IMG/VR virus record: IMGVR_UViG_3300044620_001883
Coordinates: 128,001-192,000 of that record
Reading direction: 5' to 3' (one strand)
DNA length: 64,000 bases
DNA from: a virus
Taxonomy: Duplodnaviria > Caudoviricetes
A program made the position numbers and the translations under genes. Position 1 is the stretch's first letter. Each line of letters starts with the position of its first letter. Positions 1 through 64,000 of the stretch are shown here, in pieces. A model generated the notes under the pieces. That model had not been told where the DNA came from. It did not search any database and saw only the letters and a list, made by a program, of their open reading frames with translations.

Positions 1-11
1 TGACTACAGCT

Positions 12-350
12 ATGATGAGGGCGAACCAACTGAAGACGACAATGGCAAAGACGAAGAAACCCAAGTTTGAAATCGGCGACAGCGTCTGCTCCTCAGCGGA
101 CAGCAGCGACGTTCGGCATATGCGCAATACCTGGCACGCCGTCGTGGTAGCACGCGCGGCGTGCCCAGGCACGCCGGACGACCACGTGTACATCACAGCA
201 GGTTGGTGGGAGCATGCGGTGGATATGCGCCACGGTTTCAAAGTGTTGGAAAAGTACGTCGATCGTCAGCGGGTGCGTGCCGCACAGCGCCAGCTCTGGT
301 GTGACACACTCCAGAAAGACACATCACGGTTTAGAGTCAGCAACTGTTGA
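12..350 (+). CDS. hypothetical protein (accessory cassette)
   Basis: 112-aa ORF directly upstream of the DUF932 gene, same strand; start uncertain. Confidence 0.55.
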   Translation: MMRANQLKTTMAKTKKPKFEIGDSVCSSADSSDVRHMRNTWHAVVVARAACPGTPDDHVYITAGWWEHAVDMRHGFKVLEKYVDRQRVRAAQRQLWCDTLQKDTSRFRVSNC

Positions 351-353
351 AAT

Positions 354-1124
354 ATGGACACCCTCATTAAAGCACCCGAGCGCAAGCCGCTCCCATTGAT
401 CCTCCACTGCGGGGCCGTCAAGGTTGATGTACAGGAACTTAGGAACGTCAAGACGCCGGAGAACACCAAGACCTGGTACCCGCTGCCGCACCATGAACTG
501 GTCGAGAACACCCGCCGCTGTCTGACCACAGACGGGATCGAGATCGTGGATGAAGTACACGCTCTCACGCGTGATGGGGACCGGTACTTCGGGATCATGG
601 CGGTACGGAACCCGCGCGCGCAGGTCCATCAGGACTACGAGTGGATGGTGGCTCTTCGGAACGCCAATGACCGTGCCTTCTCGGCCGGCCTGGCCTTTGG
701 GTCTCGGGTCTTCACTTGCGACAACCTTGCCTTCTCGGGCGAGATCATGATTGCCCGCAAGCACACCCGGCACGCTGCGCTGGACCTGCCCCGTCTGATT
801 ACCCGTGCTGCTGGCGACCTGAATGCCAGCTGGATCGGTATGGACAATCGTATCCAACAGTACAAGGACCGGGAGATCACAGACACGCTCGCCCATGACA
901 CGATCATCCGGGCTCTGGATGCCAAGGTGATTTGTGGACAGGATGTGAAGCATGTCTTGCAGGAGTGGCGCCATCCCAGCCACGAGGCTTTCGCGCCCCG
1001 TACTGCTTGGAGTCTTTTCAACGCCCACACTGAGGTCCTGAAAGACACGAACATGCAGGATCTGCCGAAACGGACGAGATCTCTGCATGGTGTCATTGAC
1101 GCCCAGATCGGGCTCTCGGCATGA
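354..1124 (+). CDS. DUF932-family protein
   Basis: Motifs WYPLPHHELV, ALRNANDRAFSAGLAFGSRVFTCDNLAF and ARKHTRH are typical of DUF932 proteins of phages and plasmids. Confidence 0.75.
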   Translation: MDTLIKAPERKPLPLILHCGAVKVDVQELRNVKTPENTKTWYPLPHHELVENTRRCLTTDGIEIVDEVHALTRDGDRYFGIMAVRNPRAQVHQDYEWMVALRNANDRAFSAGLAFGSRVFTCDNLAFSGEIMIARKHTRHAALDLPRLITRAAGDLNASWIGMDNRIQQYKDREITDTLAHDTIIRALDAKVICGQDVKHVLQEWRHPSHEAFAPRTAWSLFNAHTEVLKDTNMQDLPKRTRSLHGVIDAQIGLSA

Positions 1125-1378
1125 ACCTTGTCTTCATTGAACTAACCCGGTTGTGTTATGACGACAAAGGTCTTCGCCAACCTGGCAAGAAGTTCGTCGT
1201 CAACACCCGCTATCTGATGTCCTTCAAGGCTGGTGCGGTATCGGCGTCTGGACACAGGCATGAGGGAACGACTGTGGAGTACCGGGGCAACCAAGGCTAC
1301 GGGAACCACACGGTGTTGGTAGAGGAAACATATATGCAGATCCGGACACTACTCGATAAAGCGCAAAATGGACACTGA
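1121..1378 (+). CDS. hypothetical protein
   Basis: 85 aa, ATGA overlap with the previous stop. Confidence 0.6.
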   Translation: MNLVFIELTRLCYDDKGLRQPGKKFVVNTRYLMSFKAGAVSASGHRHEGTTVEYRGNQGYGNHTVLVEETYMQIRTLLDKAQNGH

Positions 1379-1658
1379 AGAGACCTTCAAAAAGATGCCT
1401 AACCTGACCAAACCCAAGCGAGTCCTGACGCAACAGCAGAAGGATATCATCAACGCGAAGGAGCGGATGAAGCAAAAGGCACAGAGTTTAGACACCCTGG
1501 CGGCATCGATCATGCAGGCCCTGTGTCGGAACAGCCAAGACGAGGAGGCAGTACGGTTACAACTACGCGGTCCAGACGAGAAGGATCTGGGTGGGCGTAA
1601 CCGTGAGTCAGTGCAGCGCGAGATCAGGTCACTCCTGAGACGCAACTATGGCTACTGA
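1368..1658 (+). CDS. hypothetical protein
   Basis: 96 aa, overlaps both neighbours in an operon-like chain. Confidence 0.6.
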   Translation: MDTEETFKKMPNLTKPKRVLTQQQKDIINAKERMKQKAQSLDTLAASIMQALCRNSQDEEAVRLQLRGPDEKDLGGRNRESVQREIRSLLRRNYGY

Positions 1659-2019
1659 ATCCAAGTTCACGAAAGAGCAGCTCCTGGAGGGCTTCGGCGC
1701 CTCCGGGTATCCTGACACGGAGACGTTCAGGTGGTTGTATGCTCGGCGGCGCTGGGAGCTCTTGAATGTGGACTTGGTCGAGTTACCCCAGCGGATCAAT
1801 GGTGGAGCTCGAGCCTCCGTGTACGCGCAGGTCATGGACTACCTGAAGGCGCATCCAGAGACATCTGACGATGCGCTGCTAAGTCTGCTTGATGCACAGT
1901 CCCAGCTTGCAGCGGAGGTGCGCTGCTTGCTCGACAATGGTGGAGCGGGTCCGAACCTCGGTATCCTCAAAAGGTGTGATGCTACCCTTCGGCAGATTGC
2001 CGGACTACCCCCGAAATGA
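1648..2019 (+). CDS. hypothetical protein
   Basis: 123 aa, overlaps both neighbours. Confidence 0.6.
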   Translation: MATESKFTKEQLLEGFGASGYPDTETFRWLYARRRWELLNVDLVELPQRINGGARASVYAQVMDYLKAHPETSDDALLSLLDAQSQLAAEVRCLLDNGGAGPNLGILKRCDATLRQIAGLPPK

Positions 2020-2243
2020 TCCAACGCATCTTCGATTCCTGTGTGGACTGGCTCCACTGGCTCGCCGCCCAATTCGGCACGGACTACGTGACCATCAACG
2101 TGGTCCTGTTCTGCGTCATAGTCCCCCTGGTGTTCCTGACCCTGTTGTTGTTTGCCTACTGGCAGTATTTGCGCGCTGAACATTACAAGTTGTGCTGGCA
2201 GTTGAGCCTGAATCACGCACGCGCCGTGGCACGCCTACGGTAA
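2016..2243 (+). CDS. small membrane protein
   Basis: Hydrophobic stretch VTINVVLFCVIVPLVFLTLLLFAYW; ATGA overlap. Confidence 0.6.
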   Translation: MIQRIFDSCVDWLHWLAAQFGTDYVTINVVLFCVIVPLVFLTLLLFAYWQYLRAEHYKLCWQLSLNHARAVARLR

Positions 2244-2253
2244 GTCAGTCTGA

Positions 2254-2288
2254 AACGGATCCAGCCCCTTCGGGGGTTGGATTTCGTT
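2254..2288 (+). terminator. hairpin with C(UUCG)G tetraloop, probable terminator
   Basis: ATCCAGCCCC-TTCG-GGGGTTGGAT stem followed by TTTCGTT, right after the accessory cassette. Confidence 0.7.
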
Positions 2289-2306
2289 AGCTATCACTCG
2301 TCGAGG

Positions 2307-2335
2307 TTGCAGGGGCGGGGGACTGTGGGTAGGTT
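2307..2335 (+). promoter_or_regulatory. sigma70-like promoter (near-leaderless)
   Basis: TTGCAG-N17-TAGGTT, ATG 8 nt downstream. Confidence 0.55.
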
Positions 2336-2343
2336 TTGGGCAT

Positions 2344-5049
2344 ATGTTGTCCCTGCTCGCCCCACCCATCGTCAAGTCCTCGAGTGCCCTCCCGGTTCTC
2401 GAACGGGCGGCAGGCAAGATCCAGGATGCCGTGGACCCTGCTCCGCTCGAGAAGGCCCCCGCGACGGCCCGTCCTGAATCCAAGAGGCACCGGGAGGCTT
2501 TGGTGGATGAAGCAAGGGTGCGGCACTACCAGGACCAACCTTTCAGTACATCTGCCATGCTAGGTGGTGGGCTCGGTTTGAGTGTGCCGTGGGTGCTGGC
2601 TGCCATCATGGCTCCCAAGATGTACCGGAATAATGCCGACATTGGTAGGCTGGCACAGCTCTCGGCAGCCGGTGGGCTAGTCGGGACCGGGACAGGTCTG
2701 GGTGCTGAAGCACTAGGACGCCTCTTGACCCGTGGGTTCGGTCCCAATTTCAAACCTTCGCAGTGGCACCGGGACCAGGATCCTCACCGCTGGAACAGTG
2801 CACTCCGGACTGCCCCCATCGCGGTGGCCACGCTGGGTGGTAAAGCACTGTCGACCATGTTTCGGGAGATGCACAAGGATGCCAGCAACGACCAGGATCT
2901 TCGGAGCCGTATCGCAGCTGCGTACAAGCAGGTCACAATCCCTGACCTGAAGGCCATCGAGCACGGTCAGTACCAGAAGGGTCACTTCTCCTGGAAGGGT
3001 CTCGGTATCACGATCGAGTCTGCCCCTGGTGCAGTGCGGCGTGGGGTCGATAAGGATGGGACGGAGTGGTCCGTGAAGCTCAAGAATGCCTACGGGTACA
3101 TCAAGGGCACCACCAGCGCAGAACCCGGTGACCAGATGGATGTCTTCATGGGTCCACATCCCGAGAGCGAGATCGTGTTTGTGGTGGACCAGAACAAGCA
3201 GAAGACCAAGACCTTCGATGAACACAAGTGCGTCGTAGGCTGCCGTACTGTTGCTGAAGCGAAGGAGCTGTACATCAAGAACTACTCGGAAGGCTGGACC
3301 GGCTTCCGGGACATCACACCCATGACGCTACCCCAGTTCAAGTCATGGCTAAAGAAAGGGGACATGACCAAGCCACTGGCCGGGCAGCAGTTCCAGGATT
3401 TCCACAAGCAGGCCACAAATTCGCTGGTCAACATTCTACCAAGCTCAGATATTTCCATCATGCACACTAGCCTCACACCCGCCCCCTGGACCAAGCAAGC
3501 CATCAATCTCAAGGGGGTCCTTCCTGCTCTCAAGGGCATGTTCAGCCGCACACCAGGTGCGGTCGGTGCGACTGAGGGGGCTACTGCAGCGCCGGCCGCG
3601 GAGAAGCTCCGAAGCTTCCTAGCTGGCGGAGGCAACCTGCGACCAGGGGAGTACGAGCGCGTTGCCCTGCAGCACCCGGAGCTCATGGCTGAGTTCCCTC
3701 GCATCCGTGATGCCGTGAATCTGGCTGACGTTCGGCGGATGATCGGCACTGGTCCTATTCCTGGCGCGTTTCAGGGGGGTGTTGGTAATCAGGTAGCACA
3801 GACGCTGATCGGTGGTGGAGCTGGTGCGGGGCTTGGTCTCGCTGAAAACAGTTTCACGGACATGGGACCGGACATGCAGAAGAACAACCTGATTGCCAAT
3901 ACGGCCTTAGGTCTGTTGGCAGGCAACCCAATCGCGCGGCAACGTATGCTCAAAAAGGTGTTCACGGATCCTGCTACTGGTCTCCGGAACATTGGGTACA
4001 ACCCGAAGGCCTTAATGGGTGCCAGTACAGGCCTCATCGGCAAGACATCCCTGCTGCTTGGTGGTGATAAACTGTTTGGTACTCTTGACAACCTGCGAGC
4101 CGGTACAGGCAAACTCACCAGCACCGCGACCAAGCTCGATTCCAAGATGGACAAGGCTGAGAACAGTATTGCCAAGAACTTCAAGGAGCCGTTCGAGAAG
4201 TTGGAGAATTCTTCCAAGGAGCTGGGCGGCAAGCTGATGGACTCAGGCTCTAAGTTGATTGCTGGAGGCCGCCCGTATGTTGGGGGCATTGGTGGTGCAT
4301 TCCTGGGCAATATGGTAGGCCAGTACTTCGAGGACGAGAAGCGGGTCTCTGCCGAGGAGGCCAAAAGACAGAAGCGCAATCGTATCCTGCTCACACTGCT
4401 CGGCGGCGCTGCAGGTGCAGGACTCGGATCGGCCGACCAGAACACTCTCCCGGATACGCTTCGCCGTCTCCAGGGTGGTTGGCAAACAGCAAAAGGTACG
4501 GCAGCAGATCTGTACAACAAGGTGACCAAGCAGGCCAATCTGGAGACTTCATTACCAGACGCTCTGAAACTGTTCGGCGTAAACTCCGAAGCCGCCACAC
4601 CAGATACTGTGGCGGCTCTCAAGGAACTTGCTGTACTTTCGCAAAGCTCAGATCCTAGAGCGGCTGTGCATGCAGCATGGGCTGTTCCCACAGTCGAACG
4701 TGCCGTTGCGATGCCGCTTGGCGGTGCCGCACTTGGTGGAGCCGCTGGTGGATTGATCCAGATGCTGCGCGGGCACGGTGTGCGCGATAAGAAACGTCGA
4801 CCTTCTGTTGGTGCTGGAGTTGGTTGGGGTGGGGTAGCAGGTGGGTTGCTTGGTGTCCTGGCTGCCGCCGACGCACCACGCCAGGGCTGGAATGCTTCCC
4901 CAATGGGGCGTGCCATTGGCACCGTGCCGCTATCAGATGGTTTGAGGACCTACTGGCGGATGCTGAGCGGTAACGGTGCCGACACCGCCATCGAAGATGC
5001 TTTGAACGCCGCTGCGATCAATAAATGGATACCGAAACTGGCGCCATGA
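2344..5049 (+). CDS. large putative virion internal/ejection protein with an inorganic pyrophosphatase-like (InPase) domain and Gly-zipper helices
   Basis: ITIESAPGAVRRG..W..K..YGYIKGT..GDQMDVFMG..VFVVDQ..FDEHK matches the InPase domain of polyvalent phage proteins; several GGxxGxxxG segments; three KQA motifs. Confidence 0.65.
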   Translation: MLSLLAPPIVKSSSALPVLERAAGKIQDAVDPAPLEKAPATARPESKRHREALVDEARVRHYQDQPFSTSAMLGGGLGLSVPWVLAAIMAPKMYRNNADIGRLAQLSAAGGLVGTGTGLGAEALGRLLTRGFGPNFKPSQWHRDQDPHRWNSALRTAPIAVATLGGKALSTMFREMHKDASNDQDLRSRIAAAYKQVTIPDLKAIEHGQYQKGHFSWKGLGITIESAPGAVRRGVDKDGTEWSVKLKNAYGYIKGTTSAEPGDQMDVFMGPHPESEIVFVVDQNKQKTKTFDEHKCVVGCRTVAEAKELYIKNYSEGWTGFRDITPMTLPQFKSWLKKGDMTKPLAGQQFQDFHKQATNSLVNILPSSDISIMHTSLTPAPWTKQAINLKGVLPALKGMFSRTPGAVGATEGATAAPAAEKLRSFLAGGGNLRPGEYERVALQHPELMAEFPRIRDAVNLADVRRMIGTGPIPGAFQGGVGNQVAQTLIGGGAGAGLGLAENSFTDMGPDMQKNNLIANTALGLLAGNPIARQRMLKKVFTDPATGLRNIGYNPKALMGASTGLIGKTSLLLGGDKLFGTLDNLRAGTGKLTSTATKLDSKMDKAENSIAKNFKEPFEKLENSSKELGGKLMDSGSKLIAGGRPYVGGIGGAFLGNMVGQYFEDEKRVSAEEAKRQKRNRILLTLLGGAAGAGLGSADQNTLPDTLRRLQGGWQTAKGTAADLYNKVTKQANLETSLPDALKLFGVNSEAATPDTVAALKELAVLSQSSDPRAAVHAAWAVPTVERAVAMPLGGAALGGAAGGLIQMLRGHGVRDKKRRPSVGAGVGWGGVAGGLLGVLAAADAPRQGWNASPMGRAIGTVPLSDGLRTYWRMLSGNGADTAIEDALNAAAINKWIPKLAP

Positions 5050-5735
5050 GCAAAGTCTCACACATCAAGGTCTCAACAGCTCTTCTAGGTAAGGCACTAA
5101 ATGGAGTCTCGAAGGTCTTGACCCAAACAGGTAAGACGCTCCAGCAAGGCGCTCGCTTCGGGGCAGGAGTCCCGGCAGGTGAAACCTTCGCACCTTCGAT
5201 CGGTACTGCCGCGCGTCGTGTACTGAAGCTCGGTTTTAACCCGCAAGTCAAGGGTTGGTGGAACGTACCGAAGCGGATAGCACAAGGTGCGGGCGTCTAT
5301 GGTCTGGGTGCTAGTGTTGTGCAGGGTCGTGAAGCTGTCAAGGACTTGGCCCTGAATGCCAACCAATTGCTCCCACCGCATGAGAAACTTCAACCGTTGA
5401 AACAGTACACACAGGACCTGGCCGAGTCCCCAATCTGGACCACACTCAGGACAGCCATCATGGGTCTCCCCGAAACAGTTCCAGCTGGGCAGCGTGCGCT
5501 GCTCGGCAACGCTACTTACATTGCTGGTCGGAACGGGGTGGCTGACTGGTGGAACAATCTTGGTCGCGCTCCAGCGGCAACGGGCCCAGGGACTTGGCTT
5601 CGGCACGCCTATGCACCTGCTGTAGCACCTGCTGTCCAGGGTGTCCGAAGTGTACTGCCTAATATCCCACACGCGCCACCTAGCGCCTACGGGGATCTGT
5701 TCCGCTCTGCCCAGCAAGCTGTACGGGAATGGTAG
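5046..5735 (+). CDS. putative virion internal protein with N-terminal HIKVS tag
   Basis: ATG 5046 overlaps the previous stop; Ala/Gly-rich; SHIKVSTALLGKA. Confidence 0.55.
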   Translation: MSKVSHIKVSTALLGKALNGVSKVLTQTGKTLQQGARFGAGVPAGETFAPSIGTAARRVLKLGFNPQVKGWWNVPKRIAQGAGVYGLGASVVQGREAVKDLALNANQLLPPHEKLQPLKQYTQDLAESPIWTTLRTAIMGLPETVPAGQRALLGNATYIAGRNGVADWWNNLGRAPAATGPGTWLRHAYAPAVAPAVQGVRSVLPNIPHAPPSAYGDLFRSAQQAVREW

Positions 5736-5758
5736 AGTACGATGTTGCACGCCAAACA

Positions 5759-5788
5759 TTGACCCGCTCACCATCTCTGCGTAACAGT
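5759..5788 (+). promoter_or_regulatory. sigma70-like promoter (leaderless)
   Basis: TTGACC-N18-AACAGT, ATG 7 nt downstream. Confidence 0.5.
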
Positions 5789-5795
5789 ACTCATC

Positions 5796-6131
5796 ATGGA
5801 CCTACCCCCTTCTGTTCCTTCTGCTACTGATATTGATGCGCAGCATCTTGGTTACCTGGCCGTCGCAATGACGTTCGGGGCGCTCTCGGCTATGGCGGCT
5901 CTCCTGGGATCTGAGAGCCCTCTGACACCGCGCGTCGTGATGGCCTACCTACTTTCAGGCGGCCTCGCTGCTGGTGGTGTCGTATTGGTGCTTGTGGAAC
6001 AATACGGCTTCAATTATTTTCTGTGTGGGATCGGGATCTTCGCGGGCTACAAGGCCTTCGATCTCCTGGCCATGATCAGCATGGCCGTCTCCAGCTTCGT
6101 TAACAAATTCCTCTCCAAAAAAGGCCAATGA
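5796..6131 (+). CDS. holin-like membrane protein
   Basis: 111 aa, about three hydrophobic segments, basic C-terminus KFLSKKGQ. Confidence 0.55.
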   Translation: MDLPPSVPSATDIDAQHLGYLAVAMTFGALSAMAALLGSESPLTPRVVMAYLLSGGLAAGGVVLVLVEQYGFNYFLCGIGIFAGYKAFDLLAMISMAVSSFVNKFLSKKGQ

Positions 6132-6733
6132 GCATTCTCGATCGCATGTCAAACCGCCGGCACTCCCTTGCGTCACTGCTTCACGCCACTCTGATATTTG
6201 TGGCACTGGGCGCGGCCATTCTGTTCTTCTACGAACAGCAGCGTTCAGAACATCTCGCGGCGCAGTTCAGAACTGCTGTGCGTGGGGCAGGCGCGGGACA
6301 GTGGTATTGGGACATTGAAAAAAACATCCTCAGATGGGATGACCGCATGTTCGAGTTGTTCCATTGCAGCAAGGCAGGCTGGGAGAACGTGGACGGCATT
6401 TGGGAATGGCGCGGATCTGCGACAGACGAGCCGGCCGCCAAGTTTGTCTCGACTCTGTACAAGGAGGATGTGCCGATGGTTATGGCAGCGTTACAGCGGG
6501 CGATCATGACGCGAAGCTCTTACCAGGCGGTGTTCCGGGTGGTGGGCACGGACGGCATCGTGTACTTCCTGAGAGCAGGTGGAGCGGTCTACGGGGGCGG
6601 CAGATACATGACCGGATTGTGTATACGGTTCTCTGCCGCCGACAAGCCCGGTGAGCTGGATATCAGCCACTGCTTTGAAGCGTGGCAGAACCACATGGCG
6701 CACGCGACTGAACTGGCTGGGTCGGCGCCCTGA
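6128..6733 (+). CDS. membrane-anchored stand-alone PAS (PAS_3-like) domain protein
   Basis: N-terminal TM, then GAGQWYWDIEKNILRWDDRMFELF...LYKED...YQAVFRVVGTDGIVYFLRAGG; no kinase or cyclase domain. Confidence 0.7.
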   Translation: MSILDRMSNRRHSLASLLHATLIFVALGAAILFFYEQQRSEHLAAQFRTAVRGAGAGQWYWDIEKNILRWDDRMFELFHCSKAGWENVDGIWEWRGSATDEPAAKFVSTLYKEDVPMVMAALQRAIMTRSSYQAVFRVVGTDGIVYFLRAGGAVYGGGRYMTGLCIRFSAADKPGELDISHCFEAWQNHMAHATELAGSAP

Positions 6734-6740
6734 ATTCTGG

Positions 6741-6769
6741 TTGCGCACACAGGGAGGCATGGTGACCCT
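6741..6769 (+). promoter_or_regulatory. sigma70-like promoter (leaderless)
   Basis: TTGCGC-N17-GACCCT, ATG 6777 7 nt downstream. Confidence 0.45.
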
Positions 6770-6776
6770 ATCCAAC

Positions 6777-7049
6777 ATGGAAGCCAGCCAATCACCCACA
6801 TCTCCTGCGATGCACCGCATACCAGTCGGTGGGGCTGAACCTTTCCACTGGGCCCATGGTGGGTGCTGGTGCTTTCCGCTACAGCATTACTGTGAGGAAG
6901 CGCAGGCCACCTACATGCTCCACAACGCGCAGGATTGTCGGGAGGCATTTGAACGGCAGGGGCTCGATGATCCAACCAGACCCTGGGTTGCTGTCCTGGG
7001 TTATGTGGGAACTCCGGTTGACGTACCCAGCACAGTAATGGCAACGTAG
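6777..7049 (+). CDS. hypothetical protein
   Basis: 3' part of the 6651-7049 frame; start chosen from the promoter position. Confidence 0.5.
   Translation: MEASQSPTSPAMHRIPVGGAEPFHWAHGGCWCFPLQHYCEEAQATYMLHNAQDCREAFERQGLDDPTRPWVAVLGYVGTPVDVPSTVMAT
7018..7047 (+). promoter_or_regulatory. sigma70-like promoter (leaderless)
   Basis: TTGACG-N18-CAACGT, ATG 8 nt downstream. Confidence 0.45.
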
Positions 7050-7055
7050 TCGCAT

Positions 7056-8123
7056 ATGAGTCTAGCCCCCTGGTTCCACAAACAAGCTGGCGTTGGTGAG
7101 AGTGCCTTCAAGGCCCCCACTGCGGCGGCAGCCCCAGCGGCTTCAAATCCAGCGACGGCGCCGACGACACCAGCGGCGACACCGGGTGCAAGTAAACCCC
7201 CAGCAGCGACTCCTTTGGGTTCGGCTCCACCTCCGGCACCACAGGCTCCTTTGGGTGCGTTGCCCCCTTTACCCCCTCCCCCATTAGGTGCTGGTGCTCC
7301 ACTTCCTGACCCGTGGGGCGGTGGAACTCCAACCAGCACACCACCGCCGGCGGCACCTGTGGGTTCACTCCCGCCGTCAACCCTGGGAGCTGGAGACTCT
7401 GGAGGTACACCGTCACCTTCATATCCTGCTGCTTTGGGCGACCCAACCAAGACCACAATGCCGCCACCAGCCCCCGCCTTGGGGGGTGACACCTCATCTG
7501 TCCCGCCTGCCGCATCTCCTCCGGCTCCGGGTGGAACACCTCCACCCTCCCAGGTTCCTTCTGGTCACGAGTTTTCCACGATACCGGGCGCCCCAGGACC
7601 GGACGCCAAAACGGCATTTCCAGCAGACAGCCCGGAAGGGATCGCGGAACGAACTCGGCCTGGTGTCCTGCAGGATCGCGGCCTCGTCGCAGGTCCAACA
7701 GCTCCCCAGCAGATGGACCAACAACAGATGGACAACGCTGTTGGGAATTTGACAGCCGGAACTGGCTTCAACGGCAGTGCTACTTCCATGAAACCCGAGG
7801 ACGTGATGGCGCGCGCTACTGCCATCAATGACAAGTACCGGAAAGACAACCCAACGTTTGCAGCAGCCAACCCACATCCGGACGACCCGCGCAACAAGGT
7901 GGCCCACATCCAGGTCAGCACCCATATTCTCAAACGTGCGGCAGCAGTACCTTCCGTGGCTGCCGTGTCCTCCACCAAGCCTCCCGTGGGGCCGGTGATC
8001 CTGAACCCGAAGTTCCTGAGGGCTCTGCCCAAGCAGGCTCCAGCCAAACCCCCGGCGAAGCCAGCCAAGGATCCTGAACCCAAACCGGTTCCTGGTGCGG
8101 TCAAGAAAGCAGCTTGGTATTGA
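7056..8123 (+). CDS. Pro/Ala-rich disordered putative virion internal protein
   Basis: Low complexity; WFHKQAG, HIQVSTHILKRAAA and VKKAAWY motifs. Confidence 0.6.
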   Translation: MSLAPWFHKQAGVGESAFKAPTAAAAPAASNPATAPTTPAATPGASKPPAATPLGSAPPPAPQAPLGALPPLPPPPLGAGAPLPDPWGGGTPTSTPPPAAPVGSLPPSTLGAGDSGGTPSPSYPAALGDPTKTTMPPPAPALGGDTSSVPPAASPPAPGGTPPPSQVPSGHEFSTIPGAPGPDAKTAFPADSPEGIAERTRPGVLQDRGLVAGPTAPQQMDQQQMDNAVGNLTAGTGFNGSATSMKPEDVMARATAINDKYRKDNPTFAAANPHPDDPRNKVAHIQVSTHILKRAAAVPSVAAVSSTKPPVGPVILNPKFLRALPKQAPAKPPAKPAKDPEPKPVPGAVKKAAWY

Positions 8124-8148
8124 CTAGTACTCGCAGGGCCGGGACATT
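8120..8148 (+). promoter_or_regulatory. sigma70-like promoter (leaderless)
   Basis: TTGACT-N17-GACATT, ATG 5 nt downstream. Confidence 0.55.
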
Positions 8149-8153
8149 CCAGT

Positions 8154-8474
8154 ATGCCTGACGCCTCCAAACCTCCCAGCTGGATTGCCATGATCGGTGG
8201 CACGGTCATGGGGTTGTTAACCGGCAGCCTGACCATGTACACGTGGTTGGAGCACCGTATCGAGAGTAGGGTCGAAGCAAAGGTCATGATCGAAGTCAGG
8301 ATCTCGGCTATTGAGGCTGCCCTGAAGACCAACAAGGATGCAGCCTGGCTCGCGGATGAGAACCTCGTGAAGCGACTCGATATCCAGCAGGAGCGAATTA
8401 CACAACTGGTCAGCAAGATCGATGGACTGCACGTGACCGTCACACCAAGCGCAAGTTCAACTACACCCCCATGA
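8154..8474 (+). CDS. single-TM coiled-coil membrane protein (holin-like candidate)
   Basis: WIAMIGGTVMGLLTGSLTMY TM followed by a heptad-rich helix. Confidence 0.5.
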   Translation: MPDASKPPSWIAMIGGTVMGLLTGSLTMYTWLEHRIESRVEAKVMIEVRISAIEAALKTNKDAAWLADENLVKRLDIQQERITQLVSKIDGLHVTVTPSASSTTPP

Positions 8475-9088
8475 TGTACAAACAGGCAGGACCAGTACAG
8501 TTGCTTGGCAAGTTGCTTGGGCGTGCAGCGCCTGCCGCGAAGGGGTTGGGGTCCTTCGAACGCTACCCTGCCTTGATGGCTGCGCGCCGCAAGACGATCG
8601 TGATCCCCAATGCTCGCGCCAGCTCGTTTCCAGGTCCTGACACTTGGGGCCAGTACCGTCCCAAGGATGACCTACTGCTAGTGCGCGGTGGGCTTTCGCC
8701 GACTGTAGCACGACAATCACTGCGGCACGAGCTTACCCACATGGCCCAAATCAAGGCACCACACACCTGGCTGGACAGAACTGTGCAGGCCGGCATATCT
8801 CAGCCGGGTAATAGCTTCAAGTCAGGCCTACGCAGCATCCTGGCTGAGTTCGGTGCCCGCACTGGAGAGACCAAAGGCCTGATGGCTCCTGTCAGAGGAG
8901 CATTGAAGTTGTGGGAGACCGCACCGTCCTATGCACGAGACTTCAAACGGTTGGGTGCCCGCGCGGCGGCCCTGCCGTACCAACTCCTGACTGCAGCCCC
9001 TATTGTCGGCGGACTGGCAACGGCAGGTGGTTTGGGTCTAAAGCTCAAGAGCCTGACGGACCAGCTCAACCAACCTAAGACACGATGA
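8471..9088 (+). CDS. putative Zn metallopeptidase (HExxH)
   Basis: LLLVRGG...SLRHELTHMAQ; N-terminal MYKQAG. Confidence 0.55.
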   Translation: MMYKQAGPVQLLGKLLGRAAPAAKGLGSFERYPALMAARRKTIVIPNARASSFPGPDTWGQYRPKDDLLLVRGGLSPTVARQSLRHELTHMAQIKAPHTWLDRTVQAGISQPGNSFKSGLRSILAEFGARTGETKGLMAPVRGALKLWETAPSYARDFKRLGARAAALPYQLLTAAPIVGGLATAGGLGLKLKSLTDQLNQPKTR

Positions 9089-9129
9089 AGCCAGAGGCAA
9101 AAACACTTCCGCACGGTTTCTGACAAAAC

Positions 9130-9158
9130 TTGCAGAGTGTCCCGCTTGTTGCGACAGT
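9130..9158 (+). promoter_or_regulatory. sigma70-like promoter (leaderless)
   Basis: TTGCAG-N17-GACAGT, ATG 9164 5 nt downstream. Confidence 0.5.
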
Positions 9159-9163
9159 TGAGG

Positions 9164-9781
9164 ATGGCAACGCCGTTTCAACTTCTCTCTCACGTCAAAC
9201 GCGCAGGCGCGACCCCTCCCCCACCGGAAGGTAAACAGTACGACCTGCCCGTTCCGATCCCTCCAACATCCAAGACGGACAAAACCGTAGCAGCCTTGCC
9301 GCCTGGTAAGCAGTACGCGTTGCCGGTTCCGCCAACCCCGCAAGCCCCTACGCTTGCATCACCCATCCTGACACGCTCAGGACAACCAGCTCCGGCAGGT
9401 TGGGCACCTCCCAAACAGGAACTCCCACCCGTGCCGGTTCCTGCGGAGGTGCGGCAGGGTCTACCATCATTCGGGCAGTGGTTACAGTCGCGCGCGGTCG
9501 ATCTGTCAACAATGTTGGTCCCGTACCAAGCGCAGATCAATCAGGTCTTCGGACACAAGCAAGCTTCCCACATCCGCGTCAGCTCGTACTTGCTCAAGCG
9601 CGCGACCCTCGGAGCAGCAAAGTCCGTAGCTGGACAGCAGCCGGGACTCGGAGGGCATTTGAAGCAAGCGCCTAAGATGTTCCAACCACCCGCTGCACCG
9701 ACCGCTGTGCAGCCGACCCAGCCAACAGCGCCTGACTTCAAGATCAAAGCTCCTGCCGGGATCGCGGCAGCACGAGGCTAA
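9164..9781 (+). CDS. Pro-rich putative virion internal protein
   Basis: Internal duplication GKQYxLPVP; HVKRAG and HKQASHIRVSSYLLKRA motifs. Confidence 0.55.
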   Translation: MATPFQLLSHVKRAGATPPPPEGKQYDLPVPIPPTSKTDKTVAALPPGKQYALPVPPTPQAPTLASPILTRSGQPAPAGWAPPKQELPPVPVPAEVRQGLPSFGQWLQSRAVDLSTMLVPYQAQINQVFGHKQASHIRVSSYLLKRATLGAAKSVAGQQPGLGGHLKQAPKMFQPPAAPTAVQPTQPTAPDFKIKAPAGIAAARG

Positions 9782-9784
9782 TTT

Positions 9785-10792
9785 ATGAAACCGACGCACA
9801 TCCAAGTCAGTTCATACATGGTGAAGCAGGGATTGGCTAGGTGGCGTACTGCAAAGGCGTTGGCGGCTTTCATGCGCCGCCCACCAACACCGGCAATAAC
9901 GTCTAATATACATCCACCCAAGTGGGGAGATCCGACCCGCCTGACTCAGCTGCAAATAGCCAAGTCACATATGAGCTCGAACCCTTACGCACCAGCGCAA
10001 GAGATGTCAGGGCTGCTGAAGCAGGTAAACAAATTGGACGACGTGACACCGCTAGAGACACTCGGCGCAAACATGCTTCAGAATAAGCAAACTCCGGGTT
10101 CACTGTTTCGTGGAATGAGAACCTTAACTCCCAACATTGAAGCAGGTAGCTGGGTCCATGGAACTCCGTCCCCTGCTCTGGCCGCCAAGTACGGACCGAA
10201 TCGTTCAGCTCCCGCGTTGGTTGCTGAATACCAGGCAAGCCCACTTAATCGCTACAGCGCTGACTTTTTACAGGACATGGACGTCACCAAGCAAATGGGG
10301 CGTACTTGGGACAGTGTTGTTTCCGCGCTGCGTCAACCACCGAATTTGCGTGGCGATGCATTCGGCTTAGCCCGCACGAACAAGAATTTATGGGCGCGCC
10401 ACCAACTCAAGCTAGCTGACCCAAGAGAGTTGGTGACCGGCAAGGGACTGGAGCCGGCTGACAGCTGGGTACCTTGGTATGAGACCAAACTACAATCGGG
10501 TATCAACAATTTCCGCAATTGGGCATTTGTACATGACGGTAAACTGCTTCGCGTACCGGCAAATAAACAATGGCAGCACATACTGCGTAATATCACGTCC
10601 CCTGTGTACAAGGGATCGTGGGCCTCACGTATCCCGCAGGGGATGGAGCAGTTTATGGGGCGGCAGGGTTTTGAGTCAAGATTAGGTAGTGAATGGTTTA
10701 GAATTCAGGAGTACTTGCGTGGTGGGGTGGAAAAATTGAAACAGTTGTTACCCGCCCGTACGCCCCATGGCGCTGCTGCTCCCATGAAGTAA
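9785..10792 (+). CDS. putative virion cargo protein, possibly ADP-ribosyltransferase-like
   Basis: N-terminal HIQVSSYMVKQG tag; LFRGMR...HGTPSPALAAKY...VAEY weakly resembles ART core motifs. The ORF is solid; the ART call is tentative. Confidence 0.4.
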   Translation: MKPTHIQVSSYMVKQGLARWRTAKALAAFMRRPPTPAITSNIHPPKWGDPTRLTQLQIAKSHMSSNPYAPAQEMSGLLKQVNKLDDVTPLETLGANMLQNKQTPGSLFRGMRTLTPNIEAGSWVHGTPSPALAAKYGPNRSAPALVAEYQASPLNRYSADFLQDMDVTKQMGRTWDSVVSALRQPPNLRGDAFGLARTNKNLWARHQLKLADPRELVTGKGLEPADSWVPWYETKLQSGINNFRNWAFVHDGKLLRVPANKQWQHILRNITSPVYKGSWASRIPQGMEQFMGRQGFESRLGSEWFRIQEYLRGGVEKLKQLLPARTPHGAAAPMK

Positions 10793-10794
10793 AC

Positions 10795-10823
10795 TTGCTC
10801 CCCGGTCACGTCCATGCCACACT
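10795..10823 (+). promoter_or_regulatory. sigma70-like promoter (leaderless)
   Basis: TTGCTC-N17-CACACT, ATG 5 nt downstream. Confidence 0.5.
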
Positions 10824-10828
10824 AGGGT

Positions 10829-13800
10829 ATGGCCGACAAGACTAGACCAGATGTAATCGCCTTTGACCTTGATGGAACACTGGCCCTACGCCAGGAGCCC
10901 TTCAATCCGTACTCGGTAGGGGAACCCGTGGAGGCAATCTTGGACCTGGCCCTGAAGGCCATCCGGGATGGGAAGCGCACCTTGTGCTTCACGGCCCGCG
11001 CCAGTTCCAAGGATCCCAAGATGCACAGCACGGTGCGGAAGTGGCTCGATGATCACGGGTTAGAGAAGATGAAGATCACGAACATCAAGGATCCAACGAT
11101 AACCCGCTTCTACGATGACCGGGCCATCGGGGTCGTGCCAGACAAGGGCGAGCTTCTGACCAAGGTCGCGGCCGAGATGGTTCGGAAGACCAGGATGGTG
11201 GAAGTTCAGGATGACCACTGCCCACACTGTGACCACAAGTTTACCGAGAAGGGCTACCCGCGTCCTGACTTCGAACAGGCCGAGCGGGAAGGCATTGAGC
11301 CCATGGACGCTGACCAGCTGTGTCCCAACTGCCAAGGGATCGTGGATGACCCGGAGATGTCCGACGAGAGAATTGAGAACTACCAGGGCTTCGGCGGGGA
11401 ATCCATGAAGGAGATCCTGTACCAGCAGCGGGAGAAGAAGCGGGCTATCCTGGCTGCACGGCGGGCCAAGAAGGCCTCCACCTCGCCGGAGAACGTTTCC
11501 GTTCCAGGGCGAGGAGAGGAGAAGCAGGCCGCCGGGGACAAGCTCCGGAACCTGTGGGTACGTCGGGGTCAATGTCCCGAATGCGGTGGCAAGCCCAAGG
11601 ACTTCGAGTTCTTCAAGACCCACTCGAACGCGGAGTGTCGTGACTGCGGTCACAGCTTCGATGTCGATGCTGAACGTAAGAAGCAGGCTTCCTGGGACCA
11701 AGCCCAAGAGAAGTCCGCCTCAGTACAGATCGCAGGCCGTACTGGCCCGCATGGAATCCTGGAAGCCCTCAAGGCCCTGAACCTCGATGACCTCGAGAAG
11801 CAAGCCCGTGCTGACATTGCCTCCGGGAAGATCACCAAGCGTGACCGTGGGGTCAAGATGCTCAATGCCCTCGAAGGACTGCGCCGCAATGAGATCAAGC
11901 CCGAGGAGCTGATGATCAAGCGGGTGCCAGTGCTGCCACCGGCCTTCAGGCCCTTCTCGTTCCTGGGCACCACCTACATTCCCGGTGATGCCAACGAGCT
12001 CTACCAGGACCTCTTCAAGCACCGCGCCATCCATGACGAGACGCTCTCGACCCTGGGGGAAGGCGGCGCAGCCCTGACGCGCATGAATCTCCTGAATGCC
12101 ACGAGGGCCCTGTACGGTTACGGAGACCCCGTGTCCCCGAAGCTCAAGGAGCGTGGACCCTCGGGCTACTTGGACCAGATCCTCAACGAAGGGCCAAAGC
12201 ACTGCTACTCTGCAGACACAGAAATCCTGACGCGGGGTCAAGGGTGGGTGAAGTTCTCTGAACTGGAGCGTGGGGCGCAGGTGGCCACCATAAATCCCAA
12301 GACCCTGGCATTCGAATGGCAGACCCCTACGGAGTACATCGATTCAGAATACAGCGGTACCATGAAGCGGTTCGTAGTTGGTGGGCGTACAGGCAAGCGC
12401 ATGGACCTTTTGGTCACACCCAATCACCGGATGTGGACCAAAAAGCGCGACAAGAAGAATAAGATGACGGACGACAATTTGCGCACTGGTTGGTATGCGA
12501 TGCGGGCCGACGAGTTGGTCGCGCACAAAGTACGTCACTTCGCTATGGTGGGCGCAGGTGGTTGGGAGGGCTCGGTCGAACTGCCAGAGTGTGCACGCCA
12601 CTGGCCCGCTGAACTGTTTGCACGTTTTATCGGTTGGTACATTTCAGAAGGAAGCACACACGAATGTGGTACGATCGCTACAATCTGGCAGACCGAAGCA
12701 AACCCCGATTACTGCTTGGAACTAGACGCTTTGTTCCGAGACATCAGCAATGTACAAGAGGTGTCCAAAGTGAACATGCACCGGGAGGAGCCTCGCTTCA
12801 GCGGTTACGGTTGGAGCATCAAGGGATGTAGACCGTTGGTTGCATGGTTGGAACAGCATTGCGGCAAAGGTTCCAATTTCAAGCGCATACCTGCTCTAGC
12901 ACGTGATTGGAATCAGACCCTGTTGGGGTTGCTGTTCGACACCTACCTGAAGGGGGATGGCGCTAAGCGCGTTCCATGGCAGAAGCGTGCAAACGCGTCC
13001 GACAACTACCGGTTCCGTGATGCTCTTACAGATTCACATCATGCTTTCATTACCACAAGTCCAAAGCTGTTCGATGACCTGATGGAAGTAGGCTTCAAAC
13101 TTGGTATTTGTATCCGCCGTAGAAAAGAGCACCCGCATCTGTATCCAGAGCACCATGCTGAGAAGTACAATGGTGTGCTCATTGGGCGCTGGTTCGTTCA
13201 AACCGAGTCGAACGGGACAGTTCAGGATGTGCAGTACAACGGTCACATTTATTGTGTCGCTGTACCTAACGGGCTGCTTGTGGTGCGCCGCAACGGTGCC
13301 GCCGTCGTCAGTGGTAACTCCTTCGTTCAACGCCGGCTCCTTTCCAAGCCCATCGACAACGTGGGCCGCAGTGTCATCACGGTCGATCCAGACCTGGGCC
13401 TCGATGAAGTCTCGATCCCCCGTGAGATGGCCTGGACGCTCGCCGGTTCCAAGGTACAGCGGCGGCTGGCCATGATGGGCATGAGTCCCGCCCAGACCAT
13501 CAAAGCCGTGAAGGACCGTGACGCCTTTGCCAGCCGCACCCTGGAGCTTGAGCTGAAGGACACACCCTTCATCCTTTCCCGCGCTCCAGCCTGGCACAAG
13601 TTCAACGCCGTCGGGCAGTATGCCCGGATCCACGACGGTCCGCACATTGCCATCAACCCCTATATCACGGCCGGTCAGAACGCCGACTTCGACGGGGACC
13701 AGATCAACGTCTCCCTGCCGGTCCTGCCAGAATCCATCAAGGAGACCAAGGAGAAGTTGATGGCCAGCAAGATGCTGTTCTCCATCAAGAACCAGGACGA

Positions 13801-13960
13801 CGTGGTCCCGGTGCCTAAGCATGAGCAAATTTTAGGCATCTGGAATGCCAACAAACGTCCGCCTACGAAGCTGCACAGCTTCGCTTCAGGACAGGAAGCG
13901 CTTGCGGGTATGCAGAGCGGCGCTGTAAAGTTGGAGGACGACATTGAAATTCCGGACTAG
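10829..13960 (+). CDS. rpoC: RNA polymerase beta' catalytic fragment with N-terminal HAD-like and Zn-ribbon modules and an intein
   Basis: VPVLPPAFRP, LLSKPIDNVGRSVI, SRAPAWH and GQNADFDGDQ motifs; N-terminal FDLDGTLA..FTAR..YDDRA; two CxxC..CxxC ribbons. Confidence 0.92.
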   Translation: MADKTRPDVIAFDLDGTLALRQEPFNPYSVGEPVEAILDLALKAIRDGKRTLCFTARASSKDPKMHSTVRKWLDDHGLEKMKITNIKDPTITRFYDDRAIGVVPDKGELLTKVAAEMVRKTRMVEVQDDHCPHCDHKFTEKGYPRPDFEQAEREGIEPMDADQLCPNCQGIVDDPEMSDERIENYQGFGGESMKEILYQQREKKRAILAARRAKKASTSPENVSVPGRGEEKQAAGDKLRNLWVRRGQCPECGGKPKDFEFFKTHSNAECRDCGHSFDVDAERKKQASWDQAQEKSASVQIAGRTGPHGILEALKALNLDDLEKQARADIASGKITKRDRGVKMLNALEGLRRNEIKPEELMIKRVPVLPPAFRPFSFLGTTYIPGDANELYQDLFKHRAIHDETLSTLGEGGAALTRMNLLNATRALYGYGDPVSPKLKERGPSGYLDQILNEGPKHCYSADTEILTRGQGWVKFSELERGAQVATINPKTLAFEWQTPTEYIDSEYSGTMKRFVVGGRTGKRMDLLVTPNHRMWTKKRDKKNKMTDDNLRTGWYAMRADELVAHKVRHFAMVGAGGWEGSVELPECARHWPAELFARFIGWYISEGSTHECGTIATIWQTEANPDYCLELDALFRDISNVQEVSKVNMHREEPRFSGYGWSIKGCRPLVAWLEQHCGKGSNFKRIPALARDWNQTLLGLLFDTYLKGDGAKRVPWQKRANASDNYRFRDALTDSHHAFITTSPKLFDDLMEVGFKLGICIRRRKEHPHLYPEHHAEKYNGVLIGRWFVQTESNGTVQDVQYNGHIYCVAVPNGLLVVRRNGAAVVSGNSFVQRRLLSKPIDNVGRSVITVDPDLGLDEVSIPREMAWTLAGSKVQRRLAMMGMSPAQTIKAVKDRDAFASRTLELELKDTPFILSRAPAWHKFNAVGQYARIHDGPHIAINPYITAGQNADFDGDQINVSLPVLPESIKETKEKLMASKMLFSIKNQDDVVPVPKHEQILGIWNANKRPPTKLHSFASGQEALAGMQSGAVKLEDDIEIPD
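12203..13318 (+). mobile_element. intein with LAGLIDADG homing endonuclease (372 aa)
   Basis: Starts CYSADTEILT, ends YCVAVPNGLLVVRRNG..VVSGN followed by Ser; FIGWYISEG and YLKGDG blocks. Confidence 0.92.
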
Positions 13961-13969
13961 CCTGACCCC

Positions 13970-15970
13970 ATGACCTTTTTACCACGTACATTACTGAAGC
14001 TTGCCACTGTCGACAACACGGCAAGCTATGATCCGGCTAAGGGAATGCCAAGTCCTGTGGTGACACCAGGCACGGATGATCCCAATGAGATCGTCACAAG
14101 ACTGCCCGCTCCTGCGCCGACGACAACGACAACCACCACGCCAACTACCACCGCAACCACCACGCCAACCACCACGCCAACTACCACCGCACCAAACAAC
14201 GGTGCTCCCACTTCGGCTCCGGTTGGCAACGCCGCTTTTGCAGGTAATGCTGGCACACGTCCCAACGTCTCCACTTGGGAGCCGGGCAACGGAGGTCTGG
14301 CAGTTCCGGTTGGCGACCCTGCGGATTTCAAGGCCATGTCGCGACCAGATCTCGCGAATTTTTACAAAGGCTGGGGTGGGCGGGCCTACACGGACCGTGC
14401 GCCAGGAACAGTGGGCACACCAGTTCAGCAAATGGGCAGTGCGGATCTGTACAGCCCGACACCAGGGAATCCTGGAGGGACACATGTCAGCGCCACTATT
14501 GATCCAGAGAGTTCCCTTCGTAAAGGTGGGGATCCCAACAAGCGTGTCCTGAACTCCCAGTACGGAACTGGGAGTGTGACATTCAACAATCCCTCAAACT
14601 GGGCCACGGCCCCAGACCGCAAGACCGTCATTGATGGTAAGACCTACACAGGCCCCAATGCCTTCCGTGACCATCTGGAACCGATCGTGGCGAAGCAGCA
14701 GGAGGCGGCCAAGACACAAGCTGTCGCGGAGGTCGACAAGGCCAACCCTGGGTACTTGTTCAAAGGACCTGCAATGGCAGACCCACGTGGACCGGCCTAT
14801 CCGGATGTGCCAAACCTGCGTAACCAAACCATGGCGGGTTCCCGTATTGGAGATTCGCCTTATCAGTCCCTCACGGATCCAGATCGCGTGAACCCCGCGA
14901 TCGGCATCTCGGAAGGACGCCAACAGTACATCAATGATCTTGGTTCTTTGAACCTACCCGCGCGTGTGCCTGCTCCACAGCAGTTGTTGGCTGGAGGCAA
15001 ACCTGGAGGCAAACCTGGAGGCCAGCCCGCCGCAGAGCCCTATACGTCAATGCCTGTGAATCCGCAGTTCAAGGTTCCTAGTACCTTTGATCCATCTCGG
15101 AATACATTTATTTCATCAAACAGGCCAGGTAGTTATGATCCAGCATTAGCGGCGATGCGGGAAGGCGACCCGTTTGGTGCGAACGTCCATGGACAGCCTT
15201 CGCATTCAGGGAGAAAGCTGACAGGATTTGAATCAGACGCGGCGGCCACCAAGGACTGGGCAGCGAATCCAGTAGAGCCGAAGCTTCTGAAGAAACAGAG
15301 TAATACTGTTTCTCCTTTGGATGATCCGAATTCCTTGCTTAACCTGGACACGTCGGGACCGCTGATTCGGGAGCTTCCGGCCAAGCCTGCATCACCAGTA
15401 GCTGCGGCCAAGCCTGCATCACCCCCAGCCGTTGTCACTCCAAAGCCTGCTGCTCCAGCAACACCGAAGGTAGATGATTCACTCGGATGGGAAGCCGCTA
15501 CGCCGCCCCCAAATGCTTCAGCTCCCAAGCTAAAACCAAGTGACAGCGGTACACTCGGTTGGGAGTCTGGCCCTATGCCTCCCACACAAGGACAGCAGGA
15601 TGCGGCGAACATATTGAGGAACCAAGGTAACACGGAATTCCGTCTCCTCAACAACTGGCCAGGGAGTGATTGGGATCACCTGAAGAAGCAATTCCCAGAA
15701 GTGAAACCTGAGCAGTACAGGACAACAAATGCGCTCATTGATGCTTATCGAGCAGTCCTGCCGCCAGTCAAATCTGGTGCCCTCCACTTCGCGCTCCAGT
15801 GTTCCAAGTTCGCCAGTGCGATCATGCACACCCCCACCGGCCTTGAACCTCAGGGTGGGCTCGCAAAGCCGAAGATCAAGATGCCAATTGGCCCGGGGCG
15901 TCCGCAGGTCGCATTCGAGCACGCCGCCCCCGCCAAGCCCTCCATAACCCCTCTCACTCCTGCCTCATGA
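13970..15970 (+). CDS. Pro/Thr/Gly-rich putative virion internal protein
   Basis: 666 aa low-complexity protein; LLKLAT near the N-terminus, SKFASA near the C-terminus. Confidence 0.6.
   Translation: MTFLPRTLLKLATVDNTASYDPAKGMPSPVVTPGTDDPNEIVTRLPAPAPTTTTTTTPTTTATTTPTTTPTTTAPNNGAPTSAPVGNAAFAGNAGTRPNVSTWEPGNGGLAVPVGDPADFKAMSRPDLANFYKGWGGRAYTDRAPGTVGTPVQQMGSADLYSPTPGNPGGTHVSATIDPESSLRKGGDPNKRVLNSQYGTGSVTFNNPSNWATAPDRKTVIDGKTYTGPNAFRDHLEPIVAKQQEAAKTQAVAEVDKANPGYLFKGPAMADPRGPAYPDVPNLRNQTMAGSRIGDSPYQSLTDPDRVNPAIGISEGRQQYINDLGSLNLPARVPAPQQLLAGGKPGGKPGGQPAAEPYTSMPVNPQFKVPSTFDPSRNTFISSNRPGSYDPALAAMREGDPFGANVHGQPSHSGRKLTGFESDAAATKDWAANPVEPKLLKKQSNTVSPLDDPNSLLNLDTSGPLIRELPAKPASPVAAAKPASPPAVVTPKPAAPATPKVDDSLGWEAATPPPNASAPKLKPSDSGTLGWESGPMPPTQGQQDAANILRNQGNTEFRLLNNWPGSDWDHLKKQFPEVKPEQYRTTNALIDAYRAVLPPVKSGALHFALQCSKFASAIMHTPTGLEPQGGLAKPKIKMPIGPGRPQVAFEHAAPAKPSITPLTPAS
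14120..14190 (+). repeat. coding Thr-rich tandem repeat (PTTT)n
   Basis: Repeated ACCACCACGCCAAC(T/C) units in frame. Confidence 0.75.
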
Positions 15971-16599
15971 CAACACCCGCTCAACTTGCTGCTGACTTCC
16001 GTCAGCTTTCCCAGAAGCTCGCCTTCATTGGTGGACCACCTCAGCAAGGTGCCGCGCCTCCACCACAAGGGGCACCACCTCCAGGTGATCCGTCTCAGCA
16101 GGGTGCCCCGCCTCCCCAGGGCGCACCACCTCCCCAAGGCGCCCCGCCGCCACCTCAAGGTGATCCGTCCCAGCAGGGCGCCCCGCCTCCCCAGGGTGAT
16201 CCGTCCCAGCAGGGTGTTGATCCCATGCAGTTGCTGCAGCAGCTTCAGCAGCAGGTTGGTGAGATGCTGCAGGGCATCGAGCAGCTGGCGCAGACGGCGC
16301 AGCAACAGCAGCAGATGTTCGAGGCCCTGGCGCAGAAGACGCAGGCCTTCGAGCAGAAATCAATGCAGCAGGAAATGCAGCTCAAGGCGATGCAGAAGGC
16401 CATCGACGACTCGTCGAAGGTCATGCCCGACATGCTGCAGGATATGCAGCAGCAGCTCGCCCAACAGGAGCAGGCCCACCAGAAGGCCCTCATGCAGCAG
16501 CAGCTGTCCCAGCAGGCACTTGAGCAGCAGCTCCAACCGATGCTCCAACAAGCTGACCCAGCCTCGCAGCACATGATGGCGCAGGCAGGCGTGCAATAA
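15967..16599 (+). CDS. Gln/Pro-rich disordered protein with coiled coil
   Basis: QQGAPPPQG(DPS) repeats, then a Q-rich helix; SQKLAF motif. Confidence 0.65.
   Translation: MTTPAQLAADFRQLSQKLAFIGGPPQQGAAPPPQGAPPPGDPSQQGAPPPQGAPPPQGAPPPPQGDPSQQGAPPPQGDPSQQGVDPMQLLQQLQQQVGEMLQGIEQLAQTAQQQQQMFEALAQKTQAFEQKSMQQEMQLKAMQKAIDDSSKVMPDMLQDMQQQLAQQEQAHQKALMQQQLSQQALEQQLQPMLQQADPASQHMMAQAGVQ
16042..16215 (+). repeat. coding tandem repeat QQGAPPPQG(DPS)
   Basis: Recurrent GGTGATCCGTC(C/T)CAGCAGGG and GC(A/C)CC(A/G)CC(T/G)CC units. Confidence 0.8.
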
Positions 16600-16611
16600 A
16601 CCACAGCCCAC

Positions 16612-16881
16612 ATGATTCGCCTTCGCTCTCTCACTGACGGTACAGTGGTACTGGTCCCAACCTCTTGTGCAGTCGAGGTGCTGGACCAGGAAGGCGCTGT
16701 CGCGTTGCTGCTCCTGCCGGATCTTGGCAAGCACTCCCTGAAGCTCGTGACCCTCACGGAAGAGCCGACGGTGGCCCAGAACTATTCGAAGACCTTTGGT
16801 GTGCCGTTCAGCCAGGTGGTGGTGCCCGACCTGTCTGCGTTAAGCGGCGAAGCCCCGCCACCCCAACCCTTTAAGTCCTGA
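16612..16881 (+). CDS. hypothetical protein
   Basis: 89-aa ORF filling the gap between two + strand genes. Confidence 0.55.
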   Translation: MIRLRSLTDGTVVLVPTSCAVEVLDQEGAVALLLLPDLGKHSLKLVTLTEEPTVAQNYSKTFGVPFSQVVVPDLSALSGEAPPPQPFKS

Positions 16882-16884
16882 CCT

Positions 16885-17736
16885 ATGTTCCAATCCGGAG
16901 TCGAAACCATCCCCAATAGCGCCACTGAACTGGAGGTGATCTTCCCGGTCGCGTTCGCGGTGGACCCGGACACAATTATCGCCGTGGTGCGCAACACTTC
17001 GGCGGACTCCCCCAAGTACATCATCCAGGCCAGCATCACTGAGCAAAGCGCCACAGCCTTCACGGTCAGTCTCGACGCCGCAACCAGCTCCGGGAACTAC
17101 GAGCTGGTCTGGTTGGCTGGCAGCGCGGCCTCGATTCTCGACACCATGAGTGTGCTGGCAGGGCGCAAGCTCACCAGCTATGGGGAACTTGCGAGTCTCA
17201 CCAACGCCGAGTTCAAGATGCCGCTCTTGGATGTGTCGGGCATCCCTGCTCTCAAACTGGTGGACGCCGCCACGTTCTGGAGCGCCGTGGCGCAGCGAGC
17301 CTCCGCGGTCCCAGCCAGCCCTCTGGCCAACATCACCACCGCGATGGCCATGACGGTCCATGAAGGTTGGTTGTACATTTCAGCACAAGACCGCTGGGTC
17401 AGGCTGCCCGTGGATGACTCTCTAAATTGGACGACCCAACCTTTTTATGTTCCCTTCCGGGAGCGGGAGATTTCCTTCGTGGAGGCAACTCCAGGTGCGG
17501 ATGAGATCCTGGTCGTCGCTGACCAGTTGGTGTACACGATTGAATTCGACACACCCTTTGAAGCCGGCAACGCCCCCAAGGTGTTGCTGCAGTTGATTGA
17601 TCTGAATGGTGTGGCAGTCTCGCAGTACACCGCGCAGGTTACCCGGCGTGACCTTGAGGGTTTTGATGTCACGTTCTCGGCCCCGATCCAGAACTACACG
17701 CTCCAGCTGTACTACATGGCCCGCCAACTTCCTTGA
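16885..17736 (+). CDS. tail fibre-associated protein with two H-type-lectin-like beta domains
   Basis: Duplicated (V/I)xFxxxF..P.(I/V)....T...F.V.(L/F) domain; GWLYISAQDRWVRLP fibre motif. Confidence 0.5.
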   Translation: MFQSGVETIPNSATELEVIFPVAFAVDPDTIIAVVRNTSADSPKYIIQASITEQSATAFTVSLDAATSSGNYELVWLAGSAASILDTMSVLAGRKLTSYGELASLTNAEFKMPLLDVSGIPALKLVDAATFWSAVAQRASAVPASPLANITTAMAMTVHEGWLYISAQDRWVRLPVDDSLNWTTQPFYVPFREREISFVEATPGADEILVVADQLVYTIEFDTPFEAGNAPKVLLQLIDLNGVAVSQYTAQVTRRDLEGFDVTFSAPIQNYTLQLYYMARQLP

Positions 17737-17741
17737 TTCAC

Positions 17742-20090
17742 ATGAAACACATCCTCACAGCCCTCCTACTCCTGACCGCCACCTTGGCGGCCCAGACCTC
17801 CACGCTCGTGATCAGCAATGGCAAGTTGGCTACAGATCTTGATGCCAACACGAAGTCGATCCTGAATGCAGGTAAGATTGGACTTGGTGGTACTGGCACC
17901 CTGGATTCAGCCCTGCATTTCCTACCTGGTGGTGCACCAACGACCAACGCCTATGGGATCAAGTGGGGCGACACTGGCGCCGTCTTGTACCAGAGTGCTA
18001 CCGGCACTGTGACGCTCACGGGCAACCTGGTGGTCAGCGGCACCATCCAAGCCTCAACTGGGATTGTGGACCTCGCGGGCACCAACAGTTTCACTGGGGC
18101 CAACAGTTTTGCAGCAGCCACGACGGTTGCGGACCTGATCCTCTCGGGAACCTTCTCGGTCGCGAATGACACAGTCCGGGACAACGTCAGAGCTGCAGCA
18201 GAACTTGTCCCCGGCACAGATGTCCAAGAGTACAGCGCAAAGCTTGCGGACATCCACAACCTGACCCCGGCAGACAGTGCATTCCTGGTCGGTAATGGTA
18301 CGACGTGGGTAGCCGAGACAACCTCGACGGCTCGCACCTCTCTAGGTCTTGGTACCGCTGACAGCCCCACCTTCACGAACCAGACCCTCACAGGCAACCT
18401 GTCCGTCACGGGCGTCTCAACCCTGACGGGACGGGTCACCGCCAGTGGTGGGATTCAATTTGCAGCCGGGGGAACCTGGGCGGCTTCTGGATCTGGAACG
18501 ATCACGAATGACCCGTTGGTACTTGGGAGCACGCTGGCTGTCACGGGCGCCACGACCCTCACAGGGGTTGTGACGTTGGGCGCAGGGGGGCTTACCCTGA
18601 CTTCCAGCGGCACCACCGCCACACTGGCAGGAAAGCTGGTTGCCACTTCCCTGGAGTTGAGCACAACTCCCCTGGCCATCGCATACGGGGGACTGGGAAT
18701 TTCCAGTGCTGCCGATGGAACCTTCCCGGTTAGCAACGGTACGAACTACGTAGCCACGACTGTGACCCCGTTTGCGCTCACGATCCTAGACGACACGACG
18801 GATGCTGCAGTACGCGCCACTCTGGGGCTTTCAACCGCTGGAGGCGACCTGACGGGCACGTACCCGAATCCAACCCTGGCGGCCAATTCCGTCGCGCTCG
18901 GGACAGACACGACAGGCAACTATGTACTTTCCTTGGCTGACTCCGGCGCTGGAGCCTTTACGATCACCAATGGAGCAACGGAGGGCGGCGCCGCGACAAT
19001 CGCGCTGGCCAACAACGGTGTCACGCTGAACACGCACACGGCGGGTGACTATGTCGCCACCGTGACGGCGGGGACTGGGGTCACGATCGCAGGCGCAGGC
19101 ACGGAGGGCAGGGCTGCCACGATCAGCATCGGGCAAGATGTCGCAACAAGCGCATCCCCCACTTTCACAGGGCTCACGGTCACAACCCTGACGACTACAA
19201 ACCTGGTGCTGTCTTCCGGACGCGTTATGACGACCGAGTTCGCAACGAACGCCGTCGGGGTCGCGTCTTCAATCTGGGGCGGCAGCGCCGGCAACGCGCT
19301 CGTCTATGAAGGCGCCACGGCGGATTCGGATGAGACATCCTTGACTGCTGTGGACCCAACCGCCGACAATGAGGTGCGTCTTCCGGATGGGAGCGGCACT
19401 TTGATGCTCTCGCTGCTGACCGACAACGCGCCCAACAAGACCGGCGCGGTCTGGACGAATACCGACGCGGTCGTCTACGAGGGCACCACCGCCGACGGCA
19501 TCACGCTATCCTTGGTATCACCCGATCCTGTGACGTCGAGCAAGACCGTCACGTTGCCGAACGCCACCACAACCTTGGTGGGCCGTGACACTACCGACAC
19601 GCTGACGAACAAGACCCTGACGTCCCCTATCTTGACCACGCCCCTTATGGCGGACACGGGTGACACGACAAAGCGGATGACGACAAACCTCTCCGGCGCC
19701 ACGACGGCCAAGACCCGCACCATTGTCAGCAGCCACACAGACAACCGCAGCAATACCATCCCGGACGTGGCTGGAACATTCGAGATAGCCCAGACCACAA
19801 CCACCGTGGCACTCATCGCCGACGATCAAGTTGTGACACCGGGCGCCGTCACACGCATTGCTCTGACGAGCGACGACGCCGTGGCCGCCAATCGTACTTT
19901 CACACTGAGCACCACCGGCGCCGTCACAGGTTCCATTTACTGTCTGCTAGGTCCTCCGACTGACGCTTGCGTTCTTGAGGATACAGGCATTCAAGTGCTG
20001 TCTGCTGACTGGACACCAGGGCCTGATGACACGCTGATGCTTTGGTTTGACGGCACCAACTTCTACGAGGTTGGACGATCCGCCAATTAA
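17742..20090 (+). CDS. long fibre-like protein with an apparent Sec signal peptide
   Basis: Thr/Gly/Ala-rich; fibre motifs DVQEYSAKL, TARTSLGLG, GGDLTGTYPNP and DTLTNKTLTSP; N-terminus MKHILTALLLLTATLAA-Q. Confidence 0.65.
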   Translation: MKHILTALLLLTATLAAQTSTLVISNGKLATDLDANTKSILNAGKIGLGGTGTLDSALHFLPGGAPTTNAYGIKWGDTGAVLYQSATGTVTLTGNLVVSGTIQASTGIVDLAGTNSFTGANSFAAATTVADLILSGTFSVANDTVRDNVRAAAELVPGTDVQEYSAKLADIHNLTPADSAFLVGNGTTWVAETTSTARTSLGLGTADSPTFTNQTLTGNLSVTGVSTLTGRVTASGGIQFAAGGTWAASGSGTITNDPLVLGSTLAVTGATTLTGVVTLGAGGLTLTSSGTTATLAGKLVATSLELSTTPLAIAYGGLGISSAADGTFPVSNGTNYVATTVTPFALTILDDTTDAAVRATLGLSTAGGDLTGTYPNPTLAANSVALGTDTTGNYVLSLADSGAGAFTITNGATEGGAATIALANNGVTLNTHTAGDYVATVTAGTGVTIAGAGTEGRAATISIGQDVATSASPTFTGLTVTTLTTTNLVLSSGRVMTTEFATNAVGVASSIWGGSAGNALVYEGATADSDETSLTAVDPTADNEVRLPDGSGTLMLSLLTDNAPNKTGAVWTNTDAVVYEGTTADGITLSLVSPDPVTSSKTVTLPNATTTLVGRDTTDTLTNKTLTSPILTTPLMADTGDTTKRMTTNLSGATTAKTRTIVSSHTDNRSNTIPDVAGTFEIAQTTTTVALIADDQVVTPGAVTRIALTSDDAVAANRTFTLSTTGAVTGSIYCLLGPPTDACVLEDTGIQVLSADWTPGPDDTLMLWFDGTNFYEVGRSAN

Positions 20091-20191
20091 GCGCAACTGC
20101 GTGGGTATACGCGTTATAGATATTTGGAAGACCGTCCGTTTTGGTGGGTGTCTTCCATCGCCACTGTCATGCAGGCAGGTGTGCTCAATTT

Positions 20192-21142
20192 ATGACGGAA
20201 CAAACAACGAGGTATAGACTGCTGACCTCCGTCAGAACAGCGGTCAGAGAGTACGTGGACACCAACCCGCAGTACGCGGCAGGTGGAACCTTCCACGTGA
20301 TCGGCGTCCTGTCTGTGAAGCAGGACGCTTCAGGAAACTGGAACGTGGTTAATGACAACCACGTCTCGGTTGTGGCACAAGATGGGTTTCCAGACCCAGA
20401 GGCTAGGAAGATACCTGGCCTACCACAGCACGCTGTCGTGGTGGAGTATTTGCTCCGCACGACAGGTAACCCGGTGACCGACCTGGTCGAACTGGTCTGG
20501 GAACCTGATAGCGACGCGTTGGTCAGTGCGCTACAGCGTCTGGCCATGCGGCAGGATGGCCTGCAGCGGATGCAGCTCTTCGAAACCGAAGAGCAGGACA
20601 TCAACCGCCGGTCCTTGGGTCAGGCGCGGCGGCAGCGTGAGGAGGCGCAGCGCGCGGCGGACAGGGCCGCTTGGGCGCAGGCAATGCTGGAGGCCGAGGC
20701 CCAGCGCAACAAGGCCAAGGCAGAAGCCAAGGCCTTGAAGCGCACCAAGGCCTTGGCTAAAGCTAAGGCCAAGAAGGAGGCCAAGAAGGAGGCCAAGAAG
20801 GCCAAGAAGGTCAGGAAGCAGACTGCGGTTCGTCCACCCGTGACGGATGTGTCAGTGGCCCAGGCTAAACGCGCACGCCAGCACTACGAAGCCGAGCATG
20901 GACTCGGTAGCTTCGAGCGCATCCACATCGAGGAGCAGCTCAGGTTGGAACGCGCGGCGTGGTGCCTGCCTGAGGTTCCCCTGGCACCTAGCAACTGCAA
21001 GGTGATGCGGAACTGTTGCGGTAGCATCCCCCATGGGATGTCGCGTTACCAGGTGCCCAAGTACAACCTCGAGTTCTACGAGGGGCGGTCATACCGCGAG
21101 ACCCCCAGCTACTGCTGGAGGCAGGGCCGCACCGCCCGCTAG
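20192..21142 (+). CDS. hypothetical protein with Lys/Ala-rich coiled coil
   Basis: AKAKAKKEAKKEAKKAKK tract; start moved to ATG 20192. Confidence 0.6.
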   Translation: MTEQTTRYRLLTSVRTAVREYVDTNPQYAAGGTFHVIGVLSVKQDASGNWNVVNDNHVSVVAQDGFPDPEARKIPGLPQHAVVVEYLLRTTGNPVTDLVELVWEPDSDALVSALQRLAMRQDGLQRMQLFETEEQDINRRSLGQARRQREEAQRAADRAAWAQAMLEAEAQRNKAKAEAKALKRTKALAKAKAKKEAKKEAKKAKKVRKQTAVRPPVTDVSVAQAKRARQHYEAEHGLGSFERIHIEEQLRLERAAWCLPEVPLAPSNCKVMRNCCGSIPHGMSRYQVPKYNLEFYEGRSYRETPSYCWRQGRTAR

Positions 21143-21247
21143 GCAGAAACACCCGCGACGAAGTGCTTGGCACTCCGTGGGACTATTTCGGGAGAATCCC
21201 TCCCACCGACGCTCTCCCGGTACATCAGGAGGGCAACCCATAAACAC

Positions 21248-21562
21248 ATGTATATGCACAAAACATTGGTCAGCGTAGGGACCCTTACGGCGTCCCTACT
21301 GACACTGGGCTTCCTGATCGGCGCGGTCAGGTTGCTCCTCATCTGGTGGGCCGTTGCCGCCAGCATTGGCCACCGTGCCGCCGCAATCCTGTTGGTCCCT
21401 GTGGGACTGATGGTTCTCGTTGGCGGCGCGATCGCGCAAATCGCGAAGCTCTGTTGGGAAGAGCTTCGCGACATCAACTGCGGCCAGGAGGCCGCGGAGC
21501 AGCGGGAGCTGCAAAACAGCAGGGATGACATTGAGTTGGCCCAAGGGAAGGAGGAGCTATGA
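21248..21562 (+). CDS. small 2-TM membrane protein
   Basis: Two hydrophobic segments. Confidence 0.55.
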   Translation: MYMHKTLVSVGTLTASLLTLGFLIGAVRLLLIWWAVAASIGHRAAAILLVPVGLMVLVGGAIAQIAKLCWEELRDINCGQEAAEQRELQNSRDDIELAQGKEEL

Positions 21563-22125
21563 AGTTCCCCTTTTCGGATACTCCGACGTTCCGGAGTTGG
21601 GCGGGCACCCTCATCGACGGGAACTGCCTTGAGGTGACGGAGGTCTTGTCGATTTGGTCGTTTCGCGAGATCACAGATCAGCGAGAGATCCCCGGTATCG
21701 ACACGACCGGGCAGGTGACCCATGCGGTCTATTACCAAGCTCCTGGGACTTCCAGGATACTGATCGCAGTGTTTGCGATGTTGGAGGACCGTGGTGAGTA
21801 CCGCTACATCATGGGTGCTGGCGTAAACCCATCAACTGGGGAATGGCGCGGGAACCACGATCTCAGCGCTGGTGAGATCGCTAGCCTGATCCGGCAGGGG
21901 CATCTATATGCCTGTGAAAAGGTCACCGCGGAGGCGGCGGCCGAGCGGCGTCAACCCACTGCCCAAGAGCCCAACATCCAGATCCAGTTCCAGGGCTACA
22001 CCTTGGATCTGTTCATGACGGATAACGGTTCCTTGGGGCTGACGATCGAGAGGTCGCCAGCCCATGAAGATAATCCCAGCGTGGATGTTTTCATCACGCA
22101 GGACCTCAAGGTCACGCATGTGTAA
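21559..22125 (+). CDS. hypothetical protein
   Basis: 188 aa, ATGA overlap. Confidence 0.65.
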   Translation: MKFPFSDTPTFRSWAGTLIDGNCLEVTEVLSIWSFREITDQREIPGIDTTGQVTHAVYYQAPGTSRILIAVFAMLEDRGEYRYIMGAGVNPSTGEWRGNHDLSAGEIASLIRQGHLYACEKVTAEAAAERRQPTAQEPNIQIQFQGYTLDLFMTDNGSLGLTIERSPAHEDNPSVDVFITQDLKVTHV

Positions 22126-22130
22126 GGTAA

Positions 22131-22166
22131 CCACCCGTCGTCCTTCGGGGCGGCGGGTGGCTTTTC
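22131..22166 (+). terminator. rho-independent terminator with C(UUCG)G loop
   Basis: CCACCCGTCGTCC-TTCG-GGGCGGCGGGTGG followed by CTTTTC. Confidence 0.85.
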
Positions 22167-22222
22167 GTTAGCTATGACGTCGCTTGACCTGTACAGGCTT
22201 TCGTGGTCAAATGTGTGTTGTC

Positions 22223-22618
22223 ATGAAGTACATCACCACACTTATCGTCCTCATTGTCTCCGCGTTGTTCCTCAACAACTGCACTACCACCCAAAGGGAT
22301 GCGTCCAAAAAGTACGCCTCCCAAATCAGCCGGGAAGTGGCCAGGTCGGCCGGTATCGCCGCCGCCGCGGTCGCAACCAACCTGATTCAACTCAAGCTCA
22401 ATGAGGCAACAGCCAAGCTGAGCGAGCAACGTGCAACTCTTGGCCCCAAGAATCCCGGTAGTGTCGTCACATTGACCAAGCTTGGCTTCCAGGAGATTGC
22501 GGTCGTGGAGGCCGAGAGGCTCCTGCGGCGCGCCGAGGTTGAGCTGGCAAAGCTCAAAGATGTTGATGCCCTGCCTGCACCTGCTGAAGCTCTTGCTCCA
22601 GTCGTGGTTACACCCTGA
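22223..22618 (+). CDS. putative lipoprotein (spanin-like candidate)
   Basis: MKYITTLIVLIVSALFLNNC signal with Cys, followed by helical coiled coil. Confidence 0.55.
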   Translation: MKYITTLIVLIVSALFLNNCTTTQRDASKKYASQISREVARSAGIAAAAVATNLIQLKLNEATAKLSEQRATLGPKNPGSVVTLTKLGFQEIAVVEAERLLRRAEVELAKLKDVDALPAPAEALAPVVVTP

Positions 22619-22649
22619 GTCATTTTAACCCCACCACCCCGCGCACACC

Positions 22650-23075
22650 ATGCCTCCAGATCTCAAAGCCTTCCTGATCAACCTCTTCTCCAAAAACACC
22701 GGCTCGATTGCTCGTGCTGTGGCTGGCATCGTAGCCGCCGGCATTGCTGCTTTGGCTGTCAAGCTGTTCGGTTACACGCTGTCCGGTGAGGAATACCTCA
22801 AGCTCACCGGCATGGTCGCGGGTGGTGCCATGTGGTTCCTGGGCGAAGTCGTCAAGTACATCGAGAACAAGAACATCACAGCGCTGCAGGCAGCCGTGCA
22901 AACTATCGCGCCGGAAGTTCTTACCGACGGTCACATTGGTCCCGTCACTGTGGCGGCCGTGGAGCGCGCAGCTGAAACGCTCAGCGCCTTCAAGGCAGCA
23001 GGTGCCGGGGGCACGGTTGATGAACGAGCCACCGCCGCTACCGTGGTGGTAGCAATGAAACCACCTGCGTTGTGA
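22650..23075 (+). CDS. holin-like 2-TM membrane protein
   Basis: Two hydrophobic helices; next to the lipoprotein gene. Confidence 0.5.
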   Translation: MPPDLKAFLINLFSKNTGSIARAVAGIVAAGIAALAVKLFGYTLSGEEYLKLTGMVAGGAMWFLGEVVKYIENKNITALQAAVQTIAPEVLTDGHIGPVTVAAVERAAETLSAFKAAGAGGTVDERATAATVVVAMKPPAL

Positions 23076-23632
23076 CGTCCAACGACCTCGATTTCCGCAC
23101 CGCACAGTCGCGTGCGAGGCAGATCCTCATGATGGATACTGACGCACGCTTCGCTGTGCTGCGGGGGCTGCGTCTCGATAACCCGAAGCTCGCAGACGTT
23201 GTCGAGGAAGAGATCCGCAAGCTGCAGCTGGTGGTGCGGGGTGGTAGGGATACGCCAGTCAATACTCACGTCACGTTGTGGAAAAAGCACTGGCGGGATA
23301 TCAAGCTGCATGCGTTCGCGCTGCGCTTCTACCAACACCAGACTTGGGAGGTGAAGGCGGGAGACATCTACTGTATTACCCGCCACGGTCCTGCGCTCTA
23401 CCAGGTGGCAGGCTTCACGGACTCGGTGATGATGCGCACACTCTACACCGACCAAGGCCCGGTGAACCCAGAGGACCCACCGAAGGACTGGGAATGGGAA
23501 GCCGAAGAATTCACCCGCGGTGGTTTTGCCGCGAGTCGAATCCACATTCCACACTGGATCTGGGACATGGTCGCGAAGGAGCACGCCATTGAGGTAGATT
23601 GGTCGCTTCTCAATCCTGAGAACAACAATTGA
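23072..23632 (+). CDS. hypothetical protein
   Basis: 186 aa, GTG start overlapping the previous stop. Confidence 0.6.
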   Translation: MTSNDLDFRTAQSRARQILMMDTDARFAVLRGLRLDNPKLADVVEEEIRKLQLVVRGGRDTPVNTHVTLWKKHWRDIKLHAFALRFYQHQTWEVKAGDIYCITRHGPALYQVAGFTDSVMMRTLYTDQGPVNPEDPPKDWEWEAEEFTRGGFAASRIHIPHWIWDMVAKEHAIEVDWSLLNPENNN

Positions 23633-23644
23633 TCGATTTTCTCA

Positions 23645-23672
23645 TTGACGATGCACGAGGGCTGCCCAGGAT
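23645..23672 (+). promoter_or_regulatory. sigma70-like promoter (leaderless)
   Basis: TTGACG-N16-CAGGAT, ATG 6 nt downstream. Confidence 0.4.
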
Positions 23673-23678
23673 GCACGC

Positions 23679-24050
23679 ATGCCCGAAACCGAAGAATCGT
23701 CCAGCTGGCCCGCCGCCGACGGCGCCACCTTCCTGCAAGCGCTCCAGAAAGCGCCATCCGCTGAAGTAAAGCGCGCCCGTGACGGAGCGGCCTGGTTCAC
23801 ACTCCACACGATCTACATCCCGCATACGCGCCTGTATTACGGGCTGACCGCAGTGTTGCGTCGCAAGCACCTGCGCTGGTACTGTCACGCGGGCCGGGTG
23901 AACCCGCGTCGTGCCAAGTATGCGATGCGTACAGCCACGCGGTACTGGAAGGCACTACGCCGTCGGCAAGTCTCCCACCCGCAGGAGACGAAACGCTTCC
24001 TTGATCTCATTCTACCCCCACGCTCCCATGCCCAAACCCCTCGAATCTGA
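23679..24050 (+). CDS. hypothetical basic protein
   Basis: 123 aa, Arg-rich C-terminal half. Confidence 0.55.
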   Translation: MPETEESSSWPAADGATFLQALQKAPSAEVKRARDGAAWFTLHTIYIPHTRLYYGLTAVLRRKHLRWYCHAGRVNPRRAKYAMRTATRYWKALRRRQVSHPQETKRFLDLILPPRSHAQTPRI

Positions 24051-24447
24051 CCACCAACGCTACCAAGTTCAGTGCTGCATCGCAGACGCTTCGGTCCACT
24101 GGGATCCTCGCTGTCAGTTTGGTGCCACAGGGCGTGCGGAGATCCGGCACGTCTTTGCCCAACCTCTGGTGTGGTTTCGCCCCGACGATGCAGGGGTCAA
24201 GCATCCAACCTGCTTCGCGATGCCGTTGGATGCGCTGCACTTCAGCCCGGCTGATGTGGCAGCCATGCCGGTGTTCTACCAGCGGTTACTTGACCCACAA
24301 CACCGGGACTGGTCGGTCTCGAAGCTGGTGGGAAAGAAACCAGACCTGATTGGATCTGTGGGTCCAGCACCGGTACCCCAAGGCAAGAAAGGTGTTGCTC
24401 GCTATGCTGGCACCTACGTGGCACCCACCGAACCTTTCCCAGTATGA
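24028..24447 (+). CDS. hypothetical protein
   Basis: 3' part of the 23911-24447 frame; C-rich start context. Confidence 0.55.
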   Translation: MPKPLESDHQRYQVQCCIADASVHWDPRCQFGATGRAEIRHVFAQPLVWFRPDDAGVKHPTCFAMPLDALHFSPADVAAMPVFYQRLLDPQHRDWSVSKLVGKKPDLIGSVGPAPVPQGKKGVARYAGTYVAPTEPFPV

Positions 24448-24911
24448 CACGCGCACAATTCACCGCACAGGACTGGTCAAAATCGGAACATCCGCTTGTG
24501 CAGGAACTCTACAACCTGGGCTGGGCGTTAGCCATCAAGGTTGAGCGTGGTGACCTGCTGGCATACGCATGGCGGAACACACCGCACCGCAAAGACATCA
24601 CGCCAGAATTTGTGGGCGCCATCGACAGCCCTGGTGCGGCGCTTGACAGAATCCTCATAGCGGTACTCGAATCTGCCAAGTCTGCCGACCGGTCCGACAA
24701 TCTACGTCGCAGCATGAGCTACACCGAGGTACCACTGCACTCCTGCTGTGCATGCCGTCACATGGTGACTGCGCCTTGTCCACCAGATGAGAAGGGAATG
24801 GAAGAGTATTCCTGCCACCACCCCGCTGCTGGCAAACCCTTCCCGGTGTTGCCCGTCGGCCGTTGCCCTCATCACGAAACGAAATCTTCAACCTCTGACC
24901 ATCATGAATGA
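24444..24911 (+). CDS. hypothetical protein with C-terminal Cys/His-rich domain
   Basis: CCACRH...YSCHHPAA...VGRCPHH. Confidence 0.6.
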   Translation: MTRAQFTAQDWSKSEHPLVQELYNLGWALAIKVERGDLLAYAWRNTPHRKDITPEFVGAIDSPGAALDRILIAVLESAKSADRSDNLRRSMSYTEVPLHSCCACRHMVTAPCPPDEKGMEEYSCHHPAAGKPFPVLPVGRCPHHETKSSTSDHHE

Positions 24912-25131
24912 TCCTGAAGCAAGACTCTTCACGTTGTTACTCCAGAAGATGGAGTACACGGCTCTGACGTCGCCGCGTTGTGACACCTGTCAGCACTGTA
25001 CTGTCGAGGATGACCAAGGCGGACTAGATCACTACTACTGTGATCTGAATCCCGCTGCGACCCTGTCAGTAGAACGCCACGGGCGCTGCAAGTACCACAC
25101 AGTCCGCGTCATCAGCATTTCCAAGCCATGA
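24904..25131 (+). CDS. small Cys/His-rich (Zn-binding) protein
   Basis: CDTCQHC...YYCDLNPAA...HGRCKYH. Confidence 0.6.
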   Translation: MNDPEARLFTLLLQKMEYTALTSPRCDTCQHCTVEDDQGGLDHYYCDLNPAATLSVERHGRCKYHTVRVISISKP

Positions 25132-25358
25132 AACGCCGCTCCCTATTCTCCCTTGTCGCCAAGGCCCTCGGCTTTACGGTCGCGGCTCCGTTGCTGCCTG
25201 CTGCTCCGCTGGATAAACTCAAGCTCTACGACATAGACATTCGTACTCTCCTATGGAGGCAAGCCATGAGGGATGAGATCGCAAAATACCGTGCGGATCC
25301 CCTCGCGATCCACGCCATTCCGTTTCCTGTAACCCACGCTGAATCAAAACAACCATGA
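25128..25358 (+). CDS. small protein with Tat-like N-terminus
   Basis: MKRRSLFSLVAKALGFTVAAPLLPAA. Confidence 0.5.
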   Translation: MKRRSLFSLVAKALGFTVAAPLLPAAPLDKLKLYDIDIRTLLWRQAMRDEIAKYRADPLAIHAIPFPVTHAESKQP

Positions 25359-25561
25359 TCAACCACAGTTTCGGAGACATCGTCGAAGCAGATGTGGACT
25401 ACCTTTGGCGTGGTGATCGTGTCGTATGGCGGAAGGGTCAGCAGGGCAGGATCGTCATGGTCTTCTTGCTAACCTTCAAGGTCATTCCCGCAGGCAAGCA
25501 CCGCAGCATCGAAGTCGAGAAGAGTCACCCCCATCACCTAGTCAGAAAAGCCGAATCATGA
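25355..25561 (+). CDS. small SH3/KOW-like protein
   Basis: GDRVVWRKGQQGRIV pattern. Confidence 0.5.
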   Translation: MINHSFGDIVEADVDYLWRGDRVVWRKGQQGRIVMVFLLTFKVIPAGKHRSIEVEKSHPHHLVRKAES

Positions 25562-26100
25562 ACACACCCCCTCGCAGCTTAACACCATACGGGCAGCAGC
25601 TCTGGGCCGCGGCAGATCTTTGCGTCTCCGGTCCAAACCCTCAATCCGAAGATAGCGCTGAAGACTACTACAAAGCACACGCGGCTTTCAAGGATCTCTG
25701 CCGCCCCGCGCGCATGCTGGGCATGCTCAACACCTACGCGGCGCTCAACCCGCACCCTGCCGAACCGGCCATGGCCCCTGAGCAGCAAGCAAACCGCATT
25801 CAGCGCCTGGAGAAGCTGCTGCTCACGGCCTACGGCTTCCTGGATGTTCTGGATGGGCTACATGCCCCAGGCTTGAACCTTGATTTCAAGGATGTATTCA
25901 GCCCTGAAGACCAGCAACGGCTGCGGGCGCTCAAGGCTGAGGTCCACGGCATCAAACTAGCCGGCGCTGCAACGCCCGGCATGTTCGAGCGCATCAAAGC
26001 CTTCGCGGCCTCGAAAGAATACGGCGACACCAAGGTCTGCGGACTATGCGGTCACATTCACGCCCACGACACCGGCTGTGCGGGCAGCTCGAACTGCTAA
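25558..26100 (+). CDS. hypothetical protein
   Basis: ATGA overlap; C-terminal CGLCGH...C. Confidence 0.6.
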   Translation: MNTPPRSLTPYGQQLWAAADLCVSGPNPQSEDSAEDYYKAHAAFKDLCRPARMLGMLNTYAALNPHPAEPAMAPEQQANRIQRLEKLLLTAYGFLDVLDGLHAPGLNLDFKDVFSPEDQQRLRALKAEVHGIKLAGAATPGMFERIKAFAASKEYGDTKVCGLCGHIHAHDTGCAGSSNC

Positions 26101-26110
26101 CCATCCACCC

Positions 26111-26602
26111 ATGAATAAACTCATCTTCCTCGACCTCGACGGCGTGCTCCGGATTCCGGGCCGCTCACCCCAAGACAGTCTGTTCGGTCACGGCTCCCTC
26201 GCACCTGAGTGTGTCGCACGTTTCAACCGCATCCTCGACGAGACAGGCGCCGAGTTTGTTGTGATCAGCACACTGCTGCGCATACACGGTTGGCCAACGC
26301 TGTGGGCCGCCTTGGATGAAGCCGGTGTCTACATGGATGCCGCGTGCGCCGAGCCATTCCCCATCACAGGTGTACGCTCCAAGAATATCGAAGACTGGTT
26401 GCGCGTACATCCGGCCTGCGATTGGTGCGTCATCGACGACGAACTTCGCCACTACGAAGACTGGCTTGCCTCCGATGAGATGCGGCATGTCTTCGTCCCT
26501 TCCACACGCCACGGCCTTCAAGACAGTACAACCACGAACATCATCAATCACCTCAACAACATCACCACCCATGAAAACAGCATCCCCGATGACACCCTCT
26601 GA
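26111..26602 (+). CDS. HAD-superfamily hydrolase (HAD_SAK_2-like)
   Basis: LIFLDLDGVL, VVIST, WCVIDDE and HVFV...GL motifs. Confidence 0.8.
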   Translation: MNKLIFLDLDGVLRIPGRSPQDSLFGHGSLAPECVARFNRILDETGAEFVVISTLLRIHGWPTLWAALDEAGVYMDAACAEPFPITGVRSKNIEDWLRVHPACDWCVIDDELRHYEDWLASDEMRHVFVPSTRHGLQDSTTTNIINHLNNITTHENSIPDDTL

Positions 26603-27860
26603 TCCAACCTGCATGCAGCCAGCACATGCAACCGGTACGGAGGCGGAAGTGTGCGCCGACATTGCGGCCCGCCAGCAAATCGGAATCGCCAAGTACAAGA
26701 CGACTGTTCAAGACAACCCACTGTCGTTGCGTGAGTGGCTCCAGCACGCCTACGAGGAAACGTTGGATCAAGCGATCTACCTCAAGCGAGCAATCTCAGA
26801 GGTGGCAACCACCGAAAGCAAGAGTGCGACACAAACATCGCAGCTCCGAGCAGAGGTACTGTCGCGTCGCATGGATCACTTCCGCAGGACCACAGGACAG
26901 GAACCGACGCATGCGATTCTCACCACCAACGCAAGTCTCTACAGCATGGCAGAGTTCGAACACTACATGCAGCTCGCACCGCATCTGTACTGGTGCAACC
27001 CAAAGACCACATGGTATGACCTGCCAAAAGTTTCAGGGGTAGACATGGGTGGGTTCTACCTGGCCCACCGTCAGGCGAACAACGCCTGGATCGTGGTGCA
27101 GCCCAAGTCCGACGCGCACGCCGAATGGGAACACCTTTGGTTGTGGGCCTGGACGTGCGCCAATGAGGACCCTGAGATTGCACGGCGTATCTGTCGGGAG
27201 GCTGAGGAGCGGGAAGCCCAGCGCCCTGCCCCGCCTCCGCCCTCCTGGTTGTACAGTGCCACGGCTGCCGGGCTGCATCCTATACAGGACAGATACCGTG
27301 AGGGGCAGGTCATGGGTGAGCTTAACGACATTGTGAACAAGTTCGTCCAGACAGTCACGGATTGGTGCACTGTGATCCCAGAGGCGCAGCATCTCAAAAG
27401 ACCTGAGAACAGCGCGCCTCTAATTCGCTGGCTTGCGGCCCGGTTAGCACCGCATGCACAGGTTGAGTACTTGAAGGAGCCGTTCCCGGAACTTGGCAAG
27501 GATGCGCAGCCTCCCCGCGCCAGAACGCAGCTCGGTACTGCCGCTCGTGTGGCAAAGCCCCAGCGAAACATGATTGCCTTCCTCGCGCTATCGGTTGGAG
27601 ACCTGACGCCAGAAAACGTACGCCAGACTCTGGTCAACGCGATCAAGGCTCCGCCGTTACTAGCTGAAAACACGGAGATTCGTATGCCGCACCAGCTCTG
27701 GGAGTGGTTGCGCGTTCAATCATTGAGCAAGCTCCGTGATGTCTTTGGTGGGGACTTCTCTGCCGCTGTCTTTAACGACTACAAACCACAGCTGCTGTTC
27801 GGTTACAAGATCCAAGACTGGAGTGCAGACGGTCGTGTGGAGTTCTACGAAAAAGTTTAA
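26571..27860 (+). CDS. multidomain protein with an N-terminal all-alpha NTP pyrophosphohydrolase (MazG-like) domain
   Basis: RQQIGIAKYKTT...EWLQHAYEETLDQAIYL motif. Confidence 0.55.
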   Translation: MKTASPMTPSDPTCMQPAHATGTEAEVCADIAARQQIGIAKYKTTVQDNPLSLREWLQHAYEETLDQAIYLKRAISEVATTESKSATQTSQLRAEVLSRRMDHFRRTTGQEPTHAILTTNASLYSMAEFEHYMQLAPHLYWCNPKTTWYDLPKVSGVDMGGFYLAHRQANNAWIVVQPKSDAHAEWEHLWLWAWTCANEDPEIARRICREAEEREAQRPAPPPPSWLYSATAAGLHPIQDRYREGQVMGELNDIVNKFVQTVTDWCTVIPEAQHLKRPENSAPLIRWLAARLAPHAQVEYLKEPFPELGKDAQPPRARTQLGTAARVAKPQRNMIAFLALSVGDLTPENVRQTLVNAIKAPPLLAENTEIRMPHQLWEWLRVQSLSKLRDVFGGDFSAAVFNDYKPQLLFGYKIQDWSADGRVEFYEKV

Positions 27861-27877
27861 CCCCTACCCCACACACC

Positions 27878-28063
27878 ATGATCAACCGTGAATTCATTGC
27901 CCGAGAACTCTACACCGCTTACTGCGCTGCAGTAGGTGGCAAAGCCTTCAATGGAGATCCCCTCCCCCGTTGGGAAGACTTCTCCTTCGACCTGACCAAA
28001 ACTAAACAAGTACAGGGTTGGCTCGCTGCTGCGGACCGCGCCTTGGAACTGCTGAACAAATAA
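27878..28063 (+). CDS. small hypothetical protein
   Basis: 61 aa, CACACACC-ATG start context. Confidence 0.6.
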   Translation: MINREFIARELYTAYCAAVGGKAFNGDPLPRWEDFSFDLTKTKQVQGWLAAADRALELLNK

Positions 28064-28073
28064 ACATACAACC

Positions 28074-28934
28074 ATGCCCACTACCTCTACATTCCCAGAC
28101 CTCCTGCCCGGCCAAGCTTCCATGGCAGATCCTACAGCTGTCCGGTACCTCCAGACGGCGCTTAACAGCCAAGGCTATCCGGTGCCCGTCAACGGCAAGT
28201 ACGACAAAGCCACCATCGCCGCTGTCTTCAACTTCCAGGGTGTCCGGCTAGACCGTAAAGGTCGTCACCTCAAAGCTGACGGCTGGGTTGGTCCTGCCAC
28301 TTGGTGGGCCATTCAGAATCCGTCAGGCGCGTCCCAGAAGTCCAACCTCGAGGGCGACACCCGCAAGGGGTTGTCTGCTGAACGCCGCGCAATCATCAAA
28401 GCTTTCCTGAAGGACCACACAGCCGGGGTGCGGGAGATCCCTGATGGTGCCAACTACGGTGACGGTGTGACCCGCTACCTGACTGTCATCGGTCCTGCGT
28501 ACTGGTGCTGCTACGCTGTCAGCACATGGCACAAAGATGCAGTGGGCACCTGGCCCTTCGGGGAACGCTTCGGGTTAGTGGCCGGGATCTGGAATGAAGC
28601 CAAAGAGCGCGGACGCGCGATCCTGAAGGAGGACACCAGCACGGCTGTCCCGGGCGATGCGTTCGTGATGCTGTACCGGAATGCCAAAGGCAGACTCACA
28701 GGCCTGGGTCACATCGGGCTTGTCCTGACTGCCAGCCAAGACGGGGAGTCCTTCAATACCGGCGAAGGTAATGCCGGCAATCGCGTGAAGATCAGCCGGC
28801 GTGAGACTGACCAGGACACGCTGGTCGGTTACATTGACTTCTTCGGGGACCGGGCTGCTGTCCTTCCCAAGTTCGAACGTGGGCTGTTGTCCAAGTCGGA
28901 AGCGGCGGATTCGTCACTAGCTGGCACACGCTGA
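28074..28934 (+). CDS. endolysin: peptidoglycan-binding domain plus CHAP amidase
   Basis: LQTALN..GYP..VNGKYDKATIAAVFNFQ...ADGWVGPATW; YWCCYAV (Cys), GHIGLV (His), TGEGN. Confidence 0.85.
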   Translation: MPTTSTFPDLLPGQASMADPTAVRYLQTALNSQGYPVPVNGKYDKATIAAVFNFQGVRLDRKGRHLKADGWVGPATWWAIQNPSGASQKSNLEGDTRKGLSAERRAIIKAFLKDHTAGVREIPDGANYGDGVTRYLTVIGPAYWCCYAVSTWHKDAVGTWPFGERFGLVAGIWNEAKERGRAILKEDTSTAVPGDAFVMLYRNAKGRLTGLGHIGLVLTASQDGESFNTGEGNAGNRVKISRRETDQDTLVGYIDFFGDRAAVLPKFERGLLSKSEAADSSLAGTR

Positions 28935-29012
28935 AAATTTCCCTGCTGTTTCTAGTCACCTCCTCTGGGGGTGGCGCAGTGGGAACTAAACAAACATCGG
29001 AGCTAGAACCCT

Positions 29013-29180
29013 ATGAATGAAGAAGTAATCGATAAACTGAAAGAGGCCATAAAGGCCTGTGCTGAAGCCGCAGCAAAAACCGGCGTAACCTGTGTTGAGG
29101 CGCTGCAGTTCACACAAGCAGCCTTGAATGCTACAAACGCCATCATTGGCCTCATGAGCGCGGAGCGCCAGCTCAAGTAA
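29013..29180 (+). CDS. small helical hypothetical protein (55 aa, below the ORF-track cutoff)
   Basis: MNEEVIDKLKEAIKACAEAAAK...ALQFTQAALNATNAIIGL, read manually. Confidence 0.55.
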   Translation: MNEEVIDKLKEAIKACAEAAAKTGVTCVEALQFTQAALNATNAIIGLMSAERQLK

Positions 29181-29188
29181 ACCCCTGT

Positions 29189-29262
29189 GCCCGCTGCGCT
29201 GTCGCTCTCCATCGAAGCTTGGCTCATCGAAAGAGGAGCCTCGGGACTTCAGCGCGGTGGGC
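29189..29262 (+). other. structured intergenic RNA element
   Basis: 13-bp outer stem (29189-29201 with 29250-29262) enclosing GGCTC-ATC-GAAA-GAG-GAGCC, then CCTTTTCT. Confidence 0.5.
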
Positions 29263-29278
29263 CAACCTTTTCTAAACT

Positions 29279-29536
29279 ATGCCTGACAAAATAACACCCT
29301 TGAGAATAATCCAACCCACACCTCCAGCTGCCGAGGTCCCGGCAGAAGTCATTGCTACCTCGATCACCCAGATCGCGAAGGCCATGAAGGACCTGACTAG
29401 TACGCGGCTCGGCCGTAATGCGATCGTGACCCTGATCCACGCTGCCAGCAAGGTTCCCAAGCGTGACATCGTGGCCGTCATGGGCAGCCTCGAGAATCTG
29501 GAGCGTGACTGGCTGAAACCCAAACCCAAGGCGTGA
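29279..29536 (+). CDS. hypothetical protein (possible DNA-binding)
   Basis: 85 aa, basic helical protein. Confidence 0.6.
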   Translation: MPDKITPLRIIQPTPPAAEVPAEVIATSITQIAKAMKDLTSTRLGRNAIVTLIHAASKVPKRDIVAVMGSLENLERDWLKPKPKA

Positions 29537-29817
29537 ACGCAGATAACACAGATCGCATCTTGCAAGACCTCAAGCAAACCATCGACAAGTTACCACCGAC
29601 CGCAATTGGCGTTGTGCTGGAAACCTGGCGCGTGCGAATTGACGATATTCGAAAACAACTAAAGTTTACAGGCAGATCACTAACAGACGTAACGTGCCCA
29701 GCTGCGCGTGAGCTGATGACGCTGGAAATGGCCGTACGTCAAATCGAGGCGGCCTGTGCTGTTGAGCGCGGGGATGGACTCGATGCCATCCGTATCCTTT
29801 TGAACCCCACCCCATGA
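29533..29817 (+). CDS. hypothetical protein
   Basis: 94 aa, GTGA overlap. Confidence 0.55.
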   Translation: MNADNTDRILQDLKQTIDKLPPTAIGVVLETWRVRIDDIRKQLKFTGRSLTDVTCPAARELMTLEMAVRQIEAACAVERGDGLDAIRILLNPTP

Positions 29818-30443
29818 GCACCACCCGTCGCGAGAAAGCCCGACGACTCAAGAACGCAGAGGGTGTGATCATCTGCAGCTGTGGCTGTGGTCAGATTCCA
29901 AAGCCACCACGTCAGACTTGGTTCAGCCAGGCCTGCGTGGATGGTTGGCGGGAGAAGAATGATCCGGGGTACATCCGCCAGCAGATGCTGAAGCGCGACA
30001 AGGGGATCTGCGCTCTGTGTGGTGTCGACTGCGTCAAGATCCAGAAGACAGTACAGCGGCTGCAACACCTGCTGCGCTGCAGCCCTCCAGATCACGGTCA
30101 GCGCAAGTTCCGGGAAGGTCACAGTTACAACGGGCAGTTTCTGCGCAGCAAGTACGACAGGTGCCTGGCAATCTGGCAACGGTGGCGGCACAAGCGTATT
30201 ACAGCTGCCAGGAACCGACTGGAGCGTATCAGGGCTCAGGGTTGGAACCTGGACCGGAAGACACAATGGGATGCGGATCACATCCTACCCGTCATCGAGG
30301 GTGGGGGTCTGTGTGGTCTTGTCTCGATGCAGACACTGTGCGTACCTTGTCATAAGGAGAAAACCAAACAGCATGCAAAAGACCGGGCGCAAAGAAGGCG
30401 AGAGAGTAGTGGGTGTTTACCAGATCAAGTGCCTGGTAACTAG
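29814..30443 (+). CDS. HNH endonuclease-family protein
   Basis: RDKGICALCG...WDADHILPVIEGGG...TLCVPCH. Confidence 0.85.
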   Translation: MSTTRREKARRLKNAEGVIICSCGCGQIPKPPRQTWFSQACVDGWREKNDPGYIRQQMLKRDKGICALCGVDCVKIQKTVQRLQHLLRCSPPDHGQRKFREGHSYNGQFLRSKYDRCLAIWQRWRHKRITAARNRLERIRAQGWNLDRKTQWDADHILPVIEGGGLCGLVSMQTLCVPCHKEKTKQHAKDRAQRRRESSGCLPDQVPGN

Positions 30444-31182
30444 CCATGTCTATGTGGGCAGCTCTGTGCACTGCCTGCGGCGGTTTAAGTATCACAAGAC
30501 GCAGCTCCGAGGCGGTACGCACACCAACAGACACCTACAAGCGGCGTGGTGTAAGTACGGCGAAGCGCAGTTTGAGTTCATGATTATTAGACAGCTCACG
30601 GCTCCTTTGGGACCTGAGGTGTTGCTAACCTGTGAACGAGCCCTCTGTGTGAAGCTTAAAGCCCTTGATCCGTGCCACGGTTACAACCAACAGCAACCCG
30701 GTGCGGTGTACTGCCGTAGCACCGCTGAAGAGACCAAGCGCAAAATAGGCGACGCCAACCGAGGTAAGAAGAGAACACCAGAACAGGTTAAGCGCGCGCG
30801 TGATGCATTTTTACTGGCTACCGCGGGCAGGCCAGGTCCGAATAAAGGACGCAAGTTTGGACCCGATGTGCGACAGAAGATACGTCAAGCCCGTCTAGGC
30901 CGTCCGTCCTACACACGCAGTGCGGCGACGCTGCAAAAGCAGTCGTTAGTTTTGAAGAGCTTTTACACAACACCCAAGGGGCAGATTCTACGCGCCGCGC
31001 GCGGGAGGCCAGCGGAGCCGTGCACCAACTGTAGCTGTATCGTTAAGACACGCCGACGCGGTTTATGCGGAGCATGTAACGAGTACAAGAGGCGCACAGG
31101 GAACGCTCGACCTCCTGGAGGTTTTCCACAGGGTGGAGGCAGGCATGGGCGAAAAACCCTGGCAAAGCCGCACGCTTTGTAA
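30373..31182 (+). mobile_element. free-standing GIY-YIG homing endonuclease with NUMOD3-like repeats
   Basis: GVYQIKCLVTSHVYVGSS..RRFKYH..L..GTHTNRHLQAAWCKYG; TKRKIGDANRGKK and NKGRKFGPDVRQKI repeats. Confidence 0.88.
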
Positions 31183-31285
31183 CCCCTGCCACAAAAAGGT
31201 CACCAAGGAACTAGCAGCCCGGCGAGCTGAACACCGCAGGCAGGAGAAAAAGCAGTTGCAAACCCTGACCGTTTCGCCATCATGA
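31145..31285 (+). pseudogene. displaced second copy of the HNH C-terminus
   Basis: Encodes (MGEKPWQS)RTLCNPCHKKVTKELAARRAEHRRQ, 14/25 identical to HNH residues encoded at 30330-30404. Confidence 0.75.
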
Positions 31286-31289
31286 CTGT

Positions 31290-31422
31290 GCCGCGTGTCG
31301 CAACCGGTTTCCCCAGAGAAGAGATTCTGAAATAGCGGATTCGTCCTGCAACATCAGATCTTACCATCAGACCCCTTCTACAGGTCTACAGGTAATCTGG
31401 GAGACCGGCCTCGACACGCGGC
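31290..31422 (+). ncRNA. putative structured non-coding RNA (~133 nt, multi-way junction)
   Basis: 11-bp perfect terminal helix GCCGCGTGTCG/CGACACGCGGC, second helix CCGGTTTCCCCAGA/TCTGGGAGACCGG, two internal hairpins; upstream TTGCAA-N16-CATCAT. Confidence 0.65.
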
Positions 31423-31439
31423 TCTTTGCGTACATGGCG

Positions 31440-31468
31440 TTGACGTCCAGCCAGTGACCTCGTAATGT
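31440..31468 (+). promoter_or_regulatory. sigma70-like promoter (leaderless)
   Basis: TTGACG-N17-TAATGT, ATG 7 nt downstream. Confidence 0.65.
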
Positions 31469-31475
31469 CCAGATC

Positions 31476-31838
31476 ATGGACACATCCAAGTACCGCCCCC
31501 TTGCCTATCTGCTGGGCTCCAAGACAACTTATTCTGCCGCCGACGCTGTAGGCAGTCCGGCGAATCGGAACATGTACCGCCACCACACCTTCCAGCGCAT
31601 TGTGAAGGATGAAGGCGGCGGCAACCCTGCCGTTAAGATCCAGGCGCGGATCATCCCCGTCGAGGACGCTGTGGATGCCGCGGAGTGGTCCACCATTGCC
31701 ACACTCAACAACTCCACACCCATTGCCTTCTTCGGTCACACGCTCTTGCCGGCTGTCCGGGCTGTACGTGATGACGGCAGCACTGTGGAAATCAAGGTCT
31801 TGGTGTTCAGTGGCAATGACCGTGACGATGAAGGCTGA
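31476..31838 (+). CDS. hypothetical beta-rich protein
   Basis: 120 aa, directly upstream of the beta' C-terminal gene. Confidence 0.6.
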   Translation: MDTSKYRPLAYLLGSKTTYSAADAVGSPANRNMYRHHTFQRIVKDEGGGNPAVKIQARIIPVEDAVDAAEWSTIATLNNSTPIAFFGHTLLPAVRAVRDDGSTVEIKVLVFSGNDRDDEG

Positions 31839-31843
31839 TCCCT

Positions 31844-34834
31844 ATGCGCGTCAAAGCCATCCAGTATGCGGTCAATTCGGTGCTACCTCCAGAGCTGCGC
31901 GACTATCAACGCCCTCTGGACGGTAAAGGGATCGAGCGTCTGATGCACCAGGTGGCGGTAAGCTACCCGGACAAATATGCGGAGGTGCTCCGTCACATCG
32001 GTGACCTGGGACGCAACGCCGCGTACTGGCAAGGTGAGACCATGGGACTCGATGATCTGCGCGACGTCATCGACACGCCCGGCTATTTGCGCCAGATGGA
32101 CACGGAGGTCGACGCAGCCACACGAGGCCTCAAGGATCCGCAGGCGATCCGGGAAGCCCGGGAGGGTGTCTGGCATAAATGGGCGTCCAAGCTGGAGCGC
32201 GACACCATGACGGCCGCGCTGGTGAAGAACAACGCGATCGGTGAATCTGTGGCATCCGGAGCACGCGGCAAGCCTGTGCAGGCCCGCGCTATGCTTTCCA
32301 CGCCGGCGATCTTCGAAGACAGCCAGGGTCGCACCATCCCGCTCTTCGCCCGCAGTTCTTACTCCCAGGGTGTGTCTCCTGGTGCCTGGCTTGCTGGGAC
32401 CTACGGCGCCCGCAAGGCAGTCGTGAGTACAAAGGTCTCGACTGCCAAAGGTGGGTTCTTGGCGAAAATGCTCACACAGGTTGCTGCTCCTCTGATCGTG
32501 ACTGAGCCAGACTGCGGAACCACCAACGGCATCGATCTTTCCAAAGACGCGCCCGACCTGCGCAACCGCTTCCTGGCCGCCCCTGCCGGTGGGCTTGACG
32601 GTGGGTCTCTTCTGGACCGCAAGGGCATCGCGCAGATCAAAAACAAGTTCAAGGGCGACACCATCCTGGTGCGATCTGCTCTGACCTGCCAGGCCCCTCG
32701 TGGTGTTTGCGCCAAGTGTATCGGGGCAGACCCGCGCGGACAGCTCCACCGTGTTGGCTACGCCGCAGGGATCACAGCCTCGAACGCGCTCGGAGAACCT
32801 GCTTGTTTGCATGGTAGCACCCTGGTGCGCATGGCAGATGGAAGTGTCAGACCGATCACCGCTATCCGAGTTGGTGACATGGTGCTAGGCGCGGATATAC
32901 AAGGGGTGCTGCGTCCAACAAGGGTCATGAATACGTTCGTGAACGGTATGCGTCACTGCTTTAGAACGGTTGTGCGTAAGGGCTTCGGTGCCAAGTCTGA
33001 TCGTATCGAGTTAATTTCCACAGCAGAACATAAAGTTCTAAGCTTCAAAGGCAAACGTCACAAGAAGGCGTATCCAACTATCGCAAGCATAGAAATGCCA
33101 GCAGAAGTAAACCCCCAACACAGCGTGTACATGGCAGCGGGTTGCCCTGATTTCGTAGGCGTTGTCGAGCCGTGGGCCATGCTGCTCGGGGCACTTACAG
33201 GTGACGGTTGTTACACCGGAGGAAAAGGCTCTGATGGCAAAGGCATCGGTTTTTCCTGCTACGATCAGCTTCTCACTGAAGACATGCAGAGAGCGCTACA
33301 TGCACACGGATTGAAGCTGAGCGGCAGCGAAGCAAGCGAGTTTCGTGTAAACATGCAAGACCAATATAGCGCGTTCGAATACATCGATGGTAAATTAGTA
33401 CGTAACAAGCTGCGTGCGGTGCTTATCAAAGAAGGTATGTGGGGGCAGTACAGTGGTGAAAAAACACCTCCAAGAAACATTCAGAGGTGGGACAACGCAT
33501 CCGTAGCAGCTTACATCGGTGGGTTGCTGGCCACAGATGGGTGGATCACCACAACCGGAAGTGTTGCTGGGTTTAGCAGCAACTCCCAGCTGCTGCTGCA
33601 GACTGTCAAGGACCTGTGTGAGCTGCGTTTTGGTATCTACGGATCGCGCATAATCCCGAAGTACAAAAGAAAGAAAGGGACCCAACAGTTTTACGCACCA
33701 ACGTTTGAGTTCACGATCTGCGGCGCAGAGAACATGCGAAAGTTGTTCGCGCATATACCTGTGCCAGGTTGCAAACAAGCAAGGCTGCAAAAGAAAGCAC
33801 AGGAACCAACTAAAACACGCATGTGCGCGGGGCGTTTCACCGTGCTTGAGCAAGTGTACTACGGGTTTGAGATGACTTACGACATTGAGGTGGACAACGA
33901 CACCCACCTCTTTGCGCTCGCCAATGGTCTGGTTGTTTCAAACACACAGGCGGCCCTGCGGGAAAAGCACACATCAGGCGCAGCGTCTAAGAAGGCCTCG
34001 TACTCGGGGTTGGATTGGCTGCAGCGGTTCGTGCAGGTGCCAGACAGTTTCCCAGATCGCGCCCCCGTGGCTGAGCAAGATGGGACCGTGACGGTCATGG
34101 AGGCCCCGCAAGGTGGTCACTATGTACACATCGGAGATCAGGAGCATTACGTACCGGCCAACCTGGAAGTAACCGTCAAGACAGGCGAGCGTGTTGAAGC
34201 CGGGCAACCTCTGTCGGAAGGGGTCGTGCGCCCTGATGACGTGGTGCGGTTGCGTGGCGTTGGGGAAGGTCGCCGATACTACAGCGACCGCCTTGGGCAG
34301 ATGTTTGCCGACTCAGGCTTCCGCGCGGACCCGCGCAACGTCGAGCTGATTGCGCGTGCGGCGGTCGATCATGTGCAGATCGACGATCCTGAGGATCTGC
34401 CAGACGGTGTGCTCCCTGACGACACAGTACAGTTCGGGGAGTTCATGCGCAATTACGAGCCCGCCGAGGGATCCCAAATACGGGATATCAAGGAGGCCGC
34501 CGGCCAGTACCTACAGCAGCCCGCCCTCCACTACACACCCGGCACCAAACTCACAGGCAGCATGGTCGAGCGTCTAGGCAAGGCTGGCATCTCGAAGATC
34601 ATGACCAACGAGAAAGCGCCGCCTTTCCACCCCGCAATGGTGCGCCTTCAAACGTCCTCGTTTTCAAATCCGGATTGGCTGGCCAGCTTGTCGACCTCTT
34701 ACCTCGGCAAACAGCTCGCCACGGGAGCGGCGCGCGGGCAGGACACCAACATCGAACACAACATCCACTTTGCACCCCGGCTTGCTGTGGGTGTAGACTT
34801 TGGCAAGAACATCGAAACCACCGGAGAATTTTGA
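31844..34834 (+). CDS. rpoC: RNA polymerase beta' C-terminal fragment with intein
   Basis: SGARG, bridge helix YGARKAVVSTKVSTAKGGFL, DCGT, VRSALTC..GVCAKC, trigger loop ALGEPA/TQAALREKH, jaw domain. Confidence 0.92.
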   Translation: MRVKAIQYAVNSVLPPELRDYQRPLDGKGIERLMHQVAVSYPDKYAEVLRHIGDLGRNAAYWQGETMGLDDLRDVIDTPGYLRQMDTEVDAATRGLKDPQAIREAREGVWHKWASKLERDTMTAALVKNNAIGESVASGARGKPVQARAMLSTPAIFEDSQGRTIPLFARSSYSQGVSPGAWLAGTYGARKAVVSTKVSTAKGGFLAKMLTQVAAPLIVTEPDCGTTNGIDLSKDAPDLRNRFLAAPAGGLDGGSLLDRKGIAQIKNKFKGDTILVRSALTCQAPRGVCAKCIGADPRGQLHRVGYAAGITASNALGEPACLHGSTLVRMADGSVRPITAIRVGDMVLGADIQGVLRPTRVMNTFVNGMRHCFRTVVRKGFGAKSDRIELISTAEHKVLSFKGKRHKKAYPTIASIEMPAEVNPQHSVYMAAGCPDFVGVVEPWAMLLGALTGDGCYTGGKGSDGKGIGFSCYDQLLTEDMQRALHAHGLKLSGSEASEFRVNMQDQYSAFEYIDGKLVRNKLRAVLIKEGMWGQYSGEKTPPRNIQRWDNASVAAYIGGLLATDGWITTTGSVAGFSSNSQLLLQTVKDLCELRFGIYGSRIIPKYKRKKGTQQFYAPTFEFTICGAENMRKLFAHIPVPGCKQARLQKKAQEPTKTRMCAGRFTVLEQVYYGFEMTYDIEVDNDTHLFALANGLVVSNTQAALREKHTSGAASKKASYSGLDWLQRFVQVPDSFPDRAPVAEQDGTVTVMEAPQGGHYVHIGDQEHYVPANLEVTVKTGERVEAGQPLSEGVVRPDDVVRLRGVGEGRRYYSDRLGQMFADSGFRADPRNVELIARAAVDHVQIDDPEDLPDGVLPDDTVQFGEFMRNYEPAEGSQIRDIKEAAGQYLQQPALHYTPGTKLTGSMVERLGKAGISKIMTNEKAPPFHPAMVRLQTSSFSNPDWLASLSTSYLGKQLATGAARGQDTNIEHNIHFAPRLAVGVDFGKNIETTGEF
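32804..33943 (+). mobile_element. intein with LAGLIDADG homing endonuclease (380 aa)
   Basis: Starts CLHGSTLV, ends TYDIEVDNDTHLFALANGLVVSN followed by Thr; LGALTGDG and GLLATDGW blocks. Confidence 0.92.
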
Positions 34835-34842
34835 TCCCCCAT

Positions 34843-35619
34843 ATGCTCACCCCATCCAGAACCGCCAAAGAGTACGAGGAGATGCTGGACTTCGCGGAGC
34901 GGACCCAACAGGTCAAGCAGGCGCTGAACCCCCTTGCTCCCTTGAAGGCGCTCGGTAACGCTGTCTCACGTGGGGTTCAAAAGATCCCATTTATCGGGAA
35001 GCCTGCGGTCGCCTCCACTCCCTATCAGTTTGGTTACGGCGTGCCTGGTGCGGAAGTCGCCAGCGCCGCAGGCCAAGCCGCCACAGGACTCTTCAAGTGG
35101 GCACCCGCCGCGGGACGGCTCGCCACTGCTCCCATGCGCTGGGCGGCCAACAATCCACTGACGACCGTTATAGGAGGCGGAGCGTTGGCTCAAATCAACA
35201 GTACAGCTGACGACCTTCGGAACCGCATCGGTTCCTTTGCGGACGGTGTCTCGCACGGTGCCGCCGGTACGCTCCATGGTTTCGCCAACGCCCCGTTCGC
35301 TCAACGCTTGTCCGGCGCGTTGTTCCCGCAGGCGGCAATGAACAGCGAGAGCATGGGAGAGGCCATCAAGGCCCACACGGCCAAGCAGATGCAACAACAG
35401 TCCGCACCGGTGCGCATGATGCTCGGGGACACAATGGCACCGAGCATCATGGACAAGCTGCGGTTGATGCAGGCCGGGCAGAGTCCTGATTTGTCCCCGC
35501 GTGTCCGCGAACTTCTCCCGTTGGCAGGGGAGGCCCGCTTGCGAGGCATGCAGGACCTGTGGAAGAAGATCGAGGACTACACGACGCAGGGCACCAATGC
35601 CACTACCGCTGGTACTTGA
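34843..35619 (+). CDS. Ala/Gly-rich putative virion protein
   Basis: Start at ATG 34843 after the rpoC stop; QVKQAL motif. Confidence 0.6.
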   Translation: MLTPSRTAKEYEEMLDFAERTQQVKQALNPLAPLKALGNAVSRGVQKIPFIGKPAVASTPYQFGYGVPGAEVASAAGQAATGLFKWAPAAGRLATAPMRWAANNPLTTVIGGGALAQINSTADDLRNRIGSFADGVSHGAAGTLHGFANAPFAQRLSGALFPQAAMNSESMGEAIKAHTAKQMQQQSAPVRMMLGDTMAPSIMDKLRLMQAGQSPDLSPRVRELLPLAGEARLRGMQDLWKKIEDYTTQGTNATTAGT

Positions 35620-35632
35620 GCAGTACAGGCGC

Positions 35633-35661
35633 TTGCACGAATCGAAAGTCGCCCGCATGTT
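35633..35661 (+). promoter_or_regulatory. sigma70-like promoter
   Basis: TTGCAC-N17-CATGTT, ATG 35675 13 nt downstream. Confidence 0.45.
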
Positions 35662-35674
35662 TAACGTCAACAGC

Positions 35675-37999
35675 ATGCACCCCTCCATTTTATCCACGCT
35701 TTCCAAAGTTGCAGCCACGCAAACACCCGACGACAAGCAGGTCGAGCAGGCGTTCGCCGAACAGGCCTACATGATGTGTTCCAACAAGGCGGGGGTGCTC
35801 ATGAAAGACCCCTACCGGATCGGGTTTGAGATCATCACCAAGAATGATGACAACACCAAGCTGCTTGGTACATGGGGCTACCGCCTCGGTCGCAACTCCG
35901 CCGACCAGCTTCTGCATGCGCCATGCGCGTTCATCAACGGGCGCATTCTCATGACGGATCTTCTCTACCGCGCAGGCCCGAAGAAGTTCGTGGTCCATTG
36001 CCCGGACTGGGGCCAATACCTGGTGGACATGGAAGCCCAGGAGTACGGAAGGGCCCAAGACAAGTCCGACACAGCCAAGCTGCACAACAACTTCCGGGCC
36101 GAGCGCTTCCTTCGCACACCGGCAGCTTTCGGGAAAATTGCTTCTGAAGACCTTCCTGCAGACTGGCAGACGCTGGTCAGCGACTGGTGTCGTCAGGTCA
36201 AAGTGGGTGGAGTGCTGCGTGACTTCATGGTCCACGTGGGACGTGACACCGCGCTCGACACCCTGATGAGCTGGATGGACAAGTCCGCCAAATTTGAGCG
36301 CGCCGTGGGACTGCACCTGCCGACAGACACCTGGATGCCGGCCGAAATGTTGCATGACACCAAAGAGGCTGCTGCAAAAGACAACGTGGTGCTGCGCTAC
36401 TTCAGCGGCGCGCCGACAGAGGAGATGCTCAAGCAGGCGAGCCATCCGGAAAAGGTCGCGGCCGAGCTGTACCAACGTGGCTGGTCCATGGACGCCCCGG
36501 AGAACATCGACCCACCTGAACACTTCACCGTCGTGTATGATGGCGGACCGCCTGTACTGCGCAACCCCACCGGGCCTGGCGTCTGCATGCTCATCACCGC
36601 TGGTGGTGAAAAGGTCGAAGTCGTGGTCGGTACTGCCCTGTCGGGGTGGGACCTGACTTCAGATTCGTCCTCGAATGTCGGCGGTTACAACCCACCATCT
36701 CTCACTGCTTATGGGGACGACCGTCCCGCCCGCCCGCGCATGACGGTTCTGAACATCAGCAATTCGCAGGATGTCGGGACACTCTACGAAGGCAACGCGT
36801 CGCTCTGGAGCGAACCTCAGGACACCGGCACGCTGGACGAAGCCGGCACACCGGTGGAGGACATCACTGCTGACAACCTGTATTGTCTTCTGGATCCGGT
36901 GAACGGGGAGCTGACCGAGCCTGTGTACGTCATGGACAAACGCAAAGTCGGCGCAGTCTGGCACGTCACGGTGGCCCGCCATTCCGGCGGAACCGGCGGG
37001 TTGTTGGTCATCAATCCGGATGCCGCCAAACCACGGCTTCGCAATGTCATCAACAGCAAGTGGCGCGCCTTCAAGGTCCCTCACGAAAACTACACACGTG
37101 CCAGACCAGCAGGCGGTCTTACGTCGGACACCAACAAGTACGCCCCAGAGTGGAATGTGAAACCGTTGGTGCCCGCGAGTGAGCAAGACGTCACAGCCAG
37201 CATGCTGGAGATGCCGGGCGTCAAGGAAGCTTCACTCTCACACGAGACAGAGGCCGGACAGGATCTGTACACATTGCGGGTCGGACACCGCTCGACACTG
37301 CTGCTGCGCGAACGCCCTATGGCGCTGAAGCTGGCGTGCGAGCTGTGTGTCCACCCTGACGCGATTCAGGCGATGCTCAAGCAGGCACGCACGCAGGGCA
37401 CTGCCCGATTCCGCCTGGAACTGCCTACCAAGCTGGCCGGGGCTATGTTGCGCATCGTCGACTCTCCGCGTTTTGAGCAGTCCTTCGACAATGTGCACCA
37501 GGTGCCGGTTGAGCGTGACCAGGCAGCAGTGCTTCGCACCGAACGCACACCGATCTTTGTCCCCAATGCGCGCATCGGTGACAAACAGGACTCCACACGA
37601 GGCGTGCGAAACCAGGAGGACAACTCCATGGAATCCAAGCATCGTGTCCCGCCTGAAATGATCATGACGGCCAGCCCGGATGAACTGGCACAGTTTGCGG
37701 AATCGCACAATCTTCCACACGTGTTCGACCACGGCGTGATGGCCAGCCTGGCCAAGACCTACGACTCACAGCTGTTCCTGGACCAGTATCTGGTGAAGCT
37801 CGAGGACGGACTCGACGCGATGGCGCGCTGTCTGTTCTTGTACTACTGGAAGCCGCAGGACTGGAAACAGCTCTACGGGGCCGACGACCTGCAGGAACTG
37901 GAGGACCAGATGCTCAGCTCCTTCAAGAGTCTTGGTGATTTGCTGCTTGCATTGCTCAAGAAATCGCGGACCAGCAACAACGCACCGCGTTTGTCGTGA
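35675..37999 (+). CDS. large head-associated protein rich in KxA motifs
   Basis: SKVAA, GKIAS, TKEAA, LKQAS, EKVAA, VKEAS, TKLAG; lies upstream of the protease-scaffold-capsid module. Confidence 0.55.
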   Translation: MHPSILSTLSKVAATQTPDDKQVEQAFAEQAYMMCSNKAGVLMKDPYRIGFEIITKNDDNTKLLGTWGYRLGRNSADQLLHAPCAFINGRILMTDLLYRAGPKKFVVHCPDWGQYLVDMEAQEYGRAQDKSDTAKLHNNFRAERFLRTPAAFGKIASEDLPADWQTLVSDWCRQVKVGGVLRDFMVHVGRDTALDTLMSWMDKSAKFERAVGLHLPTDTWMPAEMLHDTKEAAAKDNVVLRYFSGAPTEEMLKQASHPEKVAAELYQRGWSMDAPENIDPPEHFTVVYDGGPPVLRNPTGPGVCMLITAGGEKVEVVVGTALSGWDLTSDSSSNVGGYNPPSLTAYGDDRPARPRMTVLNISNSQDVGTLYEGNASLWSEPQDTGTLDEAGTPVEDITADNLYCLLDPVNGELTEPVYVMDKRKVGAVWHVTVARHSGGTGGLLVINPDAAKPRLRNVINSKWRAFKVPHENYTRARPAGGLTSDTNKYAPEWNVKPLVPASEQDVTASMLEMPGVKEASLSHETEAGQDLYTLRVGHRSTLLLRERPMALKLACELCVHPDAIQAMLKQARTQGTARFRLELPTKLAGAMLRIVDSPRFEQSFDNVHQVPVERDQAAVLRTERTPIFVPNARIGDKQDSTRGVRNQEDNSMESKHRVPPEMIMTASPDELAQFAESHNLPHVFDHGVMASLAKTYDSQLFLDQYLVKLEDGLDAMARCLFLYYWKPQDWKQLYGADDLQELEDQMLSSFKSLGDLLLALLKKSRTSNNAPRLS

Positions 38000-38886
38000 C
38001 CGCTGAAACCATTGCCATCCTTGCAGGCTCTCTCCCGGACCATGTGATCCGGGACAGCGGCTTTGGGGGTCGTGTGGAGTTTGAGCCGACCTGGGGCTAT
38101 AACGCCGACGTGCAGCGTTTCATCTCTGCCTACCGGGATATGGATTTCGGGTGGCGGTATGTGCGGGCGCTGGTGTCCAACAAACTGCCGTTCCTGGGCG
38201 CACCACTACACGGAGACGACGAGGTTCTGTTTCGTGCTTACCTGTTCTGCCGGGATCCGAAGCGGTACAAGTCTCCGGACATCGAGCTCGCGCTGGCGCT
38301 GGCCATGGGGCAGATGACGTCAAGCCGCGCCACTGTGGAAGGTTTACTGCTCTCGGCTGATTCGAGCTTGAAGGTTGTGGCCAAAACCACTGGCATGCCG
38401 GTGGAGGCCATTCAGGCCTTCGAGCGCCTGTTCTTCAACGTGGTGGACCGACGGGAGGACACCATGTACTTGCAGTCCATCGTGTACCCACACGGGCGCA
38501 TGGTCGAGCTGGTGGAAGGTTACCTGGAGAACACCAGCTTGTGCGATTTGATCCGAAGGGCTGGGTACAACAATGGCGCAGCGGATGTCCTGTACTTGAT
38601 GGGAGCCTCCAGCAGCGCGCTGGACGCCATAGCGCAGGCGTCGTCACCCAAGCAATTGGAAAGTCTCATGATGGCCTATGGGTACATGCTGGCACGAAAC
38701 GGCGGCATGAACCAGGCACGCGGCGCGGGTCTCAACAACGCCAAGGCGCTCCTGACTGCGGGCAAGCTTGGCGGCGAAACTATTGATGACACGCCTATGG
38801 AGGCGAACATGAGTACCGTGCTGAAGAACGAGATGATGCGCTGGGCGCAACCAGCTGTGCGGTTGGTCGAGGGCGAAAGCAACTGA
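37996..38886 (+). CDS. hypothetical helical protein
   Basis: 296 aa, GTGA overlap. Confidence 0.65.
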   Translation: MTAETIAILAGSLPDHVIRDSGFGGRVEFEPTWGYNADVQRFISAYRDMDFGWRYVRALVSNKLPFLGAPLHGDDEVLFRAYLFCRDPKRYKSPDIELALALAMGQMTSSRATVEGLLLSADSSLKVVAKTTGMPVEAIQAFERLFFNVVDRREDTMYLQSIVYPHGRMVELVEGYLENTSLCDLIRRAGYNNGAADVLYLMGASSSALDAIAQASSPKQLESLMMAYGYMLARNGGMNQARGAGLNNAKALLTAGKLGGETIDDTPMEANMSTVLKNEMMRWAQPAVRLVEGESN

Positions 38887-38905
38887 GGAGCCGGAGCAAA
38901 AACGG

Positions 38906-38934
38906 TTGCGTGTGTGTCGTCACGACAGCATCGT
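38906..38934 (+). promoter_or_regulatory. sigma70-like promoter (leaderless)
   Basis: TTGCGT-N17-CATCGT, ATG 38942 7 nt downstream. Confidence 0.5.
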
Positions 38935-38941
38935 TTGCAGC

Positions 38942-40477
38942 ATGCACGCTAGGCAGATCGAATCCGCACTCAAAACTGTCATCGCACGTCTCAAATCCAA
39001 AGAGGCGGCGCGGTCACAAACAACCATGGAGAACGTACTGATCGAGTACGGCGATGAAAACAACCTGGCACCTGCGCAGTTGGAGAAGCTGGCGCAAACG
39101 CTCAATCTGACGCTTACCCTGTCCCACGCCAAGCAGGCCAATCCGGATGGGCGCGGGGACACGTTCGACATTGTCTCCACCCCGCAGCTGCTCTCCCGGT
39201 TCATGGATCCTGAGCGCAAACCTGAGAAGTCCGCAGCCGACAAAGGCCTGCCGGAGGACGGCTGGACCGCCAAGCTCCACAAAGCGCGGGCGAAGGATTT
39301 CAAGGCACCGGCCAATGGTCTGGTGGATATCCCAGACAAGGGAAAGCTCCCAACGATGAAAGTGGCTTCGGCACAGTGTGAGGAGCTGCCAAGCTGGCAG
39401 GGATTCACAGTGGGAGATCACTTCAAGGACACTCCCCGCAGCGCTCCGCGTTGGGCGACCATCGACAAAGTCATGGACAACCCCCAACAGACCAGTGGTT
39501 GGCACAAGGAGGCCTCCGCTGCTTTACGCGCACCGACAGTCAATGCGGCTGTCCTGAGTGAGATGGCCGACACGGCCTGGGTGAACATGCGCAACGGCTT
39601 GAACAAGCTGGCTGCGTTGATGCGGCACAATGTCGGCATCTACCCTGAAATCATCCAGGATATCCGGGCCTGCAACGTGAAGGGCGCGGCCGTGGTGTCG
39701 CTGTTCGACCGGCATCTGGATGCGCTCGTGCTCCCACGCAGCCCGGTGCCACCTGACACTCGTGACTTCTACCGTGACAGGCACAAGGTGGCCGCAATCG
39801 TTGACGCTATCCTTGACGCCCATGAGGAGCGCCAGGCGTGCCTCGCCGTGCGGGAGGACATCTTGCGCGCCAAGGAAGCGGGCACTGCGACAGAGACACG
39901 CCCTGACACTTCTGTAAAAAAAAAGGAGCGACGTGCTGATATCCCAGACCCCAACAGTTACTTTCCAGACCGCGTCGTAGCTGAAAACACCACCCCGCAG
40001 GCCCTGCGGGATGCTCTGTTTAGCGCCAGTTCCCTTGGACAAGGCGTGGCGGGAGCGGGTGCCTCAGCGGCCCAAGGGCTAGCATCTCAGACGTCCAACG
40101 TACTGCCCACCGCGACAGATCAAGCCCAGCGCATGTCCGACGGCTACGCGACATTGTTCGGAGACTCGCACTCGAAACAGTACAACCGGCTGGCCACCAA
40201 GATGGAAGCCTGGCAGCAAGGTGCGGTTTTGCAGCGCCTTCTTATGACTGACGAGGTGCTGTCCAAAATGGACCCGTCGCAGGTTATCGGCGCCTTTCAA
40301 ACGCTGCGTGCCAACAGCCCGCGCGTGGCGCGCGACATCAACGTGAGCCGCACGCTTTTGCGCGAGGCTCTTCAACACCAGGGTGTTCCGCTGCAGCAGA
40401 TCAAGACGCTTCGGGACGTCGAGGGTAAAACCCGACCAGACCCAACCGTCGAGTCCAATTCCAAAGAACGTTCATGA
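38942..40477 (+). CDS. putative head internal protein rich in KxA motifs
   Basis: SKEAA, AKQAN, EKSAA, MKVAS, HKEAS, NKLAA, AKEAG. Confidence 0.55.
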   Translation: MHARQIESALKTVIARLKSKEAARSQTTMENVLIEYGDENNLAPAQLEKLAQTLNLTLTLSHAKQANPDGRGDTFDIVSTPQLLSRFMDPERKPEKSAADKGLPEDGWTAKLHKARAKDFKAPANGLVDIPDKGKLPTMKVASAQCEELPSWQGFTVGDHFKDTPRSAPRWATIDKVMDNPQQTSGWHKEASAALRAPTVNAAVLSEMADTAWVNMRNGLNKLAALMRHNVGIYPEIIQDIRACNVKGAAVVSLFDRHLDALVLPRSPVPPDTRDFYRDRHKVAAIVDAILDAHEERQACLAVREDILRAKEAGTATETRPDTSVKKKERRADIPDPNSYFPDRVVAENTTPQALRDALFSASSLGQGVAGAGASAAQGLASQTSNVLPTATDQAQRMSDGYATLFGDSHSKQYNRLATKMEAWQQGAVLQRLLMTDEVLSKMDPSQVIGAFQTLRANSPRVARDINVSRTLLREALQHQGVPLQQIKTLRDVEGKTRPDPTVESNSKERS

Positions 40478-40854
40478 TCATCATCCGCCACACCATTGAA
40501 TTGCTAGGTCGTAACTGGATCTGTACGTTCCAGTTAGATCCGGCCGCCGCCAATCCCATCTCCCCACTCCAGCAGGAAAAACTGCGGCAGTTCGGACAGA
40601 TGCAAGTCGCCCGCGGTGGTACAGTGACACCCGCAACAGGCGACCCTGTCGTTCTGGCCGAGGCTGACGTTTACCTTCCCGGGGACTTTCCATTCAAGCA
40701 GGTCTTCAGCCTGGATGATTATGACAACGCGGCGAGTCTGGTTACAGCCTGGAAGACCTTGATGTTGTCTCGTATCCAGGCGGCAAATCTGACCTTCATG
40801 GCAAACACGGCAGCACCTGTCGAGGGCTCCACCACCATCACTGACGATGCATAA
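40474..40854 (+). CDS. hypothetical protein
   Basis: 126 aa, ATGA overlap. Confidence 0.6.
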   Translation: MIIIRHTIELLGRNWICTFQLDPAAANPISPLQQEKLRQFGQMQVARGGTVTPATGDPVVLAEADVYLPGDFPFKQVFSLDDYDNAASLVTAWKTLMLSRIQAANLTFMANTAAPVEGSTTITDDA

Positions 40855-41983
40855 CAAAACAGCCAATTGGTTGGACGATATTAAGGCACAGCTTGAAAGC
40901 GTCAAACGGCACGCCGCCGCCAGCCCGTACGCGAAAGGTTCTCTCATCGGCGGCGCCGCCGGTGCTGCGCTTGCTGGTGGTGCCAGCTGGCAGAACAGCG
41001 AAGATGGTGACACTCCGGCGTTGCGTCGTCGGCGTATCCTGCGGGATGCCTTGATGGGTGGTGTGCTCGGCGCTGGTGCAGGCGCGGCTCTGCCGGCCTT
41101 TGGTGACATAGCAAAGCAGCTCGCACCCCCACCAACAGCCGAACAGTCCACCGCGGCCCGTATTGCCAACATTTTCGCAGATGACAAACCTCTAGGTGGG
41201 CTGACAGGCACAACCTTGGGTGGGGTGGGAGGCTTCACAGCCGAACGTTATTTCCGACGGGGCAATGTGCTGGACAAAGTACACTCCCATTTGAATGGTG
41301 TTCTTAACGGTGCGCATGGTGTGTACAAGGACATCACCAAAGCGGTTGCCGATGAGATGAATCATTTGAAGGGTACAGCCATTGGCGGACAACCGCATTG
41401 GAACAATGCCTTCGATGAACTCATTCACAAGAGAATGGAAGCCCTGAATCTCGACAAAAGCGTGTTGGCGCCGAACGTCTGGAGTCAAAGATGGAAAGAA
41501 CAAGTCAAGGATTGGGAAACGGAGGCGCGTAAGACGCATTTGAAGCGTTACGACCCCACGCTTGCCACGTTCACGGAAGACTTCGGGCGGACGCCTGTGG
41601 CAAATGGAATATCAAAACATCAAGGCGCGTTGTTTGGTGGATTTGGTCCTCAAGGTTTCTTGGGGCGCTGGTTTTCACGGGCTACCAGCCCAGGAGGAGC
41701 GTCAGCAGATCAATTGGGGCTAAGGTTGCTTCGCGAAAAAAACTTCACAGCAGCCCAGGCAGCGGCAGAGCTCGAAAAAATCATGCACGACCCTGCCAAG
41801 CATCCCGACTTCACCCGTAACATGGCCAAAACGTACAGCGGACGCGGAATCCACACGGGTATCACAGGCCGGTCGATCGGCGCAACGGCGCTTGGCGCGG
41901 CGCTACCCTCCATCATCCCGTACGCCATCCCAGCTGTCGCGGCGGCCAAGGGCCTCCTTAAAAGCACGGTCAGCGACCAATAA
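40847..41983 (+). CDS. Gly-zipper putative ejection/internal protein
   Basis: GSLIGGAAGAALAGG, LMGGVLGAGAG and LTGTTLGGVGG segments; N-terminal HNKTAN. Confidence 0.55.
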   Translation: MHNKTANWLDDIKAQLESVKRHAAASPYAKGSLIGGAAGAALAGGASWQNSEDGDTPALRRRRILRDALMGGVLGAGAGAALPAFGDIAKQLAPPPTAEQSTAARIANIFADDKPLGGLTGTTLGGVGGFTAERYFRRGNVLDKVHSHLNGVLNGAHGVYKDITKAVADEMNHLKGTAIGGQPHWNNAFDELIHKRMEALNLDKSVLAPNVWSQRWKEQVKDWETEARKTHLKRYDPTLATFTEDFGRTPVANGISKHQGALFGGFGPQGFLGRWFSRATSPGGASADQLGLRLLREKNFTAAQAAAELEKIMHDPAKHPDFTRNMAKTYSGRGIHTGITGRSIGATALGAALPSIIPYAIPAVAAAKGLLKSTVSDQ

Positions 41984-41993
41984 CACACCAACC

Positions 41994-43490
41994 ATGCAAC
42001 CCTCTCTTCTGCAGCGTGAATCTGGCATATCCAAGACCTTCATGGCCCATGACTGGCCAGGACTCGTGGAAGACATGTCAGGGCATCTGACGACATTATT
42101 CGAACGCGGACATATCAAGACTGCCGCGTCGGATCTGTTCAGTCGCAAGGACCTCGACGACCATGCCCCGCCGCCTGGGTACTTTATGATCCATCAGACC
42201 GTGATGGGATCCGAGGAAGGTTACGGATTCAACAACAACGGCGACAGCTACCCGGACGAGACGTTGAAGCGCGACCACCCGACATTCGTCACACACGGCC
42301 GCGTGTACCGGGAGCACCGCAACCGCGACCCCGAGAAAGCCATTGGGGTCATCAAGGCCGCGCGTTACTCGCAGAAGATGCAGCGCGTTGAACTCCTCAA
42401 GCACCTGGAGATCAGCAAAGCCGAGAAGGAGTATGAGATGGCCAAGGCAGGCAAAGAACTGCATGCCAGCATGGCCTGCCGTGTCCCGTTTGACGTGTGC
42501 TCTTGCTGTGAGCAAAAGGCCAAGTACGCAAGCCTGTACTGCAGCCACCTCAAGGAACGCATGATGCAATGGATACCATCATTCAAGAAGTATGCGCATG
42601 CCCGCAATACGATCTGCACCTTCTTCGACTCCAGTGTCGTCGAGAACCCGGCAGCGCGCGAGGCCAAGCACATCGAGTATCGATTCGGCCCGGAACTCCT
42701 GAAGGCAGCCAGCACACGTCCGTCCTTCTCCGGCGCGCAGTGGGCCGAGTTTGAAGGTGTGGATCTTTCCCAACACCTCACCATGAACCAAACCGAGACG
42801 TCTATCCTGCAGAAGCTGGCCAGCATTGAAGCATCGAACGCCCCCGACAGGTATCGGGACAACGTGTCCATGCATGGCTTCGCGAACACACACAACCTGC
42901 GGGATGAAGAGTGGGCGGCAGTGCAAAAGCTGCTGCCGGGTACATTGTTCAATAAACTGGCACGGCGGCGTGTGCTGCTGCCCTTTGATCTGTTTGCCGC
43001 GTACGCGACAGGACGCAATCCGTCCGAGATCCGGAGCGACGCGGACTTCACCAAAGCAGCCAGCATGCTTCCGGGGATTTTCCGGGCGCTGGCCAGCGCG
43101 CTTGAAGGCGGCTCCAGCGGTGGGGGTTGTGGCTGCAATCAAGAGGACATGGACATGTTCAGGGCTTCCTCCAATTCAGCCGCCGCCTTCGATCCCGGCA
43201 GCAGTGATGAGGTGGACAAGGTCATGGACAAAGCGACGGAACAGTTCAGCGCGGAGGCGGAACCGATTCGTCGTCGCGCCATTGTGATGATCACAATCAA
43301 GAAGGCGCAAGCCCGTGGTCCTGTACTTCCAGCACCGGCACCATTGGATCTTCCACCTTTGCTGTCGTTGTACGGGTTGTACAAAATAGCGGCTGTGCGC
43401 GACATGCTGCACCTCGCGCAGGACAACAAACAGGACGTCGAACACGAGCTGCTGCGATGCAGCGTTGACCAGAACTCCTTTGCACTTTAA
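41994..43490 (+). CDS. prohead (capsid maturation) serine protease with Zn-finger insert
   Basis: NNNGDSYP..TF...VYREHRN.D...IG; SMACRVPFDVCSCC...YCSH; FFDSSVVENPA; located upstream of scaffold and MCP genes. Confidence 0.8.
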   Translation: MQPSLLQRESGISKTFMAHDWPGLVEDMSGHLTTLFERGHIKTAASDLFSRKDLDDHAPPPGYFMIHQTVMGSEEGYGFNNNGDSYPDETLKRDHPTFVTHGRVYREHRNRDPEKAIGVIKAARYSQKMQRVELLKHLEISKAEKEYEMAKAGKELHASMACRVPFDVCSCCEQKAKYASLYCSHLKERMMQWIPSFKKYAHARNTICTFFDSSVVENPAAREAKHIEYRFGPELLKAASTRPSFSGAQWAEFEGVDLSQHLTMNQTETSILQKLASIEASNAPDRYRDNVSMHGFANTHNLRDEEWAAVQKLLPGTLFNKLARRRVLLPFDLFAAYATGRNPSEIRSDADFTKAASMLPGIFRALASALEGGSSGGGCGCNQEDMDMFRASSNSAAAFDPGSSDEVDKVMDKATEQFSAEAEPIRRRAIVMITIKKAQARGPVLPAPAPLDLPPLLSLYGLYKIAAVRDMLHLAQDNKQDVEHELLRCSVDQNSFAL

Positions 43491-43492
43491 GT

Positions 43493-43521
43493 TTGACACA
43501 CTAGTACAGCGCTTCGATCAT
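43493..43521 (+). promoter_or_regulatory. sigma70-like promoter of the scaffold-capsid operon
   Basis: TTGACA-N17-GATCAT. Confidence 0.5.
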
Positions 43522-43544
43522 TTATCACCAGCACACGCACTCTC

Positions 43545-44714
43545 ATGAACCAGACCCCTATTCTATCTTCACAAGACCTTCGCAACCGCGTCGCCGAGTT
43601 TCGCGCACAGCGCAAACAGGCAGCGGACAGCGGTGCACCCCAGGATCCTACCCTTGCTGGTGTGACCACCATTCCGGTACAGCCTGACGCTGAAAATCCC
43701 AACAAGCTGCAGACACCGGGTGCCAACGGTACAAACAAAAAGGACGCTCAGCCCTCCGACAGTCTGCTGACCACCGACACCAATCCTTCTCCTTCCGGTT
43801 CGGGTGCCGTTCCTTCGCTCACAAACGGTACAGCCGCAGACACTGCCGCCACCGGGGTGATCGCCACCGCAACTTCGAAGTCGGCTGGGTTCCTTGCGAA
43901 CCTCAAGTCACTCTCGGCCAAGTCCACGGAACTGCATGCGCAGCTGCACGGCAAGCAAGCCTCCGCTCCGGCTCCGGCCGTTACTCCCACTCCCGCCGTG
44001 GAGGCAGTTCCTGCTGGTTCCCTGGAAGATGCGCTGAAACAGGCTTCGGAAGTTTTTGCCAGTGTGGGTGAGCTGGTCTGCGGTGACGCCGACGGCAAGC
44101 GCCTGGTGGAACAACTTCTCATCAAGCAGGCCGGTCAAGTCCAGGCCCTGCAGATGCTCAAGGAAGCCGAAATCGCTGCTGACGTGTACGCCCGTGCTGG
44201 TGCGATCCACGAAGAGCAGCGCGCCAAACAGGCCGCCGAAGACGCTGCTTTCCAGCAGTACTTTGGAAACCTCACACCGCTGGAACAGCATCGCATCACC
44301 AAGCTCGCTGCCATCCAGGAGCAGGACGCGCAGTTCCTTGCGTCGGAAGACGACGCCTTCTGGTACACCAAAGGCGCCGCTGCGGCGCAGGCCGCCATGG
44401 ATCAGGCGGAGGCCGCCGGTGCGGAGCCCGACCCGTCCCAGATGGCTATGCCTGGCGGTGACGGTGGTATGCCTCCTCCCGAGGAGATCCTCCAGATTCT
44501 GGAGATGCTCGTTCAGTCCGGCAAAATCTCTCCTGAAGAGGCCCAACAGCTCATGCAGGAAATCATGGGTGCTGAAGGCGGTGCCCCTCCTGAAGGCGCT
44601 CCTCCTGAAGGTGCCGTGCCTGAAGGTGGCGACATCCCACCAAGCGAGGAAGAGAAGGCTGCCGCAGCCCGCCTCGCGCTCTGCGGTACGCACATCGTGC
44701 AGGTCCCGGCTTAA
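43545..44714 (+). CDS. scaffold-like protein
   Basis: Helical and disordered; nine K-x-A motifs; located between the protease and capsid genes. Confidence 0.6.
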   Translation: MNQTPILSSQDLRNRVAEFRAQRKQAADSGAPQDPTLAGVTTIPVQPDAENPNKLQTPGANGTNKKDAQPSDSLLTTDTNPSPSGSGAVPSLTNGTAADTAATGVIATATSKSAGFLANLKSLSAKSTELHAQLHGKQASAPAPAVTPTPAVEAVPAGSLEDALKQASEVFASVGELVCGDADGKRLVEQLLIKQAGQVQALQMLKEAEIAADVYARAGAIHEEQRAKQAAEDAAFQQYFGNLTPLEQHRITKLAAIQEQDAQFLASEDDAFWYTKGAAAAQAAMDQAEAAGAEPDPSQMAMPGGDGGMPPPEEILQILEMLVQSGKISPEEAQQLMQEIMGAEGGAPPEGAPPEGAVPEGGDIPPSEEEKAAAARLALCGTHIVQVPA

Positions 44715-44755
44715 TTCACCGCTTCACACGCTCAACCTGTCTCACACGCTCTCCT

Positions 44756-45187
44756 ATGTTACCTGAAACCGCTCAACTTGCTGCTGAAGCTGCTGAAGTC
44801 GTCGCCAGTAACATGGAGGCGATCGAGATGCTCAAGCAAGCCGCACACGACGCGGAAAAGCAGGCGGCCGAAACAATTCGAGGCCTGCGCGCACGTGTGG
44901 GCGATCTCGAGGTTCAGGTCAAAGCCGCAACAGGGTTTGTGCCCAGCGACGAAGAGGTTGGCCTTGTCGCCGACCACATGGTGCGGCTGGGCTTCATTCT
45001 TGCCAACGAAAAGCAGGCAGCAGGCGCGTCGCTTCGAGCGAACCCTGCGAAACTGATCAACGTGGTGGACCGCATGGCCTCCCACATCTCATCCCCTTTG
45101 ATGGCTGCCGAGGGTTCACCCATTAAGCAGACCAACACCAAATTTGCCGGTCAGTCGGGCACCAAGGTCGCAAGCCCCTGGTACTGA
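44756..45187 (+). CDS. small scaffold-like protein
   Basis: Coiled coil; six K-x-A motifs in 143 aa. Confidence 0.55.
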   Translation: MLPETAQLAAEAAEVVASNMEAIEMLKQAAHDAEKQAAETIRGLRARVGDLEVQVKAATGFVPSDEEVGLVADHMVRLGFILANEKQAAGASLRANPAKLINVVDRMASHISSPLMAAEGSPIKQTNTKFAGQSGTKVASPWY

Positions 45188-45217
45188 CCCCGGTAATACA
45201 CCCCAACAAACACGACT

Positions 45218-45826
45218 ATGCCTACCCATTATGGTATTCAGAAGCGCTCCAAGCCGAGACTCCGTTTCGTCAAGGGCTTCGACGGCCAGAACTCGCTGAA
45301 ACTGCAGGAAAATCTCTTCATCTACAATGATGCGGCGATTATGTCCGGCATGATCGTCAGCAAGTTCTGGAACACCGCGACGTCCCGATACGAATGGAAG
45401 ATCGGTCTTGTTGCCGGCGCGACCCCGTACATTGCCGACCAGGACTACGATGACAGCGATGTCATCGCCGCAGGTGGCATCCTCACTGCTTATCCTCTCA
45501 GCAGCGAGATCGAAGTCCAAACTCCGTACGTGGTGGATGCCGATGGCTCCGCTTTTGGTGCTGATGCTGCTGACCTTCTGGATGATGCGGCCCTGGCCTG
45601 CATCGCCGCTGGTTCGACCGGCGCAGGCAGCCTCTGCCTCGCTGAAGCACTCGACACTGCGCTCTCTGCACGTGTTCAGATCGTTGGTTACGCCTCCGGG
45701 GGTCATCACACTGGTCTCATCGACGTTGCCGCTGAAAACACCAACGTCACCCGCGACGCTGATGGCAAAGTGCTGGTTCTCCAGCTCACTGCCAACTTCT
45801 CCAAGGGCAACCTGACTGCGGCATAA
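45218..45826 (+). CDS. capsid decoration/cement-like protein
   Basis: Beta-rich 202-aa protein immediately upstream of the MCP gene. Confidence 0.55.
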   Translation: MPTHYGIQKRSKPRLRFVKGFDGQNSLKLQENLFIYNDAAIMSGMIVSKFWNTATSRYEWKIGLVAGATPYIADQDYDDSDVIAAGGILTAYPLSSEIEVQTPYVVDADGSAFGADAADLLDDAALACIAAGSTGAGSLCLAEALDTALSARVQIVGYASGGHHTGLIDVAAENTNVTRDADGKVLVLQLTANFSKGNLTAA

Positions 45827-45856
45827 CCCCAACCTCCCACACAGAGACCTGTTCCT

Positions 45857-46831
45857 ATGAGACCTCTAGTTATGCACACCCCAGGTGAGTGGACCGACGC
45901 TGATAACGCCGGACTGCTCCAATCCCTCACCGAAGCCCCCGATGGACCAGTCAAGCTGGCCTCCACAGGTGCTACGGACTACACCCGTGTGATTCTCCGT
46001 GAATCCTCGGTCCTCCCAGCCATCCAGGCTCCACAGACCATCACGATCGACCGCCTCAAACGCCGCACCTCCAGTGCCGGTGGTGATGTGCCTGAAATCG
46101 GCTTGGTTGAATGCGAGCGTGAACCCGGCTCCCCCGGCTCCCGCACTGTCCCGTTCTCTGCTGGTCCTGTCCAGCAGACCTACCGCGGGGAAGTGTACTA
46201 CATTCGTATCAGCACGGACGAAACTCCGGAGCTGTACAAGAACGTCGACCAGCTCGGCCTTTACCAGATGGACCTCCGTCAGGTGATCACCGACAACCTC
46301 CTCAAAGACCTCGACAACCTCGTGGACTTCCGGTACTTCCAGACCGTGAAGGACATCACCGGTTCCGATGTCGACGCTGACGGTGCCGGCGGTTATCGCC
46401 AGTATCGTGAAGTCGTGGGCGGCATCACCCGCAACACCTACCGCGAGACGCTTCGTCCGCTGCAGGATGCAACCCTCAACAACGGCGTGTTCGTCATGGG
46501 TCGTCAGACCGCAAACGACTTCCTCGGTTGGGATCGCAACGCCATCGGTGGTGACCTCGCTGAACGCCTCATGCAAGAAGGCCTGAATGCTCTGGACCGT
46601 TTCCAGATCTTCGGCGTCGCGCACGTGGCATCCATCAAGAAGACGCTGTTCCCGAAAGGTCACGTCTTCCACTTCGCTCCCCCGAACTTCCTGGGTCGTT
46701 ACTACGAATACCAGGCACCTACGGTGTACGTGAAGAAGGAACGCGACATCATCTATGTCTACGCCAAACGCAAGTATGGCTACGGCATCGGCAATGAAGC
46801 GGCAGTGGCCCGCACGGTGTTCCAGGACTAA
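45857..46831 (+). CDS. major capsid protein (HK97 fold)
   Basis: 324 aa, strongly biased codon usage, follows protease-scaffold-decoration genes and precedes a strong terminator; PVKLAS near the N-terminus. Confidence 0.8.
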   Translation: MRPLVMHTPGEWTDADNAGLLQSLTEAPDGPVKLASTGATDYTRVILRESSVLPAIQAPQTITIDRLKRRTSSAGGDVPEIGLVECEREPGSPGSRTVPFSAGPVQQTYRGEVYYIRISTDETPELYKNVDQLGLYQMDLRQVITDNLLKDLDNLVDFRYFQTVKDITGSDVDADGAGGYRQYREVVGGITRNTYRETLRPLQDATLNNGVFVMGRQTANDFLGWDRNAIGGDLAERLMQEGLNALDRFQIFGVAHVASIKKTLFPKGHVFHFAPPNFLGRYYEYQAPTVYVKKERDIIYVYAKRKYGYGIGNEAAVARTVFQD

Positions 46832-46854
46832 CCCTCCTCTCGGTAATACTTCCC

Positions 46855-46890
46855 AAAGCGCAGGTTCTTCGGAGCCTGCGCTTTTTGTTT
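46855..46890 (+). terminator. rho-independent terminator with C(UUCG)G loop
   Basis: AAAGCGCAGGTTC-TTCG-GAGCCTGCGCTTT-TTGTTT. Confidence 0.92.
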
Positions 46891-46917
46891 GGCGGGATGC
46901 TGCACATGAGGCACATT
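46889..46917 (+). promoter_or_regulatory. sigma70-like promoter (leaderless)
   Basis: TTGGCG-N17-CACATT, ATG 46923 5 nt downstream. Confidence 0.5.
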
Positions 46918-46922
46918 CAAGC

Positions 46923-47222
46923 ATGTCCGACAAACTCGACCCCTACTCCGAAGGTTTCTTGCGTACCTGCTACGACAACGGCGTCCCTGAAGAGCTGGCC
47001 TGCAGGATGCTCATCAAGGCGGCCTCCATGAACGCCAGACAACCCGGCAATCTCCCGATCGGGGATGTGGGGCGCCTGGCTCTCTTTGGTGCGGGGCAGC
47101 ATGTGGTCAGCTTGGTGAAATCTGCGGCGGACACTCAAACCGGAAATGTACGTGCAGCACCAACACTGACGCCTTCGATCCTGCCTCTTCAGCAAGGTCC
47201 TTCACCCTCCCCACGCTTGTGA
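46923..47222 (+). CDS. small KxA-motif protein
   Basis: YSEGFLRTCYDNGV...LIKAAS; LVKSAA. Confidence 0.55.
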   Translation: MSDKLDPYSEGFLRTCYDNGVPEELACRMLIKAASMNARQPGNLPIGDVGRLALFGAGQHVVSLVKSAADTQTGNVRAAPTLTPSILPLQQGPSPSPRL

Positions 47223-47647
47223 GCTCCCCCTACGTCACCATCGAGATGTTACGGGAACACCTGGGTGACCGGGCCGTGGATCTGTCGTCCAAGCGTGAAG
47301 GGGACCTGACCTGGGGCGACGACGAGATCAAGCAGGCGATGGAGGCCGCGGCGCGCAGCTTCAACTCACTCCCGCCTTTCGTCGGCAAAGCCCACTGGTC
47401 GCAACTCAGCGCTGACTCTGACATCTTCCTCGACGCCGCCGCGGCCACCGCGATGGAGCGCCGCGCACGCAAGCTGATGCAGGAGCGCACCAATTTCCAA
47501 GCCGGCGGGATCGCGACAGATCCTGACGGTGCCATCATCGACGGGTTGCTGGCGCTCGCCAAAGGCCTGCGTGACAAGTTCAACCGGGAAGCCACTGCCT
47601 TTAAGGCCAACCTGAACTGGCGGGGCGCCTTCGGGCGTGTGGGATAA
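47219..47647 (+). CDS. head-tail adaptor/neck protein
   Basis: Helical 142-aa protein (LREHLGD...DDEIKQAMEAA) positioned after the MCP gene. Confidence 0.55.
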   Translation: MSSPYVTIEMLREHLGDRAVDLSSKREGDLTWGDDEIKQAMEAAARSFNSLPPFVGKAHWSQLSADSDIFLDAAAATAMERRARKLMQERTNFQAGGIATDPDGAIIDGLLALAKGLRDKFNREATAFKANLNWRGAFGRVG

Positions 47648-47656
47648 ACGAACATC

Positions 47657-48493
47657 GTGAACAACGCACTCCCATTCGTAAGCGTCTCAGTACAGCCTTC
47701 CTATCAGCATGGTAGTTGTGTTGTAGCCTGGAAACGTTCTTTGGAGTTTGAGCAGCATGGGGTTCTCGTTTACCGCTCTCTGGATGGGATCAGCAACTGG
47801 CAGCTGCTCAACCAGCACGACGAGCCGCTGGTGCTGCAGGAGCAGTTCCTCGATGAGACACTGCCCGTGAACACCAAGCTGGATCGCGTACATTACCGGC
47901 TGGTGCTTGAGGACATGACCACAGGCGCGCTGACCACAGGAGAGACCCTGGCCTTTTTTGAGCGCATGAGCCTGCAAGACTACCGAACAGCCCGCAGGTT
48001 CATGGTGGCGGAACTGCAACGGCTGCGCACCGGGGCTGGTGTTCCTGCTTTCTTGGTCATGCCCCGCCGCCAGGGTGTTGGGGCAGGGGTCGACGCCGTG
48101 ACATCACAGGTTATTGATAGCTGCACCTACAACGCATCCGGCGGAGATGCGGCAGGTTTCGGCACACCGCTGCAGACATGGGTGCAACTGCTTGGCAGCA
48201 CTCAAGTACAGCAGAGCGCCCAGGATGGCACTGGCACGATTGAACTGGTGGAGACGCCCGCCAGACTACCCGGATTCCCTCAGCCAATTCGCGGAACGCT
48301 GGTGGTCCTACCCTTGACGGACGACCGGTATGTTGTCGGTGACACCGTTACCCCATACGCGTTCCGTGGTCTGGTGCCCATCGCCTATCAGGTCACCCTG
48401 GCACGCTTGGGTCGACAGGATCCCCGGTACCGCGTGCGCATTCCCCGACTGGATGCACGTCTCGCCCAACCCGCGTACACCCGCAGCTCATGA
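47657..48493 (+). CDS. neck/head closure protein
   Basis: Position between adaptor and sheath genes; beta-rich. Confidence 0.45.
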   Translation: MNNALPFVSVSVQPSYQHGSCVVAWKRSLEFEQHGVLVYRSLDGISNWQLLNQHDEPLVLQEQFLDETLPVNTKLDRVHYRLVLEDMTTGALTTGETLAFFERMSLQDYRTARRFMVAELQRLRTGAGVPAFLVMPRRQGVGAGVDAVTSQVIDSCTYNASGGDAAGFGTPLQTWVQLLGSTQVQQSAQDGTGTIELVETPARLPGFPQPIRGTLVVLPLTDDRYVVGDTVTPYAFRGLVPIAYQVTLARLGRQDPRYRVRIPRLDARLAQPAYTRSS

Positions 48494-49188
48494 GCGCCCT
48501 TCCACTCCAATCCAGGACGAAACCTACAGTACAAGAACTGGCAACTGCCGCAGCGGCGCAACGCGCTGCTGACGCGGCTGAATGCTCCTACTCCAACCGT
48601 CCGTTTTACTTCGCGCGCTTTCGCTCCGCCTTGCTGCGGTTGACCAAGGAGTACTTTGCCACCCCGGGCAACCTGCCTGTGGAGGAGGATATACCGACCA
48701 TGCCATGTTTGGCGGGAGACGCTGTTGACCCCACCAAAACAGGCATCCATGTCCGGAGCACTTTCGACGTGGATCCACCAAGTACAGAGGAGACATGCAT
48801 TTTCATCCGCATGCCGGAACTCAAATTTGAAAAGCTGTTTCTGGGTGACTACGGCGGCAGTTCCGCCAACCTGTCCAGCACCTACCGGGAGAAATCGTTC
48901 AAAGGCACGCTCGTGTTTTTGGCCGACAATCCAGTACATGATGTAGCCGTGACACTCCTGGAAGGTTTGCTGGTGTACCTGGAAGGAACCAAGCACAACT
49001 GGATGACGACGCTCGGTCTGACATCCTTCGATGTTGTCTCTCTTGGAGAGGGTGTCGAGACGCGCAAAGCCCCGCAGCGCATGTTGCGCGCGACACTGAC
49101 CGTCGAGTTTACAGGCCGTCAAAACATCGACGCTTACCAGGAAGCGCTGCCGCTCAAACGCATCGTGCTCACAACAAACCCGGCGTGA
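48490..49188 (+). CDS. tail completion/terminator protein
   Basis: Position immediately before the sheath gene. Confidence 0.45.
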   Translation: MSALPLQSRTKPTVQELATAAAAQRAADAAECSYSNRPFYFARFRSALLRLTKEYFATPGNLPVEEDIPTMPCLAGDAVDPTKTGIHVRSTFDVDPPSTEETCIFIRMPELKFEKLFLGDYGGSSANLSSTYREKSFKGTLVFLADNPVHDVAVTLLEGLLVYLEGTKHNWMTTLGLTSFDVVSLGEGVETRKAPQRMLRATLTVEFTGRQNIDAYQEALPLKRIVLTTNPA

Positions 49189-49205
49189 AAATAGTGCGAG
49201 CGAGG

Positions 49206-49235
49206 TTGACGCATCCCCTGCCTGCCCGCTAAATT
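49206..49235 (+). promoter_or_regulatory. sigma70-like promoter of the sheath-tube operon
   Basis: TTGACG-N18-TAAATT. Confidence 0.55.
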
Positions 49236-49259
49236 ACAACATCTCGCATCCCCTCAAGT

Positions 49260-52091
49260 ATGATCACCAACTATTCCCAACACCGCCCTGGTATCTCGAT
49301 CAAGCAGCAGCTTGCCGCGGACACGACGAGCTCCGCGCCCGACATGGCCGCTTGCATCATCGGTCCCAAATGCCTACTCAATCGGTACGGGCGTGAGACT
49401 ATTCCGGGTGTCGAGTTCAACGCAGCTGGTCAGGCTTTGACCTTTCAGCGTCTCGTGGATGAAATCGCCACGACACTGGACTTGGATCTCTTCACGGTGG
49501 ACCAGGACACGCTCAAACTTTACGGTGTGGGTCTTGAGGCTTCGCTGGCCACCTACACGGCAGCCGGCACACCAAGCTTCAAACTGGCTGATCTGTCCGA
49601 ACCCAATGTGATCGCTCTGGTCGGCGGCGCGACCGTCAAGGGCGCCGGACTGGAAACCTCCTTCCGCGGACGCCCCGTGCAAATCGGTGATGTGGTGTAC
49701 TGCGAAGGCATTGACGGTGGCACGGTATTCCGTCGCACCGTCACCGGCTTCCGTGGTGTTGTGGCAGCCGGTTCCTTCGGTGCCAACCTCGACGGGGATG
49801 ACTCGCTTGTGGGCAACGTGGCGGCAAACCCTGTCACCACCGTCGCGGACGCCTCGGTGTCCTCGGCACCGGCCACTTGGGCCATCAGCTGTGCCGCGCC
49901 GGAAGATTTCAACGGACTCGCACGCGGGGCCAAGAACCTGACGAAGTACGGTGAAGAGTTTGTGATCACCGTGCACACTGCTGGCGATCCGGCTACTGCC
50001 ACTGTCAACATCGCGTCCACCTCTGGTCTCTACAACGCCACCAACGTCGCAACCGTGAACGCTGCTGGTAACTTCAGCATCACAGACGCGAATGCCGGTG
50101 GTGAGCTCGGCGGTGTGGACCTGGTCATCACACCCCCGGCTCCCGGTACAGACCTCACGGTGGGTATGTCCTTCCGCATCACTGTGTTGGGTAACTACTC
50201 ACGCCTCGGTGCCACGCAGGTTATCGCGGCTGGCACCTACACGGGTGTCAAGGACACTGTGTACATGATCCGGGTCACCCAGCCCAACACAGACTTCGAC
50301 ACCGATTTTGACGGTGCCAAGGTGACCATCACGGACACCGCCGGCATCGACACTCCGCAGGAGAACGTCACGATCACAGACGGCACTGCGCGTGACCTGG
50401 GCAACTTTGGTCTGACCATTGAATTCGACGGCGCCATGCCGGACCACGGCGGGCTCCGCGTCGGTGACGTGTATTTCGTCCGCGCCGTCGCCGGTGCCGT
50501 GAGCACAACCAATTTTGACCGTGTGGTGCTCAGCGGTCCCGCCGTTGACACGCTCGTCTTCGATGACGTGGACGTGGAATTTTTCAGCGTCGAATTCCGT
50601 GCGCCCTTCACTGGTGAAATCGCCACTGACGCGCACTCGGGTGGGCTGGCTTGGACCGGCTCAGCCAGCGCGCTGACCGTTGAGGCCAACCTGGATTACT
50701 ATGTCGCTGACCGTGACAACGGTTATGAGTGGCGCCCATTCGTCACTGGCGTGGGCGAGCTGCAGTCTTCCTACCGCGCCTTCTATGCTGTCGACGACAC
50801 CAACGGCATGGTGGAAATCGCCGCAGCCTCCGACCTTGTGGCGGCTGCCGGAGTTGTCGATCTCGACAACCCGCTTGGCTACGCGGCCCAGCAGGCCCTG
50901 CTCGGAGCGGACGGCAAGGCCATCTGGGTTTTGAATACCGGTGGCACAACCCTGGCCGCGTTCGAGACAGCGCTCGCCACGATTGAGAACACACGCATCC
51001 CTTACGACCTGTGCATCTTGTCGACTTCGCAGTCTGTCGGGCTGGCTGCACTCGTGCACGCTGTTGCGGCCTCGGCCGAAGAAAACCTCAGCTTCCGTCG
51101 TGTGCGAATCGGCCTCGACTCCCCGGGTGAGTACGTGGTCCTTGAGGCACAGGCTGACACGACCAACTTCACCTGCACGGTCTCCCCACACGGTGGAGGC
51201 AACAAGCTCGTGACCATCAGCGCGGGTGCAGACGAAGCGCTTCTGACTACACGCGGACTCACCGCCGGTGACCTGCTCAAACTGACAGCCACGACGGAAT
51301 CGTACGCGATTGCTGAAGTGCTGTCTGACACTGAACTCCTGCTGTCCACCGGCCCCGCTTCTGAAGTCGATCCGGCTGTGGCTTGTCAGATCTGGAAGGC
51401 CGACACGGTGGCGAACCAAAAGGCCTGGCTCATCGCGCAGGCTGCCGCCTATGCCGAACGCCGTGCCTCTTTGGTGTGGGTGGAACGCGGTGTGAACCTG
51501 GTCAACGGTGCGACCACCGTCATCCCCACCATGTTCGGCGCCGCTTACCTGTCCGGACTCCGCAGCAACCTCAAGCCGCAGATCGGCATGACCCGTCAGA
51601 CGGTGGCCACCTTCACGGCGGCCTCCCGCATGTACAGTCGCTACAGCCGTGCTGACCTGGACGATATTGCTGCCGCCGGGATTCAGATCCTCGAGCAAAC
51701 CCACGCGTCTGCTCCGGTGCGTGTGCGCCATCAGGCCACCACGGACACCAGCAACGGTATCCTGAACTACGAGGAGAGCACAACCGTCCGGTTCGACTAC
51801 CTGAGCTTCCTGATCAACAACACGCTGGACTCGTCCATCGGCCGCGTGAACACCACGGAGCAGGCCGTCGAGGAAACGCGCGCAGCCTTGCTGGGTGTGC
51901 TCAACGCCGCACGGCTTGTACCTGTCGGCGCCAACTACGGCCCGCTCCTGGACGACTTTACGAATCTGGTGGTGCAGCGCAGCACCAGCTTCCTGGATCG
52001 CATTGAAGCGTCCGTGGATGTTGAATTCGGACCACCTACCAACCGGCAGGCCATCACGATCACTGCTTACGGGCAGCTGCCTGCGGCATAA
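49260..52091 (+). CDS. tail sheath protein (943 aa, with large inserted beta domains)
   Basis: N-terminal RPGISIKQQ; C-terminal LDDIAAAGIQILEQ..VRHQATTD..EESTTVRFDY; followed by the tube gene. Confidence 0.85.
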   Translation: MITNYSQHRPGISIKQQLAADTTSSAPDMAACIIGPKCLLNRYGRETIPGVEFNAAGQALTFQRLVDEIATTLDLDLFTVDQDTLKLYGVGLEASLATYTAAGTPSFKLADLSEPNVIALVGGATVKGAGLETSFRGRPVQIGDVVYCEGIDGGTVFRRTVTGFRGVVAAGSFGANLDGDDSLVGNVAANPVTTVADASVSSAPATWAISCAAPEDFNGLARGAKNLTKYGEEFVITVHTAGDPATATVNIASTSGLYNATNVATVNAAGNFSITDANAGGELGGVDLVITPPAPGTDLTVGMSFRITVLGNYSRLGATQVIAAGTYTGVKDTVYMIRVTQPNTDFDTDFDGAKVTITDTAGIDTPQENVTITDGTARDLGNFGLTIEFDGAMPDHGGLRVGDVYFVRAVAGAVSTTNFDRVVLSGPAVDTLVFDDVDVEFFSVEFRAPFTGEIATDAHSGGLAWTGSASALTVEANLDYYVADRDNGYEWRPFVTGVGELQSSYRAFYAVDDTNGMVEIAAASDLVAAAGVVDLDNPLGYAAQQALLGADGKAIWVLNTGGTTLAAFETALATIENTRIPYDLCILSTSQSVGLAALVHAVAASAEENLSFRRVRIGLDSPGEYVVLEAQADTTNFTCTVSPHGGGNKLVTISAGADEALLTTRGLTAGDLLKLTATTESYAIAEVLSDTELLLSTGPASEVDPAVACQIWKADTVANQKAWLIAQAAAYAERRASLVWVERGVNLVNGATTVIPTMFGAAYLSGLRSNLKPQIGMTRQTVATFTAASRMYSRYSRADLDDIAAAGIQILEQTHASAPVRVRHQATTDTSNGILNYEESTTVRFDYLSFLINNTLDSSIGRVNTTEQAVEETRAALLGVLNAARLVPVGANYGPLLDDFTNLVVQRSTSFLDRIEASVDVEFGPPTNRQAITITAYGQLPAA

Positions 52092-52123
52092 CCCTCTCGC
52101 AAACCCTCCTCTCCTCTACCCCT

Positions 52124-52564
52124 ATGGAAGTCTTCGGCGCATCCAGAACAGTCAATCCAATCGGCCAGATCCGCGGCTCTGAGTACGCGAAGGTGTACAT
52201 GGGCAGCATCGTGGCTCTTGCTCAGTCCTTCCAAGCTCAATATGGGCGGCAGTCCAAGCCGATCATGAGCATCGGAGACCCCAACATCTACTTCGTTCCC
52301 GGTCAAGCACAGGGCGTTGTGTCCCTGGGCCGTCTTCTCGGTGCTGATGGTATGCTGGGACTCCTCAATGCGGGGATCGCCAACTGCGGCACCATCCAGA
52401 ACTTGCAGCTGACTGTCGGCGGCGGGCGCTGCTTGGTTGCACCATCCCAGACTCTGAACTTCGGTGGTGGTATCCTCGAATCCGTCTCGGTCGGCTTGAA
52501 CTCGGGCAGCCCGGAAATCATGGAAAACTACTCCATGAAGATTTCGAGCATGGAGAAGGTCTGA
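52124..52564 (+). CDS. tail tube protein
   Basis: 146 aa directly after the sheath gene; QAQYGRQSKPIMSIG pattern. Confidence 0.7.
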   Translation: MEVFGASRTVNPIGQIRGSEYAKVYMGSIVALAQSFQAQYGRQSKPIMSIGDPNIYFVPGQAQGVVSLGRLLGADGMLGLLNAGIANCGTIQNLQLTVGGGRCLVAPSQTLNFGGGILESVSVGLNSGSPEIMENYSMKISSMEKV

Positions 52565-52570
52565 CCGGGC

Positions 52571-52599
52571 TTGCCTATTTGAGGGGACGGCTGCATGCT
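52571..52599 (+). promoter_or_regulatory. sigma70-like promoter (leaderless)
   Basis: TTGCCT-N17-CATGCT, ATG 5 nt downstream. Confidence 0.5.
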
Positions 52600-52604
52600 G
52601 AAGC

Positions 52605-54956
52605 ATGCCCCCCTTCGACTTGCCCACCACTCTCATAGACACTGGCTTCGTTGTTCAAGCGTTTCCGGATCAAGAAACGTACACGGTGCAGTCCACCACA
52701 ACCACGCAGTACCTGCAAGGTTGTGCGTCCATTGTTGGTGGGTTGTTTGCGCCCTTCTTCGGCTTCAAGTCGCACATGCGCCTGCCTGTTGGCACCAAGG
52801 TGCTGCTTCTCAACACTTCTCCCGCGCTGATCTTGTCGTGTATCCCAACGGAACCCGCGAACGAGAAGTCAGGCAACCTTCATCGTACCACAACAGGCAC
52901 GGCGGACATTGAGGATCTGGGTTCCGACGAGAACAGCGCCGACAACATCCATCACAGTGTGCCCAAGGATCTCCTTGAAGGGGAGTTCAGTATCAGCAAC
53001 GCCCTGCAGGTGGGTATCCGGTTCCTGACCCACCTGGTGAAAATGCAGGCGGGGGAGCGTGCCAAGGTCGAGTGCTTCCTCCTCGATGATCTGGTGCGCA
53101 TTGTCAGCGGCTCCTTCAAGCATATGTCCGCATTCGGGGATCACGAGATCATCAACGACGGTGGACGGTTGAATGTGCGCTACACAGGCACCTCCTACGA
53201 GCACGAGGCGGCCGGCGTTTTGAAGCCCAAGGACCCCCGCACACCGTCCGGCGCATCCGGTGTGCTTCCCAACGAGCCACTGGCAGAGACCGGCAGATGG
53301 CGCTTCAGCCAGTTCATCGGGTACATGGGTGACTTCATTCACATGTTCGTCACAGATCCCGGCACGGCTCTCGGTGAGCTGGCACAATCCCGGGCGGGCA
53401 AATTTCACGCGCATGTAAACCAGGATGGCAGCCTCGTGGTGCAGAGTCTGGCTGACATCGTCTTCGAACGCGTCACACGCATTGTCGTCCCTGAAGAGCA
53501 ACACAGACCCGCAGATCCTGAAGGGGACAAGCTCGATGGTTTCTCGGTGTCTGACACCAAGTTCCTGGACACCTGGCAGGTCAACCCGCAAAAGCCCTGG
53601 GAGCTGGCATACCACATCCGCGACTACGCGCGCTGGCTCAATAGCTACCATGCCTACGCCCGGTTTGCCCAGATGAACAAGGACTGGAAGATACCCACGG
53701 AGGCAGGCTCACCGCAACCCAGCTACGGCTGCGGGGAGGACGACAAAGACGCGGCAATTCCAGACCGCCAGCGCACGCCGCGCATCACGTACTCCTGCAT
53801 CCGCATCTTCCGGGATGGGTCGCAACTTCTGCTGGACGGGTACGGGGGTTGTATTCTGCAGGCTGGAGGCAGCACAGTCATCTCCGCCCCCATCGACGTG
53901 CGGATCGAGGCGGGACGCAATGTGAGCATCATCGCGGGACGCAACGTCTTCATGAAAGCCCACCGCAACGTCGAGCTGGTTGCAGTGACGGGTGCGCTCC
54001 TAGCCAAGGCACGCACGCGCCTGTCTCTCTTCTGTGAGCAGGGTATCGTTCTGCTCAAGACACTCATGAAAGCCGGACCTCCGCCTGACGGCAGACCCAA
54101 GGCCGAGCGCTTCGCGCAGGACCGCATGGGGATCGTGATTGAGGCGCCGCACGCCAACGTGATGCTGGCGAGCGGTAACATGCTGACCCTGGAAGGCAAC
54201 GGCAATGACATCCAGAAGGACAAGCTCGAGTGTGGTGTGCGCGTTCAATCAGGCAAAGCATCCATCGAGTTGTGCACAGGCCAGGAGGGGGCGGTGCGGG
54301 TCCGGGCCAAAGCCTTCTCGACGCAGGTATCGACGCTGGTGCTCAGCTGCACCAAAGCGATAAGCATGCTGGCACCCTTCATTGACTTTGGTCGGTTGTT
54401 GTACAAAACCGGAGGCGGGTTGGTCTGCGGCACGCTGACAGCCCGAAAGCTGCTTGGCGAGAGTATCGTCAACGGCACGCAAATCAAACGCGGACGCAGC
54501 CCGCACGTCAACCACGTGGCGCATGCGAGCGTCAAAGCGACTCCACCTGACATCCCGGAAGAAATCACAGAGGAGCTCAAGAACAAGGCAGCACCTGCTG
54601 TTTCAGACGGACTTGCCAAAACCATCAGAACACGTGGGGAGTACTTGTCCCCTGAAGAGTATCCGATAGAACCGTCACCACAATCCCCAGCCCAACAGCT
54701 GGCCACGGACGGTGGCATACACCCGGCGGCGGTGTCGTTTGAAGCCTGGCCTTTTGACCAGGACGGAGAACAGGGAGATCCCAACGCGGCGTTCAAGCTC
54801 CCGTATCCCGGGCCCCGTGGGAAGATGGCGGCCTACATGAGCGACAGCATTCTACATCAACCTTCGGCCAAGGAGGTTCAGGAATTCAAGCCGACCGCCA
54901 AAGCGGCCGAGTCAGTACCTGTCGTGTTCCAACGCTGGACACCACCCGCTTCCTGA
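52605..54956 (+). CDS. baseplate central spike (gp5/VgrG-like)
   Basis: N-terminal OB-fold-like LPVGTKVLLL; beta-helix-like IEAGRNVSIIAGRNVFMKAHRNVELVA. Confidence 0.55.
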   Translation: MPPFDLPTTLIDTGFVVQAFPDQETYTVQSTTTTQYLQGCASIVGGLFAPFFGFKSHMRLPVGTKVLLLNTSPALILSCIPTEPANEKSGNLHRTTTGTADIEDLGSDENSADNIHHSVPKDLLEGEFSISNALQVGIRFLTHLVKMQAGERAKVECFLLDDLVRIVSGSFKHMSAFGDHEIINDGGRLNVRYTGTSYEHEAAGVLKPKDPRTPSGASGVLPNEPLAETGRWRFSQFIGYMGDFIHMFVTDPGTALGELAQSRAGKFHAHVNQDGSLVVQSLADIVFERVTRIVVPEEQHRPADPEGDKLDGFSVSDTKFLDTWQVNPQKPWELAYHIRDYARWLNSYHAYARFAQMNKDWKIPTEAGSPQPSYGCGEDDKDAAIPDRQRTPRITYSCIRIFRDGSQLLLDGYGGCILQAGGSTVISAPIDVRIEAGRNVSIIAGRNVFMKAHRNVELVAVTGALLAKARTRLSLFCEQGIVLLKTLMKAGPPPDGRPKAERFAQDRMGIVIEAPHANVMLASGNMLTLEGNGNDIQKDKLECGVRVQSGKASIELCTGQEGAVRVRAKAFSTQVSTLVLSCTKAISMLAPFIDFGRLLYKTGGGLVCGTLTARKLLGESIVNGTQIKRGRSPHVNHVAHASVKATPPDIPEEITEELKNKAAPAVSDGLAKTIRTRGEYLSPEEYPIEPSPQSPAQQLATDGGIHPAAVSFEAWPFDQDGEQGDPNAAFKLPYPGPRGKMAAYMSDSILHQPSAKEVQEFKPTAKAAESVPVVFQRWTPPAS

Positions 54957-54973
54957 GTACTCTCCCCGACCAT

Positions 54974-55771
54974 ATGGCTACCTCTACTCCGCTTGGGCGT
55001 CCCAAAAAACCAGCAACAACTGAACCTTCCCTCGATGCCGTGAAGGCGTTCGTGGCCGCCGCTTCAACCCCCCAGGCTTCGGAGCCGCCCAAGATCACGA
55101 CCCCTTCCAAAGAGGCTGCTGTCCTGGAAGTCTCCGAGGAAGTACAAGCTGCCTTAAACAAGCAGGCCGAGGGACCGAAGCTGCCGGAACCTGACATTCC
55201 GCTGGAAGCGGTGGCACTCCCCGAGTTCGCCACACAGGACAAGATGCGCAGCGACGCGCTGGCTGGCGACGTCCTGAACGTGCTGGTGTCGGACAACGAG
55301 AAGGACATTTACTGCAAGGCGGTGCTTTTTGATGCGCCGGTTGTCTGGGATATTCCCGTGCTGGGCGGCAAGGCCAGCGTACTGGTGCGCAGTTTGAAGA
55401 TCACCCACGAGGATGCGATCCTGCGCTGGTTGGATCAGCTGGAGAAGCAAGGCACCGTCACCACGCAGTCCTTGTGGCTCACTTACTACAAGCGCGCGAG
55501 TACATTGCTGCGCGTGCTCAAGATGACTGTCGACGGCCGGGATGTTCTGGTCTTCAACCATGCAACCGTAGACAGCTTGCTGGACACCTCAGGCACTACC
55601 AAGAAGGCCTTGGATCAGCTCACCACCGTCTTCGACAAAGTCTTTGAGAACCTGACACCAGCCCGGTACGCGGTGCTCATGGAGGCCGTGACGGTGCACG
55701 AGCGCAAGATGAACAAGTGCAACCGCTCGGCGGCATCTGGAAATTTTTGGCTACCCGCCGGTACCGACTAA
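54974..55771 (+). CDS. tail assembly chaperone (G-like)
   Basis: Upstream of the tape measure gene; ends just after a slippery heptamer. Confidence 0.65.
   Translation: MATSTPLGRPKKPATTEPSLDAVKAFVAAASTPQASEPPKITTPSKEAAVLEVSEEVQAALNKQAEGPKLPEPDIPLEAVALPEFATQDKMRSDALAGDVLNVLVSDNEKDIYCKAVLFDAPVVWDIPVLGGKASVLVRSLKITHEDAILRWLDQLEKQGTVTTQSLWLTYYKRASTLLRVLKMTVDGRDVLVFNHATVDSLLDTSGTTKKALDQLTTVFDKVFENLTPARYAVLMEAVTVHERKMNKCNRSAASGNFWLPAGTD
55741..55747 (+). other. -1 programmed ribosomal frameshift site A AAT TTT
   Basis: X XXY YYZ heptamer in frame; the -1 frame is open to 56112. Confidence 0.7.
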
Positions 55772-56112
55772 TGCTGCAGGCATACCGTGCGGGGTTATTG
55801 GAACCTGCCTACGAGTCGAAATGGTTGTCCCGCATCCGGGAGAACTGGATGTTGGATGCGATCGAGCGGGAGAATGACGCGACCCAGGCGCTCCTGACGA
55901 TCCAGGTTCGCGCGGCCTTTGCAAACCTGTTCGAGAAACCCGGCGATATTTTACCCGAGATGCTCAAGCAGATTGAGCGCCTGTCGGGGTACAAGGAAAA
56001 TAACCCAGCAGCGTTGCTGGATGCGATGGGAGGGCAAGGCACGCAAATGCTGCAACAACTGTGGCGCGCCATGAAGCAGCAGGGTATGCTTGAACCACTC
56101 CCCCCAAAGTAA
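55741..56112 (+). CDS. tail assembly chaperone T-like segment (G-T fusion, about 379 aa)
   Basis: -1 frame relative to the upstream gene; ends 1 nt before the tape measure ATG. Confidence 0.6.
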   Translation, partial: KFLATRRYRLMLQAYRAGLLEPAYESKWLSRIRENWMLDAIERENDATQALLTIQVRAAFANLFEKPGDILPEMLKQIERLSGYKENNPAALLDAMGGQGTQMLQQLWRAMKQQGMLEPLPPK

Positions 56113-58491
56113 ATGGCGCTTCCTACACAGCCTCGATCTACCCTCGATCTCCTTAACGAGCACATCCGCTGGTCGGATGCAGCGCGTCAGGCCGAGCAGG
56201 CGCAGATGATGGCGGCGCAGAATCAGACGATCAAGACGCTGTCCGACCTGGCTTCGATGTCTCTGTTCGGGAACACGACCGAACAGCTCCAACGATCACG
56301 CAGCCTGGGCGATCAGATCATGGGCCACGCCATGCCGGCGTTGGCGACTTTCGGGGCTGACATGCTGGGGTGGTCTCCCATGAGTATGATCACCGCGTCC
56401 CAGCAGGCGGCGCGTCAGGGCGGGTTCACGCTGCGCAGCATGGACGGATCCGAAACCGTGCCCGTCTACGGGGGCATGGCCGCTCACAGCGTGGGAGCGG
56501 GAATCAACTCAGCCATGAACCGCTTCTTCCAACCCGGCGGGGCTTTGAACCTTGGAACCACCTACGGGGCCAGTCGGGAGGACATCGCGGCCGTCACGCA
56601 GGACTTGCAACAGCGTGGCGCGTTCGCCGGACACGCCGGAACCTTCGAGACCCTGACGTCGGAGCGAATGGCGCAGCTGAAATCTCAAGCACAAGGCAAC
56701 CCCGCGCTGGCCAAGGAGATGGAGGGACTGGCCGTGGGTGACCAGATCATCCACCAGGATCCCGGCTTGTCCGGACGTGTGGGGGACACCATCCAAAGCG
56801 CCCTGCGTGCCACGCGCGAATTGCGGGAGCTCCTGGGCAATTTCAAACCTCAGGAACTGTTCTCCGAAATGGAGAGGCTGACTGGTATGAACTTCGACCC
56901 TTCCAAAGCGGGATCGATGTCACAGGCGGTGACGCAGCTGCAGACCCGCGTAGCGCACGGCGCCAGTGTGGGGCTGGATTCTCGCACCACCTTGGAACTC
57001 GGAGCAGCAACAGCGTCCACGATGGACGCGGTCATGGCGGCCCGCACAGGGTTGTCACCAGGAAGCTTTTACGGAGCCGCAGCGCAGCTGACCGGCGCGG
57101 CCAATCAACACGCCCTGGTTGCCTGGCGGGAACAACAACAAGGCGGCGGGTATCGCAATTTATCCGAGGTCATGGCAACCACAGCCGGGGACATGGCACG
57201 CATTGTCACGGAGACGCCGGAGATGATCGAAGCCGCGCTGGGTGCGGCGCGTACCAATCCTGGTGAAGGTCGAGACGCGCTGCTGGCTTCCATCAAGGCC
57301 TTCGGGAACGCGGGGACTGTCGACGCTCGCATGGAGGCCAGACGTAACATGGCGCGTGTCTACAGCGACGTCACCGGGCTTCGACCTGGCGCCATGATCG
57401 GAGCTTACGGGCCGGATGCGCTCTTGGAGCATCTGCGACAACAGTCCCCGGAAATGCTTAGCAGCATCGCGGACGCCAGCATGAACTCCAACCGGAACTC
57501 CATGATTGGGGACTTCCAGCGCATCACCTCCATGGAGGGTTCCAATTCTCCGTACAACCGCGCACTGGGTGGCGCTAACCGTTCCGCGCAGTTTGCCATG
57601 GAGATGTTCCAGACGGTGGGCGGTACGGACATGCGCAACCTTCAATCTGCACTGCAGGCGGGGAACATGACCGAGGCCACCCGTATCGCCTCTGGGTTTA
57701 ATCTTCCGACATTCGGCAACGCCGGTACAGCGCTCGGCTATGCCGACCAGCGCATCACCGACGCATCGGGTGGCAGGCAAAGCGTCCGGGACTACATGGC
57801 TTCGATGCAGCAATCCGTACAGCTGAGTGAACGCTTGGCGCCTCTGCACACGCAGGGTGCGCTGGGTAACAGTTCTACGGTCGCGGCCAGTTACCTGCGG
57901 CAAATGAACGCCGCAGAGGGTGGACCATTGTCGCTCTGGACACAAGTCGAACAGGGGCTGTTGAGTGACTCGGCAGCTCCGCTGGGTTCCCAGCAGCTTC
58001 TCAATTACGCTCAGAACAACGGAGATGAGGACAGGGATGACCTGGTAAGCATCGGCTTCGACAAGAAGACGCACGGGATGGAATTCGCTGACAAGAAAGC
58101 CGTGCAGGATTTTGAAGCCGTCATGCGCTCCACCAAAATAGGAGGGCTGCAGGGAATAAATCTGTTCAGCAAATTCAGTCTCAAAGACGGTGATTTCGAC
58201 GGCCTGGAGAAGGCCCTCAAGGACCCCGCCAATGTCGCCCAGGTCCACGCGTGGGCCAAACAAGGCGGACTCGTCATGGGACCGAACGACAAGGGCGGAG
58301 TGGACATCTTGAAGGACCCTGCCAAAACGCAGGATGCGTACAATGCGGCCATCACCAAATTGAACGGCTCCAGTACGTCCACCGCCAATGCTTCGTCTGG
58401 CACCAAGGGTGACATGACAGTAAACCTGCACATGCCCAACGGCGGTATCTGGGGACTGATAGGAGACTTCATGATGAATTTAATCAAATGA
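56113..58491 (+). CDS. tape measure protein
   Basis: 792 aa, Ala/Gln/Gly-rich and helical; follows the chaperone pair. Confidence 0.7.
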   Translation: MALPTQPRSTLDLLNEHIRWSDAARQAEQAQMMAAQNQTIKTLSDLASMSLFGNTTEQLQRSRSLGDQIMGHAMPALATFGADMLGWSPMSMITASQQAARQGGFTLRSMDGSETVPVYGGMAAHSVGAGINSAMNRFFQPGGALNLGTTYGASREDIAAVTQDLQQRGAFAGHAGTFETLTSERMAQLKSQAQGNPALAKEMEGLAVGDQIIHQDPGLSGRVGDTIQSALRATRELRELLGNFKPQELFSEMERLTGMNFDPSKAGSMSQAVTQLQTRVAHGASVGLDSRTTLELGAATASTMDAVMAARTGLSPGSFYGAAAQLTGAANQHALVAWREQQQGGGYRNLSEVMATTAGDMARIVTETPEMIEAALGAARTNPGEGRDALLASIKAFGNAGTVDARMEARRNMARVYSDVTGLRPGAMIGAYGPDALLEHLRQQSPEMLSSIADASMNSNRNSMIGDFQRITSMEGSNSPYNRALGGANRSAQFAMEMFQTVGGTDMRNLQSALQAGNMTEATRIASGFNLPTFGNAGTALGYADQRITDASGGRQSVRDYMASMQQSVQLSERLAPLHTQGALGNSSTVAASYLRQMNAAEGGPLSLWTQVEQGLLSDSAAPLGSQQLLNYAQNNGDEDRDDLVSIGFDKKTHGMEFADKKAVQDFEAVMRSTKIGGLQGINLFSKFSLKDGDFDGLEKALKDPANVAQVHAWAKQGGLVMGPNDKGGVDILKDPAKTQDAYNAAITKLNGSSTSTANASSGTKGDMTVNLHMPNGGIWGLIGDFMMNLIK

Positions 58492-58901
58492 CTATTTTCG
58501 GATCCAGCAACTGTGTCTACGCGGTGTCGCAAAGAGCGACCAGCAGCGGCTATGCTCTAGCCGGCCTGCGCTCCGCCCCGCCTCTGATCATCCAAGGCGC
58601 GACATTCTCAGACCATGACATCGTGCTGCCGGTCAATTGTCTGAATCGTAAACGGTTCCTGTACAGCTTCGGAAAACAGTTCGGAGATGGCGCCCTGCAA
58701 GGCGTGGCCATGCTTGGCATGGGCAACTTGAACCTTGTCCGCATGGTCGACAATCTCCGCACATCCTCCGGCAACGGCCAGGCAACCTTGTCCACCCCGC
58801 TGGGTGGGTTTCGCGTCTTCGTCACCGGGTTTGGTATGGCACCACCAGACCCTGAGTTCAATCTGCAACCCTTCACGGTATTGTTCAAAATTGCCTCCTG
58901 A
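58488..58901 (+). CDS. baseplate/tube initiator-like protein
   Basis: 137 aa, tube-like; follows the tape measure gene. Confidence 0.45.
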   Translation: MTIFGSSNCVYAVSQRATSSGYALAGLRSAPPLIIQGATFSDHDIVLPVNCLNRKRFLYSFGKQFGDGALQGVAMLGMGNLNLVRMVDNLRTSSGNGQATLSTPLGGFRVFVTGFGMAPPDPEFNLQPFTVLFKIAS

Positions 58902-58903
58902 TT

Positions 58904-59605
58904 ATGGACGAACTACTCAATGCCATCACGAACCGGAGCGGGGGTTTCTGTTCGGTGGAATTCCCGCAAAAGTCCACCTTTACACCACGTCCGCAAAACA
59001 CCTATCAGGTGGAAATGCGCGACCTGCTTGGGTTGTCACGCGCGGACACGGACTACTTTGTACATGCCTGCCTGACCATCATGACAACACAACCGGACCT
59101 GGCTGCGTTATTCGGGGAGCAGGAGCGCAGTTACGACTTGCGGCTGTACCGCGCGGCGCAACCACAAGTTCAAGACGGGGCGCTGGAGCACGACAGCGGC
59201 ATACCTGGTGGTGTGTTACGTCGTGCGGCTGAATGGCCTGTACAGTTCGAACTCACCCTGCTGCGGCTAAGCCCTACCACGGCACTCCTCTCACTTCCCG
59301 GAGAGCGGGAAGAGCTGGTGGGTATCGTCGCACTAGATGACCGGCTTCGTGTGGCCTGGCCGGCGTGGCCCGGTGTGACCGGGCTGCTGGTTCCTCGCAG
59401 TCCTTGGACCCCAGGCAGCACAATACGAATCCAGCATGTACCGGTGCGCTTTCCCTTCCAGCAACTGCGCGACAAACTGCTGGCGTCGGACGCCGCCGTG
59501 TATTTGCTAACCACGACGCAGCTCCTCGATGCGTTCTTGAACACGCAGAGCCCGCAGCGCGCCGTTGCCTTGGCGATCACGGCGTTGGGGTTGTCCAATC
59601 TCTAA
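58904..59605 (+). CDS. baseplate-region protein
   Basis: Assigned by position only. Confidence 0.4.
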   Translation: MDELLNAITNRSGGFCSVEFPQKSTFTPRPQNTYQVEMRDLLGLSRADTDYFVHACLTIMTTQPDLAALFGEQERSYDLRLYRAAQPQVQDGALEHDSGIPGGVLRRAAEWPVQFELTLLRLSPTTALLSLPGEREELVGIVALDDRLRVAWPAWPGVTGLLVPRSPWTPGSTIRIQHVPVRFPFQQLRDKLLASDAAVYLLTTTQLLDAFLNTQSPQRAVALAITALGLSNL

Positions 59606-59617
59606 AGCTCTTTCCCC

Positions 59618-61042
59618 ATGGCCTTTTCCAATCCTCCAGCAAAGCAGCGCGAGGCTACCGCGACATTCAAGACATCCAGCGGCAGCGCCGGAGACGCCGG
59701 GGTCATCAGCGCCCAGGTGAACGATTTTACGCGGGCCTACGCGCAGGTGTACCCAGGCAAGACAAGCGGCACGGCTGAAATCCCGTACGGGGACATTGCA
59801 ATGCTGCTGGGTCAGATGCAGGCGAACAGTATCAAGCAGGCAAACAGCAAGTTCAGCGCCACCATCGAGGTCGACAGCGGGTCTGTGTCTTTCGCGGGGT
59901 TTGAGATCGAACCAAACCTGCAGATCAGTCCGGGGAGCTTCGCCCCGCAGGTCCACGCCGTGCATAACACGGCCTCGTTGCAGCGTCTGAACATGGCAAT
60001 GTACAGCACCGGTTCTGATGCCCTGAAGAATATCAAAGGCGCGGATATCATTCAACGCATCACCGACATCTTGAAGCTCATCGTTGAAAAATGGCGGACG
60101 GAGGTGTGGCCCTACCTGACCAAGGAGGACCAGGCGTACACGATGCGCATCCATGAAATGAATCTGGAACCGCTCAAGATCCTGTACAACATCCTGCAGG
60201 CCAGTGGTGAATTCGAGATTACCGGCCTGGCTCAGCTGGCGGAGAAGCTGGAGTCCGTCAACACCGACGTGAACAACTGGATTCTGAGCTCGCTGACATC
60301 GGACACGGACAATTTCTGGACAGCCTTCCTGAGTCTGTTGGGTAAAATTGGTCTCATGTATGCGCCAGGTTTTGGCGGGGCATCTGATAACGGGCGGCTG
60401 TTCAGCCCTCGTGTGGCTTTCGCAGAAGAGCGCAGCAAAGAGAACATCGACGGGCTGACGTTTCAACCGTCGCTGCAACTGTCGGAAACACCGATCACGT
60501 ACGTGATCATGCCGAAGCTGCCGTTCACCAGTCTCAACCGCTCCTACACGGCGAACGCCACGTTGCTCCCTGGGCAGGTCCCTTTGTCCGCGTTGAAGTA
60601 CCCGGAAGGTCAGATATCCGGGAGGGCTGAGGTGGTGGCGCAGCCTCCCTTCCTGAATCTCGCAGGTGCCAACTACAACCGCAAACCTCAGTGGGGTGAC
60701 AGCACCAGCATTAACCGGGGAACCAAAGATGCGGAGGATCTGGCCGAAGGGCACACGACGCAAATGGATGCCTTGCGGAAGTTCCTGATGGGTTATCTGC
60801 GCAACTCGCTGCACGGCCTGCAGCTGCGCGGCTCCTCGGTGAGCGTGTCGACAGCTCTATCTGACATGGACTGGGAGCTGGGACGGGCCTACGCGATCAA
60901 GCAGGGAGGGCAGCCGTTATTCCGCGGGATCTTGTCGTCCTGCGCACATTCGGTGAGTAGTAGTCCCGACCGCCCCACTGCTAGCACCAGCTTGGGATTT
61001 TCGTACGTGCAATGGGGAGGCTTCCGGCTATCCTTCGCTTAA
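59618..61042 (+). CDS. baseplate hub-like protein
   Basis: Position; C-terminal ...ILSSCAHSVS...STSLGFSYV typical of hub folds. Confidence 0.45.
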   Translation: MAFSNPPAKQREATATFKTSSGSAGDAGVISAQVNDFTRAYAQVYPGKTSGTAEIPYGDIAMLLGQMQANSIKQANSKFSATIEVDSGSVSFAGFEIEPNLQISPGSFAPQVHAVHNTASLQRLNMAMYSTGSDALKNIKGADIIQRITDILKLIVEKWRTEVWPYLTKEDQAYTMRIHEMNLEPLKILYNILQASGEFEITGLAQLAEKLESVNTDVNNWILSSLTSDTDNFWTAFLSLLGKIGLMYAPGFGGASDNGRLFSPRVAFAEERSKENIDGLTFQPSLQLSETPITYVIMPKLPFTSLNRSYTANATLLPGQVPLSALKYPEGQISGRAEVVAQPPFLNLAGANYNRKPQWGDSTSINRGTKDAEDLAEGHTTQMDALRKFLMGYLRNSLHGLQLRGSSVSVSTALSDMDWELGRAYAIKQGGQPLFRGILSSCAHSVSSSPDRPTASTSLGFSYVQWGGFRLSFA

Positions 61043-61045
61043 TTT

Positions 61046-64000
61046 ATGCTCCCTCGTCGCATTGACCGTCTGCGTACTGCCTGTCCCCTGACTGCTCAGC
61101 CTGTGGGTAGCTGGTTGATACCCACGCGCTCACCTCTGCCCTGTTCGCCTGACGAGGAGGTACCTGCGCCAACATTCCGCGAGGCGGAGCAGCTGCCAGT
61201 GTCCCAACCCGCGCTGCGCATTCCTGACGCGGTGGCCATCTCCAACGCCTACTTTCGACTGCAGTGTGCCGACTTGGATGGTGGTCCGCACGGTGACCCC
61301 GCTGTCGTGGAAGCCGGGGAGATCACACGCTATCTGTACTGGATCGACGTGCCGGACATCACCGACATGCAGCTCAATTATCTGGCAGGTCTGACGCCTG
61401 AGCAATTGCAGCCTCTGCTCGTATCCGATGTCACGGTGGACACGATCCAGAACATCACGAAGCTACACTCGACGCAGCTGGGGTTCGTGCATGGTCTGCT
61501 GATGGGTGTGCTGGCCAACGTGCAGGATGCTGTCTTTTCTGCCGCCGTCTCTCGGATTCGTTGTGTCTGGAAAAACTCCATCCAAACCGCCACATGCCCG
61601 GATCCGGCTGCCGCACGCACCAACCAAAGCGAGGCGGCCGTGCGCGCGGGTGTACTGAATCCCGTCACGATACTTGCTGGAGCCTTTGAAAGCGCGGACA
61701 GCCAGTCAGCCGCTGACGGTCTTGCCCGCCTCGAAGCCGCACGCAGGCTGACATGCCTGTTTGGCAACGACGCCTTCGAACTGCGCTGCACTGACGTGGG
61801 ATACCAAGAGGACGTGCCGACGGATCCGGAGGACGCACCTGCGGCGCCGGATGGTCGGCGTCGTGTCGGTGCCGTGTTTGTTGAGGCCGACACGGTGTTC
61901 GCATCCTCCAAAGCGGAAGCGGCAACGCTGGCCCGGGGGCAGGCCCGCCAGCAGCTCGACTGTTTTTACATCAACCAGGCCCTGAGTGTGAACTGTGCGG
62001 ATTTGGACCCCACCCATGCGGGTGTCTTTGTGCTGCCGGTCGACTATGACGCGCAGGTGGCGGGTAATCCGGTTCAGGTGCCGGCGGGTCGGTTCATCGT
62101 TTCCAACACCACTGACAATCAGGCCACCGCTGACGCGCTGGCACGCACCACAGCGGCGCTCTTGCTGGACTGCCAGTTCCGCAATGTCCGACAGGTTGTG
62201 CGTTGCGAGGCCGTCACGATTGGTGGTGTGGTGTTGCCTCCGGCGGATGCCTTGAAAGAGGTCATCGTCGAGGAAGGAGAGGTGGCGGCAGGAACCCAGG
62301 AGGAGGCAGACGCGCTGGCGGTCGAGCTTGGACGGCTTCAGCTCAACTGCCAGTACTGCAACGCTTACATCCCACCCTCCTGCTACCCGCCCAACTACGC
62401 ACCGCCGGAAGGTCAGGCCATCCCGCTGTCAGATGTCACGGCGGACTGGAGTGTGGACGTGGTGCTGGGGCTGACAGCTGGCACGCTCTGCATGGATGAC
62501 CCCGCGCAAGTACCGGCGGTGGCGCAAACTATCGCGATCCAGCGTGTCGAGCCACCGGAGGCCGGCTGTGTGTACGTCAATGACGAGATGTGGTTCGGTT
62601 GTCTGGACGTTCTTCCCGGCGGCGGCACGCTACCCCGTGGAGGGTACCACGCTCCGTCTTACCCAGGCAACACGCCGGTGGCGGGTTACGAAAGCGTGCC
62701 GCTGGCCGATCAGCTGTCGCCGTTCTGCATACCCGACGTCGCGCTTGGCTCCAAGTCCTACATCGTACTGCCCGCGGGACAGTACCCGATCAACTCCAAA
62801 GACGTTCCACCAGGCATGTCCCCGAAACTGTACGCGAACGAGCAGGCGCGCCTCTACGGGATGTCGCTTCTGCGTTGTACGTTCGCAAACCCGGAGATGG
62901 AGCTTGATTGTGCGTCTGCCTACAACCCACCGTTCGTTCAGGCACAGGTGGCGCAGGGGAACGGTGAGACTATTTCTGTTCAAGTGCCACGGGCACGCCA
63001 CGAATCCGCCTTCAGCTTCAGAGACGCTATCCGGGGTGCCCAGCTTGAGGCGCAGACTCAGCTGGTGTGTCGTTATGAGAACCCCGAGTTGATTGTACGC
63101 TGCTGGCCGCTCTACGGGCAAGCCGGTCAGAGCCCTGCGTTGGTTTCCGGTCTGTCCTCCGCCACTCTGTTGGTCTACGGGGATGGCACCGCGACCCGCA
63201 ACTGGGTCGCGGGAACGATCCCTTACTCAGAGGTGGTCACTTTGCAGGACTGGCAACCCGGCAGCGTCGCGACACCGGTGGTGGTGCCGCGCGGTACCTT
63301 CACATCCTTGCTGTCCAAAGAGGCGGCGATTGCGCAGGCGCTCAATTACGCGATCTCCAACATGGATTGTACCGGACAGGCGCGTGACACCAACGTCTGC
63401 AATGACCCGCTGCTGATCTTCTGTGGTGGTGTGGTGGAGCCCAATCCGGCTTCCCCGTACCAACCGGGGACAAATTCCGTCATCACGGCAAACCAATCCG
63501 TGGCTCCCGGTGGACGTATCCGCATGGGCAACGGTCACAATTATGTCATGAGCCGCAACCAGGCCACAGGGGTCTGGAGCATGCTGGATCTAGGCTGCTC
63601 AAACGATCCGCTGGGAGGCTGCTCTGGGAGTGGACTTATCGTACCGCCGTGTATTGCCACGGCCCAGACTCGGGATGAGGCCAATGCCCTGGCCTACCAG
63701 ATCATGCGGTCACAATTGAACTGTGCCGGTTCCGCGGATGTGCCCGACTTGTCGGGGTTGGGTGGCGGCGGTGGGGGCGACGACGGGGGTGGTGGGGGCG
63801 GCGGTGGAAGCGACAATGACGGCGCACCTGAATACTGCCCGCTGACCGTTTACCAAAAGAAGGACAGAGACGGTAAAATCATAAAGGGCAGGTTCGGCAT
63901 CACAGGAGGTTTCGTCAACCGCAAGGCGGTCAGGTACGGCTCCCGCAACGGTTCGGTCATTTCCAAGCTGGCCCCACCCACGATCAGCCTCACCAATGGT
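61046..64000 (+). CDS. large Cys-repeat virion protein (partial, runs off the window)
   Basis: Translated manually: open from ATG 61046 to the window end; about 10 repeats ending L-x-C-x-[FYW]-x-N. Confidence 0.75.
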   Translation, partial: MLPRRIDRLRTACPLTAQPVGSWLIPTRSPLPCSPDEEVPAPTFREAEQLPVSQPALRIPDAVAISNAYFRLQCADLDGGPHGDPAVVEAGEITRYLYWIDVPDITDMQLNYLAGLTPEQLQPLLVSDVTVDTIQNITKLHSTQLGFVHGLLMGVLANVQDAVFSAAVSRIRCVWKNSIQTATCPDPAAARTNQSEAAVRAGVLNPVTILAGAFESADSQSAADGLARLEAARRLTCLFGNDAFELRCTDVGYQEDVPTDPEDAPAAPDGRRRVGAVFVEADTVFASSKAEAATLARGQARQQLDCFYINQALSVNCADLDPTHAGVFVLPVDYDAQVAGNPVQVPAGRFIVSNTTDNQATADALARTTAALLLDCQFRNVRQVVRCEAVTIGGVVLPPADALKEVIVEEGEVAAGTQEEADALAVELGRLQLNCQYCNAYIPPSCYPPNYAPPEGQAIPLSDVTADWSVDVVLGLTAGTLCMDDPAQVPAVAQTIAIQRVEPPEAGCVYVNDEMWFGCLDVLPGGGTLPRGGYHAPSYPGNTPVAGYESVPLADQLSPFCIPDVALGSKSYIVLPAGQYPINSKDVPPGMSPKLYANEQARLYGMSLLRCTFANPEMELDCASAYNPPFVQAQVAQGNGETISVQVPRARHESAFSFRDAIRGAQLEAQTQLVCRYENPELIVRCWPLYGQAGQSPALVSGLSSATLLVYGDGTATRNWVAGTIPYSEVVTLQDWQPGSVATPVVVPRGTFTSLLSKEAAIAQALNYAISNMDCTGQARDTNVCNDPLLIFCGGVVEPNPASPYQPGTNSVITANQSVAPGGRIRMGNGHNYVMSRNQATGVWSMLDLGCSNDPLGGCSGSGLIVPPCIATAQTRDEANALAYQIMRSQLNCAGSADVPDLSGLGGGGGGDDGGGGGGGGSDNDGAPEYCPLTVYQKKDRDGKIIKGRFGITGGFVNRKAVRYGSRNGSVISKLAPPTISLTNG

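Follow-up and report, generated by a model that had tools for sequence, protein, structure and literature searches.

Directly upstream of the RNA polymerase (RNAP) operon of an uncultured freshwater jumbo phage lies a 133-nt folded RNA structure in which a long two-part stalk carries two arms. The structure is real, and comparison with related phages indicates a plus-strand RNA under selection for its pairing. Our preferred reading, to which we give an even chance, treats the element as an elaborated terminator and insulator that ends the transcript of the HNH and GIY-YIG genes before it. A stable small RNA built on the same stalk is the principal competitor, and an independent RNA gene, a DNA-level element and the known structured RNAs of phages and bacteria fit the comparisons far less well.

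The element and its surroundings

The window (the whole 64,000-nt stretch that was analysed) comprises bases 128001-192000 of a 200,255-bp IMG/VR virus record. DNA of this stretch is found in lake-water metagenomes among public sequencing runs, and none of the public runs listed with the sequence is an RNA run. The beta' part of the phage's multisubunit RNA polymerase shares less than 30% identity with that of any cultured phage.

The element occupies the boundary between a nuclease region and the RNAP operon (Table 1), and its plus strand is the coding strand of all the genes that neighbor it. Upstream, the GIY-YIG homing endonuclease gene arrived as an insert (approximately 30318-31186) that brings a diverged replacement 3' end for the HNH gene, and it is for this reason that the HNH open reading frame is whole; the displaced original 3' end survives as a short remnant, and P1 of the element begins 4 nt past the stop codon of that remnant. 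The HNH gene is uninterrupted in two of the relatives discussed below, L002 and L025. The intein of the beta' C-terminal gene varies in its own right: it is missing from the 616-aa homologue in L002 and present in the 996-aa homologue in L025, and many intein variants, from 613 to 1537 aa, occur among the beta' homologues of relatives.

Table 1. Features of the element and its neighborhood (window coordinates)
Feature	Position	Strand	Remarks
HNH gene	29814-30443	+	Open reading frame whole, 209 aa
GIY-YIG homing endonuclease gene	30373-31182	+	Sits in the HNH 3' region
46-aa ORF, original HNH 3' end left by the GIY-YIG insertion	31145-31285	+	Alignment places it at the 3' end of the 207-aa HNH gene of L002, which is uninterrupted
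Putative promoter of the earlier note, TTGCAA-N16-CATCAT	31256-31283	+	Not supported
P1, 5' strand	31290-31300	+	Pairs with 31412-31422; 11 perfect bp, 9 of them G-C
P2, 5' strand	31304-31317	+	Pairs with 31396-31408; 13 bp, one bulged C
Arm P3	31322-31361	+	8-bp stem, 4x4 internal loop, hairpin of 4-5 bp with UUCG-containing loop
Arm P4	31362-31394	+	4-bp stem, 3x3 internal loop, 5-bp hairpin, 9-nt loop CCUUCUACA
P2, 3' strand	31396-31408	+	RNAfold
P1, 3' strand (presumed terminator stem)	31412-31422	+	RNAfold; L025 comparison
U-rich tail and linker TCTTTGCGTACATGGCG, 17 nt	31423-31439	+	100% identical in L002
Sigma70-type promoter of the RNAP operon, TTGACG-N17-TAATGT	31440-31468	+	Hexamers conserved, spacer variable in L002, lake variant X6 and L025
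120-aa gene, first of the RNAP operon	31476-31838	+	ATG 7 nt past the -10 box, no Shine-Dalgarno sequence
Beta' C-terminal gene, 996 aa, with Hint and LAGLIDADG intein	31844-34834	+	Next after the 120-aa gene

An earlier note, made from the letters of the window, had named the helices of this structure; each is where it was placed, and RNAfold yields the same three-way junction. The 11 bp of P1 and the 13 bp of P2, separated by a 3x3 loop, make a stalk spanning about 27 bp in all, directly 3' of which stands UCUUUGCGUAC; the -35 box follows 17 nt after P1. On the plus strand the minimum free energy is -63.8 kcal/mol (z -6.8), and none of 200 shuffled sequences was as stable. The corresponding values for the minus strand are -71.8 kcal/mol and z -6.9, and since this strand folds at least as well, folding alone does not assign the strand, which the comparative data do. 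Among approximately 10,000 140-nt windows across the genome, the exact element ranks about 15th by GC-corrected folding energy. A genome scan for two-part closing stalks returned 19 matches, of which the element was the best (11 + 10 uninterrupted bp); the others that were inspected, 3 of the 19 in total, are unrelated to it. Neither BLAST nor a covariance model built from the window and L002 (R1) found a second copy in the genome.

Several additional features suggested by the sequence were discarded. The middle pair of a pseudoknot between GAAG of the junction and a CUUC loop is broken and uncompensated in L002, an outer helix P0 is not conserved between the window and L002, and a 17-codon ORF starting from the ATG at 31281 is frame-shifted in L002.

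Conservation and variation among relatives

The element occupies the corresponding position in three Logan contigs, L002, L003 and L004, none of which has the GIY-YIG gene; their 120-aa protein and beta' share 81% and 92% identity, respectively, with those of the window. The L002 copy is 93% identical to the window's, from which it differs by eight substitutions and one indel, as against 51% identity at the 4-fold degenerate sites of five flanking genes, and selection therefore acts on almost every base. Measured against this neutral rate, the conservation of the unpaired bases has P about 2.5e-8 and that of the 17-nt linker P about 1e-5. The stretch from 31287 to 31446 is the best conserved of the neighborhood, and the interior arms, with their loops and the junction, have accumulated 6 changes in 79 nt (about 92% identity) at a neutral divergence of about 49%.

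What kinds of change has selection let through? In P2, a C-G pair has become U-A by substitution on both sides, and the bulged C has been deleted, which accounts for the indel. In P3, a G-C pair has become G.U and an A.C opposition at the tip has become G-C; in P4, an A-U pair has become G.U; and three of the eight substitutions fall in loops or the junction. Not one of the eight breaks a plus-strand pair, and the indel likewise keeps or improves pairing. When the same numbers of transitions and transversions were placed at random, the structure remained unbroken in 0.9% of trials (P about 0.009). From the window to L002, the energy of the plus strand goes from -62.5 to -65.7 kcal/mol and that of the minus strand from -70.3 to -65.0 kcal/mol, and the pattern of substitutions and energies thus points to an RNA read from the plus strand. 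The DNA contigs that align to the stretch contributed no new variants of the element.

A search with the beta' N-terminus led to further lineages, among them L025 (82% beta' identity), in which the HNH gene is followed by a 206-nt gap. This gap contains a 144-nt element (L025:3434-3577; -63.1 kcal/mol; z -5.0 on the plus and -3.4 on the minus strand), with P1 beginning 4 nt past the HNH gene end listed in the gene table. Here P1 has 12 bp, P2 has about 12 bp of different sequence, and there are two arms, one of which (3-bp stem, 3x3 loop, 7-bp hairpin) is laid out as P4 is in the window. All 11 P1 pairs of the window are kept in L025, with four double compensatory changes and one wobble, and the outer stem of P3 shows one double change that comes from a weak alignment. 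Homology to the window extends over the outer part of P1 (GCCGC/GCGG), the tail UUCUUUGCGUAC and the promoter, and the tail portion common to both is TTCTTTGCGTAC; similarity of the interiors is not significant (p 0.31). A 9-nt hairpin loop at L025:3480-3488, CUUUCUAAA, is nearly identical to CCUUCUAAA in L002 and to the P4 loop of the window (31374-31382), and it belongs to the first arm in L025 and to the second in the window and L002. Folded alone, the interiors of the three lineages have z-scores of -2.5, -1.7 and -2.5 on the plus strand and -3.1, -1.1 and +0.2 on the minus strand, the last value being that of L025. The covariance model R1 missed the L025 element, and must therefore be regarded as too sequence-bound; it gave no matches in other loci.

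Farther out, the same slot is filled differently. L028 (71% beta' identity) has a simple 12-bp hairpin with the U-tract CUUUUCUG there; the hairpin is followed by CUUUUCUGAAUA and then by TTGACG-N17-TATCCT, 5 nt before the ATG. In L029 (62%), the HNH stop codon is followed after 3 nt by TTGACC-N17-TATGCT and, 6 nt later, the ATG, and L031 has TTGCCA-N17-TAAGCT 8 nt before the ATG; both have the promoter only. L026, L005, L009 and L032 have no gap at the position. Apparent gaps in L009 and L005 were considered as element sites and proved to be coding sequence or unrelated hairpins. The branched element is thus found in the window, L002 and L025 and is absent from L026, L005, L009, L029, L031 and L032. 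Five lineages share the order of a stem 3' strand, a U-rich tail, TTGAC-N17-TAnnnT, 5-7 nt and the ATG, and the U-rich tails of L028 and L029 align with window positions 31423-31439. As judged from these lineages, the slot before the promoter is typically empty or holds a plain terminator, and the branched element appears to be confined to the clade with at least 82% beta' identity.

BLAST against phage records gave no match to the element, and no relative came from IMG/VR, which was scanned with the 120-aa protein and the beta' N-terminus as well as with two conserved strings and two protein alignments; a single metagenome scan retrieved only a distant lineage without the element. The conserved stalk 22-mer has four matches in 185,579 prokaryotic species genomes, all weak by the covariance model, and the one that was inspected resembles a chance match in GC-rich sequence.

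Promoters and boundary cassettes

The earlier note had also assigned the gene after the element a promoter of its own, and here the comparison bears it out: the hexamers of TTGACG-N17-TAATGT are fixed across lineages while the spacer between them varies, and equivalent promoters of the RNAP operon are present in L028, L029 and L031. The strict pattern TTGAC-N16-18-TAnnnT occurs in the 200-kb genome only three times, each time just upstream of a gene start. Because the ATG follows the -10 box so closely and lacks a Shine-Dalgarno sequence, the mRNA of the 120-aa gene looks leaderless, and the recurrence of the arrangement in several lineages implies that this leaderless type of promoter is widespread.

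Sigma70-like promoters lying 5-10 nt before an ATG with no Shine-Dalgarno sequence are found at window 2303-2346, 22184-22226 and 31440-31478 as well as in L025, L028, L029 and L031, a pattern that suggests that leaderless mRNAs may head several transcription units. Ahead of the RNAP operon, this layout persists in lineages down to approximately 60% beta' identity.

The other unit boundaries of the phage are built more simply: a hairpin, a U-tract, about 20 nt and a TTG -35 box, with the ATG 8-10 nt past the -10 box, and the terminators are plain hairpins of approximately 30-45 nt. One such cassette, hairpin-TTTCGTTAGCTAT-TTGACC at 22131-22192, is 100% identical over 62 nt in L023, which belongs to the same relative (51% identity at neutral sites). 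Given that a plain cassette is conserved at least as strongly, an RNA gene cannot be deduced from the high identity of the element as such. In L023 (6532-6593 and 7822-7831), a 378-aa gene is inserted exactly at the -35 box of this cassette, with CTTGACCTGT duplicated at both ends.

These cassettes recall the PeSLs of T4-type phages, composite cassettes of a terminator and an early promoter (Arbiol et al. 2010, PMC2839356; Comeau et al. 2014, PMC4122927). As in PeSLs, the stem-loop of the element stands directly before a host-type promoter at a module boundary, is present in some relatives and absent from others, and has a sister cassette (22131-22192) that is fully conserved and marks the insertion or deletion of a gene. 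The stem-loops of PeSLs, however, are short, simple hairpins repeated many times per genome (PMC2839356, PMC4122927), whereas the element is a single-copy, branched structure of 133 nt, unrelated in sequence to the phage's TTAGCTAT cassettes and lacking that motif. The regulatory cassettes of these phages are thus ultra-conserved recombination points of a PeSL-like kind.

Two further observations concern the plain cassettes. At four plus-strand sites (genome 52916, 71121, 130287 [window 2287] and 150168 [window 22168]), a strong GC hairpin is followed by the 8-mer TTAGCTAT, which could be part of a termination signal or a site for a phage factor. A second conserved intergenic hairpin cassette, with approximately 90% identity, lies at window 21143-21235; in L023 it is split (4234-4322 and 4856-4905) by an extra 94-aa gene, a second case of insertion or deletion at a regulatory cassette.

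Function of the element and alternative readings

Why should a branched structure of this size be maintained at a single boundary? The structure, its strand and position, the selection for its pairing, and the plain hairpin or empty slot of relatives are observed; from them we infer termination and promoter shielding. The HNH gene and the GIY-YIG gene inserted in it would be read into one transcript, whose 3' end would fold into the stalk with its two-arm insert, and the GC-rich closing helix with its UCUUU tail would stop RNA polymerase arriving from upstream. The element would in this way supply the terminator half of a boundary cassette whose partner half is the leaderless promoter. The RNAP-operon transcript must start at the ATG because its first gene has no ribosome-binding site, and stopping upstream polymerase would shield the TTGACG-N17-TAATGT promoter from occlusion. 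The long stalk might in addition protect the upstream mRNA from 3' exonucleases, and the two arms would be baggage or fine-tuning, with no separate trans-acting function.

The location favors a terminator: the element begins 4 nt past a stop codon and directly precedes a promoter, and L028 has a plain hairpin and U-tract in this slot. The element has in common with intrinsic (Rho-independent) terminators a GC-rich helix and a place just past a stop codon, and the U-rich stretch directly after the helix is a candidate U-tract. It differs from them in having an 80-nt two-arm domain in the place of a loop and in the shortness of that tract (UCUUU), and its terminator activity is putative. The tail UCUUUGCG has 4 U in its first 8 nt, below the 5-of-8 rule for simple terminators; the phage's plain terminators have tails of the same sort, UUUCGUU and CUUUUCGU. 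Compared with those 30-45-nt hairpins, the 133-nt branched form exceeds what termination needs. The conservation of the arms, together with the two-arm layout and loop of L025, is a hint that the insert itself may have a function, which would argue against a pure terminator.

A stable small RNA would account for that hint: the stalk would be a terminator, an RNase III-type processing or stabilizing module, or both, and the insert of about 80 nt, coming from the 3' end of the HNH mRNA, would bind a protein or an RNA. We hold this to be possible, though clearly less probable than the terminator and insulator. The slow change of the arms relative to neutral divergence speaks for it, as do the negative plus-strand z-scores of the interior in all three lineages and the fact that the L025 interior, for all its different sequence, has two arms, one of the same layout, and a near-identical 9-nt loop. 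The stalk, two helices spanning about 27 bp with a 3x3 loop, has the shape of an RNase III-like substrate. It resembles the RNase III stalks of T7 early mRNA sites and rRNA operon stems in its helices of about 11-13 bp, its small internal loop and its structured insert; a near-continuous duplex of at least about 20 bp with a small internal loop, as in such stalks, is present in both the window and L025, and cleavage there is predicted on this model. The T7 sites differ in being simple hairpins between the genes of one transcript. Jumbo phages do have small RNAs derived from intergenic regions and UTRs: in 201phi2-1 and phiKZ they were found by ONT-cappable-seq with mapped 5' and 3' ends, and most derive from 5' UTRs (PMC11512511). 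The element is similarly short, structured, placed at a unit boundary and conserved in position among relatives, whereas it is known from sequence alone and has no sequence relation to those RNAs. Weighing against a small RNA are the plain cassette that is identical in the relative, which makes strong conservation normal for cassettes here, the lack of significant similarity between the window and L025 interiors, in which the shared loop sits in different arms, and a distribution of three lineages, the nearest others being without the element and no partner protein being evident.

The window and L025 share the outer helix and tail and differ in the interior. In a more novel reading, of about the same probability as the stable small RNA, the element would belong to an undescribed class of small RNAs in giant phages, composed of a stalk and an exchangeable payload. 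The conserved closing helix and U-rich tail would be the terminator and processing module; the two-arm payload, recognizable by a conserved C-Y-U-U-C-U-A-M-A loop, would be set free from a nuclease mRNA at its 3' end and would have a protein or an RNA as its target. A candidate target is the conserved GAAGG ribosome-binding site in front of the nearby downstream beta' gene, to which the 9-nt loop is complementary; the match may be due to chance, because any such loop is anti-Shine-Dalgarno-like.

An RNA gene independent of its neighbors, as envisaged by the earlier note, would be transcribed from its own promoter, TTGCAA-N16-CATCAT, starting at the 5' end of P1 and stopping at its own stalk. 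The spacing does set a start site at about 31290, and CATCATGACT is identical in L002, where it lies past that lineage's stop codon and the preceding 16 nt are only 50% identical. The L002 stop, however, arose by one TCG-to-TAG change only two codons ahead of the TGA that both share, and this shift is so recent that recent coding constraint can explain the identity of CATCATGACT in large part. As for the promoter itself, L025 reads TACTGC/CTGCTT there and does not conserve the -10-like box. CATCAT also agrees poorly with the five other -10 boxes of the phage (TAGGTT, TCAAAT, TAATGT, TAAGTT and TAAATT), having no more than A2 and T6 in common with them, and TTGCA is conserved but coding (Leu-Gln). 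Comparison of the window, L002 and L025 thus reveals no conserved dedicated promoter upstream of the element, and we consider an independent gene unlikely. What survives of the proposal of an independent noncoding RNA of unknown family is a selected plus-strand RNA that belongs to no catalogued family.

The better folding of the window's minus strand would fit a function of the DNA itself, which might extrude a cruciform, be recognized by a nuclease or be a MITE-like insertion with terminal inverted repeats of about 27 bp; size and inverted ends are like those of small MITEs, and homing endonuclease genes are adjacent. However, each plus-strand G.U pair gained by substitution in L002 corresponds to an A.C mismatch on the minus strand, and likewise in one of the two arms of a cruciform, and the L025 interior has no minus-strand structure signal (z +0.2). 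The element is single-copy in the phage, has no convincing copies among the 22-mer matches in prokaryotic genomes and shows no visible target-site duplication, and its 80-nt center makes cruciform extrusion improbable. A DNA-level role is accordingly very unlikely.

Known RNA families fare no better. Rfam gave no match at gathering thresholds over the whole window, nor at E up to 10 over 29000-32500, in agreement with the earlier placement of the RNA outside known families, and no tRNA or tmRNA was found. The same note had offered a 6S-like decoy of RNAP or a phi29-type packaging RNA as hypotheses, to which only general points lend themselves (paired ends, a three-way junction and the nearby RNAP genes). 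6S RNA forms a duplex about 180 nt long that opens into a large central bubble; the element has no 6S match at E up to 10 and no central bubble resembling an open promoter, its largest internal loop being 4x4. Packaging RNA of the phi29 type has two complementary loops for ring formation, whereas the loops UUCGU and CCUUCUACA are not complementary; there is no pRNA match, and the host of the element is a 200-kb jumbo phage, not a phi29-like podovirus. With the element also absent from most relatives that have the same RNAP genes, we regard either identity as extremely improbable. Two other families were considered and rejected. The bacterial Y RNA YrlA goes with a Ro/Rsr (TROVE) protein and has a tRNA-like domain, and the msr-msd RNA of retrons adjoins a reverse transcriptase; the phage lacks both proteins (no TROVE match in the phage, no RVT_1 match in the genome) and so fits neither reading. 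For the Y RNA, there is likewise no Rfam match, and the UUCG hairpin is without the 7-nt T-loop.

Intrinsic terminators and terminator-promoter cassettes are well known, and a selected, single-copy, branched stalk of 133-144 nt in that position is an unusual variant of them. If the element is only a terminator, as our preferred reading has it, then the boundary cassettes of phages can carry large branched stems under selection, a point that would be useful in annotating the intergenic regions of giant phages and that cautions against taking each stable fold for an RNA gene. If the insert has a function of its own, the element would be a new small RNA of a few related lineages among the uncultured freshwater jumbo phages, whose non-coding repertoire is poorly known. 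In either case, it is located where the phage's own RNA polymerase is switched on.
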